Source: a phage. Taken from it: a stretch of DNA of 45,917 nucleotides. The position numbers were made by a program, and so were the translations under genes. The notes beneath the pieces are model-generated. The model ran no database searches, was not told where the DNA came from, and saw only the letters and a program-made list of their open reading frames with translations. The DNA lies in assembly GCA_014750165.1 (NCBI GenBank), contig GCA_014750165.1_4319.1. One strand, 5' to 3'. This document shows positions 1 to 45,917 of the stretch, in pieces; the first letter of the stretch is position 1, and each line of letters begins with the position of its first letter.

Positions 1-44
1 AAAAAAACAGGGCGCTTCGGCGTCCTTTATTGTATGGAGCTAAT

Positions 45-446
45 ATGAATGATGCAATTTTGGCGTTTATGCGCTCGCTTGTTCCTGCGCTCAAGGCGGT
101 GGATGACGAATCAATTAATGTATGGATTGATTTGGCACGCCTATACGTATGCGAAAGCAAATTTGGTGCAGACAAAGACAAGGCTGTCGGGCTTTATGTG
201 CTACACCTGATGCTTGCTGATGGCGCATTTAAGGGTGAGAATGAAGGCCTGGAAACATACAGCCGTAGAATGGCAAGTTATGCACTGAGCGGTGAATTCT
301 CTATCACTTATGATAACCAATCAGCAATCCAGGGTGACTTATCATCTTCCTCATGGGGCCGCATGTACAAGGCACTTCTCCGCAAGAAAGGTGGCGGCTT
401 TGGATTGATTACTTCCGCTACTGGCGGTGGGTGCGGTTGCCGATGA
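45..446 (+). CDS. putative head-tail connector/adaptor protein
   Basis: ORF-track frame 30..446; internal ATG at 45 preceded by GGAG; first of a run of overlapping small structural genes upstream of the major tail gene; function assigned by position only. Confidence 0.35.
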   Translation: MNDAILAFMRSLVPALKAVDDESINVWIDLARLYVCESKFGADKDKAVGLYVLHLMLADGAFKGENEGLETYSRRMASYALSGEFSITYDNQSAIQGDLSSSSWGRMYKALLRKKGGGFGLITSATGGGCGCR

Positions 447-814
447 ACTACAGCGAAATCGAATCAATCACTCGCGCTGGTATTAACTTCTTTAGTGATG
501 CAAATTGTGTTTACGAAATGAGCACCGGAGCCGGTTATGTTGAAATCGTTAACGGCGTTGAGGTAGATGTTCCTTCGCAGACATCCCAGCTAAAAGGATT
601 GGTGAGAGAAATCAAGACGCGCGATATTGATGGCGAGTTTATCCAGTTTGGCGATAAGCGCGGAATCTTCACGGCACAGGTGGAAATTAAGCAGGGTTAT
701 CAGATTAAGGTTGATGGTGAGACTTTTGTTGTTGTTGACCCACGCCCTGTTAAACCAACTGGCACAGTTGTTGGTTATAGACCGATTCTTCGTAGGGTGG
801 CTACTTATGGCTAG
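443..814 (+). CDS. putative head-tail joining protein
   Basis: In-frame part of track ORF 353..814 starting at ATG 443 (MNYSEIES...), ATGA overlap with upstream stop; position in neck module. Confidence 0.35.
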   Translation: MNYSEIESITRAGINFFSDANCVYEMSTGAGYVEIVNGVEVDVPSQTSQLKGLVREIKTRDIDGEFIQFGDKRGIFTAQVEIKQGYQIKVDGETFVVVDPRPVKPTGTVVGYRPILRRVATYG

Positions 815-1244
815 AAATATTGGAAGCGTGGCTATTTTTGAGAAATCTATTGCTGACTGGATTGATAGAGCAGACAGGGGCTTTGAGATTGTAGTAGCAA
901 ACACGGTAACTAAGGCAGCTAACGCAATTGTTGACCTTTCTCCCGTAGACACTGGTAGGTTCAAGGCTAACTGGCAAATCACTGCAAACTCACCAGCCCA
1001 GCAATCACTAAATGAGTACGATCAAACTGGTGGGCAGACGAAAACATATCTCGCCAGACAGGCTATGGCAGTTGCCAATTCAAAGGCCACTAGTGTTATT
1101 TATATCACTAACAGACTTGATTACGCTGCGGGGCTTGAGTATGGCGCATCAAATCAGGCTCCGGCTGGCGTTCTTGGCGTGGTGCAAGCAAGGTTGGGCA
1201 GGTATTTCCAGGAAGCGGTAGAGGAGGCTCGTCGTGCAATATGA
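807..1244 (+). CDS. putative neck/tail completion protein (HK97 gp10-like)
   Basis: In-frame part of track ORF 627..1244 from Met61 (MARNIGSV...), overlapping upstream stop; RFKANW-type motif and position suggest gp10-like family. Confidence 0.4.
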   Translation: MARNIGSVAIFEKSIADWIDRADRGFEIVVANTVTKAANAIVDLSPVDTGRFKANWQITANSPAQQSLNEYDQTGGQTKTYLARQAMAVANSKATSVIYITNRLDYAAGLEYGASNQAPAGVLGVVQARLGRYFQEAVEEARRAI

Positions 1245-1635
1245 ATTATCATTGGCAGCAAGGGCATTCGTCGACGATTTGTTGGTAAATGAATTTCCGG
1301 TCAGATATACAGTCGCTTGGGAGAACTGTAAGTTTACTCCTCCTGCCGATGGATCAATCTGGCTTAAGTACGACTATACAGAGGTTGACACAGTAACCTA
1401 CGGATTAAGCAGGAAGTGCAAATACTACGTAGGCATGGTTCAAATTTCAGTATTCTTCAGTCCTGGTACTGGAATTGACAGGCCCAGACAAATCGCTAAT
1501 AAATTGGCAGAATCTATCGTTGATGGTACAATGCTTGACAGCGGGACCATTTATGAGTCTGGAGTTGTTAACCCCGTTATCAAATCCAAGTCTGGGTGGT
1601 TTATCCCGGTTCGTTTTTATGTTCGTCTAGACTAA
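1234..1635 (+). CDS. putative tail terminator/completion protein
   Basis: Track ORF; GTG start 6-7 nt after GAGGAGG; overlaps upstream stop; lies directly before major tail gene. Confidence 0.35.
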   Translation: MQYELSLAARAFVDDLLVNEFPVRYTVAWENCKFTPPADGSIWLKYDYTEVDTVTYGLSRKCKYYVGMVQISVFFSPGTGIDRPRQIANKLAESIVDGTMLDSGTIYESGVVNPVIKSKSGWFIPVRFYVRLD

Positions 1636-1650
1636 CAAAAGGAAAAATAC

Positions 1651-2307
1651 ATGGCTCACTTATCAAACGGCACCCAGGTGTTCGTAGAAGGCTCTCGCGG
1701 AGCTGCAATTGACGTAACTGCAATTTCTAACGCAGCTACCCCTGTTTTAACTGTATCTGACGCAGCTAGTTTGGTTGTTGGTGATTACCTGCTTTTCACA
1801 TCTTCAGCTTCCACTCTACTGGCCGACAAGCAAGTACGAATTACTGAAGTTTCTGGCACTTCGGTAACGGTTGAAGGTATTGATACCTCCAGCACCACCA
1901 AGTTCCCAGCTGGTTTAACTGGTGAAGTTGTCAAGATTACTTCCTGGTTCGAAGTTCCGTGTGTTCAGGACGTTTCCACTGACGGCGGCGAACAGCAGTT
2001 CGTTAACTTCCAGTGCTTGTCCGATGACCGCGAACAGCAGATTCCGACTTATAAATCTGCGGTAACGAACACCTTTACCTTCGCTCATGAGTACACTAAC
2101 CCGGTTTATCCGGTTCTGCGTAACTACGATGAGTCTGGCCAGGTTGTTGCGATTCGACTGTTCGTACCTCGCGCTAGCGAAATGCGTTTGCAGTCCGGCA
2201 CTATCGCTTTCAACGACACCCCTACAATTGGTGTTAACGAAATCGAAACTGTATCCATCGCAGTATCCATTCGTGGTCGACTGTCCTCCGTGGCAGCGGA
2301 AGTTTAA
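1651..2307 (+). CDS. major tail protein
   Basis: 218 aa ORF with strong RBS (AAGGAAAAATACATG), followed by a strong rho-independent terminator; canonical position before chaperone/tape-measure genes. Confidence 0.6.
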   Translation: MAHLSNGTQVFVEGSRGAAIDVTAISNAATPVLTVSDAASLVVGDYLLFTSSASTLLADKQVRITEVSGTSVTVEGIDTSSTTKFPAGLTGEVVKITSWFEVPCVQDVSTDGGEQQFVNFQCLSDDREQQIPTYKSAVTNTFTFAHEYTNPVYPVLRNYDESGQVVAIRLFVPRASEMRLQSGTIAFNDTPTIGVNEIETVSIAVSIRGRLSSVAAEV

Positions 2308-2312
2308 AACAC

Positions 2313-2336
2313 AAACCCTCTTCGGAGGGTTTTTTA
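2313..2336 (+). terminator. rho-independent terminator after major tail gene
   Basis: CCCTC-TTCG-GAGGG hairpin followed by T6 run. Confidence 0.6.
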
Positions 2337-2340
2337 TTGC

Positions 2341-2359
2341 ATAGCACTTTTTGCTAAAG
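2341..2359 (+). promoter_or_regulatory. gene-boundary palindrome cassette, variant copy (ATAGCACTTTTTGCTAAAG)
   Basis: TAGCA-N5-TGCTA palindrome, then GTTAA..TTAAC hairpin around TATAGT, then CATCGAAACGA and RBS before small ORF 2418. Confidence 0.5.
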
Positions 2360-2417
2360 CGTTAATCCAGTCTTCCTGTATAGTTAACTCATCGAAACGA
2401 AATGAGAGACTAAAGAA

Positions 2418-2543
2418 ATGAAAGCAATCATCACAATTATGGCAGTGGCAGCGGCAACAACCCTTTCAATTACTTATGTTAAGTTTTGCATGTCAGTAGC
2501 TGAGAGCTACTCAATCTGGCAATTTGCAACTCATTGGCACTAA
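2418..2543 (+). CDS. small hydrophobic peptide (41 aa), hypothetical
   Basis: ATG 7 nt after GAGAGA; MKAIITIMAVAAATTLSITYVKFCMSVAESYSIWQFATHWH; below track size cutoff; own cassette upstream; approx coords. Confidence 0.3.
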   Translation: MKAIITIMAVAAATTLSITYVKFCMSVAESYSIWQFATHWH

Positions 2544-2586
2544 GTGTTAGAATACTGATTCACAAACAATAAGAGGATTAACTAAG

Positions 2587-2901
2587 ATGGCAAAATTCAA
2601 ACTTTCACTAGCAGCGCTTCCTGACTTTAAGCTGCCTGTAAAATTCAAGCTGGCTAACGACCAGGATGTAGAGGTTATCTTTACAGTCAAGCACAAGAAA
2701 ACCTCAGAGCTTCAGGAGTTACTTAATAAAGAAGGCCTAAGCACCAAAGAACTCATTATGGCAATTGCATCTGATTGGGATTTGGAGGAGGAATACAACG
2801 AAGACAACGTTAATGAGTTCTCAGACCTGTTCCCGTCTTCAACCGTTGCTCTTACCACTGCTTACATGCAGGCGCTCGCTGGTCAGAGAGTAAAAAACTA
2901 A
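2587..2901 (+). CDS. tail assembly chaperone (lambda G-like)
   Basis: 104 aa ORF immediately upstream of tape measure gene; ends at slippery heptamer. Confidence 0.6.
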   Translation: MAKFKLSLAALPDFKLPVKFKLANDQDVEVIFTVKHKKTSELQELLNKEGLSTKELIMAIASDWDLEEEYNEDNVNEFSDLFPSSTVALTTAYMQALAGQRVKN

Positions 2902-3221
2902 AACGAGCGGTGTATCTACAGTACCAGTCAGAGCCAACAGATGCCGAACTGGAAGCTATTGGGATGCGCCGCTCCGATTACGAAGATGAAGAGCCTGAAG
3001 TTTTACACTTCGACGAAAACATGATGAAGGCGTGGGACATTTACTGTTCAATGGCTACGCAATGGCGAGTCGGAGCTAACGGAGCTACAGGCCTAGATTA
3101 CAACGTGCTAAATTTCCTCTTTAGAGTGTATAATGTTTCTGAAGAAGAATTGGTACTCAGCGATTTACGCATCCTTGAAGCTAAGGCTCTTGAGATGATG
3201 GATAACCTGAGAAAAAAATAA
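2587..3221 (+). CDS. tail assembly chaperone G-T fusion by programmed -1 frameshift
   Basis: Second ORF (track 2910..3221) is in -1 frame relative to 2587..2901 and has no independent ATG; slippery site A AAA AAC at 2892..2898 immediately before the frame-0 stop. Confidence 0.55.
2892..2898 (+). promoter_or_regulatory. -1 ribosomal frameshift slippery heptamer A AAA AAC
   Basis: X XXY YYZ heptamer in frame with upstream ORF, followed by TAA; -1 reading continues into 2910..3221 frame. Confidence 0.55.
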
Positions 3222-3256
3222 CCCGCTTCGGCGGGTTTTCTATTATGGAGGCTTAG

Positions 3257-6241
3257 ATGGCAACAAATGAATTAGCCGGAATCACACTAGCCGTAGACGT
3301 CTCGCAAGTAGACAGGGGCACGCAATCCCTACAGAAGTTCAGGCAAGCTAACCAGCAAGCCGCTTCCGGCATTAGTGAATTCGTCAATGCTGAGCAGGTT
3401 GCTAAAAACCAGGCAAGAGACACAGCTCGCGCACTGGCTGAACAGCAAGCATCTTTAGCTAAATTGCAAACAGCTATCGACCCAACGGCTGCAAAGTTCC
3501 GCAAGCTGCAAGAGGCCGCAGTGGGTCTTGATAAGGCATTCGCGGCTGGCGTAGTTCCTGATGAGGAATTTTTCCGATTAGGCGAGGCGATTGAAACGCA
3601 GAACGCAAAACTTGCTCGCTCACGTGCAGCGCTAACTGAAGAGGGAAGAGCGGCTGCTCAGGCTGCAAAGGATAAGGCAAAAGCGAAGGCTGAAGCTGAT
3701 AGATTCATTGCATCACTTGAGCGTCAGGCTCAAGCAGCGACATTGACGCGAGAGGAGTACCTAAAGTTACAAGCGGCCCAGCTTGGAGTTAGTTCCCAGG
3801 CTGCACCAATCATTGACAGAATCGCCGACGCATCACAGAAGGCAAATACCCAGTTAATTGCTCAGAGTAAGGCTTTTCAGAAATCAGGATTAAGCGCCGG
3901 GCAATACAAGAATGCCATATCTCAACTACCAGCGCAGATTACTGATATTGGCACGTCGCTTGCTGGCGGAATTCCGATTTGGCTTATTGCAATTCAGCAG
4001 GGCGGGCAAATTAAGGATGCTTTTGGTGGTATTGGCAACACCTTTAGATTCGCGCTTGCGGCCTTAAATCCATTCAATGTTGCTGTTGGTGTTTTGGGTG
4101 GGGCTCTTGTGGCTCTTGGTGTTGGTGCGGCTCAGGCTGAAAGTGAATTCAGGGCGTTAAACTCCGCAATTGCGTTCTCAAACAACTCTACAATCGCATC
4201 AATCTCTCAGGTTAGAGAGTTGGTTAGCTCTGTTTCTGATGCAACGGGTGCCACCAGAGGACTTGTGACTAGCATCGCAACAAGCCTTACTGAGCAAGGG
4301 AACCTTACGCTGACGCAGATTGACAAGATTACTAAATCGACCGCAAGATGGGCGCAGTTGACAGGTAAGGATGCGAAGGAGATTACTGGTTACTATAACC
4401 AGATTGCGAGCGACCCAATACAGGGTTTAGTTGATTTGGATAAGCGCTTTAACTTCCTCACGCAGGGGCAGTTGACGACAATCGAAAACCTGAGAAAGAC
4501 AAAGGGAAAGGTTGAGGCTGTTACCGCCGCAATTGACATTTTCAGCAAGTCGCAGGAAGCCAACCTTAACGACATAGCGGCGCAGTTAACTCCGCTTGAG
4601 CTAGCCTGGAATGATTTCAGAAAGTACATCTCTGATATCTGGGATGCAATTAGTCGTAGAACGGTTGGGGCGCTAAACCTTTTTGTTGATGTAATCGCCG
4701 GAACGATTGAACAGATTAGGGTGTTCATTAACCAGGGCGACGTGCTGATTGGTGAGTTTGTAATCAGTGCAACGCAAGCGCTGCAAAACATCCCTGGTCT
4801 TGGCGATGCTGGAAATAATGTAATATCTGAGCAGCAGAAGATTATCGATGCTGCCAAGAGGCAAAACCTTGAGCTGGAAAAGTCCATCAGGGAGAGAGAT
4901 GCCAGAATCAGAGAGGGAGAACTTGGTTACGTTACTCGCAGGGAAAATCAGAATACCAATGAGCAATCAGGGACCGATGAGGAATTCGCAAAAAGGAAGA
5001 AGGCACTTCAGGATGAGCTTGACGCGATCAAGAAGAATAGGAAAGAGAAAAAAGGGAGGGTTAAGGAGCAAAGGGATTTAACAATTGGTTACGAATCTGG
5101 CGTGTTGGCACTTCAGGCCCAACTCAAGGTGCTTCAGGAAAACAGGGATGTTGGCGCAGTAATAAGCAATGAGCGCAATCAGTACCTTCAGGAAGAGGCT
5201 AAATTCAGGATTCTTGAGCAGAGGCAGCTTGATGGCTCGATTACCAAAGAGCAAGCAAGACTTCTCATTGAGAAGGATAAAGTACTAGAATTGGCAAGGC
5301 AGAAGGCTGAACTTGGCGACCAGATTGTTTTGCAGGAGCGAGCCAATAAGTTAGCTGAAGATAACCGTAAAAAGATCCTTCAGATTAACAATGAAGCAAG
5401 TAATATCGACTTGGGTGCTGGCCTGTCTTCTCGGGAGCAGCAGAGACTTAAAGAGATACAGGCACTCAAATCAAATCAGGAAAACGCTGGTGGATCTGTC
5501 AATGACGTTGATTTCCAGCAATTACTGGAAGCAAGAAAGGAATATTACAAGCAGGAGGATAATCTTAGATCAGACTGGCAATCCGGTGTAACATCCACTC
5601 TCGCCGACTTGACAGAGAAGTACACTGACTACAACCAGATTGCTAAGGACTTAACCGTTGCGGCATTTGACGGGATAACAGAGCAAATTACAAACCTTGT
5701 AACCACTGGTGAGACGAACTTTAGGGAGTTCACCGCAAGCATCCTCAAAATGATTGCGAAGATTGCAACTCAATTGCTTTTGGTTAAGGCTATTGAATCT
5801 ACAATCAAGAGCTTTGGTGGTGACACTGGTGCAGGTAGCGCTTTCGAGTCAATAAAATCAGCAATTGGTTTTGCTGGCGGTGGCTACACTGGTGATGGTG
5901 GGAAATATCAGCCAGCAGGAACCGTACACCGCGGTGAGTTTGTATTCACAAAAGAAGCGACAAGCCGAATTGGTGTTAAAAACCTATACGCACTGATGAA
6001 AGGTTATGCAAACGGCGGAGCGGTTGGTGGTCAATCTGGTTATGCTAATGGCGGCTTGGTTTCTAGTGGCTCAGATGTTAATGTTAGCGGCATCACTGTT
6101 AACGTAAACTCGGGTGTAGGTAGCGATCCGGAACAAGCTAAAGCATTGCAGAGTGGCGTTAAGGCAATAGTAGCGGAAGAGATTGCTCAGTCTTTCCAGC
6201 AAGGCGGCCGTGCTTATGCTTACCTTCGCGGATTCAACTAA
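3257..6241 (+). CDS. tail tape measure protein
   Basis: 994 aa, Ala/Gln-rich coiled-coil N-terminal two thirds, hydrophobic segment (GGIPIWLIAIQQGG...), Gly-rich C-terminus; position after G/GT. Confidence 0.85.
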   Translation: MATNELAGITLAVDVSQVDRGTQSLQKFRQANQQAASGISEFVNAEQVAKNQARDTARALAEQQASLAKLQTAIDPTAAKFRKLQEAAVGLDKAFAAGVVPDEEFFRLGEAIETQNAKLARSRAALTEEGRAAAQAAKDKAKAKAEADRFIASLERQAQAATLTREEYLKLQAAQLGVSSQAAPIIDRIADASQKANTQLIAQSKAFQKSGLSAGQYKNAISQLPAQITDIGTSLAGGIPIWLIAIQQGGQIKDAFGGIGNTFRFALAALNPFNVAVGVLGGALVALGVGAAQAESEFRALNSAIAFSNNSTIASISQVRELVSSVSDATGATRGLVTSIATSLTEQGNLTLTQIDKITKSTARWAQLTGKDAKEITGYYNQIASDPIQGLVDLDKRFNFLTQGQLTTIENLRKTKGKVEAVTAAIDIFSKSQEANLNDIAAQLTPLELAWNDFRKYISDIWDAISRRTVGALNLFVDVIAGTIEQIRVFINQGDVLIGEFVISATQALQNIPGLGDAGNNVISEQQKIIDAAKRQNLELEKSIRERDARIREGELGYVTRRENQNTNEQSGTDEEFAKRKKALQDELDAIKKNRKEKKGRVKEQRDLTIGYESGVLALQAQLKVLQENRDVGAVISNERNQYLQEEAKFRILEQRQLDGSITKEQARLLIEKDKVLELARQKAELGDQIVLQERANKLAEDNRKKILQINNEASNIDLGAGLSSREQQRLKEIQALKSNQENAGGSVNDVDFQQLLEARKEYYKQEDNLRSDWQSGVTSTLADLTEKYTDYNQIAKDLTVAAFDGITEQITNLVTTGETNFREFTASILKMIAKIATQLLLVKAIESTIKSFGGDTGAGSAFESIKSAIGFAGGGYTGDGGKYQPAGTVHRGEFVFTKEATSRIGVKNLYALMKGYANGGAVGGQSGYANGGLVSSGSDVNVSGITVNVNSGVGSDPEQAKALQSGVKAIVAEEIAQSFQQGGRAYAYLRGFN

Positions 6242-6271
6242 TTAATGGGGCTCCGGCCCCTAAGGATTTTT

Positions 6272-6622
6272 ATGGCTATTGATACTTTTAAATGGTGCAC
6301 TCAGATACAAAATGGAGGAGCCGCATTTTCCAACACGAACAATGTGCGAATCGTTAGCTTTGGTAATGGTTACGAGGCTAGAGGCACGGGAGGCTATCGC
6401 AGCAACAAGCGCAGCTACCAGATGACATACACTAACAAGGACTGGCGAGATGTGATGGATTTCTGCTTCAACCACATCATTACCCCGTTCTTCTGGACAA
6501 CTCCGCAGGGTGATACATCAATGTTTGTGATTCAACAGGATAGTATTAGCGTGACACCAGTCAGTAAGGAAGTTCAGACTGTAAACATGCAATTCGTGGA
6601 AGTATTTAGCTCAATGCGTTAA
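6272..6622 (+). CDS. minor tail protein (lambda M-like), putative
   Basis: In-frame part of track ORF 6245..6622 from ATG 6272 (AGGA-N5-ATG); track N-extension would translate a GC hairpin; position after tape measure. Confidence 0.5.
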   Translation: MAIDTFKWCTQIQNGGAAFSNTNNVRIVSFGNGYEARGTGGYRSNKRSYQMTYTNKDWRDVMDFCFNHIITPFFWTTPQGDTSMFVIQQDSISVTPVSKEVQTVNMQFVEVFSSMR

Positions 6623-6624
6623 AC

Positions 6625-6648
6625 TAGGCCCCATTAGGGGCTTTTTTA
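6625..6648 (+). terminator. rho-independent terminator
   Basis: GCCCC-ATTA-GGGGC hairpin followed by T6 run; same terminator-RBS module recurs before portal gene. Confidence 0.5.
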
Positions 6649-6660
6649 TTGGAGAAAATC

Positions 6661-7416
6661 ATGTTAAGTCCAAAGTTTGAAAATCAGTTGCAAAGTCTTT
6701 TCCCAGGCGAGATTGTGACTCTAATCCAGGTTGACGGAACCTCCTTTGGCTCTCTCGTTTATTCGTTCCATAATGAGAACATTTCATACACGCCAGAAGA
6801 GATCATGCTTGCCCAAATGAATGGCGAGCCACTGCCAGAGAAAACGATTACATTCCGTGGTGAAGAGTACGGCCCAAGACCTTTCGGCATCTCTGGCATC
6901 AATATGACTTCTGATGGCAAGGCAAACAAAGTTACGCTAACTGTATCAAACGTAGACCAGAGGATTAGCGCCTTGATTCGAACATACAACGGACTTGTTA
7001 AAGCTAAGGTTACCATATGGATTACTACGCGAGATAACATCAATGAAGACGGGAGTATTGCTGATGGAGATTATCGCAAATTCGTTTACTTCATTGAGCG
7101 ACCTAAGCAGGTTGATTACAAAACTGCGTCATTTGAGCTTAGTAGCCCGATGGATATGGATGGCATTTACATACCCGCACGGCTTGTTCAGTCTGTTTGT
7201 TATTGGGCGTCAAGGGGTTGGTATCGTAGCGGTAATGGATGCGACTACGCTGGTAATCGTTATTTTGACAAAGACGACAACCCGGTCAGTGACCCTTCTC
7301 TAGATTTCTGTGCGGGCACTGTTAACAGTTGCAAGATTAGATTCGGCGAGAATAATCAGCTTTCATTTGGTGGATGCGCAGCAGCAAGCCTTCAAGCCAA
7401 AGCGAATCAATCATAG
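6661..7416 (+). CDS. minor tail protein (lambda L-like)
   Basis: ATG 6661 after GGAGAAAATC; C-terminal Cys cluster (CYWASRGW...CDYAG...CAGTVNSC...FGGC) typical of L-like tail tip proteins; track start 6649 is a TTG inside the RBS. Confidence 0.6.
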   Translation: MLSPKFENQLQSLFPGEIVTLIQVDGTSFGSLVYSFHNENISYTPEEIMLAQMNGEPLPEKTITFRGEEYGPRPFGISGINMTSDGKANKVTLTVSNVDQRISALIRTYNGLVKAKVTIWITTRDNINEDGSIADGDYRKFVYFIERPKQVDYKTASFELSSPMDMDGIYIPARLVQSVCYWASRGWYRSGNGCDYAGNRYFDKDDNPVSDPSLDFCAGTVNSCKIRFGENNQLSFGGCAAASLQAKANQS

Positions 7417-7430
7417 CACTTTTTGTTAAG
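7413..7430 (+). promoter_or_regulatory. gene-boundary palindrome cassette, variant copy
   Basis: ATAGCACTTTTTGTTAAG followed by GCGCA..TGCGC inverted repeat; precedes HNH gene. Confidence 0.4.
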
Positions 7431-7482
7431 AGGAAGGCGCAGGAATGCGCTATCCTCTAATCTCTTAAACTGGAGATTAAAA

Positions 7483-7968
7483 ATGAACTGGAATGAAATT
7501 TTCGAATACAGAGATGGCAAGATTTATTGGAAAGTTAGCCCTGGCAGGAGGGCTAAGGTTGGTTCGGAAGCTGGATCAAATCAAATAAAAGGGTATAGAT
7601 TTGTGAAATTTCACGGAGTTTTATATATGACACACAGGGTTATTTGGGAGATGCATAACTGTGAAATACCGCATGGAATGGAGGTTGACCATTTAAATCA
7701 CATTAGGGACGATAACAGGATAGAGAATTTAAGAGTTGTTACAAAGTCAATTAATCAGAGGAATGCATCTAAAAGAATTGATAATAAAAGCGGTTTTACA
7801 GGCGTTTCTTGGTATCCCAAATATTCAAAGTGGAATGCTTACGCGACAGTAAATTCCAAGAGGTTTAATCTTGGTTACTTTGAATCAAAGCAAGATGCCT
7901 ATGTGGCTGTTAAAAAATTTAGGTCCATAAATGATTTTCATAAAAACCATGGAGTTGATTTATGTTAA
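7483..7968 (+). CDS. HNH homing endonuclease
   Basis: MNWNEIFEYRDGKIYWK...; HNH core EVDHLNHIRDDNRIENLR; ATG 7483 after GGAGA; paralogous to 27993..28485 and 34044..34535. Confidence 0.8.
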   Translation: MNWNEIFEYRDGKIYWKVSPGRRAKVGSEAGSNQIKGYRFVKFHGVLYMTHRVIWEMHNCEIPHGMEVDHLNHIRDDNRIENLRVVTKSINQRNASKRIDNKSGFTGVSWYPKYSKWNAYATVNSKRFNLGYFESKQDAYVAVKKFRSINDFHKNHGVDLC

Positions 7969-8720
7969 CAAAAAGATGCAAATTAGAAATCTTTCGCCAC
8001 GCCAACGAGGTTTACCCGCATGAGTGCTGTGGAGTCGTCACACAGAAGGGTCGCGCTCAGAAATACCATAGAATCAAAAACGCCAGTAAAGACCCGGAAA
8101 ATGAGTTTATCCTTGATTCAAATGAGTATGCAGATGTTCTCTTTGAGTTAGCTCACAATGAGTCAATTGTTTACGTAGTTCACTCCCACACGGGTGATGG
8201 AGCCACAACAAGACCCAGCCCAGCGGATATCTGTAGCTGCAATGAATGCGAGATTCCTTATGTTATTGTAAGCATCCCAGAGGGAGACATGCGGATTCTT
8301 GAGCCATCAAATATGCCACTGATTGGTCGACCGTGGGGTCTTGGTAGCTTCGATTGCTGGGAGTTGGTTATGGCATTTCACAAGAAATACGGCGTAAAGC
8401 TGAACGACTATCGCGTTAATTACCCATGGTGGGAGAAGAAGTACAGCGAAAATATCTATGACGACAATTGGGCTAAAGAAGGTTTTGAGCTAGTAAAAAA
8501 CTCAGATATTCCCATTGGATCAATGATTATGATGCAGGTGCAGAGTGAGGTGACAAACCACGCCGGAATCTATATTGGCAACAACAGATTCATCCACCAT
8601 CTCTATGGTAAAATGAGTTCTGTAGATATCTACTCCGATTACTGGCGCGAGCGCACGGTGCGAATCGTTCGCCATAAGGATTTACCAGAGGATGTAATTT
8701 ATGACCCAGAAACTGATTGA
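7962..8720 (+). CDS. tail assembly protein (lambda K-like; JAB/MPN + NlpC/P60)
   Basis: HSHT...SPAD JAMM-like motif followed by Cys/His peptidase-like region; position between L and I homologs. Confidence 0.65.
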   Translation: MLTKRCKLEIFRHANEVYPHECCGVVTQKGRAQKYHRIKNASKDPENEFILDSNEYADVLFELAHNESIVYVVHSHTGDGATTRPSPADICSCNECEIPYVIVSIPEGDMRILEPSNMPLIGRPWGLGSFDCWELVMAFHKKYGVKLNDYRVNYPWWEKKYSENIYDDNWAKEGFELVKNSDIPIGSMIMMQVQSEVTNHAGIYIGNNRFIHHLYGKMSSVDIYSDYWRERTVRIVRHKDLPEDVIYDPETD

Positions 8721-9273
8721 TATTAAGTTAGGCCTGTCGCTAGGCCGTAAGTTTGGCAAGATTCACCAAATGGCAGTGAGTAGCGTGCCAGAGGCAATGC
8801 GAGCGCTTTGCTCTCAGATTCCCGCCCTCAAGGAGTTCATGAACAGTCATGTTGGTCAAAACACAAGGTACGCCGTGTTCGTTGATGGCAAAAATGTGAA
8901 CGAGCATCGAATCTCTGATTTTAGCGCCGTTCATGAGATACGCATCTTACCAATCCCTCAAGGCCGCAAGTCAGGTGGGTTATTTCAGACAATCCTAGGT
9001 GCTGCGCTTATCACGGTTGGTATCTTTACTGGTCAGATTTATCTTGTTGGTGCTGGTGTGTCTTTGGCAGCGGGTGGTATTGCTCAGCTACTTTCACCAC
9101 AAGCAACTGGATTAAAGACCCAGAACAACCAAGCGAGCAACCGCGCATCTTACGCATTTGGCTCAGCTGTAAACACGGTAGCCGCTGGTTATCCAGTCTG
9201 CCTACCATATGGCTACAGAACGGTTGGTGGCTCGGTATTTAGTGCCGGCAGCTACGCCGAAGACAATGCTTAA
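8701..9273 (+). CDS. tail assembly protein (lambda I-like)
   Basis: 190 aa with C-terminal hydrophobic/Gly-rich segment; position immediately upstream of J-like gene. Confidence 0.5.
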   Translation: MTQKLIDIKLGLSLGRKFGKIHQMAVSSVPEAMRALCSQIPALKEFMNSHVGQNTRYAVFVDGKNVNEHRISDFSAVHEIRILPIPQGRKSGGLFQTILGAALITVGIFTGQIYLVGAGVSLAAGGIAQLLSPQATGLKTQNNQASNRASYAFGSAVNTVAAGYPVCLPYGYRTVGGSVFSAGSYAEDNA

Positions 9274-9280
9274 ATATCAT

Positions 9281-9303
9281 ACCCGCCTAGTGCGGGTTTT
9301 TTA
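9281..9303 (+). terminator. rho-independent terminator
   Basis: CCCGC-CTAGT-GCGGG hairpin plus T-run. Confidence 0.5.
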
Positions 9304-9314
9304 TTTAGTGTAGA

Positions 9315-12300
9315 ATGGCACAAATGATCAAAACAAACATGGGGCTTTTTGATATGGCTGAAGAGATTAAGATTTATGGTGCTAAGGGTGGTAGCCAGAA
9401 GCAGCACCAACCAGTGGAGCAAGAAGATAACCTAATTTCACTTAACAAGGTTAAGGTACTGCTTGCGGTTGCTGATGGTGAGGTTGACCCTAATTTCTCA
9501 ATGAAGGATTTATACCTTGCTGACGTTCCGGTGCAAAACCAGGATGGTAGCTACAACTATGAAGGTGTTCGTGCTGAGTTCCGCGCTGGCACGCAGTATC
9601 AGGATTATATCGCTGGCCTTGATGGTGCTAACTCAGAGATTCAGGCTTCCAGAGAAATTACGAACGATACCCCGTACATCATTGCGGTTAACAACACTCA
9701 GCTATCAGCAATTCGAGTTAAGCTATTTTGGCCTCGACTTGTCAAGCAGGAAAGTAACGGTGACCTGAACGGTACAACATGCGAGTATGCAATTGACCTA
9801 TCTGTTAATGGTGGTGCTTACCAGGAATACACTCGCGGAGTTGCTAACGGGAAGACAACTACAGGTTACGACCGCAGCATTCGTATAAACCTTCCGGCTG
9901 AATTTGATAGCGCTTTGGTTCGTATCCGCAAGATTACAGCAGATTCAACAAGTAGCACACTGGTAAACGGGATGCAGATTACAACCTATCAGGAAGTAAT
10001 TGACGCTAAATTCCGCTATCCGCTTACCGCCCTGGTTTATGTTGAGTTTGGTTCTGACTTGTTCCCTAACGGAATCCCGACAATCTCAATCAAGAAGCGC
10101 TGGAAGTTAATTCAGGTTCCTACAAACTACGACCCGGAGACAAGAACTTACAGCGGGACATGGAATGGCCTTTTCAAAATGGCGTGGTCAAATAACCCGG
10201 CATGGGTTTTATATGACTTAGTAACAAACCGACGTTACGGACTTGACCAAAGAGAATTGGGTGTAGAGATTGATAAGTGGGGTCTTTACGAAGCTGCGCA
10301 ATTTTGTGACCAGATGGTTCCTGATGGTAAGGGTGGAATGGAGCCGCGCTACCTGTGCGATATGGTTGTGCAGAACAAGGTTGAGGCTTACACGCTAATT
10401 CGTGATATCTGCTCAATCTTCCGTGGCCTGACTTTCTATGACGGCGAAAAGATTGGTATCGTGGTTGATAAGCCTCGCAATCCATCTTACATTTTCACAA
10501 ATGATAACGTTGTAAACGGATTATTCAGCCGCACCTTTGCCAGTGACAAGAGTCTTTACACTACCGCAAACGTCCAGTTTGATGATGTAGAGAACAACTA
10601 TCAACAAGATGTAGAGCCGGTATTTGAATTAGAGGCAACTCGTCGTTTTGGATTTAACCCTGTAGATTTAACTGCGATTGGCTGTACTCGCAGAAGTGAA
10701 GCAAACAGACGTGGCAGATGGCTCCTAAAAACCAACCTGAGAAGCGAAACTATCAGCTTCACTACCGGGTTGGAGGGTATGATTCCGATGATTGGCGAGG
10801 TGATTGCGGTTAATGACGCGGCATGGTCTAGCAACTATCAGTTAAACCTTTCAGGTCGTATTGAATCAGTTCAGGGATTGCAGGCTTTTACCCCGTTCAA
10901 AGTTGACGCAGCGCCGGGTGACAGAATTCTTCTGAACAAGCCAGACGGCAGCCCAGAGGCAAGAACTATTGCCAGCGTTTCGGAGGATGGTAGAACAATC
11001 AACCTTAACACTGCTTTCAGCTTTGTAGCTCAGCCTGATACTGTATTCGCAATCGATAAGGATAATCTGGCGCTTCAGCAGTATGTTGTGACCGGGATTC
11101 AAAAAGCAGATACTGACGGCTCAGATTCATTCCAGTATACGATTACCGCGGTGGAGTATGACCCTAACAAGTATGACGAGATTGACTACGGCGTTAACAT
11201 CGTTGATCGTCCGACTTCAATCGTAGAGCCTGACAGATTGTCGCCGCCTGAGAATTTAACAGTGTCAAGCTACAGTAAGGTTGTTCAGGGCTTGTCAGTC
11301 GAGACGATGGTAATTGGCTGGGACAAGGCTCCATACGCTAAAACATACAATATTCAGTGGAGGAAAGAAAATGGTAACTGGATTAACGTACCCAGAACAG
11401 CAAGTACAGAAGTTGATATTGAGGGCATTTACGCAGGAATCTATGACGTTAGGGTTCGCAGCGTATCAGATACTGAAAACGTGTCTGCCTGGTCTAGCGT
11501 TGTAACGGTATCGCTAACTGGCAAGATTGGTCGACCTTCGGCGCCTACGGTTATCACGGCTTCAACTGATGAGGTATTTGGCATCCGTGTTAAGTGGGGT
11601 TTCCCTGAGGGTTCTGGTGACACTGCTTACACCGAACTTCAGCAGGTTCCAGATAATGGTGATGGTACTTACAATGCTGATAACGCGAGCTTACTTACGC
11701 TGCTTCCGTATCCGGCGTATGAATACTGGCACACGCCAATTCAGCCAGGCAAGGTGATTTGGTATCGCGCAAGATTGATTGACAGAATCGGTAACACATC
11801 TGATTGGTCTAATTTCGCAAGAGGCATGAGTACTGACGATGCCAACATTATCAATGATTACATCAAGGTTGATATTGAAGGTTCTGAAGGATTCAAATAT
11901 CTCGAGCAGAATGCGATTCAAAAGAATCAGGACATTCAGAATCAGGCAGAATCAATTCTCGAGAACGCATTAGCTAATGATACTGATGTTCGCCGCATGA
12001 CAAGGGAGAACGGCAAACGCAAGGCTGAATATGTTCAGGCAGTGAATCTAATAGCTGATGAAACTCAGGCGCGAGTAGAGGCTCTCACAGCTCTTAAGGC
12101 GCAGATAGATGATGAAGTTGTAGCATCGATTACAGAAGTTCAGACAGCTCTAGCAACTGAGACGGAAGCAAGAACTACTGCAGACACGGCTCTATCAGCA
12201 AGATTGGGTGATAACGAGGCGGCCATAAACCAGAAGTTAGACGCATTCTCCAATGCGACATCTACTGGCGTGCAATACGGAATCAGTTTAGGTCTTAAAT

Positions 12301-12740
12301 ATAACGGCCAGACTTATTCATCCGGCATGAGCATGGAGCTAGTTGGCACTGGTGGAAACGTTCGCAGTCAGTTCATTTTTGACGCAAACAGATTCGCAAT
12401 CAGTAACGGCATTGGTTCTGGTTCCGGTCAGTGGCAGCTCCCCTTCGTTGTAGAGAACGGAAACGTAATCATCCAGAGCGCAGTAATTGGTGATGGCTCA
12501 ATCAGTAACGCGAAGATTGGTAACTTTATTCAGTCTAATAACTACGTACCAGGAACTACAGGTTGGAGGATTGATAAGTCAGGAAGTGCAGAACTAAGTA
12601 ACGCAACTGTAAGGGGGAATCTGTACGCAAATAACGGTAACTTCGCATTCAATGGAACAAACAATACTGTTCAGATTAACAACAATGGAATTACAGTAAA
12701 CTTACCGAATGGAGGCAGGGTTGTAGTTGGAGTGTGGTAA
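9315..12740 (+). CDS. central tail fibre / host specificity protein (lambda J-like)
   Basis: 1141 aa; position after K/I homologs; C-terminal coiled-coil and receptor-binding region; exact start (9315 vs downstream Met codons) uncertain. Confidence 0.8.
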   Translation: MAQMIKTNMGLFDMAEEIKIYGAKGGSQKQHQPVEQEDNLISLNKVKVLLAVADGEVDPNFSMKDLYLADVPVQNQDGSYNYEGVRAEFRAGTQYQDYIAGLDGANSEIQASREITNDTPYIIAVNNTQLSAIRVKLFWPRLVKQESNGDLNGTTCEYAIDLSVNGGAYQEYTRGVANGKTTTGYDRSIRINLPAEFDSALVRIRKITADSTSSTLVNGMQITTYQEVIDAKFRYPLTALVYVEFGSDLFPNGIPTISIKKRWKLIQVPTNYDPETRTYSGTWNGLFKMAWSNNPAWVLYDLVTNRRYGLDQRELGVEIDKWGLYEAAQFCDQMVPDGKGGMEPRYLCDMVVQNKVEAYTLIRDICSIFRGLTFYDGEKIGIVVDKPRNPSYIFTNDNVVNGLFSRTFASDKSLYTTANVQFDDVENNYQQDVEPVFELEATRRFGFNPVDLTAIGCTRRSEANRRGRWLLKTNLRSETISFTTGLEGMIPMIGEVIAVNDAAWSSNYQLNLSGRIESVQGLQAFTPFKVDAAPGDRILLNKPDGSPEARTIASVSEDGRTINLNTAFSFVAQPDTVFAIDKDNLALQQYVVTGIQKADTDGSDSFQYTITAVEYDPNKYDEIDYGVNIVDRPTSIVEPDRLSPPENLTVSSYSKVVQGLSVETMVIGWDKAPYAKTYNIQWRKENGNWINVPRTASTEVDIEGIYAGIYDVRVRSVSDTENVSAWSSVVTVSLTGKIGRPSAPTVITASTDEVFGIRVKWGFPEGSGDTAYTELQQVPDNGDGTYNADNASLLTLLPYPAYEYWHTPIQPGKVIWYRARLIDRIGNTSDWSNFARGMSTDDANIINDYIKVDIEGSEGFKYLEQNAIQKNQDIQNQAESILENALANDTDVRRMTRENGKRKAEYVQAVNLIADETQARVEALTALKAQIDDEVVASITEVQTALATETEARTTADTALSARLGDNEAAINQKLDAFSNATSTGVQYGISLGLKYNGQTYSSGMSMELVGTGGNVRSQFIFDANRFAISNGIGSGSGQWQLPFVVENGNVIIQSAVIGDGSISNAKIGNFIQSNNYVPGTTGWRIDKSGSAELSNATVRGNLYANNGNFAFNGTNNTVQINNNGITVNLPNGGRVVVGVW

Positions 12741-12746
12741 ATGACT

Positions 12747-12772
12747 AGGCCCCTGAAGGGGCCTTTTCTTTT
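12747..12772. terminator. bidirectional terminator between convergent genes
   Basis: GGCCCC-TGAA-GGGGCC hairpin flanked by T-runs, between the J-like gene (+) and the 12771..13742 gene (-). Confidence 0.5.
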
Positions 12773-13742
12773 AGTAGAAGTTTGGAATAAATGGAAGTGC
12801 CATTGATATATTTGTGTCAAAAGGAAACTGAGCGCCTGTCTGAGTTGAGTAGTTACCTATTACAGATCCAGGAACAGCCCTAACGGAGCCACCAGACATA
12901 CAAACTCCCTTGTATCGTAAGTTGTTATACCCTCCGGTAACTCTAGTCGTAGCGCCGCACCTAAGTAGCGGGAAGAAACCACCATTTATTGACTGATATC
13001 CATTGCTTATTTGTATAAATCCACCAAGAACGAATGGTCGTCTAACGCTTGAAAAAACAATCTGACCAGAACTATTTGACATTGTGAGCCCTGGTCCTGC
13101 TGGTGGCGGTTCATTCCTGAATATCACTAACTGAACGTAAGTGCTTGCCGCCACGTCATCTATGCCACCATAGTTTACATCACGGCACCATATTGTACTA
13201 CCATCACTCTCCAGCGACACATTTGGGTTATCCCACTTACCAAATGGTATTCCGCTAACCGGTAGCGATGCTGCCCCGTTAACCTGTATTCCTCCAACCC
13301 ATGCTGCTGACATTAGTCTCGAGTTGCTTGATATGGCAAGGAAATCAGTTGAGTTCTCAACGAGTATGCCTGGACTTGATGAAGATGAAGCCGGTAGTAT
13401 CTCAAAGCAATTACCAGCAAAGTCAATTATTCTACCATTAGCACCATTGAAGTTGCTGAGCGTTATCCTGCCAGTTCCGTCATTTACCTTTTGAAACCCG
13501 TTCATGTAATAAACTTCGGGTATAACATCGTAAGCGTCAACGTGGACTGCCTTCGTTGGTAGGCAGAAAGCCGTAGAACCAGGTGACATTGTCAATCCAA
13601 AATCCCACGATATTGCTGGTGTTGAAAGTCCATTGGTATTTATTGATCCAGTCACAGCAGGTGCCCTTAATCCTGCCGTGATTTCCATCGCTGGTCTTCC
13701 GTCATTGAGGTCAATCAATATACCCTGCGGCATTATTTCCAC
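12771..13742 (-). CDS. putative tail fibre / receptor-binding protein
   Basis: 323 aa Gly/Ser/Asn-rich protein convergent with J; composition and position only. Confidence 0.35.
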
Positions 13743-13978
13743 TCCTTACTGCCGTGATCTGCAACAGAACCGCCGTAACCTCCGCCAGCTTTACTTTCAA
13801 TGCCAGCGTATCGAATATCAACCTCACCAGCAGGAACAACTACACCGCCTTTCCACTTAGCTACGCACACGCCGTTTGCTTGCGTTGCACACCAACCGTC
13901 CGGTCGAGGACCAGAAGAACAACCAACTGCCATGATTACTGCCGCTGCGATGATTGCTGATTTGATTAAGTTAGTCAT
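13733..13978 (-). CDS. small lipoprotein, Cor-like superinfection exclusion candidate
   Basis: Signal peptide with lipobox (IMAVGC); 81 aa; located next to tail fibre genes as cor is in T1/phi80-type phages; own upstream cassette. Confidence 0.45.
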
Positions 13979-14044
13979 TTTGTATTCCTTATTAAGTGCG
14001 TTTCGTTTCGATGGAGTAATAGTATCGCATCCTTGCGATCAGTG

Positions 14045-14065
14045 TTTAGCAATTAGTGCTATTCG
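14045..14065 (-). promoter_or_regulatory. gene-boundary palindrome cassette (minus orientation), upstream of cor-like gene
   Basis: Reverse complement reads GAATAGCACTAATTGCTAAA then CGCAAGG..TGCG hairpin, TACTAT, CATCGAAACGA; also supplies stop of the MTase-like gene. Confidence 0.5.
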
Positions 14066-14735
14066 CCAAAAATACAGCTCTTGCAAATCCACGAGGTGTA
14101 AGACTGCGAATTACCTTTGTTTTCTTGCTCTTCCCGCCTAGCTTCTTGTGCTGGTCTGAGTATCCATCATTAACGTCAACTGGTGAGGCATGAGGCCATT
14201 TAAACCCATTGCCAGACCAAATGCACGTCTTCTTAGGATATGCGTCTCTTGGCTTTATTAGGTCGCTAAAAAACGGGTGTAAATCATCTTCCGGCAAATA
14301 GCCTCCGTATTCGTAAGGGTGAAACGTGTTATCAGGTTTACGCCAGAGCGATGACAGCACGCTGACTGGGTTCTCAATCATGTATGGAACTCCGTATTTT
14401 TCAGCCAGTTTAAAAGCAACCTTGCAAGTCTCTGCCGCCTCAATTTGGAAGTTTTGGTTGGCTAGGCGCTTACGCTCAAAGTGTGCTGCCCCGCTCACGG
14501 CTAAATCCGTACAGGGCGGGAATGCCATGATAAAATCAGGCTTCACATCAAAATCAAAACTGGAATCTATCCAGGCGTTAACGTATGTAATGTTCTCATG
14601 TTCAACTCTTGCGTTTAAGTAGCTATAGCTCCCGTGGTCAGACTCATCAAAGTTGAAGCAGTAGCAAGTGTGACCAGCTTCAGCCCAATCCTTCACAGCT
14701 AGACCAGAACCATCAAATAAAGACCAGATAACTAT
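14046..14735 (-). CDS. DNA C5-cytosine methyltransferase-like protein (divergent)
   Basis: Motif IV-like FPPCT and motif VI-like IENP in track ORF 14046..14696; motif I-like SLFDGSG is encoded in the same frame just upstream (to stop at 14754-14756), where no ATG/GTG/TTG exists; 14735 is a candidate ATA start 7 nt after GAGGA. Confidence 0.5.
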   Translation of the reverse strand: MVIWSLFDGSGLAVKDWAEAGHTCYCFNFDESDHGSYSYLNARVEHENITYVNAWIDSSFDFDVKPDFIMAFPPCTDLAVSGAAHFERKRLANQNFQIEAAETCKVAFKLAEKYGVPYMIENPVSVLSSLWRKPDNTFHPYEYGGYLPEDDLHPFFSDLIKPRDAYPKKTCIWSGNGFKWPHASPVDVNDGYSDQHKKLGGKSKKTKVIRSLTPRGFARAVFLANSTNC

Positions 14736-14791
14736 TTTTAAATCCTCGTTAGTTTAAGTGCGGCGATTATACCGCACAGAATTTATTGTTC

Positions 14792-14810
14792 TTTAGCAAT
14801 TCGTGCTATT
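14792..14810 (-). promoter_or_regulatory. gene-boundary palindrome cassette (minus orientation), upstream of MTase-like gene
   Basis: Reverse complement AAATAGCACGAATTGCTAAAG; downstream TGCGG-TATAAT-CGCCGCA inverted repeat; overlaps Rha gene stop. Confidence 0.5.
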
Positions 14811-15453
14811 TCTTTTCCAGCAGCAGCTTGATGTCAATGCCGAGATTATTCTCAATCAATCCGGTCAGCGCATCATTCTTTTCTTTAAGGGCGAAGCATT
14901 GGGCTTCATATTTAAATCTCTCCTCCATCTCATCCGATCGACTAACCCAACATTGTCTAGCCTCACAAGCCAGCATATCGAGCTTTTCATCGGTATTCTT
15001 ATCCATGAGTAAAATCTCATTTATTCTTTGCTCTGCAACAATTCGCTGGCTCAGGTGTGCATTTTGCGCATTAGCCACACCAAGCATCATTCGAGCCTCT
15101 TTTAACTCATCAATGCTTACCATCTGGCTGATTACTTCTGCTTGCTTTTTAACTAATGCCTCCAGCTCATGAAGTCGACGGATTACTTTGTGTCGAAGCA
15201 CGACACTGTAGCCAGTGATTAGCGTTTCAGTGAGTTCCTTGTTGAGTAAAATCTCAGATGTATAGCCTCGATTGTCTGTAAGTAGTTGATAATCATCATG
15301 CCCCAAATCTGGGGCATCGTTATAATGTAACAATTCATTGATCATTTCCTTTGTGTCGCGAACGACGTGATCATGACGTTTGCCGGTTAACTCTGCGATT
15401 TCCTTTGTGCTCATCATGGTTTTTGGTTGTTCTTTGTACGCTTTAATGTTCAT
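14806..15453 (-). CDS. Rha-family phage regulatory protein
   Basis: STKEIAELTGKRHDHVVRDTKEM matches Rha-domain signature; start set at internal ATG 15453 (MNIKAYKEQ...) rather than track start 15534. Confidence 0.55.
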   Translation of the reverse strand: MNIKAYKEQPKTMMSTKEIAELTGKRHDHVVRDTKEMINELLHYNDAPDLGHDDYQLLTDNRGYTSEILLNKELTETLITGYSVVLRHKVIRRLHELEALVKKQAEVISQMVSIDELKEARMMLGVANAQNAHLSQRIVAEQRINEILLMDKNTDEKLDMLACEARQCWVSRSDEMEERFKYEAQCFALKEKNDALTGLIENNLGIDIKLLLEKK

Positions 15454-15548
15454 TTTAATCTCTCTATATGTTTTGACTTCGAAAATTTCGTATTCAAGCA
15501 GCACCATTGCCGCCATGAGCCTAAATATACCCAAAGATACCCAGTTGT

Positions 15549-15570
15549 CTTTAGCAAATCGTGCTATTTA
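15549..15570 (-). promoter_or_regulatory. gene-boundary palindrome cassette, variant (minus orientation)
   Basis: Reverse complement AAATAGCACGATTTGCTAAAG, 22 nt upstream of TATATT; upstream of Rha gene. Confidence 0.4.
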
Positions 15571-15664
15571 TAGCCAATTTCACCATAAATCACGGTTACA
15601 CGTAACCGATGTAACTCGATGTATACAATCTCATCCGCGGAAAATGATATACGCGCTGTTACGC

Positions 15665-15935
15665 CAATTTACGCAACAGTTACATTAAAATATCTATATA
15701 TATCAACCTTTTACTCTTATTATTATTATTATATATATTACTGTGTATATCATGTAACTACTTCTATAGAGTGTTCCGGTTATAATTTTAATATCATGTG
15801 ATTTTATACAGTATTGCACGGCAGCTATACCAATGCACCATCAGCAATAAATGATATACACGATATACACGCCGGTTACATTGAGCTATAGCTGGGCTTA
15901 GATGCCAAAAAACGTAACTAATGGCAATACCTACA
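15665..15935. repeat. AT-rich intergenic repeat copy A with (TTA)n tract
   Basis: Left arm ~95 bp and right arm ~50 bp closely similar by eye to 35041..35295; contains TTATTATTATTATTATATATATTACTGTGTATATCATGTAAC; strand-switch region. Confidence 0.6.
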
Positions 15936-16252
15936 CGGAATTACAAGGATTCACGCGTAAACTTAAATCAACGATTGGCAAAACCAATTGGACTGGCTAC
16001 GGTGACGAATATATAGTTAACCCATCGAAAGCAAGCAACCAGAGAGATATAGAAATGGTAAAGAAGATAGATTTGTACTCAGCTCACACCGTAATACTGC
16101 CTAGCTATGCTCCGGTTTTTATTGGTGTAACTTACGAAATAGCTCTTAAATTATGCGAGTCATCATATGGTAAAGACTGGAAAAATAAATCAATTAGAAT
16201 AGAAAAGACAACTAAAGAGCATATCGAAATCATCGTGGGGTTGCAAAAATGA
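15902..16252 (+). CDS. hypothetical early protein
   Basis: First gene after repeat A; 116 aa; no recognisable motif. Confidence 0.4.
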   Translation: MPKNVTNGNTYTELQGFTRKLKSTIGKTNWTGYGDEYIVNPSKASNQRDIEMVKKIDLYSAHTVILPSYAPVFIGVTYEIALKLCESSYGKDWKNKSIRIEKTTKEHIEIIVGLQK

Positions 16253-16443
16253 CATACTACATTATCAAAGAGAAAAACAACGCACTGTTCGGCGACTGCT
16301 ACTTTGGTGGTCCGGCTGGGTACACAACAGATAAGAGCGAGGCTGACAGATTCGAGACGAAAGAAGAAGCCCGTGATGTACTGACCGGTTACTTCACTGA
16401 AGAAGATTTGAAGTCTGTTAAAGTGGTTAAGATCAAGGGGTGA
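16249..16443 (+). CDS. hypothetical early protein (acidic, 64 aa)
   Basis: ATGA-coupled to upstream gene. Confidence 0.4.
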   Translation: MTYYIIKEKNNALFGDCYFGGPAGYTTDKSEADRFETKEEARDVLTGYFTEEDLKSVKVVKIKG

Positions 16444-16446
16444 GTT

Positions 16447-17412
16447 ATGAGATTTAAGGTTTTTACTCGAGAGGAACTAAGCAACGAGGCTTACCACTCA
16501 GAGACTGAACACATCTCCGGCAGCTCACTTGTTGAGATTATCCAGGGCTCACCAGCTAAGTGGAAATTCAAACAACGTAACAATGATAGCAAGGCTCTTA
16601 AGTTTGGCACACTAAGCCACACGATGATTCTCGAGCAAGATGTATTCGACAAGGAGTATCTTCGAGCTACAGATCTTGATGCGATTGAAGGATTAATTAC
16701 AAGTCAGACCGGATTGGCCTCAGCACTTAAAAAAGTTGGTGTAGCTGGCACGTCCGGTAAGGGGTATAGCGAGCTAGTAGAGATGATGCATCGCTCTGGT
16801 GAGGATTGGCCTGTTAAGTGGCTAATTGAGCAGCAGGAGAGCGCTCAGGCGCTCGTGGAGGGTAAAGAGCTAGTTAGTGCAGCGGACTATGACAAAGTGG
16901 TAGCGATGCGTGAGGTTCTTTGCAACATTCCAGCATATGATGCAATCGTGAACAGCGAGACGGCGCAGAAAGAGCTATCAATCTTCGGTGAGATTCTAGG
17001 TGTTGGCGTTAAGATTCGAATCGACCATGTTGATGTTGTTGATGGAGTCGTTCGGATCACAGATTATAAAACTACCGCAGACGCTAGCCCGGAAGGATTT
17101 GGTAAGTCGGCTTTTAATCACGGATACCTTGCAAAAATGGCGCTTCAGCGCGACCTGTTTGTGAAGGCATTCAACGAGAAGAGAAAGGTTATTGTAGGAT
17201 TGCTGGCGCAGGAGAAGGTAGAGCCATATTTACCAATGCTGTACACCTTGACGGACGAACAGCTACGAATTGGTCGTCTCCAGTATCTTGAGGCGCTCGC
17301 CACTTACAAGAAGTGCAAGGAGCTAGATATCTGGCCTGGATATTCGAACGGCATTACAGAGCAAGAATTGATGATTCCTGAGTGGGCGTTAAAACAATAT
17401 AAAGAAATCTAA
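16447..17412 (+). CDS. recombination exonuclease, PD-(D/E)xK family
   Basis: IRIDHVD...ITDYKT matches D...(D/E)xK nuclease core; located upstream of ERF and SSB genes. Confidence 0.55.
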   Translation: MRFKVFTREELSNEAYHSETEHISGSSLVEIIQGSPAKWKFKQRNNDSKALKFGTLSHTMILEQDVFDKEYLRATDLDAIEGLITSQTGLASALKKVGVAGTSGKGYSELVEMMHRSGEDWPVKWLIEQQESAQALVEGKELVSAADYDKVVAMREVLCNIPAYDAIVNSETAQKELSIFGEILGVGVKIRIDHVDVVDGVVRITDYKTTADASPEGFGKSAFNHGYLAKMALQRDLFVKAFNEKRKVIVGLLAQEKVEPYLPMLYTLTDEQLRIGRLQYLEALATYKKCKELDIWPGYSNGITEQELMIPEWALKQYKEI

Positions 17413-17430
17413 ATAGCACGAATTGCCAAA
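17411..17430 (+). promoter_or_regulatory. gene-boundary palindrome cassette
   Basis: AAATAGCACGAATTGCCAAA, GGGAT..ATCCC hairpin around TATAGT; precedes ERF gene. Confidence 0.5.
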
Positions 17431-17485
17431 ACAAAGCGGGATGACTTAGGTATAGTTATCCCATCAACAACGAACGAGGTTAAAG

Positions 17486-18136
17486 ATGCAAATTTCAGAA
17501 TCATGCAAATCAATTTTAAACGCGCTTCACACCGCTAAATCGCTATTTGCTAAGGCTGAGAAGTCTAAGCAGAACTCACACTTAAAGAACAAGTACGCCA
17601 CCTTAGAAGACGTGCTAGCGGCCGTTGAGCCAGGCTTAGATGAGTGTGGCTTGGTTATGTTCCAGAGCGTGCTTGATGATGAACAAACCAACCGTATGAA
17701 GGTTGAGACAAAACTGTTTCATGCTGAATCTGGAGAGTGGGTTAGCTTCTTGATGATAGTCCCAATCAGTAAGAATGATGCTCAAGGTTACGGATCTGCG
17801 CTTACATACGCTCGTCGCTACGGAATCACAGCAGCCTTAGGCCTTAGCCAGGCAGATGATGATGGCAATCTGGCAGCCAAGGGTGTTAAAGACTTTAAGC
17901 GAGAACTTGAGAAGTGTAATACGCTCGATGAGCTTCGTAACGTTTGGAAGGATGCTAAGCAATCACTTGATGCGGCAGGATGGAAGGTTTTCGAGCCTCA
18001 TATTATCGAGCGAAAAGCAGAGATTGAAGCAAACGCAGCAACTGGCTTCAACCCAGCAACACCAAAGAGAGTCGCAGAAAAAAGTAGTCCTGAAGAAAAG
18101 ATTGAAGTAGAATCACAACAAATCGACACATTCTAA
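17486..18136 (+). CDS. ERF-family single-strand annealing protein
   Basis: NKYATLEDVLAAVEP and TYARRYGITAALGL motifs resemble P22 Erf; between exonuclease and SSB. Confidence 0.8.
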   Translation: MQISESCKSILNALHTAKSLFAKAEKSKQNSHLKNKYATLEDVLAAVEPGLDECGLVMFQSVLDDEQTNRMKVETKLFHAESGEWVSFLMIVPISKNDAQGYGSALTYARRYGITAALGLSQADDDGNLAAKGVKDFKRELEKCNTLDELRNVWKDAKQSLDAAGWKVFEPHIIERKAEIEANAATGFNPATPKRVAEKSSPEEKIEVESQQIDTF

Positions 18137-18176
18137 TTTAAGAGGGGCTTCGGCCCAAACAATAGAGAGATAAAAC

Positions 18177-18608
18177 ATGCACGTAATTACTGGTCAGATT
18201 CGCCGCGCTCCGTTCACCAAAGAAGGTCAAAACGCTAATGGTACATGGAAAATGTTTGCGGTTGATTTGAGTGAGCGATACAAGGATAAAGATGGGCAGA
18301 CTCAGTATAGTAACTATCGCGCCGTCTTCTTCGCCAAAGAGTCCATGTTAGATTGGTATAATGAAGCATTTCAAGAGGGTAAGGTTATTAGCGTTAGTGC
18401 TGAAACATTGGCTGTAGATGTTAGGGATAAAGATGGTAAGACTTACGTTACTGTCAATATGAACAATCCTCGACTTGAATTTAGTCAGCGTGGTGATTCA
18501 GCAACACAACAGACACAGCAAAATCAACATCAGCCAAAACAGCAGCAACAGCAGAATCAACGACAACCACAGCAGCAAAGTCAATTCAACGATGACATCC
18601 CATTCTGA
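18177..18608 (+). CDS. single-stranded DNA-binding protein
   Basis: Gln-rich linker and C-terminal acidic tip ...FNDDIPF characteristic of bacterial/phage SSB. Confidence 0.85.
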   Translation: MHVITGQIRRAPFTKEGQNANGTWKMFAVDLSERYKDKDGQTQYSNYRAVFFAKESMLDWYNEAFQEGKVISVSAETLAVDVRDKDGKTYVTVNMNNPRLEFSQRGDSATQQTQQNQHQPKQQQQQNQRQPQQQSQFNDDIPF

Positions 18609-18616
18609 TAAAAGAT

Positions 18617-18640
18617 AAAGCCCCTTTCGGGGCTTTTTTG
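18617..18640. terminator. rho-independent terminator between convergent genes
   Basis: AGCCCC-TTTC-GGGGCT hairpin plus T6; abuts tailspike stop. Confidence 0.6.
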
Positions 18641-21238
18641 TTATGGCCTCATGAATCTAATTGCAGCCTGACCAGACACGCTAACTTCAGATGTATTGTG
18701 ATTAACTAAGAATACGTTAACACTACCAGTCCCGCCACCAGCCCTGGATGCAAATATATCAATACCACTAAGCCCAGAACTAACATCCACGTTTATGAAA
18801 TCACCATACTTAACTCCAGGGACGCTAACTGTTCCTAGAAATGACATTCCACCATTAGCTGCAAGTGTAACAGTGTAGTCAATATATGAAGGCTGTGAGA
18901 ATCCATTAATGAAAACAGATCCATTAACAAGCCCGCCAACATCACAGTTACTTGTGTAATCTATTCTGCTATCAGCGGATGCAGAGAGAGGGTAAGAGTA
19001 CTGCGATCCAGAGACTACAGGTAGGTTGCTTGCGCTAACCCTTACATTTGAACCTGAATTTGCAAGCACTACATAAGAGTTTGCTCCATCACTAATAACA
19101 TCAGAACTTCCACCAGAAACAAAACCAGATAAGTTGACTCCTGAAATATCAACGTCTGAGTTTGTGAATCTAAAAAGATAAGCCTCCTGTCCTTTCGGGT
19201 TTTGGTTTCTCCATGACGGTATCGAAAACCCTGAAATCTTTGCTGAATTGCAGTCAATAAGAACAAAGTCTGATCCGCCATTAATATTAACCTTTGATGA
19301 TTCATGCTGCATTCCAGTTATCGTCAACCCAGGGCACTGAGTTGCAATAAACGGCGTTAAGTTTCCAAAATTAGAGCTGCCATCGTACGCGCAGTTCACC
19401 AAAGTAGCTACGTGACAGTACTTTAGCGCCCATGACGCATAGCAATCAAGCGAGTAGCATGATGAGTACTTAACGGTTGTCCCGTAGTCTTTCCTAAAGC
19501 CCTGAATGCAATCCCACGCCCAGCAATTAACATACTCCATCAAATAAGCTGACGTCACATCGTAGAATCCATAGTAGGCACCTCTTACTATTACATTCTC
19601 AACCTTAAAGTTTGTAACTCCACCTGCGAGAGGGTCAATTGAAGAATCTCTGGTTCCAAAATCAATGCCACGACTAAAACCACTGTCTGTCGTTGGCTTA
19701 CCAGACTGATAGTTAATCCAAAAGTTAGCTATTGACCCACCTGGTTGATATCCGGTAGGGAAGTGCTCGAATCCAGAATGATCACCAGAGCATTGTATAA
19801 TTGTTCCGTATTTTGAATTTGGGTAGGTTGATGCCCCTCTTATGTTTTGAGTTCCGAAAAGTATTGGCCCACTAGTCAAAATTACACCTGGAGGAAAAGT
19901 CACATCCTGAAGCGTCGATGTTGCTCTGTTTGCTGCCGCGGTGTCATCACTTACACCGTCAGCTTTCACTCCAAACCATCTAGCATCAACTGGACCAGTG
20001 TAGCTTCTCTTCCATCTTCTATCCAATGCGTCAACAAGAATAGTACCATCATTGTCCTCGCTAGATGTGTCTGAATCATCTCTCTGGAATATACCAAAAG
20101 CATTATCTGCGATCGTCTCTCTTCCGTAACAACTAATGGAATAATCAGAACCCGAATAACCCCTTATGTCGCTATAGTTTGCCGAACCTATTTTTGAGAG
20201 TGAAGACACTCCTCCAAGATCTGCTTTTGAGTAAACGTCAAGATTAATTCTCGCAGCTTCTTTATTTGGGATGTCGCTAAGGTTGGAAGACCTTAGAAAG
20301 GTTTCACCCTTCGAGTAAACATCAAGCAACCCCCTAACCCTCAAGGCGCTAGAACCACCAGTAGCACCATCTCCACCAGGAACGCTTAGAAGTTCCCTTA
20401 CATAAAAATTCCTAGAACCAGTAGCTCCAGTAAAGGTAATTTCCGCAACCCTAAAAACTGCGTTTGAGGTTGTAGAAGGAGAAATTCTTACTACGTTACT
20501 TCCATTAATACCACGCGTTGCAAGAACATCAATACAAATAGTGGTGTTTGTCGCCGGGAACATTGAACTTAAGTCTGCCGGAATGTTAACCATGTTGTCA
20601 ATTTTGCACTGGTAACTACCACCTGAATAAAATTGCATTGTCTGCCAATCAAGAGATGTTAAAAGTGGAGTTGTTGTGCTTCCTATACCGTGTTCTGCAA
20701 AGTAAGCCACTGCGGCGGTATTCCCGGCTGCATTTATTGCGGCAACGGTTCTGTTGTATGAGTTCTGTGCATTATTGCTAGCACCAACGGCAGTTGATGC
20801 GCTTTCTGCGGCAGCAACCTGACTAGCAAGCGCCTCCGCAGCTCCAGTGGTGGATTGATTTGCAAGTTGCTCGAATCGAGGCCAGTCGAAAGTGTCTTGA
20901 CCAATAAATTGCAGCAATCCTTCGATGGATGTCTCCTTAGACTGGTAGTAACGCAAAGTCTCTGCTACATCCTGAGCTAAACCCTGAACGGTAATCCCAT
21001 CGTGAGCAAGGATCGCATAACCAGTTCCTGCAGGAACAGTTTCAGAATTAGGGTTATAAACATTAATCTGCGTATCGCTGATGATTTCTGAGATGGTGTA
21101 AATCTTCAGGGGGCTTGTTTTAAAAATAATGGTTGCACCTACACGAATCAGTGTAAGCGGTGCTTTCCATGTTGTTCCGACCCCAGTCACCTCGCCATTT
21201 GCGGCTAGCGACGCTGTTCCTAAGTCATAAATTGCCAT
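18641..21238 (-). CDS. tailspike / tail fibre with pectate-lyase-like beta-helix (putative depolymerase)
   Basis: 865 aa from internal ATG 21238 (MAIYDLG...); central RWFGVKADGVSDDTAAANRA resembles the start of pectate-lyase-superfamily beta-helix domains; track N-extension would read through the palindrome element. Confidence 0.75.
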   Translation of the reverse strand: MAIYDLGTASLAANGEVTGVGTTWKAPLTLIRVGATIIFKTSPLKIYTISEIISDTQINVYNPNSETVPAGTGYAILAHDGITVQGLAQDVAETLRYYQSKETSIEGLLQFIGQDTFDWPRFEQLANQSTTGAAEALASQVAAAESASTAVGASNNAQNSYNRTVAAINAAGNTAAVAYFAEHGIGSTTTPLLTSLDWQTMQFYSGGSYQCKIDNMVNIPADLSSMFPATNTTICIDVLATRGINGSNVVRISPSTTSNAVFRVAEITFTGATGSRNFYVRELLSVPGGDGATGGSSALRVRGLLDVYSKGETFLRSSNLSDIPNKEAARINLDVYSKADLGGVSSLSKIGSANYSDIRGYSGSDYSISCYGRETIADNAFGIFQRDDSDTSSEDNDGTILVDALDRRWKRSYTGPVDARWFGVKADGVSDDTAAANRATSTLQDVTFPPGVILTSGPILFGTQNIRGASTYPNSKYGTIIQCSGDHSGFEHFPTGYQPGGSIANFWINYQSGKPTTDSGFSRGIDFGTRDSSIDPLAGGVTNFKVENVIVRGAYYGFYDVTSAYLMEYVNCWAWDCIQGFRKDYGTTVKYSSCYSLDCYASWALKYCHVATLVNCAYDGSSNFGNLTPFIATQCPGLTITGMQHESSKVNINGGSDFVLIDCNSAKISGFSIPSWRNQNPKGQEAYLFRFTNSDVDISGVNLSGFVSGGSSDVISDGANSYVVLANSGSNVRVSASNLPVVSGSQYSYPLSASADSRIDYTSNCDVGGLVNGSVFINGFSQPSYIDYTVTLAANGGMSFLGTVSVPGVKYGDFINVDVSSGLSGIDIFASRAGGGTGSVNVFLVNHNTSEVSVSGQAAIRFMRP

Positions 21239-21259
21239 TGCGTAAAGTCTCCATTTGTA

Positions 21260-21279
21260 AAATAGCACGAATTGCTAAG
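21260..21279 (+). promoter_or_regulatory. gene-boundary palindrome element in inverted orientation relative to downstream minus-strand gene
   Basis: AAATAGCACGAATTGCTAAG on + strand between primase-like gene end and tailspike start. Confidence 0.4.
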
Positions 21280-21325
21280 TTGGATTGTAGCATCTTTCAG
21301 GTATAAAAAAACCTCCCGAAGGAGG

Positions 21326-22249
21326 TTAGTCTAGTAATTCACTTGCTTTGTATATTCGTTTTCTTATTCCTGACTTAAAAAAATTATCATCATTTGGCAT
21401 TACCACATCAAGATCGCGATCGTCAGCAACGGCGAGTAAATCAAAAGCGTGGCGAGTACAAGCGACGCGTAACTTGTAGTTTCTAAGCGCGTAAGCAACC
21501 ATTTCCATGTTGTAACTGGAGTGGCAAACAAGCACACAGCGGTTCCCTGTAGCAATGTGAACGCGATAGCCGTCAATGAAATTATCGACCAGATAAGCGT
21601 ACTCATCATCTTTAAAGGAACCAATAACAGCAATAGACTGGCGAGTATAATCTTTTGCAGCATAACTAACATCTCCCTCTTCATTGATAAACATTACATT
21701 GCACATTTCTTCTGATATACCATCACTATAGGCCATAAAACAAGGCACTGCGTGTATTAGTTCGCCTGATTTTGCCCTGCCAACATCAAAACCAAACTCA
21801 CTATAGATACCCTCGTATGTACTGAGCGGAGTTGATTCTACTCTTTCCGTCCTTTCCATTATCTCTAAGCATCTTTCGTGATCAATCTTGGCTCCCATTT
21901 TGTAGATCTGGGTTCTTGATGCTTGCTTGTTTGCCTTGTTGACAACCTCAACCGGGATAAGGTTTAGCCACTCACCGAGAACGTCGATACACTCACTGAA
22001 TGACTCGCCTCGAAGCTTCTGGACCCAGAGAATTCCATCCCCTGAGCCGCATTGGTTGCAGATAATGCCGCCATCACCCTCCTCGCTAACCTTGTTAGTC
22101 CATCTTGCCCTATCGTTGCCGCCACAATAAATGCACGGCTGATGCTTCTTAGTCTGGAAAAACTTAGGATCTGCGCCGCATATATTGACAAGAGCCTTAT
22201 CCCACAGGCCTCTCATTCTTGGTAGAACCTCTTTCTTATCGTAGTGCAT
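21326..22249 (-). CDS. putative DNA primase (Zn-ribbon plus Toprim-like region)
   Basis: CIYCGG...CNQCGSGDG zinc-binding motif near N-terminus; acidic Toprim-like segment (LLAVADDRDLD); assignment tentative. Confidence 0.45.
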   Translation of the reverse strand: MHYDKKEVLPRMRGLWDKALVNICGADPKFFQTKKHQPCIYCGGNDRARWTNKVSEEGDGGIICNQCGSGDGILWVQKLRGESFSECIDVLGEWLNLIPVEVVNKANKQASRTQIYKMGAKIDHERCLEIMERTERVESTPLSTYEGIYSEFGFDVGRAKSGELIHAVPCFMAYSDGISEEMCNVMFINEEGDVSYAAKDYTRQSIAVIGSFKDDEYAYLVDNFIDGYRVHIATGNRCVLVCHSSYNMEMVAYALRNYKLRVACTRHAFDLLAVADDRDLDVVMPNDDNFFKSGIRKRIYKASELLD

Positions 22250-22307
22250 ATCAATCTATCTCTTAACAAATAAAAAAGGATGTACCGATTATGGCACATC
22301 CAATTAT

Positions 22308-22781
22308 TTACCCTTTAGCTTTTCGTGCTGCCTCGTTAGCGGCCTTAATCTTGCGCCATGATCGACACTCTGGCTTGGTGGCTAACTCAGCCTCAGTAAC
22401 CACGCGTAGCATGTGACGCTTTTTGCACCGGAGTGTCAGTGGCTTGCCGTTACCGTCAAATTGCAGGTCTGGTCGGCAGAATGTAGCACGAAAACCCTCT
22501 CCGTTTCGTTTGTAGTAGTTGTGCGACAGTTGAGCACCGCGCGCAGAAATCATACCACGCTTAAACCATTCTTCTACAGCCTGCGGAGTTACCTTTAACT
22601 TCTTTGCAATATTCGCCTTTGTGACGAAGAAATCAAGGAGCATCTCAAGCCGCGCGCGTAGCCCGGCTCTTACTTCATCTTTTAAAACGTAGTAGCCTGA
22701 AGGTCGTTTACGTTGTTTTTTGTCTTCAGTGCGGATAGTTCCGTTATTACCGTTAGTGGTTCGCTTGTCAACTGCATTCAT
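22308..22781 (-). CDS. HTH DNA-binding protein (putative transcriptional regulator)
   Basis: Basic N-terminus and helix-turn-helix-like segment KKLKVTPQAVEEWFKRGMIS; divergent from helicase gene. Confidence 0.5.
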   Translation of the reverse strand: MNAVDKRTTNGNNGTIRTEDKKQRKRPSGYYVLKDEVRAGLRARLEMLLDFFVTKANIAKKLKVTPQAVEEWFKRGMISARGAQLSHNYYKRNGEGFRATFCRPDLQFDGNGKPLTLRCKKRHMLRVVTEAELATKPECRSWRKIKAANEAARKAKG

Positions 22782-22792
22782 TTCATCACCTC

Positions 22793-22813
22793 AATAGCAT
22801 TTTTTGTTAAAAG
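22793..22813 (+). promoter_or_regulatory. gene-boundary palindrome cassette, variant
   Basis: AATAGCATTTTTTGTTAAAAG in divergent region upstream of helicase. Confidence 0.35.
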
Positions 22814-22882
22814 TCATTCAGATTTGATGGTAGTATTGTACTCAATTAAACGCTACAAGACAATTTTTATAGGAATTTAGAT

Positions 22883-24877
22883 ATGTTGCCTATCGAGAAG
22901 CTGGTTGCAAACTTCGATAAAGAAAGAATCAAGCAGATTCAGAAAGATTATCAGTTTGGCGAGATAACCCCTTACGAGTTCCAGTGCGTAACATTCGATG
23001 CAATCGGAAAGGCTATTGGAAAGTACGAGGCCCCATTTATCGCTGACCTTTCCGTGTCTGCGGGTAAGACAATTATTCTCGCTATGATTGGAAAGCGTAT
23101 GGAGCAGCTTGGTCTTCCTTATATGGTCCTCTCTCGCCAGTCAGAGATAATCAGCCAGAACTCAGAAGAGCTTCGCAACTTCGGCATCCGTAACAGCGTC
23201 TATTGCGCTGGCCTTAACGTTAAATCAGTTTACTACCCAACCATAGTCGCTAGTGAAGGTACCGCGGCTAACGGCTTGTTTAAGGGGCTTGGTGACTATG
23301 TTCCGGCAGTTATCGCAATCGATGAGTGTCACATGCTTGATGCTATGGATATCGTTGAAGCCGAGGAGAACGAAGAAACATTTGAGCAAATGAGCACAAA
23401 GAAAGGTGAGATGGTATTTAAGGATGGTGTTAATACCGGGTTGCTTGGCACTGGCCGCGCGCAGTACACGCTAATCATTACCGAGATGAAACGTCGTTGT
23501 CGTGAGAAGTACGGTCGCGAGCTTAGGATTTTTGGCCTTACTGGTAGCCCATATCGTAACAACGATCACATTGTCGTTAGTAACCAAAATGTCCGTGGAT
23601 TCTGGCGCAAAACGGTAATACAAGTACCAACAAATTACCTTGTTGATTTGGGATTCGTTGTTCCAACCGTTTACGGAGAGGTTGGTGATTTGGGTTACGA
23701 CCTTGCAGAGTTTGCGCCAGACGGAAGCGATGGCGTTAAAGACTTTAGCAAGAAAGAAATGGAAGCAATGGCTGCAAAGATTCACGACAACCAATCCATG
23801 ACTCAAAGGATAATGGGTTTTGTTGTAAAAATACTTGAGACTCGAAACGCCGCATTGGTCACCTGTGCTGGCAAACTCCATTGTGATGAGGCTGCTGCGG
23901 CACTCCCAGACGGATACCCCTACGCCATCATCACAGACTCCACTGGAGAGAGGAAGCGCAGAGAGATTCTAGCTGATTGCCAGACTGGAAAGTACAAAAT
24001 AATATTCCAGATTGGCTGTCTAACTACGGGCGTAAACCAGCCATTGTGGGATACCAGCGTTATACTGCGCAAGATTGGCAGTTTGACTTTGATGATTCAG
24101 CTTCTTGGTCGTGGCATGCGAAAACTAAAAAAGGCGCACATAGATGCGGGGTTCAAGAAGGAGGATCACTTGGTATTAGACTTTGCCGGAGCGCTGGATG
24201 ATATGGCCGAGCTTTACTTTGACCCAATAATTGAAGAAATTCAGGCTGAGAAGTTCAAGTCCTCAAGGAAAGGTGGTGATGAGGCCCGTCAGTGCCCGCA
24301 ATGTGGATATGAGAACTCACCATTTGCTCGACGCTGTGGCAATAAGATTGATGGTGTTAGATGCGATCACTTCTTTCAGTTCACAACTTGCGAAGACATT
24401 ACGGACCCACAAACTAAATCGGTAATTAAAAAGGGATGTGGCGCTCGTAACGACATAGCGGCAAAGGTTTGCCGAGAGTGCGGTGAGATGCTTAAAGACC
24501 CGAATGCTAATCTGACCGGTAAGATGTATCGTCGAGGAGATTACTTGCGCGTTTATGATTTCCAGATTGGATTGAGTAAAAATCAAACAGGAATAGTAGT
24601 TAAATACAACATCATGGCACATAACGGAGAGAGGTTTAACGCGTGGGAATTCTTTAACCCTGAGTCTGACCATCGAGTTTGCAGTGTTCTATGGAAAAAC
24701 TTCTGCCTAGCTCATATTGAGAATCGAACAGAAGCAGCACGAATTGGAAGATTAAAGAATGCTAGAATGATCATGACCAACGTAGATAAGTTCCGTGCGC
24801 CAGTGCAAGTAACACACAGAAAAAACGGCAAAGGAAAGGACGTGATCGCGTTTAAGAATTTTGGAGAATTGAAGTGA
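22883..24877 (+). CDS. SF2 DNA helicase with C-terminal zinc ribbons
   Basis: Motif I SAGKT, motif II DECH, motif VI QLLGRGMR; C-terminal CPQCG...CDHF...CRECG cysteine pairs. Confidence 0.75.
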   Translation: MLPIEKLVANFDKERIKQIQKDYQFGEITPYEFQCVTFDAIGKAIGKYEAPFIADLSVSAGKTIILAMIGKRMEQLGLPYMVLSRQSEIISQNSEELRNFGIRNSVYCAGLNVKSVYYPTIVASEGTAANGLFKGLGDYVPAVIAIDECHMLDAMDIVEAEENEETFEQMSTKKGEMVFKDGVNTGLLGTGRAQYTLIITEMKRRCREKYGRELRIFGLTGSPYRNNDHIVVSNQNVRGFWRKTVIQVPTNYLVDLGFVVPTVYGEVGDLGYDLAEFAPDGSDGVKDFSKKEMEAMAAKIHDNQSMTQRIMGFVVKILETRNAALVTCAGKLHCDEAAAALPDGYPYAIITDSTGERKRREILADCQTGKYKIIFQIGCLTTGVNQPLWDTSVILRKIGSLTLMIQLLGRGMRKLKKAHIDAGFKKEDHLVLDFAGALDDMAELYFDPIIEEIQAEKFKSSRKGGDEARQCPQCGYENSPFARRCGNKIDGVRCDHFFQFTTCEDITDPQTKSVIKKGCGARNDIAAKVCRECGEMLKDPNANLTGKMYRRGDYLRVYDFQIGLSKNQTGIVVKYNIMAHNGERFNAWEFFNPESDHRVCSVLWKNFCLAHIENRTEAARIGRLKNARMIMTNVDKFRAPVQVTHRKNGKGKDVIAFKNFGELK

Positions 24878-25293
24878 ACATAACAGATAAAGAATATTAC
24901 ATTGAGTTTTACCCAGGTTCAGTTAAGTCATGCCCGAAAGAGGATGACGAACAAATCTTTTGCTCTGATTGGGTTAAGTATAACTATCCAGAGATGGTAT
25001 TTTTCCACTGTGTGAATGAGGGTAAGAAAACCATTGGTCAAGCAAGAAAAGACCAGGCAAAGGGTTTGCTCAAGGGCGTATCAGACTGCATGTTTTTGAT
25101 ACCTGAATCCGTGCGAGGAAGGTATCCATTTGGCGCAATAGAGCTAAAGAGAGCTGGAAAAACACAGGCTAGCCCAGTCAGTAACGAGCAGAAGTCATTC
25201 CTGAAAAGTGTAAGGGAATCAGGAGGTTTCTCCGCTGTGGCTTACGGTCGCGAGGGTTTTCTGGCAGCATTCAAAGAAATGATTTCTAAATAG
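24874..25293 (+). CDS. VRR-NUC domain nuclease
   Basis: 139 aa; D...ELK core (FLIPESVRG...AIELKRAGK) of the PD-(D/E)xK VRR-NUC type; GTG start overlapping helicase stop. Confidence 0.6.
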   Translation: MNITDKEYYIEFYPGSVKSCPKEDDEQIFCSDWVKYNYPEMVFFHCVNEGKKTIGQARKDQAKGLLKGVSDCMFLIPESVRGRYPFGAIELKRAGKTQASPVSNEQKSFLKSVRESGGFSAVAYGREGFLAAFKEMISK

Positions 25294-25308
25294 CACGAAT
25301 TGCTAAAC
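25288..25308 (+). promoter_or_regulatory. gene-boundary palindrome cassette
   Basis: AAATAGCACGAATTGCTAAAC then TATAGT and CATAGAAACGA; precedes 25371. Confidence 0.5.
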
Positions 25309-25370
25309 TCGATTTTAAAAGATGTTGTATAGTTACTTCATAGAAACGAAACACATAGAGAGATAAAGAA

Positions 25371-25577
25371 ATGAAATTAATGAAATTGAAACCTATCGAT
25401 ATCCGAGTTGGTGATTATATATATAGTGGATATACAGGAAAAAAGAAATGGCGAAGAGTATCTGAAATAATTGTTCAATCAGCATATAGGTATACATTAA
25501 TTATGAATTCGTGGAACTTATCAGCTGGTAGTTGTTGTGAATTTTTAGTAAAGGGTGTTCGTAACAATACTTTTTAA
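25371..25577 (+). CDS. hypothetical protein
   Basis: 68 aa, cassette-driven. Confidence 0.4.
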   Translation: MKLMKLKPIDIRVGDYIYSGYTGKKKWRRVSEIIVQSAYRYTLIMNSWNLSAGSCCEFLVKGVRNNTF

Positions 25578-25580
25578 TTA

Positions 25581-25599
25581 ATAGCACGAATTGCTAAAG
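25581..25599 (+). promoter_or_regulatory. gene-boundary palindrome cassette
   Basis: ATAGCACGAATTGCTAAAG then hairpin around TATTAT and CATCGAAACGA. Confidence 0.5.
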
Positions 25600-25660
25600 A
25601 CTAATCGGTGAGGTGGTGTATTATCACCACATCGAAACGAAACGCAGAGAGATAAACAAA

Positions 25661-25855
25661 ATGGCTACTATCTACACTGGTAAATTCTACGAATCACGCA
25701 AAACCGGTTACGAATATGAATTAGTAATCACCCCTGATGGTTATGTTCTTGACGATGGAGATGGTTACGCATTTGATGTTAGCCCAACTTACAAAGATGA
25801 TTTAGAAACTGTTAAAAACGCATTTGGCGAAAAATTTGACGAGGTATCAGAATAA
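25661..25855 (+). CDS. hypothetical protein
   Basis: Internal start MATIYTGKFY after GAGAGA; track start 25613 overlaps cassette. Confidence 0.4.
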   Translation: MATIYTGKFYESRKTGYEYELVITPDGYVLDDGDGYAFDVSPTYKDDLETVKNAFGEKFDEVSE

Positions 25856-26076
25856 TGGCAATTTTTAAATTTGAGCACCAATTGGAAGTGTTTAAGTTAA
25901 TGGCAGTTGAGGAGCTAAAGAAATCTGGATATAACAAAAACCCGTGGGACTTAGCATTTTGCCTGGATATGAGCTTTGAAGAAGACTACATGAACACTGA
26001 TATCGAGACATGGCGTGACCGTATGGTTGCTGACATTGCGGAAATGAAAAAAGATTGCCCAGAGGATTTTGAATAA
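25855..26076 (+). CDS. hypothetical protein
   Basis: TAATG overlap with upstream gene. Confidence 0.4.
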   Translation: MAIFKFEHQLEVFKLMAVEELKKSGYNKNPWDLAFCLDMSFEEDYMNTDIETWRDRMVADIAEMKKDCPEDFE

Positions 26077-26201
26077 TGAAAATTGTAGACAAAGAGATGT
26101 TTAGGGTTGCCCAGAATTTTGCTGAATTTGCAGTTGAGTTTCAATCAGAAGAGCATTGGATGTGCGCTAGAGAATATCTAAAACTGGCTTACGGACTATG
26201 A
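26076..26201 (+). CDS. hypothetical small protein (41 aa)
   Basis: ATGA-coupled ORF below track cutoff; approx coords. Confidence 0.3.
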   Translation: MKIVDKEMFRVAQNFAEFAVEFQSEEHWMCAREYLKLAYGL

Positions 26202-26446
26202 TAGTTGAAACCGGACGCGCCGCCGTATGGGCGCACTGTGGAGAGGCGGGGTTGCAGAATGACATTAAGCAGATATCCCGCTTCTTTGACATAAAAGATA
26301 TCAGTGTTGTTTTTAATGGTAAATTCTCTTACATGGATGAGCGACCAAGAAAATACGTAAGAGTTAAGCCAGGCGTCAGGATTGATGTTAATGAGTTCCT
26401 TAAATCTGAGGGATTCAAGTTTAAGATAACCAAGCCTAAGGATTGA
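26198..26446 (+). CDS. hypothetical protein
   Basis: ATGA-coupled. Confidence 0.4.
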   Translation: MIVETGRAAVWAHCGEAGLQNDIKQISRFFDIKDISVVFNGKFSYMDERPRKYVRVKPGVRIDVNEFLKSEGFKFKITKPKD

Positions 26447-26448
26447 GT

Positions 26449-26700
26449 ATGTTGGGTTTAGATTTTCAGCCAGAGCATTACGATTTAGCATATGGTAAAA
26501 GTGGTGCAAAGTTTAGAGCGATCCCTATTGCTGACTGGTTCCCTCCTGATTATGTGGATGTGAACGCAAAAACTAAAGACGGCAATTGGGTGCAGATTTA
26601 TTACTCGCCAGCATGTGGAAACCTTTGTATGACTGACCTTGATCAGAAATTAGCAATTAGTGCGGAAGTTATCGACTACTGGTTGAAAGAAGTTGAATGA
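26449..26700 (+). CDS. hypothetical protein
   Basis: ATG 26449 after AAGGA; track start is a TTG 6 nt upstream. Confidence 0.4.
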   Translation: MLGLDFQPEHYDLAYGKSGAKFRAIPIADWFPPDYVDVNAKTKDGNWVQIYYSPACGNLCMTDLDQKLAISAEVIDYWLKEVE

Positions 26701-26783
26701 AGAGCCTGATACTAGTAGCATTAGTCCCACTGTTTAGCTTTACTATCTTATACTTTATCGTAATGAATTAAGGAACTTATATA

Positions 26784-27920
26784 ATGGCAACTGCAAAAAT
26801 CACTAACGAAGAGCTGCGTGAAGAGCTTGCTAATGGCATGACAAACAAGGCAATCGCAGAGAAATACGGAATGAACATTCGCAACGTTGAATTGCGTCGT
26901 AGTAAATTGGCAAAGAGTGGAGAATTGCACGGAAACCCAGGTATCAAGAAGTTAGTTCCTGACGGTTATATGGTTAAGGGAACCTCCACGATGATTGATG
27001 CGGATGGTAACGAGAAGCTGCGCTGGGTTAAAACCTCTGTAGACAATGAGCGACTTGAGGTTTTAATGGAGCAAGCTCGAGAAGCATTTTGCTCTGATTT
27101 GCCAAAGGCTATTCCATCTGAATCACCGAATGTTAACTTTGATGATAACACGCTTGCGATGTATCCAGTTTTTGATTTACACATTGGGGCGATGGCTCAC
27201 AAACATGAGTGTGGCGAAAACTATGATACAGCAACAGCAGAGAAAGTAATGAATGGGTTCTTTGACTACGCTGTTGATAAGGCTCCAAACTCTAAGAATG
27301 CTGTATTGGTATTGGGTGGTGATTTCCTGCATTACGACTCTCTGGAGGCTAAAACCCCGGCATCAGGTCATATCTTAGATTCTGACAGTCGTTACGCCAA
27401 GATTGTTTATGTTGCAATCCGGTCAGTGCGTCGTGCCATTTCTCGAATGATGGAAAAGCACCAAGTTATTGAAATTAAAGTAATAAGTGGCAATCACGAC
27501 GAGGCAGGAATGGTTTGGCTCCGCGCTGCACTTGCTGCATTTTATGAAGATGAGCCTCGCGTAAATGTTGATGTTAGCCCAGCCGCAATGATGATGACCA
27601 GCTTTGGAACGACGCTTATTGGATACACTCACGGGCACCAAATGCGGAAAGCCGATACTCGACTAACTGTTATGGCAACTGATTTTCGTAAGTTATTTGG
27701 CCAAAGTGAGTATGTTTACACACATAGTGGCCACTGGCATTCGCAGAAGATTACAGAAACAAACTTGGGAATTGATGAGGTTCATGGGCAGCTTGGAAGC
27801 CCTGACGCGTACTCCGCAAATGGCGGTTGGCGTTCTCAACGTCAAGCGGCAGTCATTGTCTACCATAAAGAATTCGGTGAAGTTGGCCGATTCATTTGTC
27901 GCCCTAAAATGTTTGGCTAA
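26784..27920 (+). CDS. HTH-fused calcineurin-like metallophosphoesterase
   Basis: N-terminal HTH-like TNKAIAEKYGMNIRNVELRRSKL; MPP motifs D-x-H (FDLHIG), GDxxD (GGDFLHYD), GNHDE, THGH, GHWH. Confidence 0.65.
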   Translation: MATAKITNEELREELANGMTNKAIAEKYGMNIRNVELRRSKLAKSGELHGNPGIKKLVPDGYMVKGTSTMIDADGNEKLRWVKTSVDNERLEVLMEQAREAFCSDLPKAIPSESPNVNFDDNTLAMYPVFDLHIGAMAHKHECGENYDTATAEKVMNGFFDYAVDKAPNSKNAVLVLGGDFLHYDSLEAKTPASGHILDSDSRYAKIVYVAIRSVRRAISRMMEKHQVIEIKVISGNHDEAGMVWLRAALAAFYEDEPRVNVDVSPAAMMMTSFGTTLIGYTHGHQMRKADTRLTVMATDFRKLFGQSEYVYTHSGHWHSQKITETNLGIDEVHGQLGSPDAYSANGGWRSQRQAAVIVYHKEFGEVGRFICRPKMFG

Positions 27921-27940
27921 TAGCGCTTTTTGTTAAAACG
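27919..27940 (+). promoter_or_regulatory. gene-boundary palindrome cassette, variant
   Basis: AATAGCGCTTTTTGTTAAAACG then ATACCCGC..GCGGGTAT hairpin, ATCGAAACGG. Confidence 0.4.
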
Positions 27941-27992
27941 ATACCCGCGAAAGCGGGTATTATTGTTTTATCGAAACGGCAGGGGGATTGAA

Positions 27993-28485
27993 ATGAATTG
28001 GCATGATTTTTTTATACTATAAGGATGGAAAGGTTTTCTGGAGAGATCCGCACTGCACGAGATTGAAGCCAGGTGATGAGGCTGGTAGTAGGCACCATAG
28101 GGGTTATTGGTATATTCGTAGATATGACAAAACAATGTCAAGGCACCGAATCGTATGGGAGATGCACAACGGAACAATACCAGACGGTATGGAGATAGAT
28201 CATATAAATCACGTGCCTGGTGATGACAGAATTGAAAACCTAAGAATGGTCACAAGAAGGCAAAACAATCAAAACAAAAAATTAAATGAAAGAAATACAA
28301 GCGGACACGTCGGGGTTAGCTGGAACAAGAAGACAAACAAATGGAGAGCAATGATAGGCATAAGGGGAGAGGACGGAAAGAGGAAAACTTTATACGTTTA
28401 TTATGGTGATTCTTTCGATGATGCGGTATCAGCAAGAAAGAAAGCAGAGGCTGAGCACTCGTTTCATGAAAATCACGGTAAATAG
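27993..28485 (+). CDS. HNH homing endonuclease, interrupted by frameshift at T7 tract
   Basis: ATG 27993 with strong RBS (AGGGGGA) encodes MNWHDFF then stops; HNH body (track 28003..28485) is in +1 frame; an 8th T would restore MNWHDFFLYYKDGKVFW, matching the paralog N-terminus MNWNEIFEYRDGKIYWK. Confidence 0.7.
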
Positions 28486-28501
28486 CACTTTTTGCCTAAC
28501 T
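28481..28501 (+). promoter_or_regulatory. gene-boundary palindrome cassette, variant
   Basis: AAATAGCACTTTTTGCCTAAC then ATGCCG..CGGCAT hairpin and ATCGAAACGA. Confidence 0.4.
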
Positions 28502-28555
28502 CATGCCGTAGAAATGCGGCATAATCACCAAATCGAAACGAGATGAGGAATTGTA

Positions 28556-29029
28556 ATGATTTATGTATTTGATATCGATGGAACTATAGCTAATAATGAG
28601 CATAGAAGCCACCTCTTGCCATCCAGTGACCTTCACTTGACTTCAAGTTGGAAGGATTACAATAAAGCCTGTTCCGGAGACTCACCAATAATTCCAATGA
28701 TAAAAATGATGAATTCTTTAGCTGAGTCATCTCAAGTTTACATAATGACCTCAAGAAGTGATGAAGTTGAATGGAGAACGCTTCAGTGGCTTCATGATAA
28801 TGATGTTGAGTATGATTCGATATACATGAGAAGTCGACATGACAACCGAAAAGATTACAAAATAAAAGAGGAATGGCTTACTGAAATCAGTGGTGGCGAT
28901 AAAAGCAATGTGGTTATTTTTGAAGATAACCCGCAAGTAATCAAGCACTTAAGGAGCTTCGGATATACTGTAATGTCAGTTTGCGAATATGAAGACCTAC
29001 CTAAAGACTGCGAATCTCACGGAGAATGA
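28556..29029 (+). CDS. HAD-superfamily phosphatase
   Basis: N-terminal DIDGT motif (HAD motif I, DxDGT); 157 aa; ATGA-coupled to downstream kinase. Confidence 0.6.
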   Translation: MIYVFDIDGTIANNEHRSHLLPSSDLHLTSSWKDYNKACSGDSPIIPMIKMMNSLAESSQVYIMTSRSDEVEWRTLQWLHDNDVEYDSIYMRSRHDNRKDYKIKEEWLTEISGGDKSNVVIFEDNPQVIKHLRSFGYTVMSVCEYEDLPKDCESHGE

Positions 29030-29031
29030 AA

Positions 29032-29586
29032 ATGACTAAATTATTTATCCTTAATGGCCCAGCTGGAGTTGGCAAGGACACTATAGCCGATATCATGGTT
29101 GAGACTGGTGTCGCCAAAGAAAAGGTATCATTCAAGTCACCAATGTTTAACGTTGTAAAAGGAATGCTATCAAGCGATGAATTTGATGGATTCATCAAGA
29201 ATTACGACAATAGAGACTATAAGGAATCACCTCATGGATTTCTTAGCGGTATGACAGTTCGTGAATTTATGATTTGGATTAGCGAGTCTGTAATGAAGCC
29301 AGTCTTTGGTGATGATGTTTTCGGTAAAAGGCTAGCACAGTCACTTGGTGATGGTTGCTACATTTGCGCTGACGGTGGGTTTGCTAGCGAGATTAAGCCA
29401 CTGATCGACACTGGTGTTGAGGTAACGTTAATCAGGTTGCATAGGGAAGGGTACACATTTTATGGCGATAGTCGCTCATACATTCACGGTGTGTGTGCAA
29501 GAGAGATTGATGTTCATGTTGTTGATGGTGATATTAATGGAACATCAGCATTGGTAAGGCACGTAATAAATAGCACGAATTGCTAA
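29032..29586 (+). CDS. P-loop nucleotide kinase (dNMP kinase-like)
   Basis: N-terminal LFILNGPAGVGKDT Walker A resembling phage deoxynucleotide monophosphate kinases; start set at second ATG by RBS spacing. Confidence 0.6.
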   Translation: MTKLFILNGPAGVGKDTIADIMVETGVAKEKVSFKSPMFNVVKGMLSSDEFDGFIKNYDNRDYKESPHGFLSGMTVREFMIWISESVMKPVFGDDVFGKRLAQSLGDGCYICADGGFASEIKPLIDTGVEVTLIRLHREGYTFYGDSRSYIHGVCAREIDVHVVDGDINGTSALVRHVINSTNC

Positions 29587-29588
29587 AG
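29568..29588 (+). promoter_or_regulatory. gene-boundary palindrome cassette
   Basis: AAATAGCACGAATTGCTAAAG, TATCAT, CATCGAAACGA; supplies NSTNC-stop tail of kinase. Confidence 0.5.
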
Positions 29589-29654
29589 ATAATATTAAAA
29601 ACTGGGTTATCATTAACACATCGAAACGAGATGAACCAAACGAGGAAAAACAAA

Positions 29655-29831
29655 ATGACTAAAATGATTTACTGCACCAAGAACAACTCCAAGACGCTTC
29701 CATTTACAGTTAACCAGCCGTATAGCGCAGAGTACCAGGGCGATGGATACTACAAGATTTATGGCGACGATATGACGCACATCTTAGCGCCGATTGATGG
29801 TTCGTTAGTTGAATTTATTGTCGCTGACTAG
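29655..29831 (+). CDS. hypothetical protein
   Basis: Internal start MTKMIYCTK after RBS; track N-extension overlaps cassette. Confidence 0.4.
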   Translation: MTKMIYCTKNNSKTLPFTVNQPYSAEYQGDGYYKIYGDDMTHILAPIDGSLVEFIVAD

Positions 29832-29865
29832 CGCATAAAAAACATAGCGTTACGAACGGGGAGCC

Positions 29866-29893
29866 TTTTGGCTCCCTTTTTTTATGCTTCTTT
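29866..29893 (+). terminator. rho-independent terminator
   Basis: GGGGAGCC-TTTT-GGCTCCC hairpin plus T7 run. Confidence 0.55.
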
Positions 29894-29950
29894 TCCGAGC
29901 GGTGATAATGTATCATTCTTTTACTAACTTAAACATTGACAAATACATAA

Positions 29951-30178
29951 ATGGAGGATCACATGAGGGAAGTAATCAACGCTGCTACTGCGTCAACTGG
30001 CGGTGCTGCGGTAACTGGCGCAGCAACTGGTCAAATGACTATAGCAATAATCAGCCTCATCGCTCTTATTATTTTTGGTGTCTGGGGCGCTTACTGGAAG
30101 TTCAAAGATAGCCAGGCGATTCGTCGAGCACTTGAATCTGGCGACCTAAAAACAGCAATAAAGATAAGGAGTAAGTAA
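29951..30178 (+). CDS. holin (putative)
   Basis: 75 aa with one strongly hydrophobic segment (MTIAIISLIALIIFGVWGAYW) and charged C-terminus; immediately upstream of endolysin; start may be ATG 29963. Confidence 0.55.
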   Translation: MEDHMREVINAATASTGGAAVTGAATGQMTIAIISLIALIIFGVWGAYWKFKDSQAIRRALESGDLKTAIKIRSK

Positions 30179-30664
30179 ATGAAGCAGAAGCTGCTACTTA
30201 GCGCAGTTACGGCTGCGGCAATATACATCGCAGCGCCGCTTATTGAACTCGTTGAGGGTGTGGAGAACAAGCCTTACATGGACATTGCCGGAATACCTAC
30301 AGTCTGCGCGGGTATCACTGGTCCTGACGTAGTTTGGGGTAAAACATACAGCAACAGGGAGTGCCGTAACCTGCTGGAGAAACACATTCAGATTCATGGG
30401 GAGCATGTTCAGGATGCGGTTACCTACCCAATTGCACCGCAGACAAGGGCGGCGTTAATCAGCTTTAGCTACAATGTTGGCGGTTCAGCGATGAGGAAGT
30501 CTACGGCTGTTAAGTTGATTAACCAGGGTAATATTGAGCAGGGTTGCAATGCCCTCGGTATGTGGAATAAAGCTACCATTAATGGTAAGAAGGTTGTCGT
30601 TAAGGGGTTAGTGAATCGCCGGAATGAGGAGATTAAGTTATGCTTAAGTGGATTGCAGCGTTAG
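30179..30664 (+). CDS. SAR endolysin (lysozyme-like)
   Basis: N-terminal signal-anchor-release-like hydrophobic segment followed by catalytic region ELVEGVENKPYMDIAGIPTVCAGITG typical of phage lysozymes. Confidence 0.8.
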   Translation: MKQKLLLSAVTAAAIYIAAPLIELVEGVENKPYMDIAGIPTVCAGITGPDVVWGKTYSNRECRNLLEKHIQIHGEHVQDAVTYPIAPQTRAALISFSYNVGGSAMRKSTAVKLINQGNIEQGCNALGMWNKATINGKKVVVKGLVNRRNEEIKLCLSGLQR

Positions 30665-31029
30665 TGTTGTGTGTAGCTTTAACTGGATGCTCGGCAACAT
30701 CTGCGCTGACTGGTTTAATTGGCAGTAAGCCAGAGATTAGCGCTCAAGCTGGTGCAGAGAACAATAAGGTTGGTGTCGGGTTAACGAACAAGGTTGACTC
30801 CAGTAACTCCAGCGATGCTTCCGTTAAGGATTCTAGCGTAGGCTCTCTGGATAGCTCGAGCGGAAAAAAGACTGCTGACAATTCGATTAAGGCCTCAACA
30901 ATCACTGCCGAAAAGATTGAAATTACCAATAACGAATCATCAGCGCTTCCGTGGGTTGGAACAGGGGCTATGGGGTTGCTTGTTCTGATTCTCCTGGCCT
31001 TAATCTTAAGACGTAAAAAAGCCTCCTAA
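30640..31029 (+). CDS. unimolecular spanin (lipoprotein with C-terminal TMD)
   Basis: Lipobox ALTGC at N-terminus, Ser-rich periplasmic region, C-terminal transmembrane helix plus RRKKAS; overlaps endolysin end. Confidence 0.7.
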   Translation: MLKWIAALVLCVALTGCSATSALTGLIGSKPEISAQAGAENNKVGVGLTNKVDSSNSSDASVKDSSVGSLDSSSGKKTADNSIKASTITAEKIEITNNESSALPWVGTGAMGLLVLILLALILRRKKAS

Positions 31030-31046
31030 TGGAGGCTATATTTTTA
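31018..31046. terminator. bidirectional terminator hairpin
   Basis: GCCTCC-TAAT-GGAGGC hairpin with T-run; between convergent genes. Confidence 0.5.
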
Positions 31047-31379
31047 GCTAAATAACTCGTCGTCAGTCATTGTTCCTATATTCATCATCTCTTTTATGTA
31101 ATTGCTCTGATACCCGCCAAGCGCCTCGAAGTTGAAATCAAATGGCCTTTTCAAACTCCCCTTGCTAACAAACTCACCACACTTACCATCAATGTATCCA
31201 GCAGTTAACATCTTTGCGCAAAACTCCTTTGAAGCCGCGCTGCAAAACTCTCTATGAGATAACCCCGCCGCCTTGCTGAATCTCTGGGAGTCCTTATGTT
31301 GGTAGATGAATCGCGCCAAATGCTGACGCGTGAAAAAGCTATAAGATTCGCAAAAACGATACAAATCCAAAATGAACAC
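31044..31379 (-). CDS. hypothetical protein
   Basis: 111 aa; ATGA-type coupling to upstream ATPase gene. Confidence 0.4.
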   Translation of the reverse strand: MFILDLYRFCESYSFFTRQHLARFIYQHKDSQRFSKAAGLSHREFCSAASKEFCAKMLTAGYIDGKCGEFVSKGSLKRPFDFNFEALGGYQSNYIKEMMNIGTMTDDELFS

Positions 31380-31382
31380 TTA

Positions 31383-32966
31383 TCACCCCAGCAGTCGTGG
31401 ATTAATGTAAACTTTATCACCAATCAGGCAAGTATAGTTTTTCTCATCAAGCATTGGCAGTAAGTGATCTTTAATCTTCGTCATTACTCCAGCCTGAGCC
31501 TCGAATGGCTTAACCTTGCGAGCAGCTTCATACAATGAACGAATACCAACTACGCCCTTCCCGTTTTTCCCTTGCTTGATCAGGATATCAATCAGCTTAT
31601 TCATCTCGGCATTGTCGCCAGCGTGACCAGCTGCGCTGGCAGATGACAGGTAAGTCTTGCTTAGTTCCTGGAACATGATTACAGCTTCTTGCATGGTATC
31701 AAGTTCAATCTCTCTGGATTTCTGCGGACTCCCACCGTTAGGGTTGAACCAGTTACGAACAGCATGAAGAACGGCTGCAATCCTGATGGCCTGTTTATCG
31801 AACTTGCCCAGGGCACCACGTAACATTGTGTGTGAATACTTCCCGCCATCAGCAAGGTGAGGTTCCATTTCTTGGCGCGCTCGGTTGAGGTACTTCATCG
31901 CTGAGTTGCTTACTGTCAGCTTAACATCTTGCTCATTCATTATCTCATGAACTAAGCGGAAGTAATCAGCCTTTAGTCCACCATCAATTGGCTCGTAAGT
32001 TGAGTCTCCATTCTCATCAACAAATACACGCTCGCCCAGGAATGATTTTTCACGTACAAGCAGAAAACGCTCAGATACACCGATACCACGCGCACCGGCA
32101 TTCATGATTGCATTGATTGTTTCGTCTTGCGCAATTACAGAGATGCAACCCAAAGCAACGAAGCTCATGTTGTTCTCTGCGTTAGCACGCGCAATAGATA
32201 CGTTACCCGCATCCCATGCTTTAAGCACTAGTTCGCTGTTCGTTTTCTTTGAGCCATCACCATAGGTCATGCCAAGCAGTGAGTTCACGCTCGTTGCTTC
32301 ATCCGAGATTACAGCAAAGTTACCCTGACGGTTGTTTATTCGCGCAAGACCTTCCGGCGTGGTATCGGACACGGGGAAAACGATATCGCATAGCTTCTCG
32401 AGCTTCTCCTCTAACTCCTCTTTCTCCTCAAAAAGTGAGGCCATCTCTGATGGTGACTTTTCCTGTTTCATCTCTTTTGATAATGCAGACAGCTTTGCCA
32501 TAATCTTTTTACGCTCACGCTTTCGCACTTCATTCAGCCGCTCAGTCTCAGCAATCATTGGAGCAATTGAAAGTGAGTTAATTGCTGATTTACCTGTCGA
32601 TGGCGGCTGGCTTGTCACGACATAAAGCGAAGTTGGCTGCTGAGTTCCGTGATACTCAACAGTGAATCGACCAAGCATTGCAGCGGAAATACACCCCAGG
32701 AAGTGCATATATGCGGACGACTCAGGAAACTGAACAGAACGAGCAATATTGGCTGACAGCTTACCAACAACATCAATATCATTGCCTAGTGAGATTACAG
32801 GGTACTTGTCATTAGCCGCATCAATCTCTACAGGTGCCTTCCAGAATGATTGAGACTGGCGATAGCCATTGGCATTAATAGCCACGCGCAGGGGTGGGAG
32901 GTTGTCTGCGGCTGCAATTGCCATAACCTGTTCAACAGATAGCTTATCTTCGTTGAAATCAAACAT
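31383..32966 (-). CDS. putative replication ATPase (primase C-terminal DUF3987-like P-loop domain)
   Basis: Deviant Walker A TSQPPSTGKSA and Walker B FAVISDEAT; 527 aa; family assignment from motif recall only. Confidence 0.45.
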   Translation of the reverse strand: MFDFNEDKLSVEQVMAIAAADNLPPLRVAINANGYRQSQSFWKAPVEIDAANDKYPVISLGNDIDVVGKLSANIARSVQFPESSAYMHFLGCISAAMLGRFTVEYHGTQQPTSLYVVTSQPPSTGKSAINSLSIAPMIAETERLNEVRKRERKKIMAKLSALSKEMKQEKSPSEMASLFEEKEELEEKLEKLCDIVFPVSDTTPEGLARINNRQGNFAVISDEATSVNSLLGMTYGDGSKKTNSELVLKAWDAGNVSIARANAENNMSFVALGCISVIAQDETINAIMNAGARGIGVSERFLLVREKSFLGERVFVDENGDSTYEPIDGGLKADYFRLVHEIMNEQDVKLTVSNSAMKYLNRARQEMEPHLADGGKYSHTMLRGALGKFDKQAIRIAAVLHAVRNWFNPNGGSPQKSREIELDTMQEAVIMFQELSKTYLSSASAAGHAGDNAEMNKLIDILIKQGKNGKGVVGIRSLYEAARKVKPFEAQAGVMTKIKDHLLPMLDEKNYTCLIGDKVYINPRLLG

Positions 32967-33026
32967 TACTTCTCTCCGTATTGTTTCTGAGCGGCCATTA
33001 TATCAACGACCGCTTATAATTCATTA

Positions 33027-33044
33027 TCAATTTGTGCTATTTAC
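33027..33044 (-). promoter_or_regulatory. gene-boundary palindrome element, degenerate variant
   Basis: Reverse complement GTAAATAGCACAAATTGA upstream of ATPase gene. Confidence 0.3.
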
Positions 33045-33424
33045 AGGTATTGCGCCTCAAAAAAGTAAGTCTGGCAAAGCGTGTAAAAACCAACGTCCTC
33101 ACTGCGGTAAAGCTGCCAGGCGTTTCCATCCTCGTCATAAATGTATCCGGCATTTTGTCCAAGCCCAGCATGCATAGATACCTGGTAACGCTTTCCTTCT
33201 TTAAAGTCTTTTTTAACTCCTGACTTGTGGTTAACATTTGTGCAATAGAGAGTCTTTGTCTTAATGTATCTACCTAGCTCAGTAAGGTTCTGCCACTTGC
33301 CATTAACCTTGATTTGCTTTACACCATCCTTATCTCTAGCTTTATACAATACGTTATTGTTGCTAATCCAGTTCTTTGTGGTTTTGTTCCATCCGGCAGT
33401 TATCTTGCACTGATTGATAGTCAT
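33041..33424 (-). CDS. hypothetical protein
   Basis: Start at internal Met (MTINQCK...) coupled to upstream small ORF. Confidence 0.4.
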   Translation of the reverse strand: MTINQCKITAGWNKTTKNWISNNNVLYKARDKDGVKQIKVNGKWQNLTELGRYIKTKTLYCTNVNHKSGVKKDFKEGKRYQVSMHAGLGQNAGYIYDEDGNAWQLYRSEDVGFYTLCQTYFFEAQYL

Positions 33425-33585
33425 TTTTTTACTCTCTTCGTTGTCCACATAAATTTGTTTTGTACTGATTTGCGCACTATTCGCACAGCAATCTTATCTG
33501 TCTTTTGTACAAGTCCGTAAATCTTGCCGTCAAGCGACGCGCGGTACACCGCCTCTTCCATCGCGTCGTAAAAGTTGTCGAACAT
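33421..33585 (-). CDS. hypothetical small protein (54 aa)
   Basis: MFDNFYDAMEEAVYRASLDGKIYGL...; cassette immediately upstream; approx coords. Confidence 0.3.
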   Translation of the reverse strand: MFDNFYDAMEEAVYRASLDGKIYGLVQKTDKIAVRIVRKSVQNKFMWTTKRVKK

Positions 33586-33637
33586 TTCTCATCTCCCGTT
33601 TCGATGGAAAGATAATACCGCATCCTTGCGATTTCGT

Positions 33638-33654
33638 TTTAGCAATTCGTGCTG
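33638..33654 (-). promoter_or_regulatory. gene-boundary palindrome cassette (minus orientation)
   Basis: Reverse complement CAGCACGAATTGCTAAA then CGCAAGG..GCG hairpin, TATTAT, CATCGAAACGG. Confidence 0.5.
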
Positions 33655-33799
33655 TTGCGCGCCCTTTCTATCGCCTTGAGCATAATTTCGTGACTTTCCA
33701 GTAAATCCTCTCGGAACCAATCCCCGCAAGGCCAACCATTTCCGCTGTAAGCTGCGATGGTGCAAAGATCGTAATAGTTAATATCTGATGGTAGTAGCA

Positions 33800-34039
33800 T
33801 CATTTCACCTCATCAAAAGTTGCAATCCCAGGGATGAACATCCCAACCTTCCAACCTGCAATGGCAATCCATCCAGAATCGTGCTTGTGCGTTCTCTCAG
33901 CGCCATTAATCAACCATTCGTTCGGGATTGTCTTGCCGTTAATGATTAGCGGCTCAGCGTCGTATACAGAGCCTTTAACGAATGGCGTTAATACTTTCTT
34001 GTCGGTACTGGTGATGCAATTAGTGCAGATTATCTTCAT
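33800..34039 (-). CDS. hypothetical protein
   Basis: 79 aa track ORF. Confidence 0.4.
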   Translation of the reverse strand: MKIICTNCITSTDKKVLTPFVKGSVYDAEPLIINGKTIPNEWLINGAERTHKHDSGWIAIAGWKVGMFIPGIATFDEVK

Positions 34040-34043
34040 TATA

Positions 34044-34535
34044 CTACCTCATTCCGCTGTTCTTGTGGTATTTCGCATTAACCTCAGCAACAATCCTCGC
34101 CTCGCAAGCACAGATAAAGTCTATGAATGTTCCTAAACATACAATTTTCCCATCTATGCTAATTCTTGCCGACCACTTACCTCTAACATCCATGTTCACA
34201 CCAGTTACCCCTGGCTTTCTTCTTACATACCTTTTGAGATTCTTATGATTTTCCATGTGGCTAACTAGCCTTAAGTTTTCAATCCTATTATCAGACCTAT
34301 CTCCATTAATGTGGTCGATCTGCATTCCTTTTGGTATATCTCCGTTGTGAATAATCCAGACCGCTCGATGGCAATAAATTAGCTTATTCTTAACCCTAAA
34401 TGCCTTGTATCCATGGCTATGCATGCAGCCAGCCTCGTCACCAACTTTTACTTGGGATGAGTTATACTTTCTGTAAAGTTTCCCATCCTTATACTCTACG
34501 GCGTTTACAATATCCTCAACTAGAATGGCACACAT
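34044..34535 (-). CDS. HNH homing endonuclease
   Basis: HNH core QIDHINGDRSDNRIENLR; paralog of 7483 and 27993 genes. Confidence 0.8.
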   Translation of the reverse strand: MCAILVEDIVNAVEYKDGKLYRKYNSSQVKVGDEAGCMHSHGYKAFRVKNKLIYCHRAVWIIHNGDIPKGMQIDHINGDRSDNRIENLRLVSHMENHKNLKRYVRRKPGVTGVNMDVRGKWSARISIDGKIVCLGTFIDFICACEARIVAEVNAKYHKNSGMR

Positions 34536-34696
34536 GATTCACACCCCCAATCCCCACAACAGAAATCTTCATCCTCTGACTGGAATTGCTTAGCCAAATC
34601 AATATCCAACTTTCCGCGGACAACAATTTCGGTGTAATCTTCGTTAAGTCCGATCAGCGCGCATTCGTGGCGTAACTCGTCTTTATCAATCTTCAT
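34520..34696 (-). CDS. hypothetical small Cys-rich protein (58 aa)
   Basis: MKIDKDELRHECALIG...FCCGDWGCESCVPF; ends 16 nt inside HNH start; cassette upstream; approx coords. Confidence 0.3.
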   Translation of the reverse strand: MKIDKDELRHECALIGLNEDYTEIVVRGKLDIDLAKQFQSEDEDFCCGDWGCESCVPF

Positions 34697-34748
34697 ATCT
34701 ATCTCCTCGTTTTGATGAGTTAACTATATCCTCCATGACCCCCAATGT

Positions 34749-34770
34749 CTTTGGCAAAAAGTGCTATTCG
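34749..34770 (-). promoter_or_regulatory. gene-boundary palindrome cassette, variant (minus orientation)
   Basis: Reverse complement CGAATAGCACTTTTTGCCAAAG then TATAGT and CATCAAAACGA. Confidence 0.4.
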
Positions 34771-35040
34771 TTAGATTTATTGATTGTTGCATATATTGCA
34801 ATGATTATCATGACTATTGCACATATGGCAATATTGCTTCAGATGCAATGATGTTTTTGATTGTTGCGAAAAGTGAAATGAAGTGGTGAGTGAGTGAATG
34901 AAAGATGGATGGACTACCATACAAGTTGATTTTTATTCTTGCTGAGCCATTTTCACGCATACGCGTTATAAAAGTTATGCCTTGTGGATGATGCCACCCT
35001 CCGCAGTAATCGTGCACGCCTATAACGCTGAATTACGCAA

Positions 35041-35295
35041 TGGTTACACTATAATATCTATATATAACAACCATTTAGTATAATTATTATTATTATATAT
35101 ATTACTATGTATATCATGTAACCACGCATCCGGCGGGGGTCGATAGTTTTTCTATGAAAATGACATTTTCTATATATATAAGGATAGGCATATACCCTCC
35201 CCGATTTCCGCGGAAATCCATACACAGGCAAATTACATACGCTATAGCTGGGCTGAGGTAGCAAAAAGCGTAACCGGGGCCAATATAAACACGAA
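35041..35295. repeat. AT-rich intergenic repeat copy B with (TTA)n tract and relic gene start
   Basis: Arms match 15665..15935; right arm retains an ATG-less in-frame relic (GTAGCAAAAAGCGTAACCGGGGCCAATATAAAC) of the 15902 gene start. Confidence 0.6.
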
Positions 35296-35372
35296 ATAAC
35301 ACTTGATAACGTGTATATGTGTGTTATTATGGATTCATCTTAACGAAGGGCAACCAATCAGGAGTAATGAAT

Positions 35373-35891
35373 ATGTCAGAACATAAAGAAGCAGTAAGTC
35401 TCGGTGAGGTGGTTCGTTACATGGCTGGCCAGGCTTTGGCTAGCGATAATAAATCATTTGCGGTTCCATTGCGCATGATCGTACAGCAAGTGTATGGACT
35501 TGATAAAGTGGATATGATGAGGGTGTACGAAGAGGACCTTACGCCTGGTGGTAAGTATCATCTCAAGAAGCTGAAGGCATCATACGTTTCAAACACAGTA
35601 AGCCGCATGCCTGAAATCAAAGCTGCTAACGTCCGGTCCATGTTCTCACTGAAGGACATGGAGTTTAATGAGGAGGAAGTTCGATGTGCGGTAATCTCAC
35701 TTGTGCCAGGCGCTATCAATACCGGGTCGCGTAACAAAGCAGAAGCAGAGAAGGAGGCGGCTATCATTGAAAAATTCAAGAAGCGACTCTTATCCGTTAC
35801 GCCAAGCGTCATTCACTTGAAAGGTGAGGAGCTTCAGGGTGCAATGTTCGCACTGTCCGCATACCAGGAACTTATTAAGGAGACAAAGTAA
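35373..35891 (+). CDS. hypothetical early protein
   Basis: Start at MSEHKEAV after AGGAG; first gene after repeat B. Confidence 0.45.
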   Translation: MSEHKEAVSLGEVVRYMAGQALASDNKSFAVPLRMIVQQVYGLDKVDMMRVYEEDLTPGGKYHLKKLKASYVSNTVSRMPEIKAANVRSMFSLKDMEFNEEEVRCAVISLVPGAINTGSRNKAEAEKEAAIIEKFKKRLLSVTPSVIHLKGEELQGAMFALSAYQELIKETK

Positions 35892-35987
35892 CAGACTACC
35901 ATACCACTTGCGGTACAGCGAAGAAGATGTGGAGAGGGCGATTGAGTTCTACCGGAAAGCTAAATCACTACTGAATGGTGAATATTA

Positions 35988-36215
35988 ATGCTTATAAAAT
36001 GCGTGTATGCAAGGCAAGCCAATCACCACAACCTTTCAGTTGTAAATGGTGGGATATACTCGGCAAAGCCAATCACTCGCTTTAATGGCTCATACTACAT
36101 CAAGGTTGATGGCAATGAGTACATGGTGAAGACGATAGGTGAAGCTCTTATGATAAAAAGCCTTGGCGTCATAATGGCTAAATTCGAAATCTTTCACAAT
36201 AGCACTAATTGCTAA
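35988..36215 (+). CDS. hypothetical protein
   Basis: 75 aa; C-terminal NSTNC-stop supplied by palindrome element. Confidence 0.35.
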   Translation: MLIKCVYARQANHHNLSVVNGGIYSAKPITRFNGSYYIKVDGNEYMVKTIGEALMIKSLGVIMAKFEIFHNSTNC

Positions 36216-44528: not shown

Positions 44529-44639
44529 TAATTAAGATATATAAAGCCTCCTTCGGGAGGTTTTTTTATACCATTGCGTGGGCTAAAAACTCGTGTATAA
44601 TGAATCCGTAGACACCTAACTGAAAAGGAACAATAAAGA

Positions 44640-45581
44640 ATGGCCATTAAATTTGATGCAGAACAAGCAAAAATCACCGCTCATCTCGAGCAAATGGGCG
44701 TAGATAAGGCTGATGCCGCTGGTATCTGGACTGTTAGCCAGCTGACCGCCGCTCTTAATCGCGCTTATGAAAAAGAATATGCAGAAAACTCAGTTGTTAA
44801 TATCTTCCCTGTAACCAATGAAATCCCTGGTCATGCGAAGTATTTCGAATATCCAGAGTTTGATGGTGTTGGTATTGCTCAGATTATCGCTGATTACTCT
44901 GATGACCTGCCGCTGGTTGATGCTTTCATGACTGAGAAACAAGGTAAAGTGTTCCGTTTCGGTAACGCGTTCCTTATTTCTACCGATGAAATCAAAGCAG
45001 GCGCTGCAACTGGTCAGTCACTGTCAACTCGCAAGCAAGCCCTGGCTTTCGAAGCGCACGATAACCTGCTTGATAAACTGGTTTGGTCTGGCTCCACCCC
45101 GCACGGTATCCCTAGCGTATTCGACCACCCGAACATCAACAACGTTGTTGCTGGTACGTGGAACTCCGCAGCTGCCGCCATGACTGATATCACCGCACTT
45201 ATTGATGCGATCGAGACTTCGACCAATGGCACTCACACCGCAACCGATATCTTGCTGCCTGCTTCCGCTCGCCGCCTGATGCAAGAGCTGGTTCCTAACA
45301 CCTCTATCAGTTACGCGCAGTTGTTTGCTACCAACAACTCGGGCATCAATCTTCGTTATCTTCAGTTCCTGGATAACTACGACGGCGCAGGCGGCAAAGC
45401 AGCATTGGCATTTGAAAAAAATCCGCTTAACCTTTCGATTGAGATCCCGGAAGCCACTAACGTGCTGCCTGGGCAAGTGAAGGATTTACATATCAAGTAC
45501 CCTGTAACCTCTAAGACCACAGGATTGATTTTATATCGCCCTCTGACAGTGGCAGTAATGAAAGGTATCACCTTCGCGTGA
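44640..45581 (+). CDS. major capsid protein
   Basis: 313 aa ORF with strong RBS, followed by strong terminator; position after scaffold/decoration genes. Confidence 0.75.
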   Translation: MAIKFDAEQAKITAHLEQMGVDKADAAGIWTVSQLTAALNRAYEKEYAENSVVNIFPVTNEIPGHAKYFEYPEFDGVGIAQIIADYSDDLPLVDAFMTEKQGKVFRFGNAFLISTDEIKAGAATGQSLSTRKQALAFEAHDNLLDKLVWSGSTPHGIPSVFDHPNINNVVAGTWNSAAAAMTDITALIDAIETSTNGTHTATDILLPASARRLMQELVPNTSISYAQLFATNNSGINLRYLQFLDNYDGAGGKAALAFEKNPLNLSIEIPEATNVLPGQVKDLHIKYPVTSKTTGLILYRPLTVAVMKGITFA

Positions 45582-45586
45582 TAAAT

Positions 45587-45610
45587 CGCCCTCTTCGGAG
45601 GGCTTTTTTA
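45587..45610 (+). terminator. rho-independent terminator after capsid gene
   Basis: GCCCTC-TTCG-GAGGGC hairpin plus T6. Confidence 0.6.
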
Positions 45611-45673
45611 CGTCTGTACCAAATGGATTTGTTGGGTTATAATCACTCAATCAGATAAACAAAGGAGACAAAA

Positions 45674-45917
45674 ATGATTCGTTTAGAACACACTGGCGCT
45701 TGCCTTATCGTTTACAAAGGTGAGAAATATTTGCCTGGTGACACTTTCGAGGTTGATGTAATTTGCGACGGACTCAAGCGTTTAATCGCAGAGGGTAAAC
45801 TCACTATTGAAGGTGACGCTAAAGCAACCAAGCAGATTGCGCAAGAAATTGTTAGCAAGAAAAAGCGCAAAGAACCGAAAACCATCTCCGAAGCTGAGAC
45901 TGGTAACGAGTACAAAT
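45674..45917 (+). CDS. hypothetical protein, 3' end beyond window
   Basis: ATG after AAAGGAGA; ORF MIRLEHTGACLIVYKGEKYLPGD... runs off the window end. Confidence 0.4.
   Translation, partial: MIRLEHTGACLIVYKGEKYLPGDTFEVDVICDGLKRLIAEGKLTIEGDAKATKQIAQEIVSKKKRKEPKTISEAETGNEYK

Follow-up and report, generated by a model that had tools for sequence, protein, structure and literature searches.

The locus treated here raises the question whether a short reading frame in the tail module of a phage, preceded by signals of its own, is a gene, and if so what its product might do for the phage. An earlier sequence-only reading had proposed that it is a moron coding for a membrane peptide with a possible exclusion or toxin-like function. 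The window, by which we mean the whole stretch of 45,917 nt that was analyzed, is a complete or near-complete genome of a Drexlerviridae phage of the Braunvirinae (Rtp/Guelphvirus) type. The closest records are about 88% identical across 25 kb, and phage 2725-N35 is about 91% identical locally. By its sequence the source phage would be classified as a new Rtp/Guelphvirus-like member of the Braunvirinae, i.e., a T1/Rtp-like coliphage of virulent type.

The tail terminator protein gene (1234-1635) is followed by the major tail (tube) protein gene (1651-2307, plus strand), which is recognized by Pfam Phage_tail_3 (E 4.9e-68), is annotated as major tail protein in relatives and forms the upstream boundary of what will be called the slot. 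The downstream boundary is the tail assembly chaperone gene (2587-2901, plus strand; Pfam Phage_TAC_4, E 3e-33). A second tail chaperone gene (2910-3221, plus strand; DUF1799) and a second terminator (3220-3237, plus strand) separate it from the tape measure gene (3257-6241). Immediately after the tube gene the terminator scan finds an intrinsic terminator-like hairpin, AAACCCTC-TTCG-GAGGGTTT followed by a T-run (2313-2339, plus strand; hairpin 2313-2332), with a stem of 8 bp and a UUCG loop, which would end the tube transcript. Its core, CCCTCTTCGGAGGG, is invariant in all aligned relatives, and the records of EC3a and MM01 mark the corresponding hairpin as a terminator. The Pfam matches and the terminator scan thus place the reading frame where the sequence-only reading had put it, between the terminator of the major tail protein gene and the tail chaperone genes.

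The gap between the tube and chaperone genes is 250 nt long, and the sole ORF of at least 30 codons that lies wholly inside it is the one described earlier: it occupies positions 2418-2543 on the plus strand, from the ATG at 2418 to the TAA at 2541-2543, has 41 codons with the stop included and ends 43 nt before the start of the tail chaperone gene. Its translation as listed is MKAIITIMAVAAATTLSITYVKFCMSVAESYSIWQFATHWH. The hydrophobic N-terminal helix that had been claimed for the product is borne out as a predicted single membrane helix; the Kyte-Doolittle mean over 19 residues is 1.91 for residues 3-21, and AlphaFold, run with a four-sequence alignment, gives a single helix over residues 2-39 with a pLDDT of 85. 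The peptide has a lysine at position 2, an apolar stretch of 19 residues and another lysine at position 22, and its invariant C-terminal end, SIWQFATHWH, is rich in aromatic residues and histidine. The only cysteine, Cys24, is invariant across the 41-aa loci. It does not belong to a lipobox: the sequence there reads V-K-F-C, in which positions -2 and -1 are taken by bulky and charged residues, in contrast to the lipobox LLAGC of Rtp34 and AVGC of the protein encoded at 13733-13978 in this genome.

Length and hydrophobicity by themselves do not raise the ORF beyond chance. Spurious ORFs of similar size are numerous in this genome, and about 8% of the ATG-started ORFs of 30-60 aa in its six frames are similarly hydrophobic. 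The ORF stands above chance because it is the only one in the 250-nt gap, because a repeated cassette lies upstream of it and because it is conserved in six other contigs. Its Shine-Dalgarno sequence, GAGAG (2404-2408, plus strand), is weak, located 9 nt upstream of the ATG and with a duplex energy of -2.9 kcal/mol against the anti-SD; in the other 41-aa loci it is stronger (AAGGA or GGGA, about -5.7 to -6.1 kcal/mol) and resembles those of the tube and chaperone genes. The initiation region is common to the 41-aa, 82-aa and 128-aa alleles of the slot. The GC content is 40.5% in the ORF and 37% in the slot; the tube gene has 49% and the genome as a whole 44%. The slot thus has the deviating composition by which, together with signs of horizontal transfer, morons are recognized.

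The cassette had been noted as complete before the ORF, and the genome-wide search confirms it as one of about 13-15 copies. Its general layout is a TAGCAC-N4-TGCTA dyad, a fixed spacer of 22 nt, a TATAGT-like hexamer, about 5 nt, the leader CATCGAAACGA, a purine-rich Shine-Dalgarno sequence and an ATG. In the copy before the ORF the upstream element is the dyad TAGCACTTTTTGCTA (TAGCAC-TTTT-TGCTA; 2342-2356, plus strand), the -10-like hexamer TATAGT (2379-2384, plus strand) follows 22 nt after it with no canonical -35 at 16-18 nt, and the leader CATCGAAACGA (2390-2400, plus strand) would form the start of the 5' untranslated region. The -10-like block, CTGTATAGTTAAC, is conserved among relatives. 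Twenty dyads with at most one mismatch are present in the genome where 1.9 are expected, and none of 100 shuffled genomes reaches 20. The full cassettes among them precede ATG starts and are, with few exceptions, located in the non-structural half of the genome; within the structural module only the copy at 2342-2400 is complete. The leader is found about 33 nt past the dyad in about 12 cassettes of this genome, and it occurs also in phage C130_2.

A generic sigma-70 scan calls no promoter upstream of the ORF, the cassette hexamer included, since there is no -35 hexamer at 16-18 nt. If the hexamer is taken as -12 to -7, the centre of the dyad falls at about -42 from the presumed transcription start, and the layout suggests an activator-dependent promoter. 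Two other assignments of the dyad were ruled out: as a sigma-54 promoter (TGGCAC-N5-TTGC) its spacing is 2 nt short, and the TTGCTA within it does not serve as a sigma-70 -35 hexamer, given the fixed 22-nt spacer to TATAGT. The original Rtp genome paper reportedly suggested the regulator Rtp52 as the factor that acts at conserved inverted repeats in front of genes, and the present genome has an Rtp52-like regulator gene (22308-22781, minus strand; phrog_2856, E 2e-81). The assignment of the dyad to this regulator is weakened by C130_2, an unrelated phage of the genus Hungariovirus, which has seven such cassettes, one of them 82.5% identical to the segment 2341-2401, and in which tblastn finds no homologue of the 22308-22781 regulator. 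Other copies of the cassette in the present genome precede a methyltransferase gene (14046-14696) and the gene at 13733-13978 (minus strand), which lies beside the receptor-binding protein gene and codes for an Rtp45-like lipobox protein. Exclusion at the level of the receptor is already covered by this latter gene, which counts against the explanation preferred below.

Further signals lie at the other end of the ORF. The promoter scan finds TTGCAA-18-TAGAAT with a TG (extended -10) at 2524-2553 on the plus strand; the site, which resembles a promoter, extends over the final codons of the ORF and is oriented toward the chaperone genes. None of the seven 41-aa loci differs in either hexamer, TTGCAA and a TAGAAT-like hexamer are retained in the 82-aa alleles (TATAAT in IMM-001), and the EC3a record annotates a promoter at the matching position. 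It should be noted that promoter-like matches in the region are at chance level, 10 being found and 10.6 expected. On the minus strand there is one at 2593-2566, whose hexamers coincide with the conserved start and leader of the chaperone gene. Between 2543 and 2587 the plus strand has no terminator-like site, the next being that at 3220-3237. Rfam matches only graze the tube gene terminator, far under the gathering thresholds, and none covers the ORF.

The slot was compared among related phages, as the sequence-only reading had suggested, and it has at least five alternative contents. In EC3a, 2725-N35, JeanPiccard and most others it holds a gene for an 82-aa protein with an N-terminal hydrophobic anchor and two cysteines (phrog_22925, E 2e-55), of which IMM-001 and ACG-M12 have versions of 83 and 88 aa. 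In Rtp, AugustePiccard, MM01 and RobRod40 it holds the gene for a 128-aa lipoprotein with the lipobox LLAGC (the Rtp34 family), and in the metagenome contig L025 the gene for a 131-aa Rtp34 relative, protein P0017, in which a membrane anchor replaces the lipobox. Phagiculus has a gene for a 233-aa DNA methyltransferase, 58% identical to the enzyme encoded at 14046-14696 in the present genome. The other slot genes start at the same ATG, with near-identical flanks, and four of the five non-empty slot variants begin with an export or anchor signal, the exception being the methyltransferase.

In C119 the slot is empty; 73 nt separate the tube gene from the chaperone gene, and this interval contains only the terminator and TGTTATAAT. 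The Rtp record notes that gp41 and gp40 of T1 are the counterparts of rtp33 and rtp35, which implies that the T1 slot is empty as well. As the C119 terminator is directly followed by TGTTATAAT and the chaperone leader, the inserted unit should consist of the cassette and the ORF, placed between the tube terminator and the chaperone promoter. The comparison shows, at the level of sequence, that the gap between the tube and chaperone genes is a polymorphic accessory slot prone to recombination. It had been stated that relatives which retain the cassette and lack the ORF would speak against a gene; no locus examined has the cassette without an ORF, and C119 lacks both. The designation as a moron holds insofar as the architecture, the polymorphic slot and the adjacency of the flanking genes in C119 are those of a gene inserted between neighbors, and it falls short in that the ORF has no downstream terminator of its own. 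The accompanying remark that structural operons rarely carry such genes was overstated, as gene 15 of HK97 sits inside a tail operon (PMC3594210).

The product itself has no match in Pfam, PHROGs, NCBIfam or PADLOC. Homology to YebO or gp15 of HK97 was looked for, and no Pfam, PHROG or NCBIfam family was found even at E up to 1-10; nor is there a PHROG match of the 41-aa peptide to the Cor family. Rtp34 touches phrog_1119 (Cor) through its signal peptide only (E 0.037). Among 5.8 billion proteins a word-indexed search retrieved one cluster of 41-aa relatives, and the same cluster was all that a profile search of 1.84 billion representatives returned. The allele is absent from 50,697 phage records searched with tblastn and blastn, where only the shared first 45 nt were matched, and nothing was found in IMG/VR, GTDB genomes or the complete genomes of E. 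coli. The 41-aa family is thus, by these searches, an orphan.

An orphan of this size need not be a functional gene. It may be a decaying remnant of a slot gene, of Rtp34 type or another, which has lost its body by deletion or illegitimate recombination and of which only the stub coding for the signal peptide or anchor is left; such a stub would still be translated, have no function and have stayed open by chance and youth. We regard this explanation as somewhat unlikely, and it has to be weighed against the details of the sequence. The two ends of the ORF speak for it. The first 27 nt (9 codons) match the signal peptide of the Rtp34-type gene at 95.6%, whereupon the similarity stops; homology to the mature domain of Rtp34 was not found. 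The N-terminal helix is loosely like the anchor without lipobox of the Rtp34 relative P0017. The 3' end, from TTGCAA to CACTAAGT, is common to the 82-aa allele and is one base out of register with it, and because of this shift the stop codon of the ORF falls inside CACTAAGT.

What is specific for the allele is then a core of only about 80 nt (2445-2523), and this core has no homologue in the databases searched. Local DNA alignment of the core with eight allelic genes, evaluated with shuffled sequences, gave nothing significant. An origin from JeanPiccard was considered on the basis of a 14-nt match (p 0.006 uncorrected) and rejected, as the match is gone under softer scoring. A patchwork or deletion origin of the ORF is possible. 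As for the presumed donor family, the AlphaFold model of Rtp34 is a helical bundle with a pLDDT of 78.6, one of five models being confident, and a search of the PDB with it gave no match (best E 1.8).

Whether the ORF is maintained by selection can be judged from the other copies. Outside this genome the allele is found in six metagenome contigs from five assemblies, with the same synteny (L007, L020, L021, L022, L023 and L024); sewage and gut metagenomes, among them ERZ13617658, ERZ27280456, ERZ28618579 and ERZ28620751, are the source. The seven loci comprise six DNA haplotypes and five protein variants, the others being 83-93% identical to that of the present phage; all have 41 codons without any indel or premature stop. 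Parsimony counts about 9.7 synonymous and 12.3 non-synonymous events, from which the overall omega is about 0.36 (binomial P 0.012). The excess of synonymous changes, which is not expected of a remnant, resides above all in codons 20-41, where 5 synonymous changes stand against 4 non-synonymous ones at 4.8 times more non-synonymous sites (omega 0.17, P 0.011); in codons 1-19 omega is 0.66 and not significant. The replacements are all conservative, which likewise argues against decay: they are exchanges among A, T, S, V, I, M and G in the helix, residues 28-31 are variable, and the segments YVKFCMSV and SIWQFATHWH have synonymous changes only.

The same data leave the remnant some room. Simulation with the observed transition bias gives a probability of 0.047 for at least as many synonymous changes as observed, or 0.066 when conditioned on the absence of stops, and 33% of the simulated neutral histories stay free of stops. 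Taken as a whole the ORF is as diverse (0.07) as the non-coding DNA that flanks it (0.07-0.085). For codon positions 1, 2 and 3 the diversity is 0.056, 0.051 and 0.101 in the ORF, i.e., the third is about twice the others, as compared to 0.036, 0.020 and 0.234 in the tail tube gene and 0.049, 0.014 and 0.260 in the chaperone gene. Purifying selection on the 41-aa product is thus marginally indicated, P being 0.01-0.07 depending on the test. A weak coding signal appears to exist, yet the slot as a whole is less diverged than the surrounding synonymous sites.

Part of this low divergence can be ascribed to recombination. L021 and L022, which come from one sample, have an identical slot and differ by 11-12% in their tube and chaperone genes, and the flanks of the phages with the 41-aa allele are no closer to each other than to those of phages with other alleles. 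It follows from these two observations that the unit moves by recombination. The presence of the allele on such diverged backbones and its recent movement between co-occurring phages are easier to understand if it is useful than if it is a remnant, and the better Shine-Dalgarno sequences of the other copies weigh in the same direction.

The segment could also be maintained mainly as regulatory DNA, carrying the cassette and the promoter TTGCAA-18-TAGAAT for the chaperone and tape measure genes; translation of the short ORF might shield the transcript from Rho, and the peptide would be incidental. Such a role agrees with the distribution of conservation across alleles, the most conserved parts being the terminator, the dyad, the -10-like block, the leader, TTGCAA and TGnTAGAAT, and the -35-like hexamer being part of the final codons in the 41-aa and 82-aa alleles alike. 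It also agrees with the third codon positions of the ORF, whose diversity (0.10) is lower than in the flanking genes (0.23-0.26), as would be expected under constraint on the DNA. We nevertheless find this explanation quite improbable. The empty slot of C119 manages with the terminator and TGTTATAAT alone, so the extra 200 nt seem unneeded for expression of the chaperones; constraint at the level of DNA predicts no excess of synonymous over non-synonymous changes; and in other phages the position is clearly occupied by real protein genes.

Type I toxins (Hok, Ldr, TisB, Ibs and similar), like some lysis regulators, are typically short proteins with one hydrophobic helix. That the peptide is a membrane-damaging one, acting as a small toxin, a holin-like protein or a depolarizing factor in host takeover or lysis timing, is very improbable: its size and helix fit, and the minus-strand site at 2593-2566 with a bidirectional terminator at 2332-2313 could yield a controlling antisense transcript, but Pfam, PHROGs and NCBIfam give no similarity to toxin, holin or spanin families, the promoter-like matches are at chance level and these very hexamers coincide with the conserved chaperone start and leader, and the allelic partners in the slot are not toxins, one being a lipoprotein and another periplasmic.

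The explanation that we prefer is that the ORF is a genuine moron-like accessory gene for a bitopic peptide of the inner membrane, which acts in the envelope and most plausibly in exclusion; on balance we consider it somewhat more probable than not. Transcription would start from the cassette near 2391, so that the ORF would be expressed on the schedule of the non-structural genes having the same cassette and not on that of the late tail genes, and translation would begin in the start region which it has in common with the larger slot genes. The peptide is predicted to insert in the inner membrane with Lys2 in the cytoplasm, a helix spanning about residues 3-23 and the SIWQFATHWH end in the periplasm. 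With the N-terminus inside, about 18 residues would be exposed to the periplasm.

That the peptide would act in the envelope is suggested indirectly, by the export or anchor signals of the slot proteins other than the methyltransferase, by the occurrence of the cassette before the Rtp45-like gene and by the precedent of gp15 of HK97, a small moron product of the inner membrane which blocks phage entry without touching the receptor (PMC3594210). The most speculative step is that the peptide could be a second factor for superinfection exclusion, blocking injection at the inner membrane like gp15. It might then complement the blocker of the outer-membrane receptor, the Rtp45-like lipoprotein encoded elsewhere behind a like cassette; Rtp45 itself binds LptDE and excludes superinfecting phage, being an LptD-binding exclusion lipoprotein (bioRxiv 10.1101/2025.07.07.663478).

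The preferred explanation can be extended, although we think that the extension as a whole is unlikely. The peptide may found a new family of single-helix inner-membrane proteins which block the entry of genomes from rival or sibling phages, or which reprogram the envelope. The gap would be a slot for envelope effectors controlled by the cassette, effectors which phages would exchange by recombining within the cassette and promoter flanks that they share, and it would provide a second layer of exclusion beside the Rtp45-type blocker.

If the peptide is functional it would be among the smallest phage accessory proteins with an expression unit of their own, and it would give a handle on exclusion at the inner membrane in the T1/Rtp group, which matters both as contaminants of fermentations and laboratories and as candidates for therapy. 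The comparison among phages may prove of greater use than the peptide, since at least five alternative contents at one position of the tail operon behind the same cassette constitute a natural experiment for finding envelope-acting phage proteins. The comparison also points to a promoter-like cassette used genome-wide and common to an unrelated phage genus. Should the ORF be a mere stub, the locus still documents gain, swap and loss of accessory genes at a recombination hot spot.

Among known systems the T4 Imm protein is a small inner-membrane protein which is made early by a virulent phage and stops the DNA entry of later phages. It is about twice as long as the 41-aa peptide and has two membrane segments. 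The role of Imm is like the one proposed here; this is a functional analogy only, the libraries searched showing no sequence similarity. A closer precedent is gene 15 of HK97, the founding moron, which is independently expressed and absent from related phages, and whose product gp15 is YebO-related (PMC3594210). Like the ORF, it is a gene for a small single-pass inner-membrane protein, predicted to be so in our case, in a siphophage tail operon near the chaperone genes (PMC3594210). The two products have no sequence relationship, as judged from the lack of a Pfam match. In HK97, a temperate phage, gp15 is made from the prophage, whereas the present phage is of virulent type; gene 15 is inserted between the chaperone and tape measure genes, whereas the ORF lies between the tube and chaperone genes. 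The ORF is moreover without a terminator of its own, and exclusion by its product is proposed by analogy.

Cor of T1 and phi80, Llp of T5 and Rtp45 of Rtp are small envelope-targeted accessory proteins of virulent siphophages, and the product of the ORF is predicted to resemble them in this. Compared with these proteins the 41-aa peptide is without a lipobox and is too short to contain a receptor-binding periplasmic domain. In the present genome the Rtp45-like gene (13733-13978, minus strand) has the same type of cassette as the ORF.

The nearest counterparts are the allelic genes, those of the Rtp34 family (128-131 aa) and of phrog_22925 (82-88 aa) in Braunvirinae and Rogunavirinae, which have the position, terminator, cassette, start region and N-terminal export or anchor signal in common with the ORF. 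Rtp34 shares its first 9 codons, and past codon 9 there is no detectable similarity to the allelic genes in DNA or protein. The 41-aa product has neither a globular domain nor a lipobox. Our verdict is that the ORF is a new orphan in a familiar class, that of small membrane proteins carried as accessory units in the structural operons of phages.

The cassette of the window is promoter-like and recurs genome-wide. Each consists of the dyad TAGCAC-N4-TGCTA, followed after 22 nt by a TATAGT-like hexamer, the leader CATCGAAACGA, a Shine-Dalgarno (SD) sequence and the ATG. When both strands of the window are considered 20 dyads are found against 1.9 expected, and most of them precede non-structural genes; examples among the 20 are the sites at 14047, 14794, 15552, 17414, 25291, 25582, 29571, 33640, 34752, 36200, 36833, 37968 and 41141. 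The dyad spacer is CGAAT in the majority, and the CTTTT form is carried by the copy in the slot between the tail tube and tail chaperone genes and by two others (7414 and 34752).

Some other small or inserted reading frames should be mentioned. An HNH endonuclease gene (7483-7968, + strand; HNH_3, E 5e-20, with a weak AP2 domain as well) is inserted among the tail-tip genes, and the CTTTT-type dyad ahead of it (7414-7428) is accompanied by neither the TATAGT hexamer nor the leader. Two short ATG ORFs on the + strand, at 38249 (46 aa) and 34735 (38 aa), are strongly hydrophobic (KD 2.2-2.45 in a chance-baseline scan) and are candidates only. The leader of the 41-codon ORF in the slot contains a mini-ORF of 3 codons (2402-2413, ATG AGA GAC TAA), which overlaps the SD of the 41-codon ORF, is out of frame with it and is probably trivial.

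The window also encodes an Rtp52-like putative transcriptional regulator (22308-22781, - strand; phrog_2856, E 2e-81; weak match to a Cro-type HTH), whose gene is flanked by the primase and helicase genes and has a degenerate dyad (TAGCATTTTTTGTTA) in its upstream region at 22795. Phage C130_2 (NC_048067.1) belongs to the genus Hungariovirus and is unrelated to the window phage, yet the cassette is common to both: C130_2 has 7 copies (1330, 3761, 4737, 10695, 13842, 34798 and 37100), most of them with the CTTTT variant. A homologue of the Rtp52-like regulator was not detectable in this phage by tblastn. Different phage families may use the cassette as a common currency for exchanging genes.

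A cassette-driven DNA methyltransferase gene is located at 14046-14696 (- strand) in the window, and a homologue 58% identical to this enzyme occupies the tube-chaperone slot of Phagiculus (745-1446 of that locus, L015). Because the methyltransferase lies at 14 kb in one phage and in the slot in the other, cassette-borne genes switch position between phages. Two metagenome contigs carrying the 41-codon allele, L021 and L022, derive from co-occurring phages (both in ENA assembly ERZ13617658). The slot region, from the terminator up to and including the chaperone start, is identical in the two, against 89% identity for the tail tube genes and 88% for the chaperone genes; the slot has therefore probably recombined very recently.

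In Rtp-like phages the slot is filled by the Rtp34 lipoprotein family. One member, protein P0017 (1848-2243 of metagenome contig L025), has a longer, uncleaved-looking membrane anchor (MKSITIALAVASIGVLAAIGHN...) in place of the lipobox, and the Rtp34-family domain thus has two modes of delivery, as a lipoprotein and through a membrane anchor. The window itself encodes a lipoprotein of 81 aa with the lipobox AVGC (13733-13978, - strand; phrog_4281); its gene, which the cassette at 14047 drives, directly follows that of the likely receptor-binding protein (12771-13742, - strand). Its position and size make it the putative counterpart of Rtp45, the LptD-blocking exclusion lipoprotein of phage Rtp.

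Follow-up and report, generated by a model that had tools for sequence, protein, structure and literature searches.

The DNA analysed here, a stretch of 45,917 nt referred to below as the window, is from a T1/Rtp-like coliphage of the Drexlerviridae, of the Braunvirinae type. Relatives that include JeanPiccard, CEB_EC3a, ACG-M12 and OzMSK share about 91% nucleotide identity with it at the locus under study and about 88% over 25 kb. No database record is identical to the window, and MN840485.1 matches it at about 90% over 4.6 kb. On the + strand, a pair of overlapping ORFs, G and T (2587..3221), is situated between the gene for the major tail (tube) protein (1651..2307, +; Phage_tail_3, 4.9e-68; phrog_584, major tail protein, 3e-86) and the gene for the tape-measure protein (3257..6241, +; TMP_2, 7.3e-49; Tape_meas_lam_C, 2.9e-16; phrog_24, 7.4e-232), the presumed client of the G and GT proteins.

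The surroundings of the pair showed several features of their own. Terminator-like hairpins with UUCG loops at 2313-2332, after the major tail gene, and at 3220-3237, in the gap between T and the tape-measure gene, bracket the chaperone cassette, and terminators are annotated at equivalent places in the records of T1 and CEB_EC3a. The second of them (3220..3237, +), found in a terminator scan, resembles an intrinsic terminator and follows the T stop. Both are possibly partial terminators that grade the expression of tube, chaperone and tape-measure proteins. Between the major tail gene and G lies a slot (window 2423-2537) that lacks homology to its counterparts in close relatives. In the window, it holds an ORF (2418..2543) for a hydrophobic peptide of 41 aa with the N-terminus MKAIITIMAVAAATT; in AugustePiccard, it holds an ORF for a lipoprotein-like polypeptide of 128 aa with a similar N-terminus (MKAIIAIMATLLLAGC); and in other relatives, unrelated ORFs of 82-88 aa with a signal or transmembrane segment are found. 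This slot looks like a variable, moron-like insertion site. Further downstream, an ORF among the tail genes (7423-7968) contains an HNH-like motif (EVDHLNHIRDDNRIENLRVV...NQRN) that was spotted by eye, and, judged in this way, the ORF resembles a homing endonuclease inserted between two genes of the tail.

The first ORF of the pair (G; 2587..2901, +) starts with ATG and encodes, under standard decoding, a G-like tail assembly (tape-measure) chaperone of 104 aa and 11.75 kDa. It is preceded by the Shine-Dalgarno (SD) sequence AGAGGA at 2572..2577 (+), with a duplex energy of -5.8 kcal/mol and a 9-nt spacing to the ATG at 2587. The protein matched the Pfam family Phage_TAC_4 (PF08748) with 115.1 bits, where the gathering score is 21.1 (E = 3e-33), and the match was full-length, with residues 1-104 on profile positions 1-124 of 124. 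It also matched phrog_569 and phrog_17368. The last codons of G are GTA (2890), AAA (2893), AAC (2896) and TAA (2899), which place the heptamer A AAA AAC at 2892..2898 (+) in the X XXY YYZ phase relative to the G frame, directly abutted by the 0-frame TAA stop at 2899..2901. This stop makes up the first 3 nt of a 6-nt spacer (2899..2904) that precedes a predicted stem-loop at 2905..2974 (+). The original prediction, made from the letters of this DNA, had the chaperone ORF ending with GTA AAA AAC TAA and a slippery A AAA AAC at 2892..2898, and both its coordinates and its sequence were exact. It had also described the -1 frame as continuing without a stop into the ORF 2910..3221, and translation agreed, as the -1 frame is free of stops from 2817 and terminates at 3219..3221. 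In the list of ORFs, 2910..3221 lies within this frame, and GTG at 2910 is the first possible start.

The T segment in the -1 frame (2898..3221, +) has 107 codons plus the stop. Residues 21-101 of the -1 frame product matched the Pfam family DUF1799 (PF08809) over profile positions 1-80 of 80, with 59.9 bits (gathering score, 26; E = 2.8e-16). Moreover, phrog_17368, with 213 profile positions, spans both halves of the pair, with G at positions 1-107 and T at positions 109-210 (1.2e-43 for T). One PHROG family thus covers G and T, and fused proteins are therefore already present in phage databases. Among the relatives of G and T, no solved structure was detectable by sequence.

By itself, A AAA AAC has no significance in the window. 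It occurs 15 times, compared to 13.6 +/- 3.3 expected, which is the chance level. Within the 82-nt overlap of G and T it is the only in-phase XXXYYYZ heptamer, and the chance of finding an in-phase heptamer anywhere in the 27-codon overlap is, by a rough estimate rather than a computation, about 10%. The heptamer is significant because its position, phase and frame are conserved in relatives, not because of the motif itself.

When the conceptual G-T fusion was used as a tblastn query against phage records, 1156 records matched, and 1051 of them covered at least 80% of the fusion in two pieces, i.e., in two frames. The comparative set consisted of 78 distinct IMG/VR loci, and a scan of metagenomes added only seven close relatives. 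In 77 of the 78 loci, the -1 frame is open for 103-106 codons beyond the G stop. In 54 of the 78, including T1, the site is A AAA AAC, and in all 54 a stop (TAA or TGA) abuts the heptamer. The identical A AAA AAC TAA is present in T1, TLS-like phages, Warwickvirus, Hanrivervirus, Dhillonvirus JLBYU37 and Pantoea phage MED16, and JLBYU37 and MED16 share the site and the -1 relation at just 29-30% protein identity. Across more than 1000 phage records, the T frame has 30-97% identity with variation dominated by third codon positions. The chance-level frequency of the heptamer would suit a reading with no recoding at all, by which G alone is functional and the -1 ORF is either open by chance or a gene in decay. 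This reading is effectively refuted by the significant Pfam domain encoded in the -1 frame and by the conservation of the T frame.

The alignment of the fused proteins is conserved across the junction, with the consensus ...ALAGQRVKN/LKRAVYL.YQ..PTD..L...G..R.DYE (the slash marks the junction). At the nucleotide level, column entropy upstream of the heptamer peaks at the third codon position of frame 0 (1.55 bits vs. 0.65 and 0.32), while downstream of the heptamer it peaks at the third position of the -1 frame (1.19 bits vs. 0.59 and 0.38). At the heptamer, codon periodicity hence changes frame. From the G stop to the GTG there are four codons, encoding L-K-R-A, and these vary only synonymously in the -1 frame (AAA/AAG, CGA/AGG/CGC and GCG/GCA). 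This stretch is, judging from the pattern of substitutions, under protein-level selection in the -1 frame, and its codons can be translated solely by ribosomes that arrive from G in that frame.

We noticed that these codons also bear on the question of whether T is a separate protein of 103 aa, the translation of which begins at GTG 2910 either independently or through termination-reinitiation, with the heptamer being incidental. The GTG is found in the window and in all Rtp-like relatives, two CDSs are annotated in most GenBank records, and the annotators of OzMSK noted an "independent RBS." A stop and a start that are as close as these, with the GTG 8 nt past the G stop, can support reinitiation. 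The SD:anti-SD duplex at GTG 2910, however, is only -2.2 kcal/mol at a 1-nt spacing, which is at the background level of the window (-2.45 +/- 2.5 kcal/mol), whereas the duplex of G is that given above and that of the tape-measure gene is -9.3 kcal/mol. The T ORF is thus without credible translation start signals of its own. The GTG and the bases upstream of it are also enclosed in the 5' arm of the predicted hairpin of -34 kcal/mol. Furthermore, an ATG, GTG or TTG within 11 nt past the G stop is found only in the seven Rtp-like loci of the 78. Other lineages have GTT, GTC or GTA at the same codon, and in the remaining loci the first candidate start lies 20-149 nt, mostly 50-149 nt, into the conserved T frame. 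Given that GTG alternates with GTT, GTC and GTA among lineages at this position, GTG 2910 is the conserved Val codon of RAVYL. The original prediction was right that the first start available to T is this GTG, and the comparison refines it in that the codon is conserved as Val and not as a start. The L-K-R-A codons before the GTG are kept by synonymous changes and would need a prior shift to be translated, which is also against a separate T. Altogether, we consider independent production of T to be quite improbable as the explanation of the pair, while there is some likelihood that low-level reinitiation at the GTG yields free T in the lineage of the window.

The exact slip motif is not universal, since two lineages lack the heptamer. 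In 18 of the 78 loci (Webervirus), G ends in GCA AAA GTT or GCC TAA, and in 5 of the 78 (the e4/1c group), it ends in GCA AAG GTC TAA. The heptamer-less lineages, to which loci L013-L017 and L038-L043 (e4/1c, phiKP26 group) and L021, L022 and L091-L108 (Webervirus) belong, keep the -1 architecture, which suggests a slip of a single tRNA-Lys on A AAG or A AAA. These relatives also help to weigh transcriptional slippage as the main source of the fusion, in which RNA polymerase would add one A in the A6 run at 2892..2897 to give the junction V-K-K-L. An insertion of one A would yield exactly the T frame, and homopolymer runs of A or T are known sites of transcriptional realignment (PMC5009743). 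The -1 architecture is kept, however, in the relatives with GCA AAG GTC and GCA AAA GTT, whose runs are of 3-4 A, and both the stop that abuts the heptamer and the hairpin 6 nt away from it belong to a ribosomal mechanism, not to a transcriptional one. Efficient transcriptional slippage requires runs longer than 6, which counts against the A6 run as well. We therefore regard transcriptional slippage as a very improbable main source.

Individual loci of the comparative set deserve mention. In Dhillonvirus JLBYU37 (L024, 751-763), a TGA in the -1 frame abuts the heptamer from the 5' side, as G TGA AAA AAC TAA, and leaves a slip window of 7 nt, so the shift in this phage is possible solely on the heptamer. 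An annotation rule could make use of this natural marking of the slip site. MN840485.1 (L002, Escherichia phage 2725-N35) has five A instead of six at 2910-2916 (GT-AAAAAC), a position orthologous to window 2892-2898. Its "tail assembly chaperone" is hence annotated as 117 aa that run into the wrong frame, and T is at +1, not -1, relative to G. A homopolymer sequencing error is the likeliest cause; if the run of five A were real, a different shift would be needed in that phage. In KR296690.1 (L023, Salmonella phage 36) and in L064, the G/T region is split into short ORFs or lacks the -1 extension, which probably reflects assembly or indel errors, not biology.

We conclude, with a probability of roughly 0.9, that the G/GT pair of this Drexlerviridae coliphage is expressed by programmed -1 ribosomal frameshifting. 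The suggestion of the original prediction that the locus follows the conserved G/G-T mechanism is borne out by the gene order, the -1 frame relation, the heptamer, the conserved fused alignment and the joined CDS annotated in OzMSK. Under the proposed mechanism, most ribosomes would translate 2587..2901 and halt at the TAA, releasing the 104-aa G-like chaperone, and a minority would slip back by one base on A AAA AAC at 2892..2898. In a tandem slip, the pairing of tRNA-Lys would pass from one AAA to another, and that of tRNA-Asn would change from AAC to AAA. The slipped ribosomes would bypass the stop, and decoding would resume at CUA (2898), followed by AAA CGA GCG GUG..., in the -1 frame up to 3221. 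The outcome would be a 211-aa G-T fusion of 24.3 kDa, the C-terminal half of which is the DUF1799 domain. By analogy with lambda gpG/gpGT, the G part of the fusion would bind the tape-measure protein, while the T part would recruit the major tail protein. The slip probably takes place while the ribosome is stalled by two features, the abutting stop codon and the 70-nt hairpin that starts 6 nt downstream, and the hairpin may make up for the relative weakness of the heptamer A AAA AAC in E. coli. The fusion product and the amount in which it is made, stimulation by the hairpin and the stop, and the chaperone functions are inferred from the sequence, and in the searched literature no protein or reporter data on this frameshift were found for any member of the Drexlerviridae.

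The predicted junction distinguishes the possible routes to the fusion. A tandem slip would give ...GQRVKN/LKRAVYL..., whereas a slip in the P site only would give VKK/LKR. Residue 104 would be Asn with the tandem slip and Lys with either the P-site-only slip or the transcriptional insertion of one A. The G-T junction is rich in K and R, and the peptide that spans it is MQALAGQRVKNLKRAVY.

A structure that could stimulate the shift was looked for downstream of the heptamer, and a stable hairpin was predicted at 2905..2974, 6 nt after it. The hairpin is 70 nt long, with a lower stem in which 2905-2917 pairs with 2962-2974, and its minimum free energy of -34 kcal/mol was matched by none of 200 dinucleotide shuffles (z = -4.88). 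Compared to all 7638 windows of 92 nt along the + strand of the entire stretch, it ranked in the top 0.12%. It was also more stable than expected for the peptide that it encodes: synonymous recodings of the same 31 codons had a mean of -19 +/- 3.9 kcal/mol (z = -3.8), and only 1-2 of 2000 recodings were as stable. With the stem starting at 2905, the 6-nt spacer falls within the range of 5-9 nt that is used for structures of -1 programmed ribosomal frameshifting (PRF).

Relatives differ in what they have at this place. Rtp-like relatives have the same fold as the window. In T1, TLS-like phages and Klebsiella K50 phages, a shorter hairpin, GGCGGUUU...AAACCGCC, is predicted at the same offset, and it is more stable than synonymous recodings in all three, with z of -3.2, -3.4 and -5.0, respectively. 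The significance of the hairpin was marginal in Webervirus, Warwickvirus and MED16, and the hairpin of Dhillonvirus was not significant. Most other heptamer-bearing lineages have a different hairpin at the same offset. The peptide that the e4/1c group and L012 encode there is nearly that of the window, yet no downstream hairpin was found in them. Across lineages, RNAalifold gave a consensus structure without any pairs, so the hairpins are lineage-specific. Covariation within the window's hairpin was uninformative because the stem hardly varies: none of 26 pairs was changed on both sides, and 21 of the 26 never vary. A search of 2700..3300 against Rfam found nothing near the gathering score, the best hit having E = 0.17 and lying outside the hairpin.

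Suppression of synonymous changes in the hairpin was considered as a further line of evidence and was rejected. With 9 sequences, 4 of 23 sites in the hairpin varied synonymously, compared to 98 of 183 elsewhere (p = 0.0015), but the difference was gone when 19 sequences were used and the rest of T served as the control (8/23 vs. 34/82, p = 0.64). The first apparent suppression is attributed to the greater variability of G compared to T. The hairpin and the rest of T have synonymous diversities of 0.114 and 0.143, respectively, which does not mark the hairpin as depleted.

On the strength of its predicted stability and offset, it is plausible that the hairpin at 2905..2974 is a stimulator of the frameshift. 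A more specific proposal is that the stimulator is real and lineage-specific, that it has been built anew several times on a 5' arm that stays fixed, and that its presence trades off against the strength of the slip site. The 5' arm is fixed as the R-A-V codons (GGCGG or GAGCGG), while its 3' partners differ, being AAACCGCC in T1 and TLS-like phages and GCGCCGCUC, about 55 nt away, in Rtp-like phages. The lineages with A AAA AAC, a weak heptamer in E. coli, mostly have a hairpin, and the e4/1c group, which would have switched to the intrinsically shifty A AAG, has none. We put this proposal forward only tentatively and consider it somewhat doubtful. If it were true, the Drexlerviridae would be a natural series for the tuning of the G:GT ratio. 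The predicted hairpin, which sister lineages have replaced or lost, provides a modest, testable handle on frameshift efficiency and hence on the stoichiometry of the chaperones.

The G/GT frameshift of this group is already known, and it is annotated in the close relative OzMSK (PQ659294.1), where the orthologous site carries a two-piece joined CDS described as [quoted passage not shown] Frameshifting was also mentioned for the T1-like phages Skenny and Solomon in genome announcements (PMC6763657, PMC8407766). Most other GenBank records of the group show two separate "hypothetical" or "tape measure" ORFs, with the second starting from GTG or an internal ATG; T1 gp39 is an example of a second ORF that has been shortened to an internal ATG. 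What is added here is the correct joined-CDS annotation for a new genome of the group and a strong predicted downstream hairpin. The proper annotation of the locus is a chaperone of 104 aa and a fusion of 211 aa, join(2587..2898, 2898..3221). The practical value of the result is therefore in annotation; biologically, the site is one more instance of the conserved G/GT system, and it opens no new question.

Among known systems, the closest to the window are its orthologs in the Drexlerviridae, which include T1 gp40/gp39, Rtp rtp35/rtp36 and the joined CDS CPTvBecoSOzMSK_031 of OzMSK. They have the same A AAA AAC TAA, frame relation and junction peptide, at 47-98% protein identity. There is no difference in kind, and the T1 and TLS-like phages differ in having the shorter hairpin instead of the 70-nt one.

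The -1 frameshift that produces gpG and gpGT has been described for phage lambda (Levin 1993; Xu, Hendrix and Duda 2004, 2013, as summarised in PMC5009743), and conservation of G-T frameshifting is widespread among long-tailed phages (review by Atkins et al. 2016, PMC5009743). The window resembles lambda in that two overlapping ORFs lie between the major tail and tape-measure genes, the -1 frame holds the second of them, a heptamer is found close to the end of the first, the products are a short protein and a C-terminally extended fusion, and the G part carries the annotation of a tail assembly chaperone. Their slip sites differ, as the lambda slip sequence is G GGA AAG, whereas the A AAA AAC of the window abuts the stop. 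A strong downstream hairpin is predicted in the window, while frameshifting in lambda has been reported to need no such hairpin. Their protein families also differ, with Phage_TAC_4 and DUF1799 in the window vs. Phage_TAC_2 and Phage_tail_T in lambda. When searched against Phage_TAC_2 and Phage_tail_T, G and T of the window gave no match at E up to 1, and in hhalign comparisons of the window proteins with those of lambda the probability was 0.1% for G; for T it was 1.4%, based on a motif of 15 columns (GLDYNVL vs. GLTYTVL). By sequence comparison, the pair of the window is thus analogous to lambda G/GT in position and mechanism and falls outside the sequence families of lambda.

The dnaX signal of E. 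coli consists of A AAA AAG, an upstream SD-like element and a downstream stem-loop. Like dnaX, the window has an A-rich Lys heptamer, read by the single tRNA-Lys of E. coli, and a stable predicted stem-loop about 6 nt downstream. A dnaX-type SD-like element was not found within the 22 nt 5' of the heptamer, as the best duplex there was -3.1 kcal/mol (-3.2 in T1), a background value. The shift extends the protein in the window, whereas it truncates the protein in dnaX. The heptamers differ in their last base, as that of the window ends in C, which places tRNA-Asn in the A site. In E. coli, tRNA-Asn is much less shift-prone (PMC5009743). Given this weakness of A AAA AAC in E. coli, a stimulator such as the predicted hairpin would be useful at the site of the window.

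Follow-up and report, generated by a model that had tools for sequence, protein, structure and literature searches.

A probable free-standing HNH homing endonuclease gene and its cassette between the tail tip genes L and K of a Braunvirinae coliphage

Background

Few accessory genes of lytic phages are commoner than free-standing genes for HNH endonucleases, and homing endonuclease genes pass through a cycle of invasion, fixation and decay. One HNH gene, hereafter HNH1, lies between two tail tip genes of the phage DNA analyzed here, and two related copies (HNH2 and HNH3) are found elsewhere in the window, i.e., in the whole stretch of 45,917 nucleotides. Its location raises the question of what brought it there, a homing activity of the encoded enzyme, the ordinary recombination of an accessory gene or the retention of a factor of benefit to the phage, and of whether the three copies stem from a single gene spreading within the genome. 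We know of no HNH gene of the Drexlerviridae for which cleavage, nicking or biased inheritance has been assayed.

Results

About 120 phage records matched the region around HNH1 (7483..7968) at 80-90% identity, nearly all of them Escherichia siphophages of the Drexlerviridae, subfamily Braunvirinae (Rtp, DTL, ACG-M12, CEB_EC3a and the vB_EcoS-12210I group). The closest of the phage records matched reached about 90% identity over the stretches around the gene, with none nearer. Judged by sequence, the source is a T1/Rtp-like (Rtp/DTL-like) coliphage of the Braunvirinae. With 45.9 kb, the window had about the size of a full genome in this group (Rtp/DTL-like).

HNH1 was encoded on the + strand (7483..7968) as an intact open reading frame (ORF) of 161 amino acids, with its ATG at 7483 and a ribosome binding site (RBS; GGAG, 7472-7475) 8 nt upstream. 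It was flanked on the left by the tail tip gene L (6649..7416, + strand; Pfam Phage_tail_L, E=2.1e-46) and on the right by the lambda-K-like tail tip gene K (7962..8720, + strand; Prok-JAB, E=6.8e-15; NLPC_P60, E=7.2e-17), both complete according to Pfam domains and ORF boundaries, with M further upstream and I and J downstream. The original prediction of an HNH gene between L-like and K-like tail genes was borne out by the intact ORF, its HNH_3 core and its Phage_tail_L and JAB/NlpC-P60 neighbours, and the cassette that it had ascribed to the gene was found as well, HNH1 being free-standing and inserted between L and K with expression signals of its own. An overlap with both neighbours had also been proposed; it was observed with K, whose start shares 7 nt with the end of HNH1 (ATGTTAA, 7962-7968), while the end of L (7416) and the ATG of HNH1 were 66 nt apart, a non-coding stretch holding a promoter-like element and a hairpin.

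A scan of the whole window with Rfam at gathering thresholds displayed no intron family, a tRNA being the sole match, which argues for HNH1 being free-standing. An intron-encoded HNH endonuclease was rejected on this result and on the uninterrupted state of L and K, and a group I intron or any other structured RNA next to the HNH genes was rejected on the same scan. HNH1 is a correctly identified gene of an ordinary, already annotated kind, as its counterparts are recorded as "putative endonuclease" in DTL (ORF47, ATW61818.1) and as "HNH endonuclease" in Rtp (rtp40, YP_398984.1).

HNH1 matched the Pfam family HNH_3 (PF13392) with E=4.6e-20, and the three copies of the window scored 71.4, 73.4 and 73.0 bits, above the 24.8-bit cut-off. 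All three also matched phrog_99 ("HNH endonuclease") with E=1e-52 to 1e-61 (2.7e-61 for HNH1), and relatives of the HNH1 protein were present in more than 3,300 phage records. The sole PDB sequence match of HNH1 was I-HmuI (1U3E), at about 20% identity, where VDH (residues 68-70) and SIN (89-91) of HNH1 aligned with VDH and KIN of I-HmuI. Residues D69, H70, N82, N91 and N94 were invariant in five homologues (the three window copies, DTL ORF47 and Rtp40), and the core residues were also invariant when the three window copies were taken alone. We assume for them the roles given in the 1U3E paper, i.e., an Asp-His general-base pair and a metal-binding Asn within a beta-beta-alpha-metal core.

An AlphaFold model of HNH1, for which the alignment comprised the three window sequences only, had a mean pLDDT of 80. 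Its top PDB match in Foldseek, covering the full length, was 1u3e_M (169 columns, prob 0.99, E=6e-3), with a TM of 0.41 that is low and that comes from a three-sequence model. The next matches were AP2 domains, superposed on residues ~105-155 with rmsd of 1.4-2.6 A, among which those of TEM1 and WRINKLED1 gave 1.4-1.8 A (prob 0.97-1.00). The modelled C-terminus comprised strands at 108-111, 116-123 and 126-133, then a helix at 136-155. In Pfam, AP2 was a sub-threshold match in the C-terminal third of HNH1 (family scores of 19.8-21.5 bits vs a 33.3 cut-off), and the AP2 scan of HNH3 gave no match. The model predicts an I-HmuI-like beta region at the N-terminus, followed by the HNH core and, at the C-terminus, by an AP2-like domain. 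Such a combination is well known in phage and cyanobacterial HNH endonucleases. The C-terminal domain of I-HmuI in the 1U3E structure reportedly differs from the AP2-like one (three strands and a helix) of HNH1.

The L/K junction was empty in most relatives and variously occupied in others. In 34 of the 40 best-matching relatives, about 540 bp were missing exactly at this junction. The empty junction of CEB_EC3a counted 10 nt from the stop of L to the start of K (TAA-GGGGAAATAA-ATG), and the EC3a-type empty sequence contained GCCAACCAGAGTTAAGGGGAAATAAATGTTAACACCAAAAGTTAAACTGGAAATA. DTL harbored the same gene as HNH1 at the same position (ORF47, 98% identity), Rtp its rtp40 HNH gene (48% identical, with the same element and hairpin upstream), and an IMG/VR contig (UViG8497) an HNH gene 56% identical to HNH1 and frameshifted after residue 98. 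These L/K-junction lineages (HNH-A, to which HNH1 belongs, Rtp40 and UViG8497) shared 48-56% identity and were closer to each other than to the copies at other sites. A further copy of HNH1, in the IMG/VR contig UViG_3300000290_000010, carried the nonsense mutation W16*. Cargo of other kinds was also present at the junction: SU57, ACG-M12 and phiEB49 had an ORF of 117-121 aa there (PHROG 14592, "virion structural protein"), and IME253 and Rao1 a Rha-like regulator on the opposite strand. As this non-nuclease cargo (the gp37-like virion protein and the Rha-like regulator) comes with the same promoter-like element, the junction may be a general insertion hotspot. The comparison with insertion-free relatives that had been suggested along with the original prediction yielded empty-site alleles for all three HNH sites, rather than a gene held at the same position by all close relatives.

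The putative mobile cassette extended beyond the gene itself, over 595 bp (7399..7993, + strand) comprising the last 6 codons of L, the element, the hairpin, the RBS, HNH1 and the first 11 codons of K. Three carriers of this cassette (HNH-A) were compared, i.e., the window, phage DTL and UViG_3300000290_000010, which were about 87% identical over 5.5 kb and 97-100% identical across 7399..7993. On both sides of the cassette, identity was 75-92%, mismatches recurring every 3-10 nt right from the edge. Each of the three pairwise comparisons placed the edges at 7399-7405 and 7993-7996, within 6 nt of one another. The dS was 0.011 in HNH1 (window vs DTL) and 0.57-0.97 in L and K, synonymous divergence across the three genomes being about 50-fold lower in the cassette than in its flanks. 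An identity of about 99% in the cassette vs about 87% in the flanks is the expected signature of a recent horizontal spread, which is supported by this sequence comparison. As the shared block coincides with the cassette in three backgrounds, the cassette itself points to being the mobile unit. Unrelated blocks of 100% identity were also found nearby (6496-7128 with EC3a and 8292-8991 with SU57), and since phages of the Braunvirinae are generally mosaic, a shared block alone is no proof of nuclease-driven transfer.

Both gene ends included in the cassette were recoded, the shared block taking in, beyond the insertion, 18 nt from the end of L and 32 nt from the start of K. At the end of L (7405..7416, + strand; AATCAATCATAG, N-Q-S-stop), the window had AAT CAA TCA TAG vs AAC CAG AGT TAA in empty alleles, encoding the same residues. 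Empty and gp37-type alleles ended in AAC/T CAG AGT/C TAA, differing in serine codon family and in stop codon, and the TCA-TAG/TAA form was linked to HNH-A, HNH-B and Rha-type cargo. The 5' end of K inside the cassette (7962..7993, + strand) encoded MLTKRCKLEIF and read ACAAAAAGATGCAAATTA in all three HNH-A carriers vs ACACCAAAAGTTAAACTG (MLTPKVKLEIF) in the seven other alleles, without exception; MLTPKVKLEIF was kept even in the distant relative phiEB49. This recoding amounted to 8 substitutions in 15 nt (7971-7985). A linked recoding of the otherwise invariant start of K would be expected if this stretch is the recognition site of the enzyme and the carrier has to be immune. Rtp, with its different HNH gene rtp40, kept the start of K unrecoded, which suggests a different target or specificity, or a different solution to immunity. 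The RBS of K (GGAG, 7951-7954) was located inside the coding sequence of HNH1 (…HGVDLC*), 7 nt before the ATG of K, so that the 3' end of HNH1 supplies the GGAG and translation of K would be preserved.

Upstream of HNH1, a promoter/operator-like palindrome (ATAGCACTTTTTGTTAA, 7413..7429, + strand) overlapped the stop codon of L and belonged to a repeat family. The 17-mer had 9 matches in the window vs 0.22 expected, and the family comprised 22 window copies at no more than two mismatches vs 1.7 in shuffles. Almost all copies were located just upstream of genes, and all three HNH genes lay downstream of one. The consensus consisted of AAATAGCAC-GAA-TTGCTAAA, about 20 nt, TATAGT, about 8 nt, CATCGAAACGAG, the RBS and ATG. 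The element resembles a promoter of the phage itself, combined with a palindromic operator, a function that is putative. A classical sigma-70 promoter upstream of HNH1 was rejected after a consensus scan called none there; the spacing of 22 nt between TTGYTA and TATNNT leaves no canonical -35/-10 pair, hence the label "promoter-like". A literature search by the sequence of the element found no paper containing it.

Next came an interrupted 12-bp hairpin (AGAGGA-A-GGCGCA-GGAA-TGCGCT-A-TCCTCT, 7429..7458, + strand; -19.9 kcal/mol) with a -10-like TATCCT (7451-7456) in its 3' arm, then TTAAACTGGAG and the ATG of HNH1. The top of the hairpin was the main variable place in an otherwise near-identical cassette. 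Among five homologous cassettes, 93% of cells were paired and two pairs showed compensatory changes, one pair occurring as GC/CG/UA. The covariation score was reached by 17 of 500 shuffles, and base-pair conservation drawn from five sequences is suggestive only.

The main rival explanation is that of a promoter-bearing accessory gene (a "moron"), moved by ordinary or short-homology recombination at the repeated promoter-like element and at gene ends, in which the nuclease has no role. At the L/K junction, all + strand cargo, whether it encoded a nuclease or something else, began with the ATAGCAC-N3-TTGCTAA element abutting the stop of L, the empty allele being without it, and HNH2 was flanked by two copies of the element (27920 and 28482), the empty allele of UALMA_PCEc3 having one. 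The 22 copies across the genome could offer homology, and mosaic blocks of 100% identity are common in this phage group. At site 1, however, the lack of an element in the empty allele leaves nothing of the kind to recombine with. Such a transfer also leaves unexplained the 8 substitutions within 15 nt of K in all carriers and the synonymous recoding of the L end, as well as the occurrence of three HNH lineages at one junction and of HNH genes as its commonest cargo. An accessory gene moved in this way accounts for the recoded flanks poorly, and is considered unlikely.

The second cassette (27920..28485, + strand) was composed of an element and hairpin (27920-27960), the ancestral but frameshifted ATG at 27993 and an intact ORF of 160 amino acids (28003..28485), here HNH2, that matched HNH_3 with E=1.1e-20. 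The paralogs had been placed at 27993..28485 and 34044..34535; the latter coordinates stood (- strand), while the former, a span of 493 nt, had to be amended, the ATG at 27993 being out of frame and followed by a stop after 9 codons, and the ORF running from 28003. As the orthologue of ACG-M12 starts at the ATG equivalent to 27993 (MDWNDFLEYRDG), HNH2 of the window carries a +1 frameshift within seven consecutive T. Site 2 was empty in UALMA_PCEc3 and others, held an orthologue in ACG-M12, ECH1 and SCS31, and in DTL contained another HNH gene, one interrupted by a premature stop. Between HNH2 and ACG-M12_0061, 19 of 155 aligned codons differed, with a dN/dS of 0.15. The dS of 0.38 was similar to that of the flanks (0.35-0.51), i.e., in the comparison with ACG-M12 the gene displayed no excess of similarity over its surroundings. 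These values indicate a probable long vertical inheritance of HNH2 under purifying selection, the canonical start having since been lost here.

HNH3 (34044..34535, - strand) encoded 163 amino acids and matched HNH_3 with E=1.5e-20. Its start overlapped the end of a 58-aa ORF (34520..34696) preceded by a promoter-like element (34751-34767, - strand). At site 3, the vB_EcoS-12210I group and DTL had the empty allele, and G8 had an unrelated small ORF. The best relatives of HNH3 were Salmonella phage genes at 48% identity, none exceeding this value in INPHARED or IMG/VR, and HNH3 is by this comparison a divergent allele without close relative.

The purifying selection on HNH2, which diverged as far as its flanks did, would also be expected of a domesticated phage factor kept for the benefit of the phage, either a packaging/terminase cofactor like HK97 gp74 or a nuclease directed against the host or competitors. 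Marker exclusion by homing endonucleases can moreover benefit linked genes (PMC2988022). Against domestication, HNH1 is located between tail genes, away from the terminase and portal genes, most close relatives are without the gene and are yet viable isolates, and copies with nonsense or frameshift mutations persist in otherwise intact genomes. Three of the four differences between HNH1 of the window and that of DTL were also non-synonymous, although these are tiny numbers. A terminase-associated packaging factor of the HK97 gp74 type was rejected for its position between L and K and its absence from most relatives, and domestication in general is very unlikely.

The three copies had been proposed to be one family that has spread to three sites. 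A tblastn search of all three proteins against the window returned exactly three copies, at 7483..7968 (+), 28003..28485 (+) and 34044..34535 (-), with pairwise protein identities of 37-43%; at the DNA level, only about 100 nt in the HNH core could be aligned. HNH1 had closer relatives outside the window, at 98-99% (DTL and the IMG/VR contig), 56% and 48% (HNH genes of the L/K junction) and 49% (a Klebsiella phage). With closer relatives elsewhere and 37-43% identity among themselves, the copies represent three independent lineages of one very large phage family. Membership of a single family was therefore retained (HNH_3, phrog_99), and spread within the genome was not. The latter, a recent intragenomic duplication included, could invoke the common architecture, PHROG family and N-terminal Y-x-DGK motif of the three copies, and is extremely improbable given their low identity, a DNA similarity confined to the HNH core and the fact that each copy is nearer to genes of other phages than to those of its own genome.

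Discussion

The gene at 7483..7968 is probably a free-standing, I-HmuI-like HNH homing endonuclease gene with an AP2-type domain, travelling as a 595-bp cassette. For the L/K copy, the homing-endonuclease reading of the original prediction is well supported by sequence comparisons, i.e., by the empty sites of 34/40 relatives, a cassette kept at 97-100% identity in three phages, the recoded ends of L and K and the decaying copies. Intact, constrained and decaying copies together fit the course that homing endonuclease genes usually take.

When phages with and without the cassette infect the same cell, the enzyme would nick or cut the allele that lacks it, at the L/K junction or in its immediate vicinity, the most likely target being the invariant codons 3-9 of K (ACACCAAAAGTTAAACTGGAA) and/or the stop region of L. 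The recombination genes of the phage would then mend the break with the cassette-bearing genome as template, copying in the cassette and only about 20-30 nt of flank, and the carrier would be immune through the recoding of its copy of the site. The cassette would spare its host phage by bringing a phage promoter-like element and an RBS, and by regenerating the RBS and start codon of K. HNH2 and HNH3 are independent members of the family at other polymorphic sites. By analogy with I-HmuI, HNH1 is expected to act by nicking a single strand (PMC2988022). A target close to the insertion is suggested by the very short flanks that the carriers share; characterised free-standing endonucleases of T4, however, often cut hundreds of bp away from their gene (PMC2988022), and a target at the start of K or the end of L is therefore only a guess.

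Among known systems, HNH1 shares an N-terminal beta region and an HNH core (D-H...N...N) with I-HmuI, I-HmuII and I-BasI from the Bacillus phages SPO1, SP82 and Bastille, which are encoded in group I introns, whereas HNH1 is free-standing between genes. In this respect it resembles MobA-MobE of T4 ("intronless homing"), which are likewise free-standing, intergenic and variably present among related phages, and which are propagated by gene conversion, their flanks being co-converted (PMC2790892; PMC2988022). MobA-MobE belong to another phage family and have other C-terminal domains. The cut made by T4 enzymes is often far away from their gene, whereas the tract shared among HNH1 carriers extends only 18 + 32 nt past the insertion, and mobility in HNH1 is deduced from such comparisons. 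The I-HmuI-like HNH endonucleases of lactococcal Skunavirus phages also occur more than once in a genome, the number and position of the copies varying, with marker exclusion observed, and cluster by insertion site (PMC12724721). Copy number and position vary likewise in the family of the window, which also groups by site, the lineages of the L/K junction falling together. Skunavirus represents a Gram-positive siphophage group, and no sequence kinship with the window copies is claimed.

The importance of the gene beyond annotation is small, HNH1 being 98% identical to an annotated gene of DTL. The practical yield consists of corrected copy coordinates, a 595-bp cassette with exact edges and, in the invariant start of K, a concrete prediction of the target. 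Phylogenies of Braunvirinae phages should mask the L/K junction and the HNH-linked flanks.

It is conceivable, although rather unlikely, that the repeated element (palindrome, spacer that is often a hairpin, TATAGT and CATCGAAACGAG) acts as a portable cassette boundary in the Braunvirinae. The element would then both express small accessory genes, nuclease or not, and help to insert them at gene junctions, and HNH genes would exploit this module, much like the promoter-early stem-loop (PeSL) units proposed for T4-type phages. The hairpin, fast-evolving yet preserving its pairing within a 99%-identical cassette, would in that case have a role of its own. PeSL cassettes were reportedly described in T4-type phages by Arbiol et al. 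in 2010. The likeness lies in a repeated unit of promoter and stem-loop at the edges of variable small-gene cassettes, whereas the motif of the window is another sequence (ATAGCAC-N3-TTGCTAA ... TATAGT ... CATCGAAACGAG) and its promoter function is putative. The repeated element is perhaps worth a separate look for the transcription of T1/Rtp-like phages.

Degeneration of HNH genes

Decayed copies of the HNH genes were found in relatives at two sites. At the junction of the tail genes L and K, the IMG/VR copy that is 99% identical to the first HNH gene of the window (7483..7968, +) carried the stop W16* (2546-2548 of its locus, L013), and a copy with 56% identity at the same junction displayed a frameshift after residue 98 (L015, 2501-2990). 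At the site of the second HNH gene, the DTL copy (L074, about 1795-2290) ended in a premature stop about 14 codons short of the end of the gene, which is absent from the GenBank annotation of DTL.

The second HNH copy of the window had itself lost its ancestral start (27993-28020). A +1 frameshift within a run of seven Ts placed the ATG at 27993 out of frame, reading from it leading to a stop after 9 codons, and the sole in-frame start left was the ATG at 28003, which lacked a good RBS.

Cargo at tail gene junctions

In relatives, the L/K junction also serves as a hotspot where cargo other than nuclease genes is inserted (L003 2411-2894, L010 1767-2253, L012 1777-2275 and L011 718-1335). It harbored an ORF of 117-121 aa belonging to PHROG 14592 ("virion structural protein") in SU57, ACG-M12 and phiEB49, while in IME253 and Rao1 the occupant was a Rha-like regulator encoded on the opposite strand.

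An additional HNH gene was located between the tape-measure gene and M in ACG-M12 and phiEB49 (L010 145-642; L012 142-621). The corresponding junction of the window encompassed a few nucleotides only (6241/6245).

A repeated promoter/operator-like element

A promoter/operator-like repeat was present in 22 copies in the window versus 1.7 in shuffled sequences (e.g., at 2342+, 14061-, 14808-, 17414+, 21263+, 25291+, 25582+, 29571+, 33654-, 36200+, 36833+ and 41141+). Its core, AAATAGCAC-N3-TTGCTAAA, was palindromic (TAGCA...TGCTA) and was followed by about 20 nt, TATAGT, CATCGAAACGAG, an RBS and the ATG, in this order. The stretch of about 20 nt 3' of the palindrome could form a hairpin in many copies, the stem of which enclosed the TATAAT/TATAGT box in some of them. 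Two spacer sub-types were distinguished, CGAAT and CTTTT, the latter being found upstream of all three HNH genes of the window. The literature searched for the element sequence yielded no match.

Mosaicism and other features

Blocks with 98-100% identity to CEB_EC3a (6496-7128) or to SU57 (8292-8991 and 10192-10291) were embedded in regions otherwise showing 80-90% identity, which shows that Braunvirinae phages have recently recombined with one another in events that do not involve the HNH genes. Opposite window position ~7128, the L gene of DTL (locus L001) contained about 121 extra nt that neither the window nor the other relatives have; these may be genuinely inserted sequence or may stem from an assembly artefact. 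The GenBank feature table of DTL has no entry for this L gene (ORF46).

The window encoded a single tRNA, a tRNA-Arg with anticodon TCT (38659-38736), matching what was reported for other T1-like phages (PMC4070988).

Follow-up and report, generated by a model that had tools for sequence, protein, structure and literature searches.

A probable host-recognition module of an LptD-targeting T1-like coliphage with two optional upstream genes

The window analysed here, a whole stretch of 45,917 nucleotides of phage DNA, belongs to a Braunvirinae-like (Drexlerviridae), T1-like virulent coliphage, and its minus-strand block at 12771-15453 is probably this phage's module for host recognition through LptD, joined by two optional same-strand genes upstream that encode a methyltransferase (MTase) and a Rha-domain protein. 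The block is real but ordinary and its components are already known; the only less ordinary points are an ATA start codon in the MTase gene and a repeated 21-nt promoter-like motif. As a preliminary description of this DNA had claimed, the block is filled by four minus-strand ORFs that converge with a J-like gene, and each of them gave a strong family match. The features of the locus are as follows.

9315..12740, plus strand: J-like tail tip protein (Pfam FNIII-A_GpJ 3.5e-39, Phage_Tail_Tip 3.8e-37, Phage-tail_3 4.3e-16)
12747..12764, between the convergent J-like and receptor-binding protein genes: G+C-rich hairpin, AGGCCCCTGAAGGGGCCT then TTTCTTTT, terminator-like for the plus strand
12771..13733, minus strand: ORF1, predicted LptD-type receptor-binding protein (RBP; DUF6453, 3.2e-139), 320 aa
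13733..13978, minus strand: ORF2, Rtp45-family, predicted superinfection-exclusion lipoprotein, 81 aa (PF24052 Phage_lipoprotein, 1.1e-38)
14043..14063, minus strand: 21-nt motif copy 3, AATAGCACTAATTGCTAAACA, heading the lipoprotein and RBP cassette; -10-like TACTAT at 14024-14019
14046..14735, minus strand: ORF3, Dcm-like C5 cytosine methyltransferase, 229 codons (phrog_757 DNA methyltransferase, 8.6e-80)
14758..14777, minus strand: hairpin GTGCGG-TATAATCG-CCGCAC between the Rha and MTase genes, with TATAAT in the loop (14771-14766)
14790..14810, minus strand: 21-nt motif copy 2, exact consensus, heading the MTase cassette and overlapping the Rha stop
14806..15453, minus strand: ORF4, Rha-domain DNA-binding protein, 215 aa (phrog_8235 2.5e-85; PF09669 1.1e-8)
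15548..15568, minus strand: 21-nt motif copy 1, heading the Rha cassette; -10-like TATATT at 15529-15524
15569..15901: A+T-rich divergent intergenic region (GC 0.38) between the minus-strand block and plus-strand recombination genes

The gene at 9315..12740 is annotated as tail fiber or J-like in relatives, and a terminator is annotated in CEB_EC3a at the place of the 12747-12764 hairpin. At the other end of the block, the divergent region carries four copies of CGTGTATATCAT-like repeats. GC skew is negative across 13-16 kb and positive on either flank, as expected from minus-strand coding. A PADLOC search with all four ORF proteins gave no matches, the sole NCBIfam match among them was a sub-threshold one of ORF4 to TIGR02681 phage_pRha (17.5 bits, cut-off 45.95), and Rfam models found nothing at E<=0.1 in the region 12000-17000.

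By homology, ORF1 is the essential terminal RBP of the virion for LptD and belongs to the core host-recognition apparatus, so that its earlier reading as a fibre-like accessory gene has to be abandoned. The ORF could be extended to a GTG at 13742, but the real start codon is the ATG at 13733. The DUF6453 profile was matched over its whole length (1-291 of 291), identity to OzMSK_038, the corresponding RBP of phage OzMSK, which depends on LptD, is 96%, and the alignment with PDB 9RPT chain C, the Oekolampad RBP on open LptDE, covers residues 2-320 and is full length (E 6e-68). Identity to Rtp44 is 39%. Direct LptDE binding was shown for the Oekolampad RBP in 9RPT (Dunbar et al. 2025, PMC12685063), while for the OzMSK/Rogue1 RBP subgroup LptD dependence was concluded from resistant lptD mutants rather than from direct binding: OzMSK does not infect two lptD loop mutants (Black et al. 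2025, PMC13035648). LptD binding by ORF1 is expected from these homologues. The gene follows the gpJ homologue immediately, in convergent orientation, and has its cognate lipoprotein gene directly upstream, a layout of RBP, lipoprotein and gpJ common to OzMSK, BEK3, CEB_EC3a, AugustePiccard, JeanPiccard and Rtp. RBP loci in this position and orientation relative to gpJ were described by Maffei et al. 2021, who found RBP alleles to match receptor specificity with no exception (PMC8594841). As a separate observation, the Oekolampad RBP is a clear homologue of ORF1, yet far more distant from it than the RBP of OzMSK.

ORF2 is, by its homology, an exclusion lipoprotein of the Rtp45 type that would block LptD, not FhuA. 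It scored 131.5 bits on PF24052 (cut-off 27) and matched Rtp45 in PDB 9RPS (chain D) at 9.6e-36, with 77% identity, a five-residue insertion in ORF2 and retention of the lipobox and of Cys30 and Cys38. The protein has a signal peptide with the lipobox ..AVGC, in which the cysteine is Cys20, and Cys38 ends the string ATQANGVC; in the solved Rtp45 structure the Cys30-Cys38 pair forms a disulfide, and Rtp45, solved bound to LptDE, blocks LptD through physical displacement of loop 4 (PMC12685063). Superinfection exclusion by ORF2 is predicted on the model of these homologues. Its stop overlaps the start of ORF1 (TAATG at 13733), and the two genes, which are translationally coupled, therefore form one unit. 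The preliminary description was right to see host interaction in ORF1 and ORF2, given their LptD-type RBP and Rtp45-family homologies.

Kinship of ORF2 with Cor was considered and rejected. BLASTP against T1 Cor gave 17/45 identities with a 10-residue gap, within the signal peptide and lipobox only, and T1 Cor itself reaches 17.7 bits on PF24052, below the cut-off of 27. Some database records nevertheless name lipoproteins of the ORF2 type "Cor superinfection exclusion protein". From the earlier label of a Cor-like lipoprotein with lipobox we therefore keep the lipobox (Cys20) and the functional analogy, and replace the family by that of Rtp45.

In the mechanism that we propose, ORF1 would be attached to the distal end of the J-like tail protein and, at this tip, would insert its loops into the LptDE outer-membrane LPS translocon, an insertion that would commit the phage to infection. 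ORF2, translated just before ORF1, would be exported, lipidated at Cys20 and bound to LptD from the periplasmic or lumenal side, where it would displace extracellular loop 4 and prevent further RBP binding. As a result, superinfecting phages would be excluded and progeny would not be wasted on infected cells and debris.

ORF4 belongs to the Rha family, as already proposed: it scored 36.0 bits on Phage_pRha PF09669 over residues 14-98 (cut-off 29.9), and its homologues carry precomputed PF09669 assignments and are listed at NCBI as "Rha family transcriptional regulator", with annotations elsewhere as "anti-repressor" or Roi-like. A PDB sequence search with the Rha protein returned nothing. The protein would bind DNA via its Rha domain. 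Binding of the Rha protein to the palindromic core of the 21-nt motif was set aside, since the motif is present at the OzMSK and JeanPiccard loci, where there is no Rha gene.

The 21-nt motif occurs in 14 copies in the window against an expectation of 0, and the copies share a common downstream architecture with a -10-like hexamer about 20 nt after the motif, the spacing from TTGCTA to the -10-like hexamer being 22-23 nt. This spacing is non-canonical, and a generic sigma-70 and terminator scan, which left the repeated motif unrecognised, found promoter-like sites at no more than the level of shuffled sequences (6 vs 9.4), so that promoter function, expected from homologues, is only putative. 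A strong hairpin accompanies only 5 of the 14 copies. The hairpin at 14758..14777 has a predicted RNA folding energy of -12 kcal/mol (z -3.4). Copy 3 overlaps the final codons of the MTase gene (NSTNC*). The claim that each of the four genes has its own cassette stands in part: a motif precedes the Rha, MTase and lipoprotein genes, but the lipoprotein and RBP genes share one, which gives three cassettes. The four genes are arranged as three units, with the promoter-like motif and its -10-like hexamer in front of each. A literature search with the motif core string gave unrelated primer matches only, and one T1-like genome paper reported its predicted promoters as numbers only.

The motif also coincides with the places at which relatives diverge. 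The junctions of CEB_EC3a and OzMSK fall inside it, and each relative has 6-8 homology breakpoints no more than 40 nt from a copy, where about 1.0-1.3 would be expected (P<=0.001, under a uniform null that disregards intergenic location). Recombination at motif copies would account for the different gene sets found in the corresponding slots of relatives, and the motif-bounded cassettes suggest a route by which T1-like phages exchange accessory genes.

The call of ORF3 as a C5-MTase holds, supported by the phrog_757 match, its predicted fold and a homologue in KarlJaspers. PDB sequence searches with the single sequence or a 29-sequence profile gave nothing useful, which made structure prediction and a fold search necessary: with the AF2 model (pLDDT 92.2, pTM 0.90), the top 32 Foldseek matches were DNMT3A/3B/3C catalytic domains (best E 4.6e-6, TM ~0.5). 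On Pfam PF00145 the protein itself reached 15 bits, below the cut-off of 22 and in the N-terminal third only; weak matches to this family came from 19 of 29 homologues (best 1.3e-6). ORF3 is 97% identical to its BEK3 homologue and 60% identical, over the full length, to the Dcm-like bas06_0055 of KarlJaspers. In a 42-sequence alignment F7, G9, S10 and G11 of motif I, P74-C75 of motif IV and E121-N122-P123 of motif VI are invariant. CCWGG specificity is expected from homologues; the window holds 76 CCWGG sites and is not depleted of them.

This ORF opens with ATA as codon 1 (14735-14733). A canonical start codon first occurs as GTG at 14696; its use would give an ORF of 14046..14696 and remove the invariant motif I (FDGSG). 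An ATG stands at this position in all five relatives examined (BEK3, A110b, AugustePiccard, JeanPiccard and an IMG/VR contig, the one contig found in a pattern scan of the MTase start region). The ATA allele was seen in a single genome, although in two assemblies of it, from NCBI (45,917 bp) and Logan (45,947 bp). In E. coli, initiation at AUA is very inefficient. ORF3, which would methylate CCWGG, is probably produced in very small amounts, if at all, in this genome. Any defence-evasion role, as put forward earlier, may be weakened or lost because the gene lacks a canonical start codon. The ATA may be a very recent change, a tolerated weak start or a base-call error.

The alternative that survives best, though we judge it unlikely, is a fully functional MTase, with AUA an adequate start, perhaps for deliberate low-level expression, or with the A at 14733 a sequencing or assembly error for a real ATG. 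It is favoured by the intact remainder of the ORF, by a GAGG Shine-Dalgarno sequence 8 nt upstream of the ATA, by the confinement of the variant to one genome, albeit in both assemblies, and by a pN/pS of ~0.13 against relatives, a value that covers the whole path to those relatives and cannot date the start-codon change. Set against this are the ATG of the five relatives and the poor performance of AUA, together with independent disruptions of the gene elsewhere, namely in MM01, whose copy is truncated at the 5′ end, and in three metagenome contigs, whose copies have a -1 frameshift. Moreover, retron Ec86 is triggered by the Dcm of phage K42, a CCWGG methyltransferase, and laboratory escape from this retron selects exactly such expression-reducing dcm mutations (bioRxiv 10.1101/2023.08.16.553469). 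K42 and KarlJaspers are near-identical phages, and it is for the K42 enzyme that CCWGG methylation was shown.

A broader interpretation, which we offer as speculative and consider doubtful, is that the ATA, the MM01 truncation, the frameshifted copies in three contigs and the many cases in which the gene is missing are traces of selection against phage Dcm by a Dcm-sensing defence (retron Eco1/Ec86), with the 21-nt motif serving as recombination handle, a Drexlerviridae counterpart of the T4 PeSLs, for gain, swap and loss of MTase and moron genes. An MTase of this kind is usually read as an anti-restriction function; here the enzyme appears disabled or throttled and decays repeatedly in relatives, consistent with recent evidence that retron defence can be set off by such enzymes.

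A reading in line with the preliminary description would take the block as four independent accessory cassettes that together form a dispensable island for host interaction and defence evasion, with an active C5 methyltransferase, rather than part of core morphogenesis. We regard this as improbable. Its valid part is that the MTase and Rha genes are optional: CEB_EC3a lacks the former, OzMSK and JeanPiccard lack the latter, and in OzMSK the MTase slot is taken by an unrelated PF01555 methylase. The assignment of ORF1 by PHROGs to "moron ... membrane protein" and the Cor name given to the lipoprotein in some records point the same way. However, ORF1 is by homology the terminal RBP of the virion and keeps its position in LptD-type relatives, it is translationally coupled to the lipoprotein, the latter resembles T1 Cor in the signal peptide only, with T1 Cor below the PF24052 threshold, and the MTase gene has no canonical start codon. 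Homology led to no unrelated structural function for any of the genes; ORF1 is structural, but in host recognition. It is highly improbable that the receptor which ORF1 recognises and ORF2 blocks is not LptD: the tip loops diverge between RBP subgroups (39% identity to Rtp44), fall into three groupings and are modelled with low confidence (Black et al., PMC13035648), and the match to the Oekolampad RBP is far more distant than that to OzMSK, but these points are outweighed by the 96% identity to the RBP of a phage blocked by two lptD mutations, the 77% identity to a lipoprotein solved on LptDE and the exceptionless match of RBP alleles to receptor specificity (Maffei et al., PMC8594841).

With the host-recognition module as the preferred reading, LptD, an outer-membrane protein both essential and conserved, can be read as the receptor from sequence, and ORF2 is predicted to protect cells from other LptD-targeting phages. 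This could be of use in phage typing, cocktail design and the construction of resistant production strains, although it repeats published work.

Among known systems, the Rtp44/Rtp45 locus (PMC8594841, PMC12685063) has the same order and orientation, with the lipoprotein gene followed by the DUF6453 gene, convergence with the J-like gene and the stop/start overlap. Rtp45 shares its cysteines with ORF2, which differs by the inserted residues, while Rtp44 is much less similar to ORF1, a member of the OzMSK/Rogue1/ACG-M12 subgroup; unlike in the window, no MTase or Rha gene precedes rtp45 in phage Rtp. The OzMSK/Msk pair OzMSK_038/039 (PMC13035648) is the same lipoprotein and RBP pair, preceded by the same 21-nt motif, but its PF01555-type methylase occupies the slot of the Dcm-like gene and a Rha gene is lacking. 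T5 pb5 and Llp with FhuA follow the same logic, a dedicated RBP beside a small periplasmic lipoprotein whose action renders that receptor inaccessible, yet have no homology to ORF1 and ORF2, and Llp acts on FhuA by long-range allostery, whereas Rtp45 displaces LptD loop 4 physically (PMC12685063). Cor of T1, phi80 and N15, linked to FhuA exclusion, is like ORF2 a small lipoprotein encoded beside tail-tip host-range genes on the strand opposite to gpJ, with presumed exclusion; its partners in T1 are the FhuA-type gp31/gp32, which share no Pfam family with the DUF6453 RBP that accompanies ORF2.

For the MTase, the closest parallel is the Dcm of K42/KarlJaspers (Bas06), which sets off retron Ec86/Eco1 (bioRxiv 10.1101/2023.08.16.553469). 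ORF3 is likewise Dcm-like with a DNMT3A-like fold, and the catalytic residues align (KarlJaspers/ORF3: Cys 82/75, Glu 128/121, Lys-Lys 175-176/168-169), but the KarlJaspers gene lies among early genes at ~40 kb, while ORF3 adjoins the RBP module and starts with ATA. Finally, the motif resembles the PeSLs of T4-type phages (PMC2839356, PMC4122927), promoter-stem-loop cassettes for modular shuffling. In both cases a short, conserved sequence that looks like a promoter stands before many non-structural genes, in many instances together with a stem-loop, and lies at the edges of insertions, deletions and replacements as well as at breakpoints of homology. The motif differs from the PeSLs in sequence and phage family, in the box placed upstream of a -10-like hexamer at 22-23 nt, and in the strong hairpin found at only 5 of its 14 copies.

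Within 12771-15453 we found four ORFs on the minus strand, all facing the J-like gene at 9315..12740, which agrees with the convergent arrangement reported in the preliminary description. GC skew is below zero over 13-16 kb and above zero on both sides of it. The features of the block and its borders are as follows:

9315..12740, plus strand: J-like gene with GpJ FNIII-A, Phage-tail_3 and Phage_Tail_Tip domains, just upstream of the block
12747-12764: G+C-rich hairpin where the 9315..12740 gene and ORF1 converge
12771..13733, minus strand: ORF1, predicted receptor-binding protein (RBP), 320 aa
13733..13978, minus strand: ORF2, predicted lipoprotein, 81 aa (PF24052, 1e-38)
14735-14733, minus strand: codon 1 (ATA) of ORF3, predicted Dcm-like methyltransferase (MTase)
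14806..15453, minus strand: ORF4, Rha-domain protein, 215 aa
15644-15871, both orientations: four copies of CGTGTATATCAT (at most one mismatch) in the A+T-rich intergenic stretch that separates ORF4 from the divergent recombination genes

ORF1 was matched from end to end by Pfam DUF6453 (3e-139), and the ATG at 13733 is the start that agrees with all homologues, while the GTG at 13742 does not. The product is 96% identical to OzMSK_038 of phage OzMSK, to which two lptD loop mutants are resistant (PMC13035648), and its whole length aligns (E 6e-68) with the RBP of Oekolampad, which has been solved by cryo-EM on the LptDE translocon (PDB 9RPT; PMC12685063). Identity reaches 86-97% with proteins of ACG-M12, AHS24 and JK06 and 39% with Rtp44. 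Since the terminal receptor could in every case be told from the allele found downstream of gpJ (Maffei et al., PMC8594841), these matches identify ORF1 as the predicted terminal RBP for LptD, a component of the virion rather than an accessory gene. The idea of a host-interaction and defence-evasion island was borne out in part: the Rha protein, the C5-MTase and the lipobox are present, and the 'accessory' status of ORF1 does not hold. The PHROG label of ORF1, 'membrane protein, moron', is outdated.

ORF2 matches PDB 9RPS chain D, i.e., Rtp45 (1e-35), to which it is 77% identical, with the cysteine (Cys20) of the lipobox given in the preliminary description and the Cys30/Cys38 pair kept; five residues are inserted close to the C-terminus. 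In its solved structure, Rtp45 sits on the periplasmic/lumenal side of LptD, where it displaces extracellular loop 4 by up to 20 Å in the outward direction and so blocks RBP binding (PMC12685063). By homology, ORF2 is a predicted exclusion lipoprotein of the Rtp45 type. The term 'Cor-like' is acceptable as an analogy, but not as homology: the likeness to T1 Cor is confined to the signal peptide, and T1 Cor itself scores sub-threshold for PF24052 and is encoded next to a different, FhuA-type locus. The ORF2 stop overlaps the ORF1 start (TAATG), and the same overlap of lipoprotein and RBP genes is seen in Rtp, OzMSK, BEK3 and others. In the Rtp and window pairs, the lipoproteins are 77% identical and the adjacent RBPs just 39% (Rtp44). 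Across the Rtp and OzMSK subgroups the exclusion protein is conserved far better (77%) than the RBP (39%); a receptor blocker more conserved than the binder hints at possible cross-exclusion between RBP subtypes.

The assignment of ORF3 as a C5-MTase was confirmed. It matches phrog_757 'DNA methyltransferase' (9e-80), with no Pfam family above threshold and no PDB match by sequence, and belongs to a family of more than 7,000 proteins of ~230 aa (1,523 phage records) in which FDGSG (motif I), PPC (Cys75) and ENP (Glu121) are invariant. The top fold matches of its AlphaFold model (pLDDT 92) are the catalytic domains of DNMT3A/3B/3C. The Dcm-like gene of KarlJaspers is 60% identical over the full length, with aligned catalytic residues; K42, the source of the studied Dcm, is near-identical to KarlJaspers. 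The K42 Dcm forms 5mC in CCWGG sites and acts as a trigger of retron Ec86, and phages escaping Ec86 delete, frameshift or down-regulate K42 dcm (bioRxiv 10.1101/2023.08.16.553469). The window shows no depletion of CCWGG (76 sites observed vs. 57-74 expected). Among other sites in the whole window, GATC is strongly depleted (63 seen vs. 164-214 by Markov estimates of first and second order), CCGG and GCGC are, like CCWGG, close to expectation, and GGCC is slightly low (76 vs. ~112).

ORF3 is a Dcm-like gene with a mutated start. Its conserved frame begins 13 codons upstream of the GTG given by the ORF finder, at an ATA in a position where BEK3, A110b, AugustePiccard, JeanPiccard and one IMG/VR contig carry ATG. 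Initiation at the GTG would remove motif I, and the resulting 216-aa product is recorded from one contig only. As the remainder of ORF3 is intact and looks constrained (pN/pS ~0.13 vs. relatives), the ATA is either a recent change, a start tolerated as a weak one, or a base-call error. Damaged copies of the gene were found in relatives:

L007 (MM01), 2569-3141: Dcm-like gene truncated at the 5′ end, without motif I
L012, 2648-3336; L013, 1599-2287; L014, 973-1661: split Dcm-like genes at the same locus of three metagenome contigs

In the metagenome contigs, a -1 frameshift in an A5 run (GAAAAATAC to GAAAATAC) leaves ORFs of 118 aa and 111 aa. Together with the truncation in MM01, this indicates that the predicted MTase is recurrently inactivated among relatives. 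CEB_EC3a and ESCO41 are without a Dcm-like gene, and OzMSK has an unrelated PF01555 methylase in its place.

ORF4 was correctly placed in the Rha family: its N-terminal Rha domain scores above the Pfam cut-off, it matches phrog_8235 (2.5e-85), and its homologues are named Rha family transcriptional regulators at NCBI. Phage proteins with other N-termini, among them a 'KilA protein', share the C-terminal two-thirds of ORF4 at 66-83% identity, which points to probable exchange of the DNA-binding head while the C-terminal domain stays the same. The CGTGTATATCAT repeats could be operators or iterons.

A 21-nt sequence, AATAGCACGAATTGCTAAAGA, probably the 'repeat A' of the preliminary description, occurs in 14 copies in the window (0 expected), all in local gene orientation and confined to the non-structural region. 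Start coordinates are:

14043, 14790, 15548, 33021, 33636: minus strand
17412, 21261, 25289, 25580, 29569, 36198, 36831, 37966, 41139: plus strand

At every copy a -10-like hexamer (TATAGT, TATAAT, TATTAT or TACTAT) lies 22-23 nt after TTGCTA, followed in most copies by a common leader, CATCGAAACGA, a Shine-Dalgarno sequence and ATG. The conserved upstream box contains the palindrome TAGCA-N5-TGCTA, and 5 of the 14 copies have a strong hairpin around the hexamer. With this box, the motif looks like a putative promoter specific to the phage; a generic sigma-70 scan showed no promoter enrichment in the block region. The motif was found in the Braunvirinae and Rogunavirinae loci examined and not in the T1 locus.

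Three copies divide the four genes of the block into three units:

15548-15568, minus strand: heads the Rha unit
14790-14810, minus strand: heads the MTase unit (747 bp from motif to motif)
14043-14063, minus strand: heads the lipoprotein and RBP unit

The view that each gene has its own cassette is therefore right for Rha and the MTase, but not for the lipoprotein and RBP, which share one motif and the TAATG overlap. Whichever gene fills the MTase slot, its 3′ end also overlaps the motif. Since the PF01555-type methylase of OzMSK (L001, 4043-4058) ends in the same motif as the unrelated C5-type MTase of the window (14046-14063), both finish with the residues NSTNC. In CEB_EC3a, the switch from the end of Rha to the leader of the lipoprotein falls inside the motif. 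In a Megablast comparison of window 12800-42500 with three full relatives, Msk, A110b and Veterinaerplatzvirus T145P1 (L015-L017), 6-8 breakpoints in homology per genome were no more than 40 nt away from a motif copy, vs. ~1.0-1.3 expected under a null uniform over positions that ignores intergenic location (P≤0.001). This suggests that the motif is a candidate recombination junction for gene cassettes.

DNA searches placed the window among T1-like coliphages (Drexlerviridae, Braunvirinae nearest). With ~87% identity across ~65% of a 24-kb query, it is identical to no deposited phage. Its exact proteins are recorded as HAN9009985-88 (locus tags IGN80_004202-05) in an NCBI TPA assembly of an Escherichia coli isolate (45,917-bp contig), so that a Drexlerviridae genome of the virulent type was assembled along with a bacterial isolate; a Logan assembly of 45,947 bp is presumably from the same run. 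The records MG065688 (Campylobacter phage A110b) and PP134917 (Pseudomonas phage PsgS01F) are ~87-97% identical to the window coliphage over long stretches and carry LptD-type or related modules, and their host labels look doubtful for these reasons.

The RBP and exclusion lipoprotein form a module already published and structurally solved, and the methyltransferase and Rha families have likewise been described; what is new in the block is the mosaic in which these known parts are combined. Less ordinary, as hypotheses, are the ATA start alongside repeated Dcm decay in relatives and the motif-bounded exchange of cassettes, which, with their putative promoter, resemble the promoter-stem-loop (PeSL) cassettes of T4-type phages (PMC2839356).

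Follow-up and report, generated by a model that had tools for sequence, protein, structure and literature searches.

A Dcm-like C5-cytosine methyltransferase gene of a T1-like coliphage carries an apparently private ATG-to-ATA change at its start codon

How can a C5-cytosine methyltransferase gene be translated when its catalytic motif I is encoded upstream of every canonical start codon in its frame? This question was raised by the initial annotation of a stretch of phage DNA of 45,917 nucleotides (NCBI GenBank assembly GCA_014750165.1, contig GCA_014750165.1_4319.1), the whole of which is called the window in this report. Two answers had been offered, that is, translation may begin at a non-canonical codon, or the start codon may have been lost. 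We analyzed the locus by comparing it with related phage sequences.

Translation of the minus strand gave an open frame at 14756..14046, which runs from the TAA at 14756..14754 to the TAA at 14048..14046. Directly after the first stop, the frame reads TNEDLKIVIWSLFDGSGLAVKDW, and it continues through FPPCTDLAVSG and YMIENPVSV to STNC in front of the second stop. The frame translation also gives LKIVIWSLFDGSGLAVKDW ahead of the same two segments and RSLTPRGFARAVFLANSTNC behind them. The peptide SLFDGSG of motif I corresponds to codons 5-11 (14723..14703, with the FDGSG core at 14717..14703), and the first canonical in-frame start, GTG 14696, is codon 14. Thus, motif I does lie upstream of the first canonical start, and the FPPCT and IENP that had been noticed in the frame are both present, with PPCT at 14519..14508 and ENP at 14375..14367. 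The elements of the start region are as follows.

14046..14735, minus strand: Dcm-like C5-cytosine methyltransferase gene, full ancestral frame of 229 codons plus the TAA at 14048..14046; codon 1 is ATA, not ATG
14733..14735, minus strand: ATA codon at the ancestral start position; G>A at 14733 relative to ATG (plus strand: C>T)
14743..14747, minus strand: Shine-Dalgarno sequence GAGGA, found by direct reading; a 7-nt spacer, TTTAAAA, leads to the ATA at 14735..14733
14694..14696, minus strand: GTG, first in-frame canonical start (codon 14), located after motif I; its product has 216 aa and lacks beta-1 and motif I
14766..14771, minus strand: TATAAT hexamer in the 70-nt spacer 3' of the Rha-family gene, kept in BEK3 and AugustePiccard

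The 216-aa ORF from GTG 14696 is the choice of automatic gene callers, including the Logan gene call. By direct reading, no Shine-Dalgarno-like sequence was found ahead of this GTG. The 70-nt spacer between the stop codon of the Rha-family gene (14808..14806) and the ATA contains no ATG, and GTG or TTG occurs near the gene only out of frame. Translational coupling or a frameshift from the upstream ORF was therefore rejected, because the spacer offers no usable alternative start. As for transcription, the TATAAT at 14766..14771 may be a candidate -10 element, or the methyltransferase gene may share a transcript with the Rha-family gene. The TATAAT is 22 nt away from the closest hexamer that resembles a -35 element, TTGCTA, and a scan with the sigma-70 consensus called no promoter 5' of the methyltransferase gene. 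A 6-bp inverted repeat, GTGCGG/CCGCAC, surrounds the conserved TATAAT at 14758..14777, and a scan called it a plus-strand terminator. No compensatory changes were found for this stem in BEK3 or AugustePiccard.

Next to be considered is which codon the relatives use. The nearest GenBank genomes are those of the Braunvirinae (Drexlerviridae, T1-like) coliphages BEK3/BEK2, AugustePiccard (Bas01) and JeanPiccard (Bas02), together with the so-called 'Campylobacter phage A110b'. The window gene is colinear with the annotated CDS of BEK3, AugustePiccard and JeanPiccard (690 nt vs 690 nt), with no indel and no internal stop. In the 5' alignment, the codon aligned with the ATA was ATG in BEK3, AugustePiccard, JeanPiccard and A110b, and each of these ATG codons stands behind an equivalent Shine-Dalgarno sequence; GAGGG, GGGG, GAGGA or TAGGG is found at the same place in the relatives. 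A search of viral, metagenome and genome collections with the pattern ATNGTTATYTGGTCTTTATTTGATGG, in which the third base was left free, gave four further public contigs, and all four had ATG. Counted over the close relatives, ATG occupied the exactly aligned start codon in 9 of 9. Thus, the ATA that had been singled out 7 nt after GAGGA as the only plausible initiator is at the exact position of the ancestral ATG.

The survey of starts was extended to 45 related loci, with 45% identity as the lowest value. Wherever the 5' end was intact, the start codon was ATG, or GTG in three copies, and the first glycine of motif I followed 7-14 codons later. The two exceptions were a 5'-truncated copy (L004) and a frameshifted copy (L048). 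Since the relatives use ATG or GTG at the ancestral start, the ATA is a private G>A change of this assembly at 14733. We found no ATA allele in other samples when the 216-aa product, the Cor lipoprotein and the Rha-family protein were looked up and three pattern scans were run in public collections; the only record of exactly this GTG product of 216 aa is the Logan contig SRR4953928_212, which has 45,947 bp. A 5mC-deamination hotspot was considered as the origin of the change and was rejected, because the mutated base is outside CCWGG; the plus strand there reads ACCAGATAACTATTT.

The rest of the gene was then compared. Relative to five aligned relatives, the window has only five private positions, namely the start codon, two synonymous changes, D39Y and K43R, and positions 39 and 43 also vary among homologue sequences. 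Pairwise omega in the clade was 0.05-0.2, a range that indicates strong purifying selection on these sequences. Because further decay is absent and the clade is under such strong selection, the mutation of the start codon probably arose recently; alternatively, the gene may still be under selection. Of the genes compared with BEK3, 32 were full-length and colinear, and only the methyltransferase gene had a changed start codon, the other 31 being intact.

To what kind of protein does the frame belong? The profile phrog_757, 'DNA methyltransferase', matched residues 1-227 with E=6.7e-87. At E<=0.001 we obtained 7215 homologues, the best of which had 97% identity; most of them are 225-250 aa long and come from phages of enterobacteria. 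The homologous 690-nt CDS is annotated as 'Dcm-like C5 cytosine methyltransferase' in Bas01 (AugustePiccard) and Bas02 (JeanPiccard). Pfam PF00145 gave 15 bits against a gathering threshold of 22 and covered residues 3-89 only, that is, motifs I-IV. The NCBIfam search gave no match, and neither phmmer nor profile hmmsearch found anything meaningful among PDB sequences. When E. coli K-12 Dcm was compared with the family profile by hhalign, the probability was 0.26% over 27 columns around the Pro-Cys, which is not significant. The term 'Dcm-like' is thus a functional label and does not mean orthology to E. coli Dcm. The motifs are located as follows.

14703..14717, minus strand: motif I, F7-D8-G9-S10-G11, SAM-binding glycine loop, upstream of the first canonical start
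14508..14519, minus strand: motif IV, P73-P74-C75-T76, with the catalytic cysteine; no variation at P73, P74 and C75, with T76 in at least 90% of 52 family members
14367..14375, minus strand: motif VI, E121-N122-P123, all three invariant in 52 homologues
14232..14237, minus strand: K167-K168 of the YPKKTC motif, equivalent by alignment to K175/K176 of K42 Dcm; K168 is invariant

In the alignment of 52 homologues, F7, G9, S10 and G11 of motif I were also invariant. That is, the core residues of motifs I, IV and VI (F-G-G, Pro-Cys and Glu-Asn) do not vary, and the third residue of motifs IV and VI is Thr and Pro, respectively, throughout the family. Since the 52 homologues show no or hardly any variation at these residues, PCT and ENP are family traits and not private substitutions. 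An AlphaFold2 model calculated on the 52 homologues had a pLDDT of 88.4 and a pTM of 0.88, and placed beta-1 at residues 2-6, followed by motif I. The best structural matches were ordinary C5-methyltransferases, and Foldseek ranked DNMT3A/3B first. By its predicted fold, the protein is a compact, divergent C5-methyltransferase. DNMT3-type enzymes are also without the Gln of PCQ.

Among the homologues, the Dcm of KarlJaspers (Bas06) was informative. It matched over the full length with 60% identity (E=6e-100) and has the same PPCT and ENP. The C75, E121 and K167/K168 of the window align with C82, E128 and K175/K176 of KarlJaspers Dcm. In the closely related phage K42, replacement of C82, E128, K175 and K176 of Dcm, all by alanine, abolished activity (bioRxiv 10.1101/2023.08.16.553469); the K42 numbering was checked on KarlJaspers Bas06 only, and the authors of that study give the identity of the K42 and KarlJaspers genomes as 95.4%. 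K42 Dcm raises C5-methylcytosine in the msDNA of retron Ec86, as measured by LC-MS (bioRxiv 10.1101/2023.08.16.553469). As the family norm, shared with the 5mC-making K42/KarlJaspers Dcm, PCT and ENP thus agree with an ordinary 5mC chemistry. For the window enzyme itself, CCWGG specificity and 5mC activity are extrapolated from this 60%-identical homologue and may be presumed by analogy.

What, then, would be the consequence of the ATA start? In E. coli reporters, initiation at AUA and other near-cognate codons reached 1-2% of the AUG level in one system, and other systems gave 0.02-3% (10.1101/063800). The proposed course of events is that a single G>A transition turned the ancestral ATG into ATA in an accessory gene of a Braunvirinae (T1-like) coliphage. 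With the preserved Shine-Dalgarno sequence and spacing, ribosomes can probably still initiate at the AUA, and a trickle of full-length protein is plausible. At about 0.02-3% of the AUG level, such initiation would amount to a strong knock-down, effectively a near-null allele; we infer this size of the expression loss from the reporters. The product from the GTG at codon 14 should not compensate, and we infer from the model that this 216-aa protein would be inactive, because it is without beta-1 and the invariant SAM-binding glycine loop. Taken together, we think with a probability of about 80% that the window carries a private ATG>ATA start mutation in an otherwise intact gene of a known family, and that it is a strong translational knock-down or near-null allele. 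The copy is a member of the phrog_757 / K42-KarlJaspers Dcm family by descent but probably is not expressed. Of the initial interpretation, the part stating that the start was lost or that translation begins at a non-canonical codon is thus supported, in the form of a point mutation at the aligned ATG; the part stating that the replacement of Gln by Thr in PCQ and of Val by Pro in ENV hints at altered chemistry or specificity is not, since these variants are the family norm and the K42 homologue makes 5mC.

The surroundings of the gene show how variable this position is. The gene lies between the following two neighbors.

14806..15504, minus strand: Rha-family (Phage_pRha) regulatory protein, upstream neighbor (Pfam PF09669 on the Logan gene call)
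13733..13978, minus strand: Cor-like phage lipoprotein of 81 aa, downstream neighbor (Pfam PF24052, Phage_lipoprotein)

The Rha-family gene has 93.7% nucleotide identity to the 'putative DNA-binding protein' gene of BEK3 over the compared span 14806..15453, and in the relatives the product of the Cor-like gene is annotated as a lipoprotein or as a Cor superinfection-exclusion protein. In most related Drexlerviridae, the similarity to the window is confined to the two flanks of the methyltransferase gene. A contig of 45,809 bp (L052, 1272..2246; GCA_024854585.1, contig ABHSRV010000025.1) encodes an identical Cor-like lipoprotein, and there the Rha gene is followed by Cor with no methyltransferase gene between them; in comparison with the window, this is a presence/absence polymorphism of the cassette. 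The contig ABHSRV010000025.1 is phage-sized, and a T1-like phage is thus present inside an NCBI genome assembly. In Escherichia phage vB_EcoS_MM01 (MK373793; L004, 1440..1570), a 5'-truncated remnant remains, with homology from residue 18, and in the record an internal TTG is taken as the start of a 190-aa 'hypothetical protein'. The copy in IMGVR_UViG_3300020047_002884 (L048, 1279..1898) is divided into two reading frames near residue 146, with an N-terminal half of 36% and a C-terminal half of 74% identity. Either this gene is a mosaic with a frameshift, or the split is an artefact of the metagenome assembly. From the matches restricted to the flanks, the absence in L052, the remnant in MM01 and the split copy in L048, the methyltransferase gene is clearly dispensable and unstable in nature.

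The identity values relative to BEK3 were also uneven. The cassette at 14046..14735 had 97.2% nucleotide identity, with 19 differences, and this was the highest of all colinear genes; the value was 84.6% for 13733..13978, 93.7% for 14806..15453 and 76.6% to 96.6% for the other colinear genes. Because the identity of the cassette exceeds that of every other colinear gene, a recent horizontal exchange of the cassette is suggested by these values. The record MG065688.1 (L005), 'Campylobacter phage A110b', is marked UNVERIFIED with Campylobacter jejuni as the host; the phage belongs to Braunvirinae and has 96.5% nucleotide identity to the window gene, and its attribution to a Campylobacter host looks doubtful.

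Several other observations were made on the window. A frameshift of the holin gene had been flagged in the comparison with BEK3, and we rejected it as a lesion of the window: it is a 1-nt indel 5' of the real holin start and is due to the long annotation in BEK3. In the compared segments (window 29908..30178, plus strand, vs BEK3 36124..36393), the window ORF starts with the ATG at 29951 or with an ATG 12 nt further, and the BEK3 annotation probably starts too early. The window has a single tRNA gene, a tRNA-Arg with the anticodon TCT (reading AGA) at 38659..38736 on the plus strand, which was detected by Rfam with 52.9 bits and also by ARAGORN. GATC occurs at 63 sites in the whole window, compared with 174 expected from base composition and 214 expected from a Markov model, and BEK3, with 68 sites, has the same depletion. 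A search by tblastn with KarlJaspers Dam found no Dam-like methyltransferase in the window. CCWGG is not depleted in the whole window (76 sites vs 61-90 expected).

A lowered expression of such an enzyme has a known biological context. Retron Ec86 was reported to be triggered by K42 Dcm (Wang et al., bioRxiv 10.1101/2023.08.16.553469), and the CCTGG site of the msDNA stem is needed for the Ec86 defence (bioRxiv 10.1101/2023.08.16.553469). Of four phages that escaped Ec86, one had lost 2.2 kb including dcm, one had a frameshift, and two had independent point mutations located 9 bp 5' of the dcm start (10.1101/2023.08.16.553469). In KarlJaspers, we found that the position 9 bp 5' of the dcm start is within the GAGG Shine-Dalgarno sequence. 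Because the point mutations of the escapers fall in the Shine-Dalgarno sequence, weaker initiation of dcm translation is a demonstrated route past a defence system. The same study described overexpression of K42 Dcm as likely toxic (bioRxiv 10.1101/2023.08.16.553469).

With these data, other explanations of the ATA can be weighed. It might be asked whether the phage has this codon at all, that is, whether the ATA is a sequencing or assembly artefact, or a minority variant in a phage population that has ATG. The window is an unpolished automatic assembly from a single run (Logan SRR4953928_212), and no second sample has the ATA allele. On the other hand, the phage was assembled as one 45.9-kb contig, in which the other 31 genes colinear with BEK3 are intact and their starts unchanged. 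Moreover, real substitutions are common here, as the 19 differences from BEK3 in this gene indicate, and a real mutation is therefore far likelier a priori than an error at 14733. We thus consider an artefact to be quite unlikely. If the ATA is real, it could also be a functional weak start, selected to hold the dose of methyltransferase below the threshold of Dcm sensing or of toxicity while purifying selection continues. The intact Shine-Dalgarno sequence with its 7-nt spacing, the measurable initiation at AUA in E. coli (10.1101/063800), the ORF without decay, the likely toxicity of overexpressed K42 Dcm and the evasion of Ec86 by escapers with a weakened Shine-Dalgarno sequence (10.1101/2023.08.16.553469) would all agree with this idea. 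However, a null mutation of very recent origin would leave the ORF just as intact, and the ATA is conserved in no relative. Because all intact relatives, the 9 of 9 close ones as well as the distant ones, use ATG or GTG, a non-canonical start has had no evolutionary persistence here, and we regard a selected weak start as unlikely.

The remaining two explanations concern the protein. The GTG at 14696 is the first in-frame canonical start and is picked by automatic gene callers, and a protein of 216 aa, truncated at its N-terminus, might have a retained or new function. No family member uses this start, and it has no Shine-Dalgarno-like sequence ahead of it; its product would be without beta-1 and the invariant F-x-G-S-G loop, which are the core of the SAM-binding Rossmann fold. 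Such a protein seems extremely improbable as the answer. It is also very improbable that the enzyme with PCT and ENP has an altered chemistry, such as the transfer of another group or an activity other than that of a methyltransferase. The two sequences are family-wide, the best structural matches were ordinary C5-methyltransferases, and the K42 homologue with PCT and ENP made C5-methylcytosine as determined by LC-MS (10.1101/2023.08.16.553469). The private start mutation with strongly lowered translation is thus the reading that we prefer.

If the start mutation is accepted, why was it fixed? The ATA may have been selected as an escape from an immunity system that senses the methyltransferase, for example retron Ec86. 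The link between the ATA and retron escape is circumstantial and is drawn by analogy with K42. It is possible but rather doubtful, in our opinion, that natural selection for escape, and not drift, lies behind the ATG>ATA change, so that the phage, with its methyltransferase nearly silenced, would evade an alarm of the Ec86/Eco1 type (e.g., in E. coli B strains), and that the intact ORF would be revertible by one base when restriction returns. The ATA allele fits a gene under fluctuating selection, and its fixation may also be due to drift or laboratory passage. If the escape explanation is true, then the ATA, together with the truncation in MM01 and the frequent absence of the cassette, would mean recurrent on/off switching in wild Drexlerviridae, and the switched gene would be an anti-restriction function and a defence trigger at once.

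For annotation, we suggest an entry as a Dcm-like methyltransferase whose start codon is mutated and which is probably non-functional; an entry as a hypothetical protein of 216 aa, or as an enzyme of unusual chemistry, should be avoided. The enzyme family combines a presumed anti-restriction function with the reported triggering of retron Ec86, and natural off alleles that are reversible by one base would show how phages handle this trade-off outside the laboratory. The window phage and its relatives with ATG, such as BEK3, are a ready natural pair for testing it. The wider interest of the finding lies only in its being a possible natural counterpart of the laboratory retron-escape mutants; in other respects, a known accessory gene has undergone an ordinary point mutation.

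Finally, we compared the window gene with known systems. The closest is the Dcm of K42/KarlJaspers, which is 60% identical along its whole length and matches the window protein at every residue of PPCT, ENP and KKTC; it comes from phages of the same host range, Drexlerviridae coliphages. In that system, reduced dcm initiation is documented as changing the phenotype through the point mutants of the Shine-Dalgarno sequence. The window protein differs in being 7 residues shorter and in its ATA start, compared with ATG, and the dcm gene of KarlJaspers is among the early genes, whereas the window gene lies between the genes of the Rha-family protein and the Cor lipoprotein. Classical C5-methyltransferases (PF00145: M.HhaI, M.HaeIII, DNMT3A/3B and E. 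coli Dcm) have about 290-470 aa, compared with 229 aa in the window; the window enzyme has Thr in place of Gln after the catalytic Cys and Pro in place of Val after the Glu-Asn, and it is an orphan with no cognate endonuclease gene adjoining.

With respect to the start codon, infC and pcnB have conserved, regulatory near-cognate AUU starts. The window resembles them in having a near-cognate AUN codon behind a good Shine-Dalgarno sequence, which would give low-level initiation. In contrast, the codon is conserved in those genes, whereas the ATA of the window is private and absent from every relative. The dcm remnant of MM01 (MK373793) has 89.6% amino acid identity to the window protein over residues 18-229, and the 5' end encoding motif I is likewise gone from it. 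MM01 lost its promoter region, Shine-Dalgarno sequence, start codon and 17 codons by deletion or replacement, whereas the window gene differs at its start by a single-base change.

Follow-up and report, generated by a model that had tools for sequence, protein, structure and literature searches.

A 14-bp palindrome in a T1-like coliphage is the left-most pair of a GTTAC-core site array around a melt-prone AT block

The origin of the satellite phage P4 consists of two separated loci, ori and crr, both of which carry short iterons (TGTTCACC) in both orientations that are read by the alpha primase-helicase. In the lambda origin, the iterons adjoin an AT-rich block. T1-like phages form a family that is a notorious laboratory and fermentation contaminant. 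In the literature on these phages that we searched there is no mapped origin, no transcriptome and no account of the GTTAC motif described here, which is concentrated around the most melt-prone DNA of the genome in three Drexlerviridae subfamilies. A 21-nt element (aaATAGCACnnnTTGnTAAAA) of unknown function has been described for TLS, T1 and Rtp (PMC11447400). Like this repeat, the GTTAC motif is a reiterated non-coding element of Drexlerviridae, but the two differ in sequence and in distribution. The 21-nt repeat is dispersed, with more than 15 copies, one per gene or operon and oriented with transcription, whereas the GTTAC motif is concentrated in one hub and occurs in both orientations.

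The DNA analysed here (the window, 45,917 nt in its entirety) comes from a T1-like siphophage of E. coli (Drexlerviridae, Braunvirinae). The nearest phages are of the Guelphvirus, Veterinaerplatzvirus and Rtp types, with ~90-93% nucleotide identity around the locus, and relatives were compared by alignment and by an anchor-based survey of IMG/VR and GenBank loci. Two non-coding hubs, referred to as regions 1 and 2, are both points of divergent transcription (Table 1), and the second is where the Rtp and T1 records have their ends. An earlier note, made from the sequence alone, had singled out a palindrome in hub 1 and half-sites dispersed in both hubs as an operator-like arrangement, possibly for the Rha-family protein or for a helix-turn-helix (HTH) protein.

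Table 1. Features of the two hubs and their surroundings (window positions)
Feature	Position	Strand	Remarks
cor-type lipoprotein gene	13733-13978	leftward	left of hub 1
DNA methyltransferase gene	14046-14696	leftward	left of hub 1
Rha-family gene	14806-15453	-	215 aa; PF09669, 36 bits against a cut-off of 29.9; phrog_8235
Hub 1 (region 1)	15454-15901		448 bp, non-coding; contains the palindrome
T1-like 21-nt element copy, aaATAGCACnnnTTGnTAAAA	15548-15571	-	ahead of the Rha gene; with promoter-like AAGACA-N16-TATATT
Inverted repeat GGTTAC-AC-GTAACC, GGTTACACGTAACC	15594-15607		exact match; two head-to-head GTTACR copies
Left arm GGTTAC	15594-15599	+	solely in genomes with a Rha-type cassette
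Backbone left cluster CGTAACC-GA-TGTAAC-TCGAT-GTATAC	15601-15626	-	copies 9-10 bp apart
Phased direct repeats ATACGC / GTTACGC / TTTACGC / GTTACAT	15645-15684	+	read from the sequence
Repeat A, copy 1	15656-15761	+	paralogue at 35020-35125, 85% identical
Extreme AT-rich block in repeat A	15680-15745		one of the genome's two least stable 60-mers
TGTAAC	15753-15758	-	directly right of the AT block; kept in 18/18 related sequences
GGTTACA	15874-15880	+	inside the conserved island GTTACAYTSAGC
Second paralogous hub segment	15885-15945		against 35241-35301, 75% identical
Rightward operon	15902-16252, 16249-16443, then exonuclease VIII (recE), Erf, SSB	+	right of hub 1
CGTAAC	15913-15918	-	overlaps the start of gene 15902-16252
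Hub 2 (region 2)	34697-35372		between leftward and rightward early gene blocks
GGTTACA	35042-35048	+	region-2 copy of repeat A; kept in Rtp as AGTTACA
TGTAACC	35117-35123	-	region 2; not conserved
CGTAACC	35269-35275	-	region 2; not conserved, CGTAGAC in Rtp

The palindrome was found exactly where the earlier note had placed it. As a dyad, it is ordinary: the window contains 13 inverted repeats of the 6+2+6 type where ~11 are expected (45,917 x 4^-6), so the dyad alone is not evidence of anything, and it is neither longer nor rarer than chance, as a dyad operator would be. Near-copies with up to three mismatches (five in the window, 2.1 expected) do not form a family. The palindrome has no similarity to the 21-nt ATAGCAC element, a true copy of which adjoins it, the palindrome lying 23 nt upstream of that copy. 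Its earlier placement in the Rha-side leader was imprecise: the palindrome is upstream of the predicted Rha promoter (minus strand, 15551-15524), with its centre at about -83 from a start site that is itself inferred from this prediction. The palindrome is the left-most pair of an array of GTTACR sites.

It is the clustering of the half-site, not the dyad, that constitutes the real signal. All eight GTWAC pentamers between 15594 and 15918 fit YGTAAC/GTTACR, and these eight sites in 350 bp of hub 1 are the window-wide maximum, the mean being 0.46. When the 61 genomic sites were placed at random, none of 20,000 placements reached eight. Dinucleotide-preserving shuffles of region 1 gave 0.61 +/- 0.76 sites (maximum five), and the enrichment of the motif over shuffled sequence is thus far beyond chance in this region. 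Region 2 is marginal, with three sites against 0.60 (P = 0.017). GGTTACA is not enriched genome-wide (seven copies, 4.4 expected), but the two hubs, together 2.4% of the window, contain four of the seven. The hubs also hold 10 of the 12 non-coding motif sites, only two being found in the ~2.4 kb of other non-coding DNA, which includes other promoter regions. An unbiased k-mer scan of region 1 in the window, T1, SH6 and Opt-719 ranked GTTACA first or within the top three of the enriched 6-mers.

The half-sites reported earlier exist. The one at about 15875 is GGTTACA at 15874-15880, while the two in region 2 had been placed ~10 nt off, at 35052 (GGTTACA, 35042-35048) and 35280 (CGTAACC, 35269-35275). 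Copies that had been overlooked are TGTAAC at 15610, 15753 and 35117, GTTACG at 15658, GTTACA at 15679 and CGTAAC at 15913. The backbone left cluster is in the opposite orientation to the left arm of the palindrome. The cores of the phased direct repeats (15649, 15659, 15669 and 15680) are 10-11 bp apart; their TTACGC/ATACGC and GTTACA elements are kept in Braunvirinae and Rogunavirinae, and a paralogous phased-repeat array is present in region 2 (35009-35048). Spacing is 9-11 bp within two sub-arrays (15601-15626 and 15649-15684), irregular overall, and not kept in T1 and SH6.

Many of the individual sites are conserved. The backbone left cluster was detected in 18 of 18 distinct related sequences, which were fetched with this 15-mer as the anchor, and also lies within the BLAST matches of phages that lack Rha. 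Sites 15679, 15753 and 15875 are conserved islands among 18 distinct Braunvirinae and Rogunavirinae sequences. The island GTTACAYTSAGC is kept even where the preceding 100 nt are unalignable (Rogunavirinae), three of the 18 related sequences have TTTACA at the position of GGTTACA, and T1 has a counterpart, GGTTACAAGTGTTAC, at a comparable place. GTAAC sites are likewise found directly right of the AT blocks of T1 and SH6. The site at 15913 is kept in Braunvirinae and reads CGTATT in Rogunavirinae. Of the three region-2 sites, Rtp lacks those at 35117 and 35269, within flanks that are ~90% identical; at the first of these positions Rtp has TGTATAT.

In a BLAST search with the hub, many relatives match only from query position 143, which corresponds to window position ~15597, inside the palindrome, and it is here that homology with cassette-less phages begins. 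Cassette-less genomes (Rtp, 2725-N35, ETEP102, AKS96 and others) read ...GTGCTATT-(G/A)(T/C)ATAC(A/G)-CGTAACCGATGTAAC..., and cassette genomes read ...GTGCTATTTATcGCCAATTTCACCATAAATCAC-(G/A)GTTAC(AC/GC)-GTAACCGATGTAAC...; in short, RYATAC(A/G)CGTAACC in the former and (G/A)GTTAC(AC/GC)GTAACC in the latter. At the left-arm position, RYATAC and GGTTAC are identical at four of six bases and differ at two. As the two junction forms share their right side, the right arm belongs to a backbone common to all relatives, and the palindrome straddles a mosaic junction. The perfect dyad owes its existence solely to the (G/A)GTTAC that cassette genomes have, in place of RYATAC, beside the backbone CGTAACC. 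Cassette-bearing relatives keep the palindrome as GGTTACAC-, AGTTACAC- or GGTTACGC-GTAACC (AGTTACAC in L055, L107 and L111; GGTTACGC, which gives a fully symmetric 14-mer, in L108). This conservation is uninformative, because the flanks are equally conserved. Among these genomes the GTTAC core is constant, whereas the palindrome differs in its outer G and at its centre. Conservation thus concerns the 5-6 bp core in either orientation, and not a dyad operator.

The Rha-family gene is a neighbour of the array and lies outside the array proper. The motif hub is kept in Rtp and T1, both without a Rha homologue (INDEPENDENCE from Rha): tblastn found none in Rtp (best E ~6) and none in T1. The orthologous hub of Rtp has seven sites in 350 bp, and the cor-recE hub of T1 (Tunavirinae), which is not among the BLASTN matches to the window's intergenic region, has eight, seven of them TGTAAC/GTTACA; both are genome-wide maxima. 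In SH6, we detected seven sites in 525 bp against five in 6.5 kb of flanks. T1 and the window also share the order of features, namely a left cluster of two to three sites, a CCGCGG-like stretch, the AT block, a site directly right of it, and further sites. PaulSarasin (Tempevirinae) and Klebsiella phage K50 keep the architecture without any GTWAC in the hub; in these two, AACAAA is the most enriched motif and occurs around the AT block in both orientations. The array is a backbone feature of the T1-like phages of Tunavirinae, Braunvirinae and Rogunavirinae and does not depend on Rha. The broader idea, in which the two hubs carry protein-binding sites made of one reiterated short motif, is supported in region 1, by strong local enrichment and by conservation across three Drexlerviridae subfamilies, and is only marginal in region 2.

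Motif sites bracket the AT block on both sides. By nearest-neighbour dG, the least stable 60-mers of the window start at 15680 and 35048 (-56.1 and -55.3 kcal/mol), against a background of -81.0 (mean; sd 4.8) and a next lowest value of -66. In each of four phages (the window, Rtp, T1 and PaulSarasin) the AT blocks rank as the two lowest 60-mers in stability, both over 5 sd away from the mean. The adjacent melt-prone, AT-rich block expected of an iteron origin is thus present in all four. The other feature expected, at least four clustered copies of one short motif, is present as well (eight in 350 bp; Rtp and T1 alike).

We put at about one half the probability that the palindrome represents two abutting, opposed copies of the GTTAC core at the left edge of a Rha-independent, putative protein-binding array around the AT block, either origin-like or another nucleoprotein hub. 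That the array is a real functional element is a conclusion in which we have fair confidence. The array fills the large stretch of non-coding DNA that separates the leftward genes (cor, methyltransferase and Rha) from the rightward recE-erf-ssb operon, and the GTTACR copies would be sites for one sequence-specific protein, not Rha and probably phage-encoded. That the motif is lineage-specific while the architecture is conserved points to a phage protein co-evolving with its site rather than to a host factor. Sites on either side of an easily melted AT block would correspond to the layout of iterons flanking the DNA-unwinding element of a replication origin; at minimum, they may form a nucleoprotein hub.

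Of the individual mechanisms, an origin-like one ranks first, with a probability of about one in three, and an operator array at early promoters comes second. Tentatively, both hubs (15.56-15.93 kb and 34.9-35.3 kb) may be T1-like replication origins, or a pair of origin and enhancer like P4 ori/crr, with the GTTACR sites, including those of the palindrome, as iterons for a phage initiator. As in the P4 and lambda iteron origins, many copies of a short motif in both orientations are clustered beside a melt-prone AT block, and each genome has a pair of related non-coding loci (15.6 kb and 35.0 kb), as in P4 ori/crr. Like P4, the phage encodes a DUF3987 helicase and a primase that carries the primase-helicase zinc-ribbon domain (PF08273), and the homologous primase of T1 is annotated as similar to a P4-type alpha replication protein. 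The use of a different motif by other subfamilies, with the architecture unchanged, is a further likeness to iteron origins. Unlike the P4 and lambda origins, the array has no initiator found to co-vary with it, irregular spacing, a core of 5-6 bp and few copies in region 2. True iteron arrays are usually more regular, and T1 and the window do not share their spacing. The AT block and the TTACGC/TTACAC repeats recur in region 2, which nevertheless has few GTTAC sites, two of them not conserved.

A protein that binds the array would be expected to follow the motif, and we therefore looked for proteins whose window version resembles that of T1 more closely than that of PaulSarasin. No such excess was seen for the HTH protein (22308-22781, homologue of T1 gp23), the primase, the DUF3987 helicase (gp09; 31383-32966) and the second helicase, either overall or per 40-residue segment. 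The HTH protein, to which the sites had also been tentatively assigned, could not be tied to the motif by co-variation, and a cognate initiator was not found among these four proteins, which speaks against the binding-array and origin readings. The sole outlier is a gp16 phosphoesterase homologue (26784-27920), 87% identical to that of T1. It was rejected as the binder, as BEK1-1 has the same hub, yet its gp16 is only 45% identical. Three small proteins are present in T1 and Rtp and not in PaulSarasin (26449-26700, 37984-38280 and 38752-38934); they have no annotated domain. The C-terminal 130 residues of the helicase, in which a P4-alpha-like origin-binding domain was sought, gave a single-sequence model too poor to use (pLDDT 50.6), and a PDB sequence search gave no match.

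Should the array prove to be an origin or a master control hub, it would be a concrete target, open to mutation, in the search for the family's initiator or regulator, and it would help to explain how Rha and methyltransferase cassettes slot in beside the hub. Under the origin reading, the switch to AACAAA in PaulSarasin and K50 would record co-evolution of initiator and iterons.

The next reading, which we consider doubtful, is that the GTTACR sites bind a phage regulator of divergent early promoters in or beside the AT block, with the palindrome as the highest-affinity dyad beside the Rha promoter. As in lambda OL/OR-type operator regions, there are repeated sites in a divergent control region and one dyad near a regulator-type gene, and transcription diverges from both hubs. 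Weak promoter-like matches occur in the AT block of the window (TTTACT-N18-TATATT, 15710-15739, and leftward ones), and promoters have been annotated there by others in EC3a, ETEP102 and AKS96. An operator role around early promoters is therefore possible, and sites 15679 and 15753 would be at about -64 and +10 of the promoter predicted in the block. However, the matches number five against 3.3 in shuffles. Consensus sigma-70 promoters are found instead at the right hub edge, ahead of recE, in T1 (TTGACT-N16-TATAAT, 30319-30346) and in PaulSarasin, and T1 has a leftward promoter-like sequence at the left edge, facing cor (TTGCAA-N17-TACAAT, 29908-29880); promoter prediction inside the AT block of these two phages found none. 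The best predicted promoters of region 2 in the window are also at the edges (35303-35330 on the plus strand, 34751-34723 on the minus strand). With consensus promoters at the edges and weak AT-block matches no commoner than in shuffles, the central 400-550 bp seems unneeded as promoter. The motif is also missing from other promoter regions, and no regulator co-varies with it. Unlike in lambda OL/OR, most of the sites are isolated cores of 5-6 bp rather than 14-17 bp dyads, relatives have their consensus promoters at the hub edges, and no cognate repressor is known.

It is less probable still that the palindrome is functionless as such, a side effect of the insertion of a cassette, or of recombination, next to a backbone site, or, in the extreme form, that the whole cluster is a neutral relic. 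A dyad that does not exceed chance, that sits on a homology breakpoint and that forms an unremarkable hairpin is consistent with this explanation. The extreme form is unlikely, given that three genomes with otherwise diverged hubs all have their motif maximum in this cluster and that individual sites are conserved islands. The mild form, with the dyad contributing no more than its two sites would, is compatible with the binding array preferred here.

A host protein could also be the binder, although we regard this as improbable. The OmpR F1 site (TTTACTTTTGGTTACATATT) was the basis of this lead, in which the phased GTTAC/TTTAC/GTTAC repeats (15658-15684) and GTTACA would be bound by a winged-helix regulator of the OmpR/ArcA type or by another host protein. 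We also noted resemblances to Tus/Ter, GntR, EvgA and BirA sites, with matches confined to the 5-6 bp core. The direct repeats at 15658, 15669 and 15679, 10-11 bp apart, their paralogous set at 35022-35048, and the finding that no phage protein co-varies with the motif agree with a host factor. Yet PaulSarasin infects E. coli K-12 and has a hub without GTWAC, the 10-11 bp phasing is not kept in T1 and SH6 (spacings of 19, 15 and 18), and the sites are in both orientations.

The original model, in which the palindrome autoregulates Rha and the dispersed half-sites are auxiliary, is more improbable again. The perfect dyad is confined to genomes with a Rha-type cassette and is upstream of the Rha promoter-like element, and the PF09669 domain is annotated as that of a regulatory protein. 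But the right arm and all other sites are present in Rtp, T1, SH6, 2725-N35 and ETEP102, which lack Rha, and the sites do not co-occur and co-vary with the Rha gene as an operator would with the gene of its regulator. At the same locus, some relatives (L107 and L108) encode a protein whose N-domain fails PF09669 and is 13% identical to that of Rha, although hhalign still calls the two homologous (95.5% probability). The C-domain is swapped in L111, and AugustePiccard keeps the Rha N-domain with a different C-domain. The left arm, as GGTTAC or AGTTAC, persists both with the divergent N-domain allele and with the swapped C-domain. Given hubs that keep the cluster without Rha, a right arm and downstream sites that belong to the backbone, and a left arm that survives these allele swaps, the assignment to Rha is contradicted. 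The outer dyad base also varies (AGTTAC in L055, L107 and L111), the inferred centre would not lie over the predicted promoter core, and a 6+2+6 dyad is expected by chance.

An RNA hairpin on the minus strand (CGGUUACGUGUAACCG, then UGAUUUAU), which as a terminator or attenuator would end leftward read-through ahead of the Rha promoter, was flagged by a consensus scan (six pairs, three G-C, loop of four) and can be dismissed together with cruciform and structured-RNA readings: folding is like that of shuffles (RNA z = -0.22; DNA hairpin only -4.7 kcal/mol, z = -1.57), the minimum-energy fold does not cleanly use the dyad, the tail is T-poor, and Rfam gave no match in 15400-16000 at E up to 5 and, in 34650-35400, a single sub-threshold, chance-level match to OrzO-P (18 bits against a gathering score of 60).

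Other short elements of the hub were considered. GTTACA was rejected as a -35 hexamer, as by eye no copy is followed 16-18 nt downstream by an acceptable -10 element and the promoter scan lists none. A perfect IHF core (TATCAACCTTTTA) is found at 15702-15714; it is conserved neither in Rogunavirinae nor in the region-2 copy and was given no weight. A second family of enriched k-mers in region 1, TATACA, mostly as GATATACRC, ranks beside GTTACA/TGTAAC.

In all four Drexlerviridae genomes compared (the window, Rtp, T1 and PaulSarasin), a ranking of 60-bp duplex segments by stability puts the AT blocks of both large non-coding hubs in the two lowest places. In these genomes the AT blocks lie more than 5 standard deviations off the mean, and the third-ranked segment is well apart. 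Their positions are listed in the table, together with those of the repeated motifs and genes described below.

GATATACRC is the second motif to recur in region 1, the hub between the Rha-family gene and the rightward operon with recE, and is frequently fused with a copy of the GTTAC motif (GTTACR/YGTAAC), the short motif clustered in this hub, into a composite of about 20 bp, namely GATATACGCGCTGTTACGCC at 15645 and GATATACACGCCGGTTACATT at 15859. The top enriched 6-mer of region 1 is TATACA in both the window and Rtp. Region 1 also holds TCCGCGGA (15634-15641), and region 2, the second non-coding hub, holds a perfect 14-bp palindrome, ATTTCCGCGGAAAT (35204-35217). Most relatives from the Braunvirinae and Rogunavirinae retain a CCGCGG-centred stretch at the matching position, as does region 2 of Rtp.

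Coordinates of AT blocks, repeated motifs and HNH genes
Feature	Genome	Position	Strand
AT blocks	window	15680-15745, 35048-35110	
AT blocks	Rtp	28089, 220	
AT blocks	T1	30010, 214	
AT blocks	PaulSarasin	21263, 42732	
GATATACRC	window	15645-15653, 15850-15858, 15859-15867	
GATATACRC	window	15743-15751	minus
AAATAGCACGAATTGCTAAA element	window	2338-2401, 17409-17465, 21260-21289, 25287-25350, 25578-25641, 27917-27980, 28479-28542, 29567-29630, 36195-36251, 36829-36892, 37963-38019, 41137-41200	
AAATAGCACGAATTGCTAAA element	window	14043-14064, 14790-14811, 15548-15569, 33636-33657, 34748-34769	minus
HNH homing-endonuclease-type genes	window	7423-7968, 28003-28485, 34044-34535	

The left part of region 2 (34770-34875) is dense in TTGATTGTTGC and TTGCAAT/ATTGCA repeats. 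Its counterpart in T1 consists of GATTGTTGC repeats near the start of the T1 record, the place to which its annotation assigns the terminal repeat, and both sets of repeats are candidates that may represent packaging (pac) or terminase-binding signals. At the right edge of the hub, before its first rightward gene, 35303-35350 comprises a predicted promoter and leader, TTGATA-N16-TATTAT GGATTCATCTTAACGAAGG. This resembles the recE promoter and leader of T1 (30319-30375, TTGACT-N16-TATAAT GGATTCATCGTAAACGAAGGAG), and the resemblance suggests that window region 2 and T1 recE have one early promoter and leader type in common.

Another element, AAATAGCACGAATTGCTAAA, occurs in more than 15 copies in the window, always in the orientation of the downstream gene, and corresponds to the 21-nt repeat described for TLS, T1 and Rtp (PMC11447400). 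Each copy is followed, about 20-22 nt downstream, by TATAGT-like hexamers and CATCGAAACGA. The gap between TTGCTA and TATAGT in this element is 22 nt, which exceeds ordinary -35/-10 spacing.

The Rha-type gene (14806-15453) is modular, as found by comparing it with loci L107, L108, L109 and L111 from the survey of the hub in relatives. Its C-terminal two-thirds also follow an N-domain allele that is 13% identical and does not pass PF09669 (the 'KilA protein' of CY1 and metagenome contigs), and in AugustePiccard the Rha N-domain precedes an unrelated C-terminus. Escherichia phage 2725-N35 (MN840485.1) is without the Rha cassette at the region-1 hub and matches the window hub query only from query position 143 (94.8% identity); it is therefore not the same genome as the window.

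The phosphoesterase or 'DNA repair exonuclease' gene at 26784-27920, a homologue of T1 gp16, is 87% identical to T1, against 35-60% for most other proteins common to the window and T1. Other close relatives (BEK1-1) carry a version that is 45% identical, so the gene is exchanged between lineages. In some database records the homologues of this phosphoesterase are annotated as 'sigma-70 region 4' or 'winged helix-turn-helix' proteins.

Elsewhere in the window, CCTCCTTCGGGAGGTTTTTTTATACC forms a perfect 26-nt inverted pair (21300-21325 and 44547-44572), that is, two identical terminator-like hairpins on opposite strands with 23 kb between them. Two of the three HNH homing-endonuclease-type genes have a 100-nt stretch in common (7645-7744 and 28156-28255, 71% identity).

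Follow-up and report, generated by a model that had tools for sequence, protein, structure and literature searches.

T1 belongs to the classical T phages; its relatives are known both as common contaminants and as therapy candidates. In recent genome papers on T1-like phages the replication origin and most transcription signals are still called unknown; according to the TLS and SU57 papers no origin could be found, and none was identified for these phages in the literature that we covered. The DNA analyzed here (45,917 nt, hereafter the window) is the genome of a T1-like (Rtp-type) coliphage of the Drexlerviridae/Braunvirinae, and an AT-rich non-coding element is present in it twice, as copies A and B. 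We asked what such a pair of elements could be, considering replication origins, early promoters, packaging sites, recombination sites and a small RNA or protein.

Two copies of an AT-rich non-coding element

Pairwise alignment recovered both copies at the positions where the first-pass annotation had placed them. The left arms (plus strand, 15656-15761 in A and 35020-35125 in B) align without gaps over 106 nt at 85% identity (blastn: 86% over 101 nt, E 2e-30), and the right arms (plus strand, 15885-15945 and 35241-35301) at 75% over 61 nt. The arms had been described as recurring almost unchanged, which is too strong for the right one. The centers were expected to be diverged, and 15762-15884 and 35126-35240 indeed cannot be aligned. 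The annotation had also foreseen that the likeness might be one of low complexity only. This is not the case, since ordinary sequence is matched too (TTACGCAA..GTTACA, CAACC, TGTATATCATGTAAC, GCTATAGCTGGGCT and CGTAAC). The 25-mer TATATTACTNTGTATATCATGTAAC has exactly 2 occurrences in the window, with 0 expected (100 shuffles). Runs of at least three TTA units are likewise just two in the window, (TTA)5 at 15717-15731 and (TTA)4 at 35084-35095.

The element had been assigned to a region of about 270 bp, which underestimates the non-coding stretch: region A extends from about 15571 to 16054 and region B from about 34697 to 35372. Both are divergent strand switches in the window phage, as proposed for A, while in TLS and KP36 region A is not. 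The start at 15902 drawn for the first early gene right of A is not credible because motif blocks and a 1-nt indel fall there in an alignment of 11 phages; the real start is the ATG at 16055. Similarly, the ORF at 34814-35017 (minus strand), drawn over the probable pac stretch, has no PHROG match and is probably spurious. Database ORFs drawn across the A and B regions, such as these two, should be removed.

Frames can also be drawn in the element (15619-15801 and 15902-16252 on the plus strand, 35058-35264 and 35114-35302 on the minus strand), and the stretch downstream of the core is conserved in A, as a small protein or a small RNA encoded within the element would have it. We regard this as the least probable of all the explanations considered. 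The drawn ORFs are not common to A and B, relatives show single-base indels and substitutions without three-base periodicity, and the records of some relatives leave the stretch unannotated. Moreover, Rfam gave no match, either at gathering thresholds or at E up to 1, and the folding energies are not better than those of shuffled sequences (z -1.0 and +0.7). The element is non-coding and shows no structured RNA.

Region A is limited on its left by a 21-nt T1-type direct repeat (ATAGCACGATTTGCTAAA, 15548..15569, minus strand), part of the leftward promoter unit of the Rha/anti-repressor gene and outside the duplicated element. The palindrome CGGTTAC-AC-GTAACCG, followed by another GTAAC (15593..15616), forms an outer cluster of GTAAC-type sites, which is found in region A only and is nearly invariant across 11 phages. 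The motif map and the repeat search then defined a left repeat unit, X (15632..15693, plus strand), composed of TCCGCGGAAAATGATATACGCG, three WTACRC direct repeats at 15649, 15659 and 15669, and GTTACAT at 15679, with a spacing of 10-11 bp. The AT-rich core (15681..15740, 88% A+T) is the second least stable 60-bp duplex of the genome and contains ATATCTATATATAT, the IHF-like TATCAACCTTTTA (15701-15713) and the (TTA)5 run, overlapped by a (TA)4 run at 15730-15737. An inverted-repeat search found that GTGTATATCATGTAACT (15743..15759, plus strand) closes a bracket round this core, as it pairs inversely with ATGATATAC (15644-15652) and with AGTTACAT (15678-15685); the inner distance from GTTAC to GTAAC is 70 nt in every A copy and in the B copy of the window.

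Further right, the variable center of A (15816..15850) is poorly conserved in relatives and unrelated to copy B, and unit X recurs as direct repeats at 15839..15889 (plus strand), with AAATGATATACACG, ATACAC at 15856 and 15865, and GTTACAT at 15875. The right arm (GCTATAGCTGGGCT..AAAAAACGTAAC..ACACGGAATTAC) is conserved as separate blocks in the 11-phage alignment. Beyond it lies the proximal sigma-70-type promoter of the recE operon, TGGACT-17-TATAGT (15989..16017, plus strand), with conserved hexamers and a variable spacer, followed by a leader (CCATCGAAAGC..GAGAGA) and the ATG at 16055. Its equivalents are P51 in TLS and TTGACT-16-TATAAT in T1.

The left limit of region B is again a 21-nt T1-type direct repeat in a leftward promoter unit (34748..34769, minus strand), and next to it a stretch of TTGCA, TGATTG and GTGAGTGA repeats (34781..34920), the probable pac region, adjoins copy B and is separate from it. 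The left arm of B carries TAACGC, TTACGC and TTACAC repeats, the AT core and TGTATATCATGTAACC. This core (35049..35108, 88% A+T) is the least stable 60-bp duplex of the genome, with the (TTA)4 run and a (TA)4 run at 35094-35101. The center, unrelated to that of A, contains GGGTCGATAGTTTTTCTATG and the 16-bp palindrome GATTTCCGCGGAAATC (35203-35218) and is conserved in one subset of Braunvirinae B regions only. After the right arm comes the proximal promoter TTGATA-16-(TG)TATTAT (35303..35330, plus strand; 13.6 bits), the second best sigma-70 match in the genome, and the first early gene right of B (DUF7174) has its start codon at 35373. Equivalents of this promoter score 12-14.6 bits in Rtp, Rogue1, TLS and KP36, and less in T1 (11.6 bits) and in N35 and 12210I (10.1-10.6 bits).

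The vicinity of the pac stretch suggests a role in packaging, with B a terminase-binding site at the headful packaging end and A a second or auxiliary one. The T1, Rtp and TLS records begin within region B, the 2.8-kb terminal repeat of T1 has its beginning there, and the TLS pac was mapped to it by restriction analysis; the SU57 paper places the genome end in the probable pac stretch. On closer positions, however, base 1 of the T1 record, where its terminal repeat also begins, and the AGATTT site of TLS fall in the equivalent of 34781-34920, that is in the separate TTGCA/GATTTG repeats 100-200 bp left of B, which have no counterpart in region A. A second pac 19 kb away would moreover yield two packaging series, not reported in the pac literature on TLS and SU57, the SU57 paper raising multiple pac sites merely as one possible reading of a gel smear. 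Packaging is therefore a very improbable function for the pair.

Duplex stability, conservation and repeat words

The first-pass annotation had considered the core a plausible unwinding element, and duplex stability agrees with it. In the window, no other 60-bp duplex is as unstable as the two cores (z 5.4 and 5.2; the next reaches 3.1), and the two least stable duplexes occupy the equivalent A and B positions in 9/9 genomes tested (z 4.6-5.9), which cover five lineages (5 Braunvirinae, Rogue1, T1, TLS and KP36) infecting Escherichia and Klebsiella. Throughout the family, A is found upstream of the recE-erf-ssb operon and B between two early gene arms beside the pac end. The cores measure about 60-90 bp, with 85-92% A+T and many TA steps. 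Results also showed that A resembles B inside every genome (KP36 85% over 130 nt, Rtp 83% over 123, Rogue1 82% over 68, T1 75% over 91), while core proteins are mostly 40-65% identical between these lineages, the DUF3987 helicase reaching up to 73%. We found no similar DNA in plasmids or in complete E. coli genomes; most hits of an exact-pattern scan of viral contigs were phages with a GenBank record, one metagenome contig being the addition, and a locus search based on recE gave only 7 close relatives.

Conservation is highest at the core of A. The block 15679..15778, the second most conserved 100-nt window of the genome, is 99.5% identical to four Braunvirinae genomes, with a genome median of 87.7%, which points to strong purifying selection on it. 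Core A is near-invariant in 11 phages, (TTA)n length included. The (TTA)n tract had been called a microsatellite, with length variation among isolates as a check. Such variation is not supported: 10/11 A copies share one length of the (TTA)n(TA)n run, and B copies that differ in (TTA)n compensate through (TA)n, which keeps their total length within about 1-2 nt.

These data also bear on the proposal that the copies are recombination sites bounding the replication/lysis segment, either as homology patches or as recombinase sites by which the 19-kb segment would be exchanged or inverted. The gene content beside the cores does vary, the Rha gene being present, absent or on the opposite side of A in relatives, and two unrelated sequence types are found right of the B core. 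Nevertheless, the A copies fall into one orthologous group and the B copies into another, recent exchange between them is not seen, and the most conserved block is far above what a homology patch needs. The inversion in KP36 moves A together with the recE module, and A and B are not its end points. A site-specific recombinase was found neither among the 18 window ORFs screened nor in the annotation of the fully listed relatives, and no genome among the records examined has the A-to-B segment inverted or deleted exactly at the arms. The proposal is thus not supported, and we give it as little credit as the packaging one.

We also looked at the short repeats that cluster near the cores, mostly in A. 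Their words differ with the phage: GTAAC in the window and T1, GTGAACA in TLS and GTAAGAT in KP36. Regions A and B hold 13/19 genome copies of GTAAGAT in KP36 (several of them 10 bp apart; p 1e-17), all 6 copies of TGTAACA in T1 (p 2.5e-10), 4/8 of GTGAACA in TLS (p 2e-5) and 7/23 of TGTAAC in the window (p 1e-6). The words flank the core in inverted orientation; the arms are perfect, 8 nt long and separated by 66 nt in A, and 13 nt long in B. Helically phased repeats stand beside core A (WTACRC/GTTACA at 15649-15679 and a second set at 15856-15876) and are weak or absent in several B copies; as several B copies (N35, 12210I and Rogue1) have zero GTAAC sites, iteron-like arrays occur chiefly in A. 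That the word changes from one phage lineage to another argues for a factor of the phage and not of the host. The divergence of the candidate binding proteins follows the change of word too weakly to single out the binder.

Signals of the host type were searched as well. Neither A nor B contains DnaA boxes (TTWTNCACA) or GATC, of which the genome has 126 sites, and an oriC-like, DnaA-dependent origin with DnaA boxes and GATC clusters was thus rejected. The IHF consensus occurs 4 times in the genome, with about 3.5 expected, and its single match in core A is not conserved in other lineages. Resemblances to LexA, OmpR, TyrR and GntR-like sites, noticed by eye, were dropped as unsupported. Coding-strand GC/AT skew lies between +0.10 and +0.16 in all gene blocks, whichever way they run; it follows transcription only, and GC skew therefore gives no replication signal.

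A possible early promoter or replication origin

A strong early promoter had been proposed at this site. A promoter-like arrangement is indeed present: core A contains TTTACT-18 nt-TATATT (15710..15739, plus strand), with 9/12 matches and 10.2 bits, equal to the proximal recE promoter; its spacer is the (TTA)n(TA)n run and its predicted start falls within TGTATA (15744-15749). Core B contains TTAGTA-17-TATATT (35075-35103; 8.8 bits). What is not supported is that the element serves as the promoter of the flanking genes, which have their own promoters outside it. TGTATA was tried as a -10 element and rejected because position 6 differs from T in most copies.

By considering these signals, the core could be a distal early sigma-70 promoter with an upstream control region and no replication role. 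It would consist of a -35 (TTTACT/TTTAGT), the (TTA)n(TA)n spacer, the -10 TATATT, a start in TGTATA and an A/T-rich, UP-like upstream part, and the repeats and the right arm would be operators for a phage regulator timing the recE-erf-ssb and the DUF7174-led early operons. The distance from the -35-like hexamer to TGTAT is 32-35 nt in 24/25 copies of three subfamilies (Braunvirinae, Rogue1 and TLS) despite their variable repeat make-up; a sigma-70 promoter would require such fixed spacing, which counts against a pure origin. The invariant length of (TTA)n in A, the orientation of the core, which follows the downstream operon even in the KP36 inversion, and the right arm extending to the proximal -35 in B all suit a promoter, as does the fact that T1-like phages have no RNA polymerase gene of their own. 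In the GenBank record of EC3a, phiSITE-predicted promoters are already marked at the core. Our literature search found no transcript map of any T1-like phage.

On the other side, the scores of the core promoters are modest, and T1_B, TLS_A and KP36 have no positionally conserved hexamer pair, whereas AT-richness itself is kept in every lineage. A proximal promoter that is stronger (12-14.6 bits) and conserved already serves each operon, and a transcript from the core would have a 250-310-nt leader without detectable structure. About 90% A+T over 60-90 bp exceeds what a promoter with an UP element needs, and conservation in A is undiminished about 70 nt beyond the predicted start. Finally, the core and its flanking words vary between lineages, yet A and B are alike inside each genome, which would be unexpected if the invariant host polymerase were the sole reader. 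We rank the promoter second, as a close rival and a serious possibility.

Our preferred explanation, tentatively held and falling short of an even chance, is that the two copies are paired cis-acting DNA-unwinding elements belonging to the replication origin region(s) of T1-like phages. It is supported by the instability and conservation of the cores, the likeness of A and B in each genome, the clustered lineage-specific words (that of TLS being the core of a P4 iteron) and the position of the flanking genes' own promoters, which sit outside the element. In addition, the phage encodes proteins that could act there. The DUF3987 protein (31383..32966, minus strand; Pfam 8.8e-42) is an MCM-like (SF6) helicase. 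A PDB sequence search with it gave no significant match, and a fold search was needed: the top 35 PDB matches of its model (pLDDT 89.6) are all MCM, and the literature also supports this assignment. The model ends in a winged-helix-like helix-strand-helix-helix-strand-strand arrangement (451-521), and this C-terminal part diverges faster than the ATPase core. On these grounds the helicase is a candidate for loading at the putative origin. The primase (21326..22249, minus strand; zinc ribbon of primase-helicase) is homologous to the primase domain of P4 alpha (tblastn of residues 31-263 against the window primase, E 9e-11; E 5e-13 to 1.6e-9 in five genomes and 0.001 in KP36), and no homologue of the C-terminal origin-binding domain of alpha was found in the same genome searches. 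A Cro-like regulator (22308-22781) is another candidate repeat-binding protein.

We infer that initiation at A and B would proceed as follows. The AT-rich core, rich in TA steps, would be the point where the duplex opens most easily, bracketed by short repeats, best developed in region A (in the window WTACRC/GTTACA to its left and TGTAAC/CGTAAC to its right; the words differ in other lineages). A phage-encoded DNA-binding protein, possibly the winged-helix end of the MCM-like helicase or the Cro-like regulator, would bind these repeats, and melting of the core in vivo would admit the MCM-like helicase and the P4-alpha-type primase, with synthesis by the host polymerase. Given the promoter-like geometry within the core, opening may be aided by RNA polymerase binding or transcription, in the manner of T4 oriF/oriG and the T7 primary origin. 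Some observations stand against an origin. The elements lie away from the primase/regulator/helicase cluster (21.3-24.9 kb), since A has recombination genes as neighbors and some 2 kb separate B from the gene of the MCM-like helicase; the core orientation matches the downstream operon in every lineage; and two origins in one small genome are a rarer arrangement.

A more specific version is doubtful, and we propose it with greater reserve. A phage protein specific to the lineage would recognize both elements and load the MCM-like helicase together with the P4-alpha-type primase, in a two-site system of two origins, or of an origin and an enhancer like P4 ori and crr, in which RNA polymerase bound inside the core helps opening. 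If true, it would locate the origin of a classical T phage and provide a model, in a bacterial virus, of how an MCM-family helicase is loaded at its origin.

In conclusion, as the pair is present in every relative checked, the paired cores are the best candidates so far for the origins of this family, or else special early promoters. If origins, they would mark the loading site of an MCM-like helicase in a bacterial virus; if promoters, they would define a special early class with a fixed-length microsatellite as spacer. Each genome offers two short, precisely bounded sequences with the same properties in five lineages, so that the origin question becomes directly testable.

Comparison with known systems

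The closest known element within the same phages is the 21-nt intergenic direct repeat aaATAGCACnnnTTGnTAAAA described for T1-like phages (TLS paper, PMC11447400). It is also a repeated non-coding element, and one copy edges each region, but its sequence is different and it has 20 copies in the window (0.58 expected) against two. It is always found about 20 nt upstream of a TATAGT-like hexamer, near a gene start, and none of the 20 matches to ATAGCACnnnTTGnTAAA falls within 15571-16054 or 34770-35373, the nearest being at the region edges.

Among sigma-70 promoters with UP elements (lacUV5-like with -35 TTTACA, T5 early), the likeness lies in TTTACT, the 18-bp A/T spacer, TATATT and the A/T-rich upstream part. 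Unlike in these promoters, the A/T content is much higher, the A/T-rich part is longer, and the core stands 210-270 bp upstream of a stronger proximal promoter.

T4 oriF/oriG and the T7 primary origin combine a promoter with an A/T-rich unwinding region, at several intergenic sites upstream of early or middle genes. The elements described here similarly join a promoter-like signal to an A/T-rich intergenic region; in T4 and T7, however, the unwinding element is downstream of the promoter, whereas here the A/T run makes up the promoter spacer and the part upstream.

In archaeal and plasmid-type origins (ORB-DUE-ORB, iteron, SaPI ori), inverted initiator sites surround an unwinding element. Inverted short motifs bracket the A/T-rich core here too, and an MCM-family helicase would need loading, but no Orc1/Cdc6-like or Rep-like initiator was identified and several B copies have no bracket.

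Bacillus phage SPP1, a pac-type siphovirus of about 45 kb, has two distant origin copies, oriL and oriR, made of repeat boxes and A/T-rich sequence. The window phage resembles it in type and size and in its two far-apart copies of repeat and A/T-rich sequence. SPP1 differs in having oriL within the initiator gene and a known initiator, G38P, and the T1-like elements have no sequence relationship to SPP1.

Satellite phage P4 needs both ori and crr, iteron-bearing cis elements to which its alpha primase-helicase binds. As with this pair, two separate non-coding elements with A/T-rich DNA are found in one small genome, and the window primase is homologous to the alpha primase domain. In the P4 record the ori and crr repeats are short, about 10 bp apart and in both orientations, and TLS has the heptamer TGTTCAC round its A and B cores, its word being the core of the P4 type-1 iteron TGTTCACC. 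This heptamer is found only in TLS, whereas the words of the window are of the GTAAC type and not the type-1 iteron. The phage helicase is MCM-like (DUF3987) and not of the alpha type, and P4 ori is no stability minimum of its genome, while the T1-like cores are.

The duplicated AT-rich element and its surroundings

The phage belongs to the Rtp group of T1-like siphoviruses (Drexlerviridae/Braunvirinae), and the window is its essentially complete genome, with the gene order of T1 and Rtp and about 87-89% identity to Rtp, G8, 12210I and 2725-N35 over the alignable three quarters. The record of 2725-N35 (MN840485.1) is also exactly 45,917 bp long, which appears to be a coincidence: this is a distinct phage, which aligns over about 34 kb at about 89% identity and has a different gene content beside region A, the non-coding DNA around the first copy of the element (copy A). 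Region A itself is found in 99 related phage records at 81-95% identity.

The first-pass annotation had reported two copies of an AT-rich repeat, and both are present where it placed them. Its description of the arms as almost unchanged suits the left arm (15656-15761 versus 35020-35125, 85% over 106 nt) better than the right one (15885-15945 versus 35241-35301, only 75% over 61 nt), while the centres, which it called diverged, cannot be aligned. Pairwise alignment showed that the likeness is not of low complexity alone, as it takes in ordinary sequence besides the A/T run. A 25-nt left-arm pattern occurs exactly twice in the window, with none expected, and the only two (TTA) runs of at least three units in the genome lie one in each copy. 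The stretch around copy A, put at about 270 bp, is indeed non-coding and in fact larger (region A, about 15571-16054); it and region B (about 34697-35372) are larger than any other non-coding stretch of the genome.

Both regions have a common order, with a leftward promoter unit on the left, the duplicated element in the middle and a proximal rightward sigma-70-type promoter on the right (15989-16017, TGGACT-17-TATAGT, in A; 35303-35330, TTGATA-16-TATTAT, the second best match in the genome, in B). These proximal promoters are kept in relatives, and in TLS, for which just three sigma-70 promoters have been reported (PMC11447400), two of the three correspond to them. As they lie outside the element and are conserved, the element is not needed as promoter of the flanking genes.

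In copy A, a 60-nt unit composed of TCCGCGGAAAATGATATACGCG, WTACRC repeats at 10-11 bp spacing and then GTTACAT is present twice (15632-15693 and 15839-15889). The core (15681-15740, 88% A+T) follows the first of these and contains ATATCTATATATAT, CAACC, TTTACT, (TTA)5 and an overlapping (TA)4 run. To its right, GTGTATATCATGTAACT (15743-15759) matches ATGATATAC and AGTTACAT, both left of the core, exactly in inverted orientation; perfect inverted repeats, separated by 66 and 92 nt, thus bracket the core. The order in copy B is the same, with fewer flanking sites, and its inverted arms are 13 nt long, 85% complementary and 58 nt apart.

An 11-phage alignment excluded that the element is coding. 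The open reading frame 15902-16252 has a non-coding substitution pattern in its first 51 codons; 15902-16054 consists of conserved motif blocks parted by variable DNA, with a 1-nt indel, and is left unannotated in the records of two relatives, and the real start is probably ATG 16055. The frame 34814-35017 (minus strand) has no family match, overlaps pac-like repeats and is probably not a gene. Rfam search and RNA folding of the element revealed no known or structured RNA, and an oriC-type origin was rejected, since DnaA boxes and GATC sites are absent from both regions. The window's tRNA gene (38659-38733, plus strand; Rfam, 52.9 bits) lies where relatives annotate tRNA-Arg(TCT).

Packaging was considered for copy B, as a stretch of TTGCA/TGATTG/GTGAGTGA repeats at 34781-34920 is the equivalent of the place where the T1 record begins (base 1, the start of the terminal repeat) and where pac of TLS was mapped. 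This stretch is likely the terminase recognition and cutting region, and it places pac beside copy B and distinct from it.

Repeats and conserved segments elsewhere in the genome

The leftward promoter units carry the 21-nt T1-type direct repeat (15548-15569 in region A; 34748-34769 in region B), which is absent from the element, so the two cannot be equated. This repeat, ATAGCACnnnTTGnTAAA, has 20 copies in the window against 0.58 expected (for example 2341-2358, 14792-14809 on the minus strand, 25290-25307, 36832-36849 and 41140-41157) and includes the inverted repeat TAGCA-N5-TGCTA. The copies inspected point along local transcription; about 20 nt downstream of them comes a TATAGT-like hexamer, and after it CATCGAAACGA and a ribosome-binding site. 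This spacing puts the palindrome centre near -42, where class II activator sites lie, for which reason the repeats may be middle or late promoters that depend on an activator. The TLS paper describes the repeat and lists its function as an open question (PMC11447400). One copy (22794-22811) lies by the divergent region 22835-22977, between a Cro-like regulator and a 664-aa helicase; this region is among the most conserved 100-140-nt windows, carries TTGTCT-17-TACAAT, which scores well (12 bits) as a leftward sigma-70 promoter, and lacks an A/T-rich core.

A 100-nt direct repeat (7645-7744 versus 28156-28255, 71% identity) links two small frames, 7423-7968 and 28003-28485, whose position suggests HNH homing endonuclease genes; with a third HNH gene at 34044-34535 (minus strand), the genome carries several free-standing endonuclease genes. 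The perfect 26-nt inverted repeat CCTCCTTCGGGAGGTTTTTTTATACC (21300-21325 and 44547-44572, 23 kb apart) is in effect a pair of identical terminator-like hairpins, one on each strand.

Conservation of the element across lineages

We compared nine genomes of five lineages: the window, Rtp, 2725-N35, G8 and 12210I (Braunvirinae), Rogue1, T1, TLS and Klebsiella phage KP36. Nearest-neighbour energies put the two least stable 60-bp duplexes of all nine in equivalent places, one upstream of recE-erf-ssb and one between the two early gene arms (z of 4.6-5.9 versus 3.0-4.7 for the next best site), with 85-92% A+T in 18/18 cores. Core proteins of different lineages are mostly only 40-65% identical (up to 73% for the DUF3987 helicase), and copy A resembles copy B inside each genome. 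The observation of a duplicated element is confirmed, and it holds for the phage family as a whole.

Within Braunvirinae, A copies cluster with A copies and B copies with B, so the duplication is old and selection maintains both. The block 15679-15778 in copy A (99.5%, against a genome median of 87.7%) is surpassed in conservation by only one other 100-nt window; the most conserved 140-nt window, 3161-3300 (99.3% versus four relatives), runs from the end of the tail chaperone frames into the beginning of the tape measure gene. Length variation of the (TTA)n tract, proposed earlier as a check, is not borne out: in A the (TTA)n(TA)n run has one length in 10/11 copies, and in B changes in TTA number are compensated by TA units. 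The suggestion of recombination sites found no support either, given the separate grouping of A and B copies and the genome of KP36, whose recE-erf-ssb module has the opposite orientation to that of T1 and Rtp and carries element A along in its inversion. No similar DNA was found in the plasmid and E. coli collections searched.

Short words concentrate in regions A and B and vary from lineage to lineage: GTAAGAT in KP36 (13/19 genome copies, several at 10 bp spacing; p = 1e-17), TGTAACA in T1 (6/6; p = 2.5e-10), GTGAACA in TLS (4/8; p = 2e-5) and TGTAAC in the window (7/23; p = 1e-6), where GTAAC density is highest at region A. The arrays are mostly in A, and certain B copies have none. Because the word changes with the phage, a phage-encoded binding protein would be the candidate reader of the repeats. 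Upstream of KP36 recE (34514-35008) there are 11 GTAAGA sites, 10 of them GTAAGAT, among which are two copies of the palindrome GTAAGATGAATCTTAC; the KP36 core holds the 20-bp perfect A/T palindrome TAATAATAATATTATTATTA.

A possible unwinding element or early promoter

The earlier interpretation is partly supported: its proposal of an unwinding element or an early promoter stands, with core instability and promoter-like geometry. We tentatively rank first an origin-type unwinding element, considering (i) the extreme core instability conserved in all genomes compared, (ii) the helically phased, lineage-specific repeats bracketing the core, (iii) the A-B likeness within each genome and (iv) the proximal promoters that flanking genes have elsewhere.

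A distal early promoter or control region only is a close rival that we place slightly lower. In its favour, TTTACT-18-TATATT has a score similar to that of the proximal recE promoter, 24/25 copies of three subfamilies have 32-35 nt between the -35-like hexamer and TGTAT, core orientation follows the operon, and the EC3a record already bears predicted promoters at the element. However, the hexamers are not conserved in T1 copy B, TLS copy A and KP36, core promoter scores are modest, a stronger promoter sits downstream, and conservation of A extends about 70 nt past the predicted start. The remaining weight is shared by packaging, recombination, an RNA or peptide, and unknown functions.

The origin reading is also favoured by the phage's need for an origin and by its replication proteins, an MCM-like helicase and a P4-alpha-type primase. 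The DUF3987 protein ("DNA helicase", 31383-32966, minus strand) is modelled with confidence (pLDDT 89.6) as an MCM-type AAA+ helicase that ends in a C-terminal winged-helix-like domain, and each of its best 35 PDB matches is either MCM2-7 or archaeal MCM. Genome papers on T1-like phages state that the origin was not found (TLS, PMC11447400; SU57), which also favours this reading; no description of the paired element turned up in the literature searched. Its main value is to make the T1 origin question directly testable.

Comparison with P4 also favours an origin: the primase domain of P4 alpha has a homologue in the window primase, and P4 has two separate elements with iterons, whose core TGTTCAC is the TLS word. 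Origin and promoter readings can nonetheless both hold, as T4 and T7 origins combine the two roles.

Follow-up and report, generated by a model that had tools for sequence, protein, structure and literature searches.

What is encoded by the two short open reading frames (ORFs) that stand ahead of the recombination genes of a T1-like phage, and are their products, as the position might suggest, host-takeover or anti-restriction proteins? The window, by which we mean the whole stretch of DNA analyzed (45,917 nucleotides, about one genome), is a complete Rtp-like phage of the Drexlerviridae, subfamily Braunvirinae. A megablast search with positions 15500–16900 retrieved 128 phage records at 80–95% identity, all of them Rtp-like siphoviruses of the Drexlerviridae, Braunvirinae. 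Both ORFs reported in the first-pass annotation are present on the + strand, each beginning with ATG: ORF1 of 116 aa at 15902–16252 and ORF2 of 64 aa at 16249–16443, with an ATGA overlap. The coordinates were right, but the 116-aa ORF does not appear to be one gene, and its first 153 nt are probably regulatory. We are fairly confident that the locus as a whole is best explained by regulatory DNA at 15902–16054, a small gene (gene A) inserted at the start of ORF2, and a clade-specific ORF2 lying ahead of the exonuclease gene (exo).

The two ORFs had been said to precede recombination genes, and this is borne out, since they lie directly upstream of those for exonuclease VIII, Erf and SSB (Table 1). 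On the minus strand upstream of them are genes for a Rha/anti-repressor-like protein and a DNA methyltransferase. The stop codon of ORF2 lies 3 nt before the start codon of the exonuclease, and in the relatives the distance is normally 3–4 nt. With the ATGA overlap and the 3-nt gap, gene A, ORF2 and exo appear to make up one promoter-proximal unit, and we read gene A and ORF2 as promoter-proximal cistrons of the recombination-gene operon. Transcription would pass from a promoter-leader cassette (15974–16054) through the closely spaced cistrons of gene A, ORF2 and exo, and an internal promoter after exo would then serve erf and ssb as far as the terminator. At the site equivalent to this internal cassette a promoter is annotated in phage KP36.

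Table 1. Features of the locus and of the related element elsewhere in the window.
Feature	Position	Strand	Basis
Upstream regulatory element	15656-15945	.	Direct repeats D5 and D16, pairwise alignment
ORF1 5' 51 codons (N module), non-coding, apparently open by chance	15902-16054	+	Substitution pattern, broken frames, paralogue
Palindrome ATTGG-CAAAA-CCAAT (ATTGGCAAAACCAAT), abutting the -35	15974-15988	.	Read from the sequence
Predicted sigma-70-type promoter, TGGACT-17 nt-TATAGT	15989-16017	+	Consensus scan and conservation
Predicted transcribed leader: CATCGAAAGC box (16023-16032), ribosome-binding AGAGAGA (16041-16047)	16023-16047	+	Cassette alignment
Gene A, 65-aa basic protein, internal ATG at 16055	16055-16252	+	Insertion, homologues, third-position excess
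ORF2, 64-aa mildly acidic protein, rtp46 C-terminal / PHROG 5247 family	16249-16443	+	Substitution pattern, homologues
Exonuclease VIII-like PD-(D/E)XK nuclease (DUF3799)	16447-17412	+	Pfam PF12684 E 5e-21; PHROG 412 E 2e-99
Internal box-type promoter cassette, exo/Erf gap	17409-17465	+	Direct-repeat family, cassette alignment
Erf single-strand annealing protein	17486-18136	+	Pfam ERF E 9e-28; PHROG 155
SSB	18177-18608	+	PHROG 44
Bidirectional intrinsic terminator, operon end	18617-18636	.	Terminator scan: 8-bp stem, T-runs on both strands
Second, untranslated copy of the regulatory element, between another pair of divergent genes	35020-35301	.	Repeats and alignment

The division of ORF1 is seen most clearly in the pattern of substitution among 18 Braunvirinae. 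In ORF2 the differences fall at codon positions 1, 2 and 3 in numbers of 679, 466 and 3009 (16, 11 and 72%). The third-position excess, together with a preserved frame and the existence of protein homologues, marks ORF2 as what appears to be a genuine gene under strong purifying selection. The corresponding numbers for 15902–16054, codons 1–51 of ORF1, are 1727, 1761 and 1804 (33, 33 and 34%). This stretch, which we call the N module, has neither the third-position excess nor the preserved frame of protein-coding DNA. To judge from these sequence comparisons, the 116-aa ORF1 is a composite, in which a non-coding promoter and leader lie in frame with the 65-aa gene A.

At least 10 of 17 relatives have an in-frame stop codon, an indel or frameshift that is not a multiple of three, or no start codon within the frame of the N module. 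The stop is at codon 13 in DTL, UViG3300000290, AN_ECEAS and RobRod40 and at codon 16 in 2725-N35, and in IME253 and phiA2-1 it comes just ahead of the ATG. Indels of +1 are found in the 12210I group (the 43 records with DSM 12242 as host) and in ACG-M12, and of +2 in A110b and AN_ECEAS, the latter also having an N module without a start codon. A110b is the closest relative that bears gene A; there the frame of gene A extends upstream for just 12 codons with no alternative start, so that translation can begin only at the internal ATG. The 5′ part of the N module has a paralogue at 35241–35301 in untranslated DNA, and its 3′ part is orthologous to a 73-nt intergenic spacer of Rogue1. A search of Rfam with the N module gave no match, and alifold detected no conserved folding of the RNA on the + strand (z = −0.75); we therefore conclude that conservation acts at the DNA level.

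The stretch has been annotated variously among the relatives, where it is fused, split or left out. There is a single ORF of 132 aa in Rtp (rtp46) and of 143 aa in EC3a. IME253 has ORFs of 73 and 64 aa with a TAA between them, one codon before the ORF2 ATG, and JeanPiccard has 114 and 64 aa in the same arrangement as the window. Nothing is annotated upstream of ORF2 in AN_ECEAS and 2725-N35. In the family PHROG 35664 (143 positions) residues 1–56 of ORF1 correspond to positions 29–84 and ORF2 to positions 80–143 (E 2e-41). The match to the front of ORF1 and to the whole of ORF2 shows that some relatives annotate both as one protein; in the window there are two separate ORFs and no continuous protein spanning the family.

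The upstream frame is open in three of the four phages bearing gene A and in five of the 14 others, which is above the random expectation for a frame of 51 codons. Shared ancestry and conserved blocks that are free of stop codons can explain this surplus. An N-terminally extended product may occasionally be translated from transcripts that begin upstream. We also considered a conserved leader peptide at the front of ORF1, and rejected it on the flat codon-position pattern, the broken frames and the promoter-leader cassette that lies within.

The predicted sigma-70-type promoter in the N module has its −35 hexamer TGGACT at 15989–15994 and its −10 hexamer TATAGT at 16012–16017. Both are conserved among the relatives, and their separation falls within the 16–18 nt that we took to define such a promoter. 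The 17-nt spacer is constant in length and yet varies more in sequence than any other part of the region, with a divergence of 0.35 compared with 0.15 in the leader. Transcription is expected to start near 16024. A scan for the sigma-70 consensus did not by itself rise above chance (nine sites against 9.4 expected), and the assignment of the promoter therefore rests on comparative evidence.

Within the genome, the elements run in the order palindrome, −35, spacer, −10, CATCGAAAGC, AGAGAGA and ATG 16055, and there are at least 14 further promoter-leader-RBS cassettes whose start codons are in register with 16055. In these other cassettes a TAGCA-N5-TGCTA palindrome is placed ~22 nt from the −10, a position equivalent to that of the palindrome at 15974–15988. 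The latter is nearly invariant in Braunvirinae and Rogunavirinae and is a possible operator. The orthologous element in Rogunavirinae, seen in Rogue1, e4/1c and phiEB49, occupies the 73 non-coding nt that separate the anti-repressor gene from the homologue of ORF2; in Rogue1 it reads TTGATA-17-CATAGT and ends in the same AGAGAGATATAGAAATG. The orthologue in T1 reads TTGACT-16-TATAAT, followed by the leader CATCGTAAACGA / TCATCGTAAACGA, AGGAGA and the ATG of the exonuclease ST29, with no gene between. Unlike the other cassettes, that of gene A has a proper −35 at 17 nt from the −10, so that it may be of the early type read by host polymerase. Such a −35/−10 pair is compatible with early transcription by host RNA polymerase, a timing that we infer; a literature search found no transcription start maps or transcriptome for any Drexlerviridae phage.

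Upstream of the promoter, and overlapping the N module, is a regulatory element of about 300 bp that is probably the one called repeat A in the first-pass annotation. An AT-rich core (15689–15815) is flanked by GTAAC/GTTAC and GATATACACG motifs, which proved to be enriched. The core is almost invariant in the 18 Braunvirinae, and identity is ~81% in Rogunavirinae. The duplicated segments in the second copy are 15656–15761, which corresponds to 35020–35125, and 15885–15945, which corresponds to 35241–35301. The gene next after the second copy belongs to PHROG 4841 and starts at ~35367.

The origin of the remainder of ORF1 emerges from an alignment of the 560 nt upstream of ORF2 in 21 genomes. 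The window, A110b, JeanPiccard and TR2 have an extra segment of ~190 nt that is absent from the others in the alignment. In the window the insert is 194 nt relative to the Rtp-type phages, with an ATG at both ends: it follows immediately on the ATG with which ORF2 starts elsewhere, and it closes with the new ATG of ORF2. The inserted small gene starts at ATG 16055, and ORF1 therefore consists of the N module plus this gene. Gene A would have taken over the resident ribosome-binding site that was formerly that of ORF2, and ribosomes would pass to ORF2 by way of the ATGA stop/start overlap. A GTGGGG sequence resembling a Shine-Dalgarno element lies inside the 3′ end of gene A, ahead of the ORF2 ATG.

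Gene A was found by tblastn in ~11 of 50,697 phage records, distributed over four unrelated phage groups. These are Braunvirinae (A110b, JeanPiccard and TR2), other Drexlerviridae (Tlsvirus 011D2 and STSR3), one phage of the Autographiviridae (SDFMU_EhYP, where it is unannotated), and four Vequintavirinae-type myoviruses. In the myoviruses it is a standalone gene of 61–67 aa in arrays of small genes beside helicase or polymerase genes. The protein is 30–41% identical across the four groups and is intact wherever it is present, and in a ten-member alignment H11, L15, P16, P20, I23 and A30 are invariant. Comparison with TR2 gives 18, 13 and 36 differences at codon positions 1, 2 and 3. Gene A thus has the third-position excess, the frame and the protein homologues of a coding sequence; independent gene calls in other records give it 63 aa. 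We conclude that gene A is, on its patchy distribution and cassette-like insertion, apparently a rare and horizontally mobile accessory gene of the ‘moron’ type. Its family is uncatalogued, with members already deposited as ‘hypothetical’. Paralogy between gene A and ORF2 was considered and rejected (hhalign probability 1.6%), and a protein search with a joint alignment of the two returned long fused ORFs only, with no distant members.

ORF2 has a quite different distribution. It is present in 120 phage records, at 82–98% identity in Braunvirinae and 41–51% in Rogunavirinae, and it is confined to these two subfamilies, which together form one of two major clades of the Drexlerviridae (PMC8594841). 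Its 120 records come close to the 115, among 1362 with an exonuclease, in which that enzyme is >60% identical to the one in the window. When 1.84 billion representative proteins were searched with a profile, six matched. Three are genuine 50%-identity clusters, and the other three are low-complexity repeat proteins that we judged spurious.

In T1/Tunavirinae, Tempevirinae and Webervirus ORF2 is absent despite the same exo-Erf-SSB module, so the exonuclease can evidently do without it. In its place upstream of exo, T1, Tempevirinae and Webervirus have a stretch of ~440–530 nt, unannotated in T1 and KP36 and given three ORF calls of 35–36 aa in BubbaBully. Where ORF2 is present its junction with exo can be interrupted, by an HNH gene in DTL and Sf12, by a 65-aa gene in ACG-M12 and 2725-N35 and by a Rha-like gene in TR2. 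The coupling of ORF2 to exo is therefore usual and not obligatory.

No motif had been recognized in the first-pass annotation, and wider searches agree. Neither gene A nor the ORF2 of the window has a match in Pfam (E ≤ 10), PADLOC (E ≤ 1), NCBIfam (where there were only chance matches far below cutoff) or the sequences of the PDB. Gene A has none in PHROGs v4 either, and the PHROG families that do match are all of unknown function. Residues 1–63 of ORF2 align with positions 1–66 of the 67 in PHROG 5247 (E 3.3e-25), and its Rogue1 homologue matches this family with E 2e-34; that homologue also has a sub-threshold similarity to DUF2188 (17.8 bits against a cut-off of 22). The motif NNALFGDCYFGG of ORF2 is almost invariant.

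Structure prediction and fold search, proposed with the first-pass annotation as a check, served for one of the two proteins. The AF2 model of ORF2 (pLDDT 81.8) is a small alpha/beta protein comprising a beta-hairpin, a helix and a C-terminal strand, and in BFVD it resembles only uncharacterized small phage proteins. The model of gene A is unusable (pLDDT 49.8). The calculated pI is 9.1 for gene A (net charge +2.7) and 5.0 for ORF2 (net charge −2.5).

What might these two proteins do? That gene A modulates the host or counters a defence seems to us the likeliest of the possibilities, although we would place it somewhat below an even chance. For ORF2 we suggest, tentatively and as a possibility rather than a probability, an accessory role in exo/Erf recombination, for example by modulating the exonuclease, or RecBCD or another host nuclease. 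ORF2 is found throughout its clade, is strongly conserved and lies beside exo, so a recombination-linked role fits better than one in anti-restriction.

The suggestion made originally was that both act in host takeover or against restriction and are the first proteins made once the DNA has entered. The idea is purely positional, plausible for gene A and less so for ORF2, and for the two together we consider it unlikely. Clear homology to housekeeping proteins had been named as an observation that would refute it; none was found for gene A or ORF2, so it does not fall on that account. There is, on the other hand, no match for either protein to anti-restriction or anti-defence families, including the Pfam profiles of Ocr, ArdA, ArdB/KlcA and Gam. 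Neither has the strongly acidic surface of a DNA mimic, as their pI values and the modest charge of ORF2 indicate. A possible resemblance to AcrIC8 (PDB 8g9s) was not recovered by Foldseek or by sequence. ORF2, moreover, is not a variable gene: it is present across its clade, shows strong conservation and is associated with recombination genes. The T1 protein ST61, a reported trigger of DRT3, is encoded at a different locus (T1 6607–6816) and is unrelated to either gene A or ORF2.

A broader reading, to which we give little weight, is that gene A and/or ORF2 represent a new type of small effector, and that the ~300-bp element is an undescribed T1-like replication origin or operator cluster. 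Gene A would then be a mobile counter-defence gene or host modulator that passes from one virulent phage to another, unrelated one by precise insertion at start codons behind strong promoters, and ORF2, restricted to its clade, would regulate either the RecE-like exonuclease or the RecBCD of the host.

Gene A might also be a neutral or selfish passenger, kept by a highly expressed slot that tolerates insertions. Its great rarity would fit this, as would the evident viability of most Braunvirinae without it. Against it are the conservation of the protein sequence across four unrelated groups, in which certain H, LP, P, I and A residues never vary, the excess of third-position substitution and a frame that is always intact, and we regard this as rather improbable. 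We think it more doubtful still that ORF2 is a RecBCD inhibitor, an analogue of lambda Gam, T7 gp5.9 or P22 Abc2 that guards linear DNA or recombination intermediates. It may correspond in position to gam, gene 5.9 and abc as a small gene just upstream of an exonuclease/annealase module, it is mildly acidic, and it is inherited together with one clade of exonuclease; against this, it has no similarity of sequence or fold to Gam or to the solved inhibitors, its net charge is only −2.5, and other Drexlerviridae have the same module without it.

Finally, that ORF1 is a genuine 116-aa protein (as annotated for bas02_0027 of JeanPiccard and for an identical protein of an E. coli assembly, P0095), like the rtp46-type fusions of 115–143 aa, is very improbable: a frame begun by ATG or GTG is indeed open at the homologous position in eight of 18 genomes, and fused ORFs are recorded in database entries and PHROG 35664, but substitution is flat across codon positions, at least 10 of 17 relatives have the frame interrupted, by stops and frameshifts that differ in position, the promoter lies inside the ORF so that its transcripts lack the ATG at 15902, the homologous stretch is intergenic in Rogunavirinae, in T1 and in the 35-kb paralogue, and A110b cannot make the fusion.

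The reading that we prefer, of regulatory DNA followed by an inserted gene A and a clade-specific ORF2, thus amounts to a correction of annotation and a location for the operon promoter, and the functions of gene A and ORF2 are at most what we infer. The correct gene set here would be a 65-aa gene and a 64-aa gene. The upstream stretch, which counts as protein sequence in Rtp (rtp46), EC3a, the Piccard phages, the E. coli assembly and PHROG 35664, would be promoter and leader DNA. This affects screens of early proteins from Drexlerviridae, in which a ‘protein’ of 116 or 132 aa would be an artefact. The slot behind the operon promoter appears to be where T1-like phages collect accessory genes, so that gene A and the other inserts are reasonable candidates for counter-defence screens. 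ORF2 is compact, confidently modeled, clade-specific and linked to recombination, which makes it a tractable target for experiment. As phage genomes go the locus is ordinary, and nothing in it should surprise a phage specialist.

It is instructive to compare the locus with systems already described. The nearest is rtp46 of Rtp, whose C-terminal 64 residues are 95% identical to ORF2 and which occupies the same place directly upstream of exonuclease VIII; a literature search found no functional data on it. In rtp46 (132 aa) and the members of PHROG 35664 the ORF2-type part is annotated as fused to the upstream stretch, whereas in the window it is gene A that the upstream stretch runs into. Small genes are also found beside the exonuclease/annealase pairs of other phages, such as those for lambda Gam, T7 gp5.9, P22 Abc2 and Arf. 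ORF2 has a position like theirs, which is a positional analogy only; it differs in that no similarity of sequence or fold to them was found and in not being strongly acidic. Gene A resembles early accessory genes of the ‘moron’ type in being a self-contained small ORF, patchy in distribution among unrelated phages, that has been inserted behind a promoter and ahead of a conserved gene. It differs from them in having no promoter or terminator of its own, in reusing the resident ribosome-binding site and in being joined by microhomology at the start codon.

T1 itself provides the closest parallel to the control region. Upstream of its exonuclease gene it has a like design, with an AT-rich core and GTAAC/GTTAC motifs. 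Its exo promoter has the layout of the window cassette, with −35, −10, CATCG(T)AAACGA leader box, ribosome-binding site and ATG in turn, although the T1 hexamers TTGACT and TATAAT are nearer to consensus than TGGACT and TATAGT. T1 has no homologue of gene A or ORF2 (tblastn E > 2). Its cassette drives exo directly, while in the window gene A and ORF2 stand in between.

The slot that runs from the gene A promoter at 15989-16017 to exo, the exonuclease VIII gene beginning at 16447, is a hot spot for insertion among related phages. The comparison of this slot took in genomes L001, L012, L018, L023, L027 and DTL. The inserts comprise gene A itself, a 65-aa gene resembling ORF6 of BP-4795 in ACG-M12 and 2725-N35, HNH homing endonucleases in DTL and Sf12, and a Rha-like regulator in TR2. 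At the ORF1/ORF2 locus of Escherichia phage 2725-N35 (MN840485) gene A is absent and there is an extra gene after ORF2, and the N module, the promoter and leader DNA that precedes gene A, is 79% identical to that in the window. JeanPiccard carries a methyltransferase gene directly after exo.

A homologue of gene A occurs in the T7-like Enterobacter phage SDFMU_EhYP, where an unannotated 62-aa gene at 1448-1636 sits in the gap between the genes for an 'AAA family ATPase' and DNA polymerase. T1 ST61, which papers of 2026 report to trigger DRT3 defence, is unrelated to gene A and ORF2. It lies at T1 6607-6816, in a different early-gene region from the gene A/ORF2 locus, and only one weak match to it occurs in the window, near 25670 (40% across 30 residues, E = 0.009).

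The PHROG 35664 profile and several deposited proteins carry an N-terminal extension that is translated promoter and leader DNA. The GenBank entries concerned are rtp46, Ec3a_41, bas01_0034 and bas02_0027, and these annotations, together with that of PHROG 35664, are probably wrong. An identical copy of the 116-aa product of ORF1 has been deposited with a 45,947-bp contig that bears the label E. coli.

Promoter-leader cassettes are scattered over the window in at least 15 copies. Each is laid out in the order AATAGCACGAATTGCTAAA, a spacer of ~22 nt, TATAGTTA, CATCGAAACGA, GAGAGATAAAGAA and ATG, with the variable spacer often forming a GC-rich hairpin. The TAGCA-N5-TGCTA palindrome of these dispersed cassettes is too distant from the -10 for a normal -35 role, which suggests that they depend on a phage-encoded DNA-binding protein. 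The gene A cassette differs from the others, having the palindrome ATTGG-N5-CCAAT and a canonical -35.

Repeated and dispersed features of the window
Feature	Position	Remark
Promoter-leader cassettes	2338, 13997(-), 15522(-), 17409, 25287, 25578, 27917, 28479, 29567, 33597(-), 34698(-), 36829, 37963, 41137	and others
~300-bp element, first copy	15656-15945	divergent intergenic region
~300-bp element, second copy	35020-35301	divergent intergenic region
AT-rich core	15689-15815	
HNH-endonuclease-like segments	7645-7744, 28156-28255	paralogous, 71% identity over 100 nt
Third HNH endonuclease gene	34044-34535	adjoins second element copy

The two copies of the ~300-bp element share two blocks, of 85% and 75% identity. 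The AT-rich core is nearly invariant in 18 Braunvirinae, its conservation being far above that of the adjacent coding sequence, and the Rogunavirinae retain ~81% identity to it. Short motifs are enriched in 15590-15990. Allowing at most one mismatch, GATATACACG is present in four copies within 15646-15871, and eight are observed in the whole genome where 1.9 are expected. GTAAC/GTTAC reaches a density of up to 8 per 500 nt in 15590-15990, against an expected 1.3. The element may act as a replication origin or as a cluster of operators. Upstream of exo in T1 and KP36 lies an analogous AT-rich core accompanied by short repeats. The T1 region that corresponds to 15590-15990 contains TGTAAC(A/C)GG repeats.
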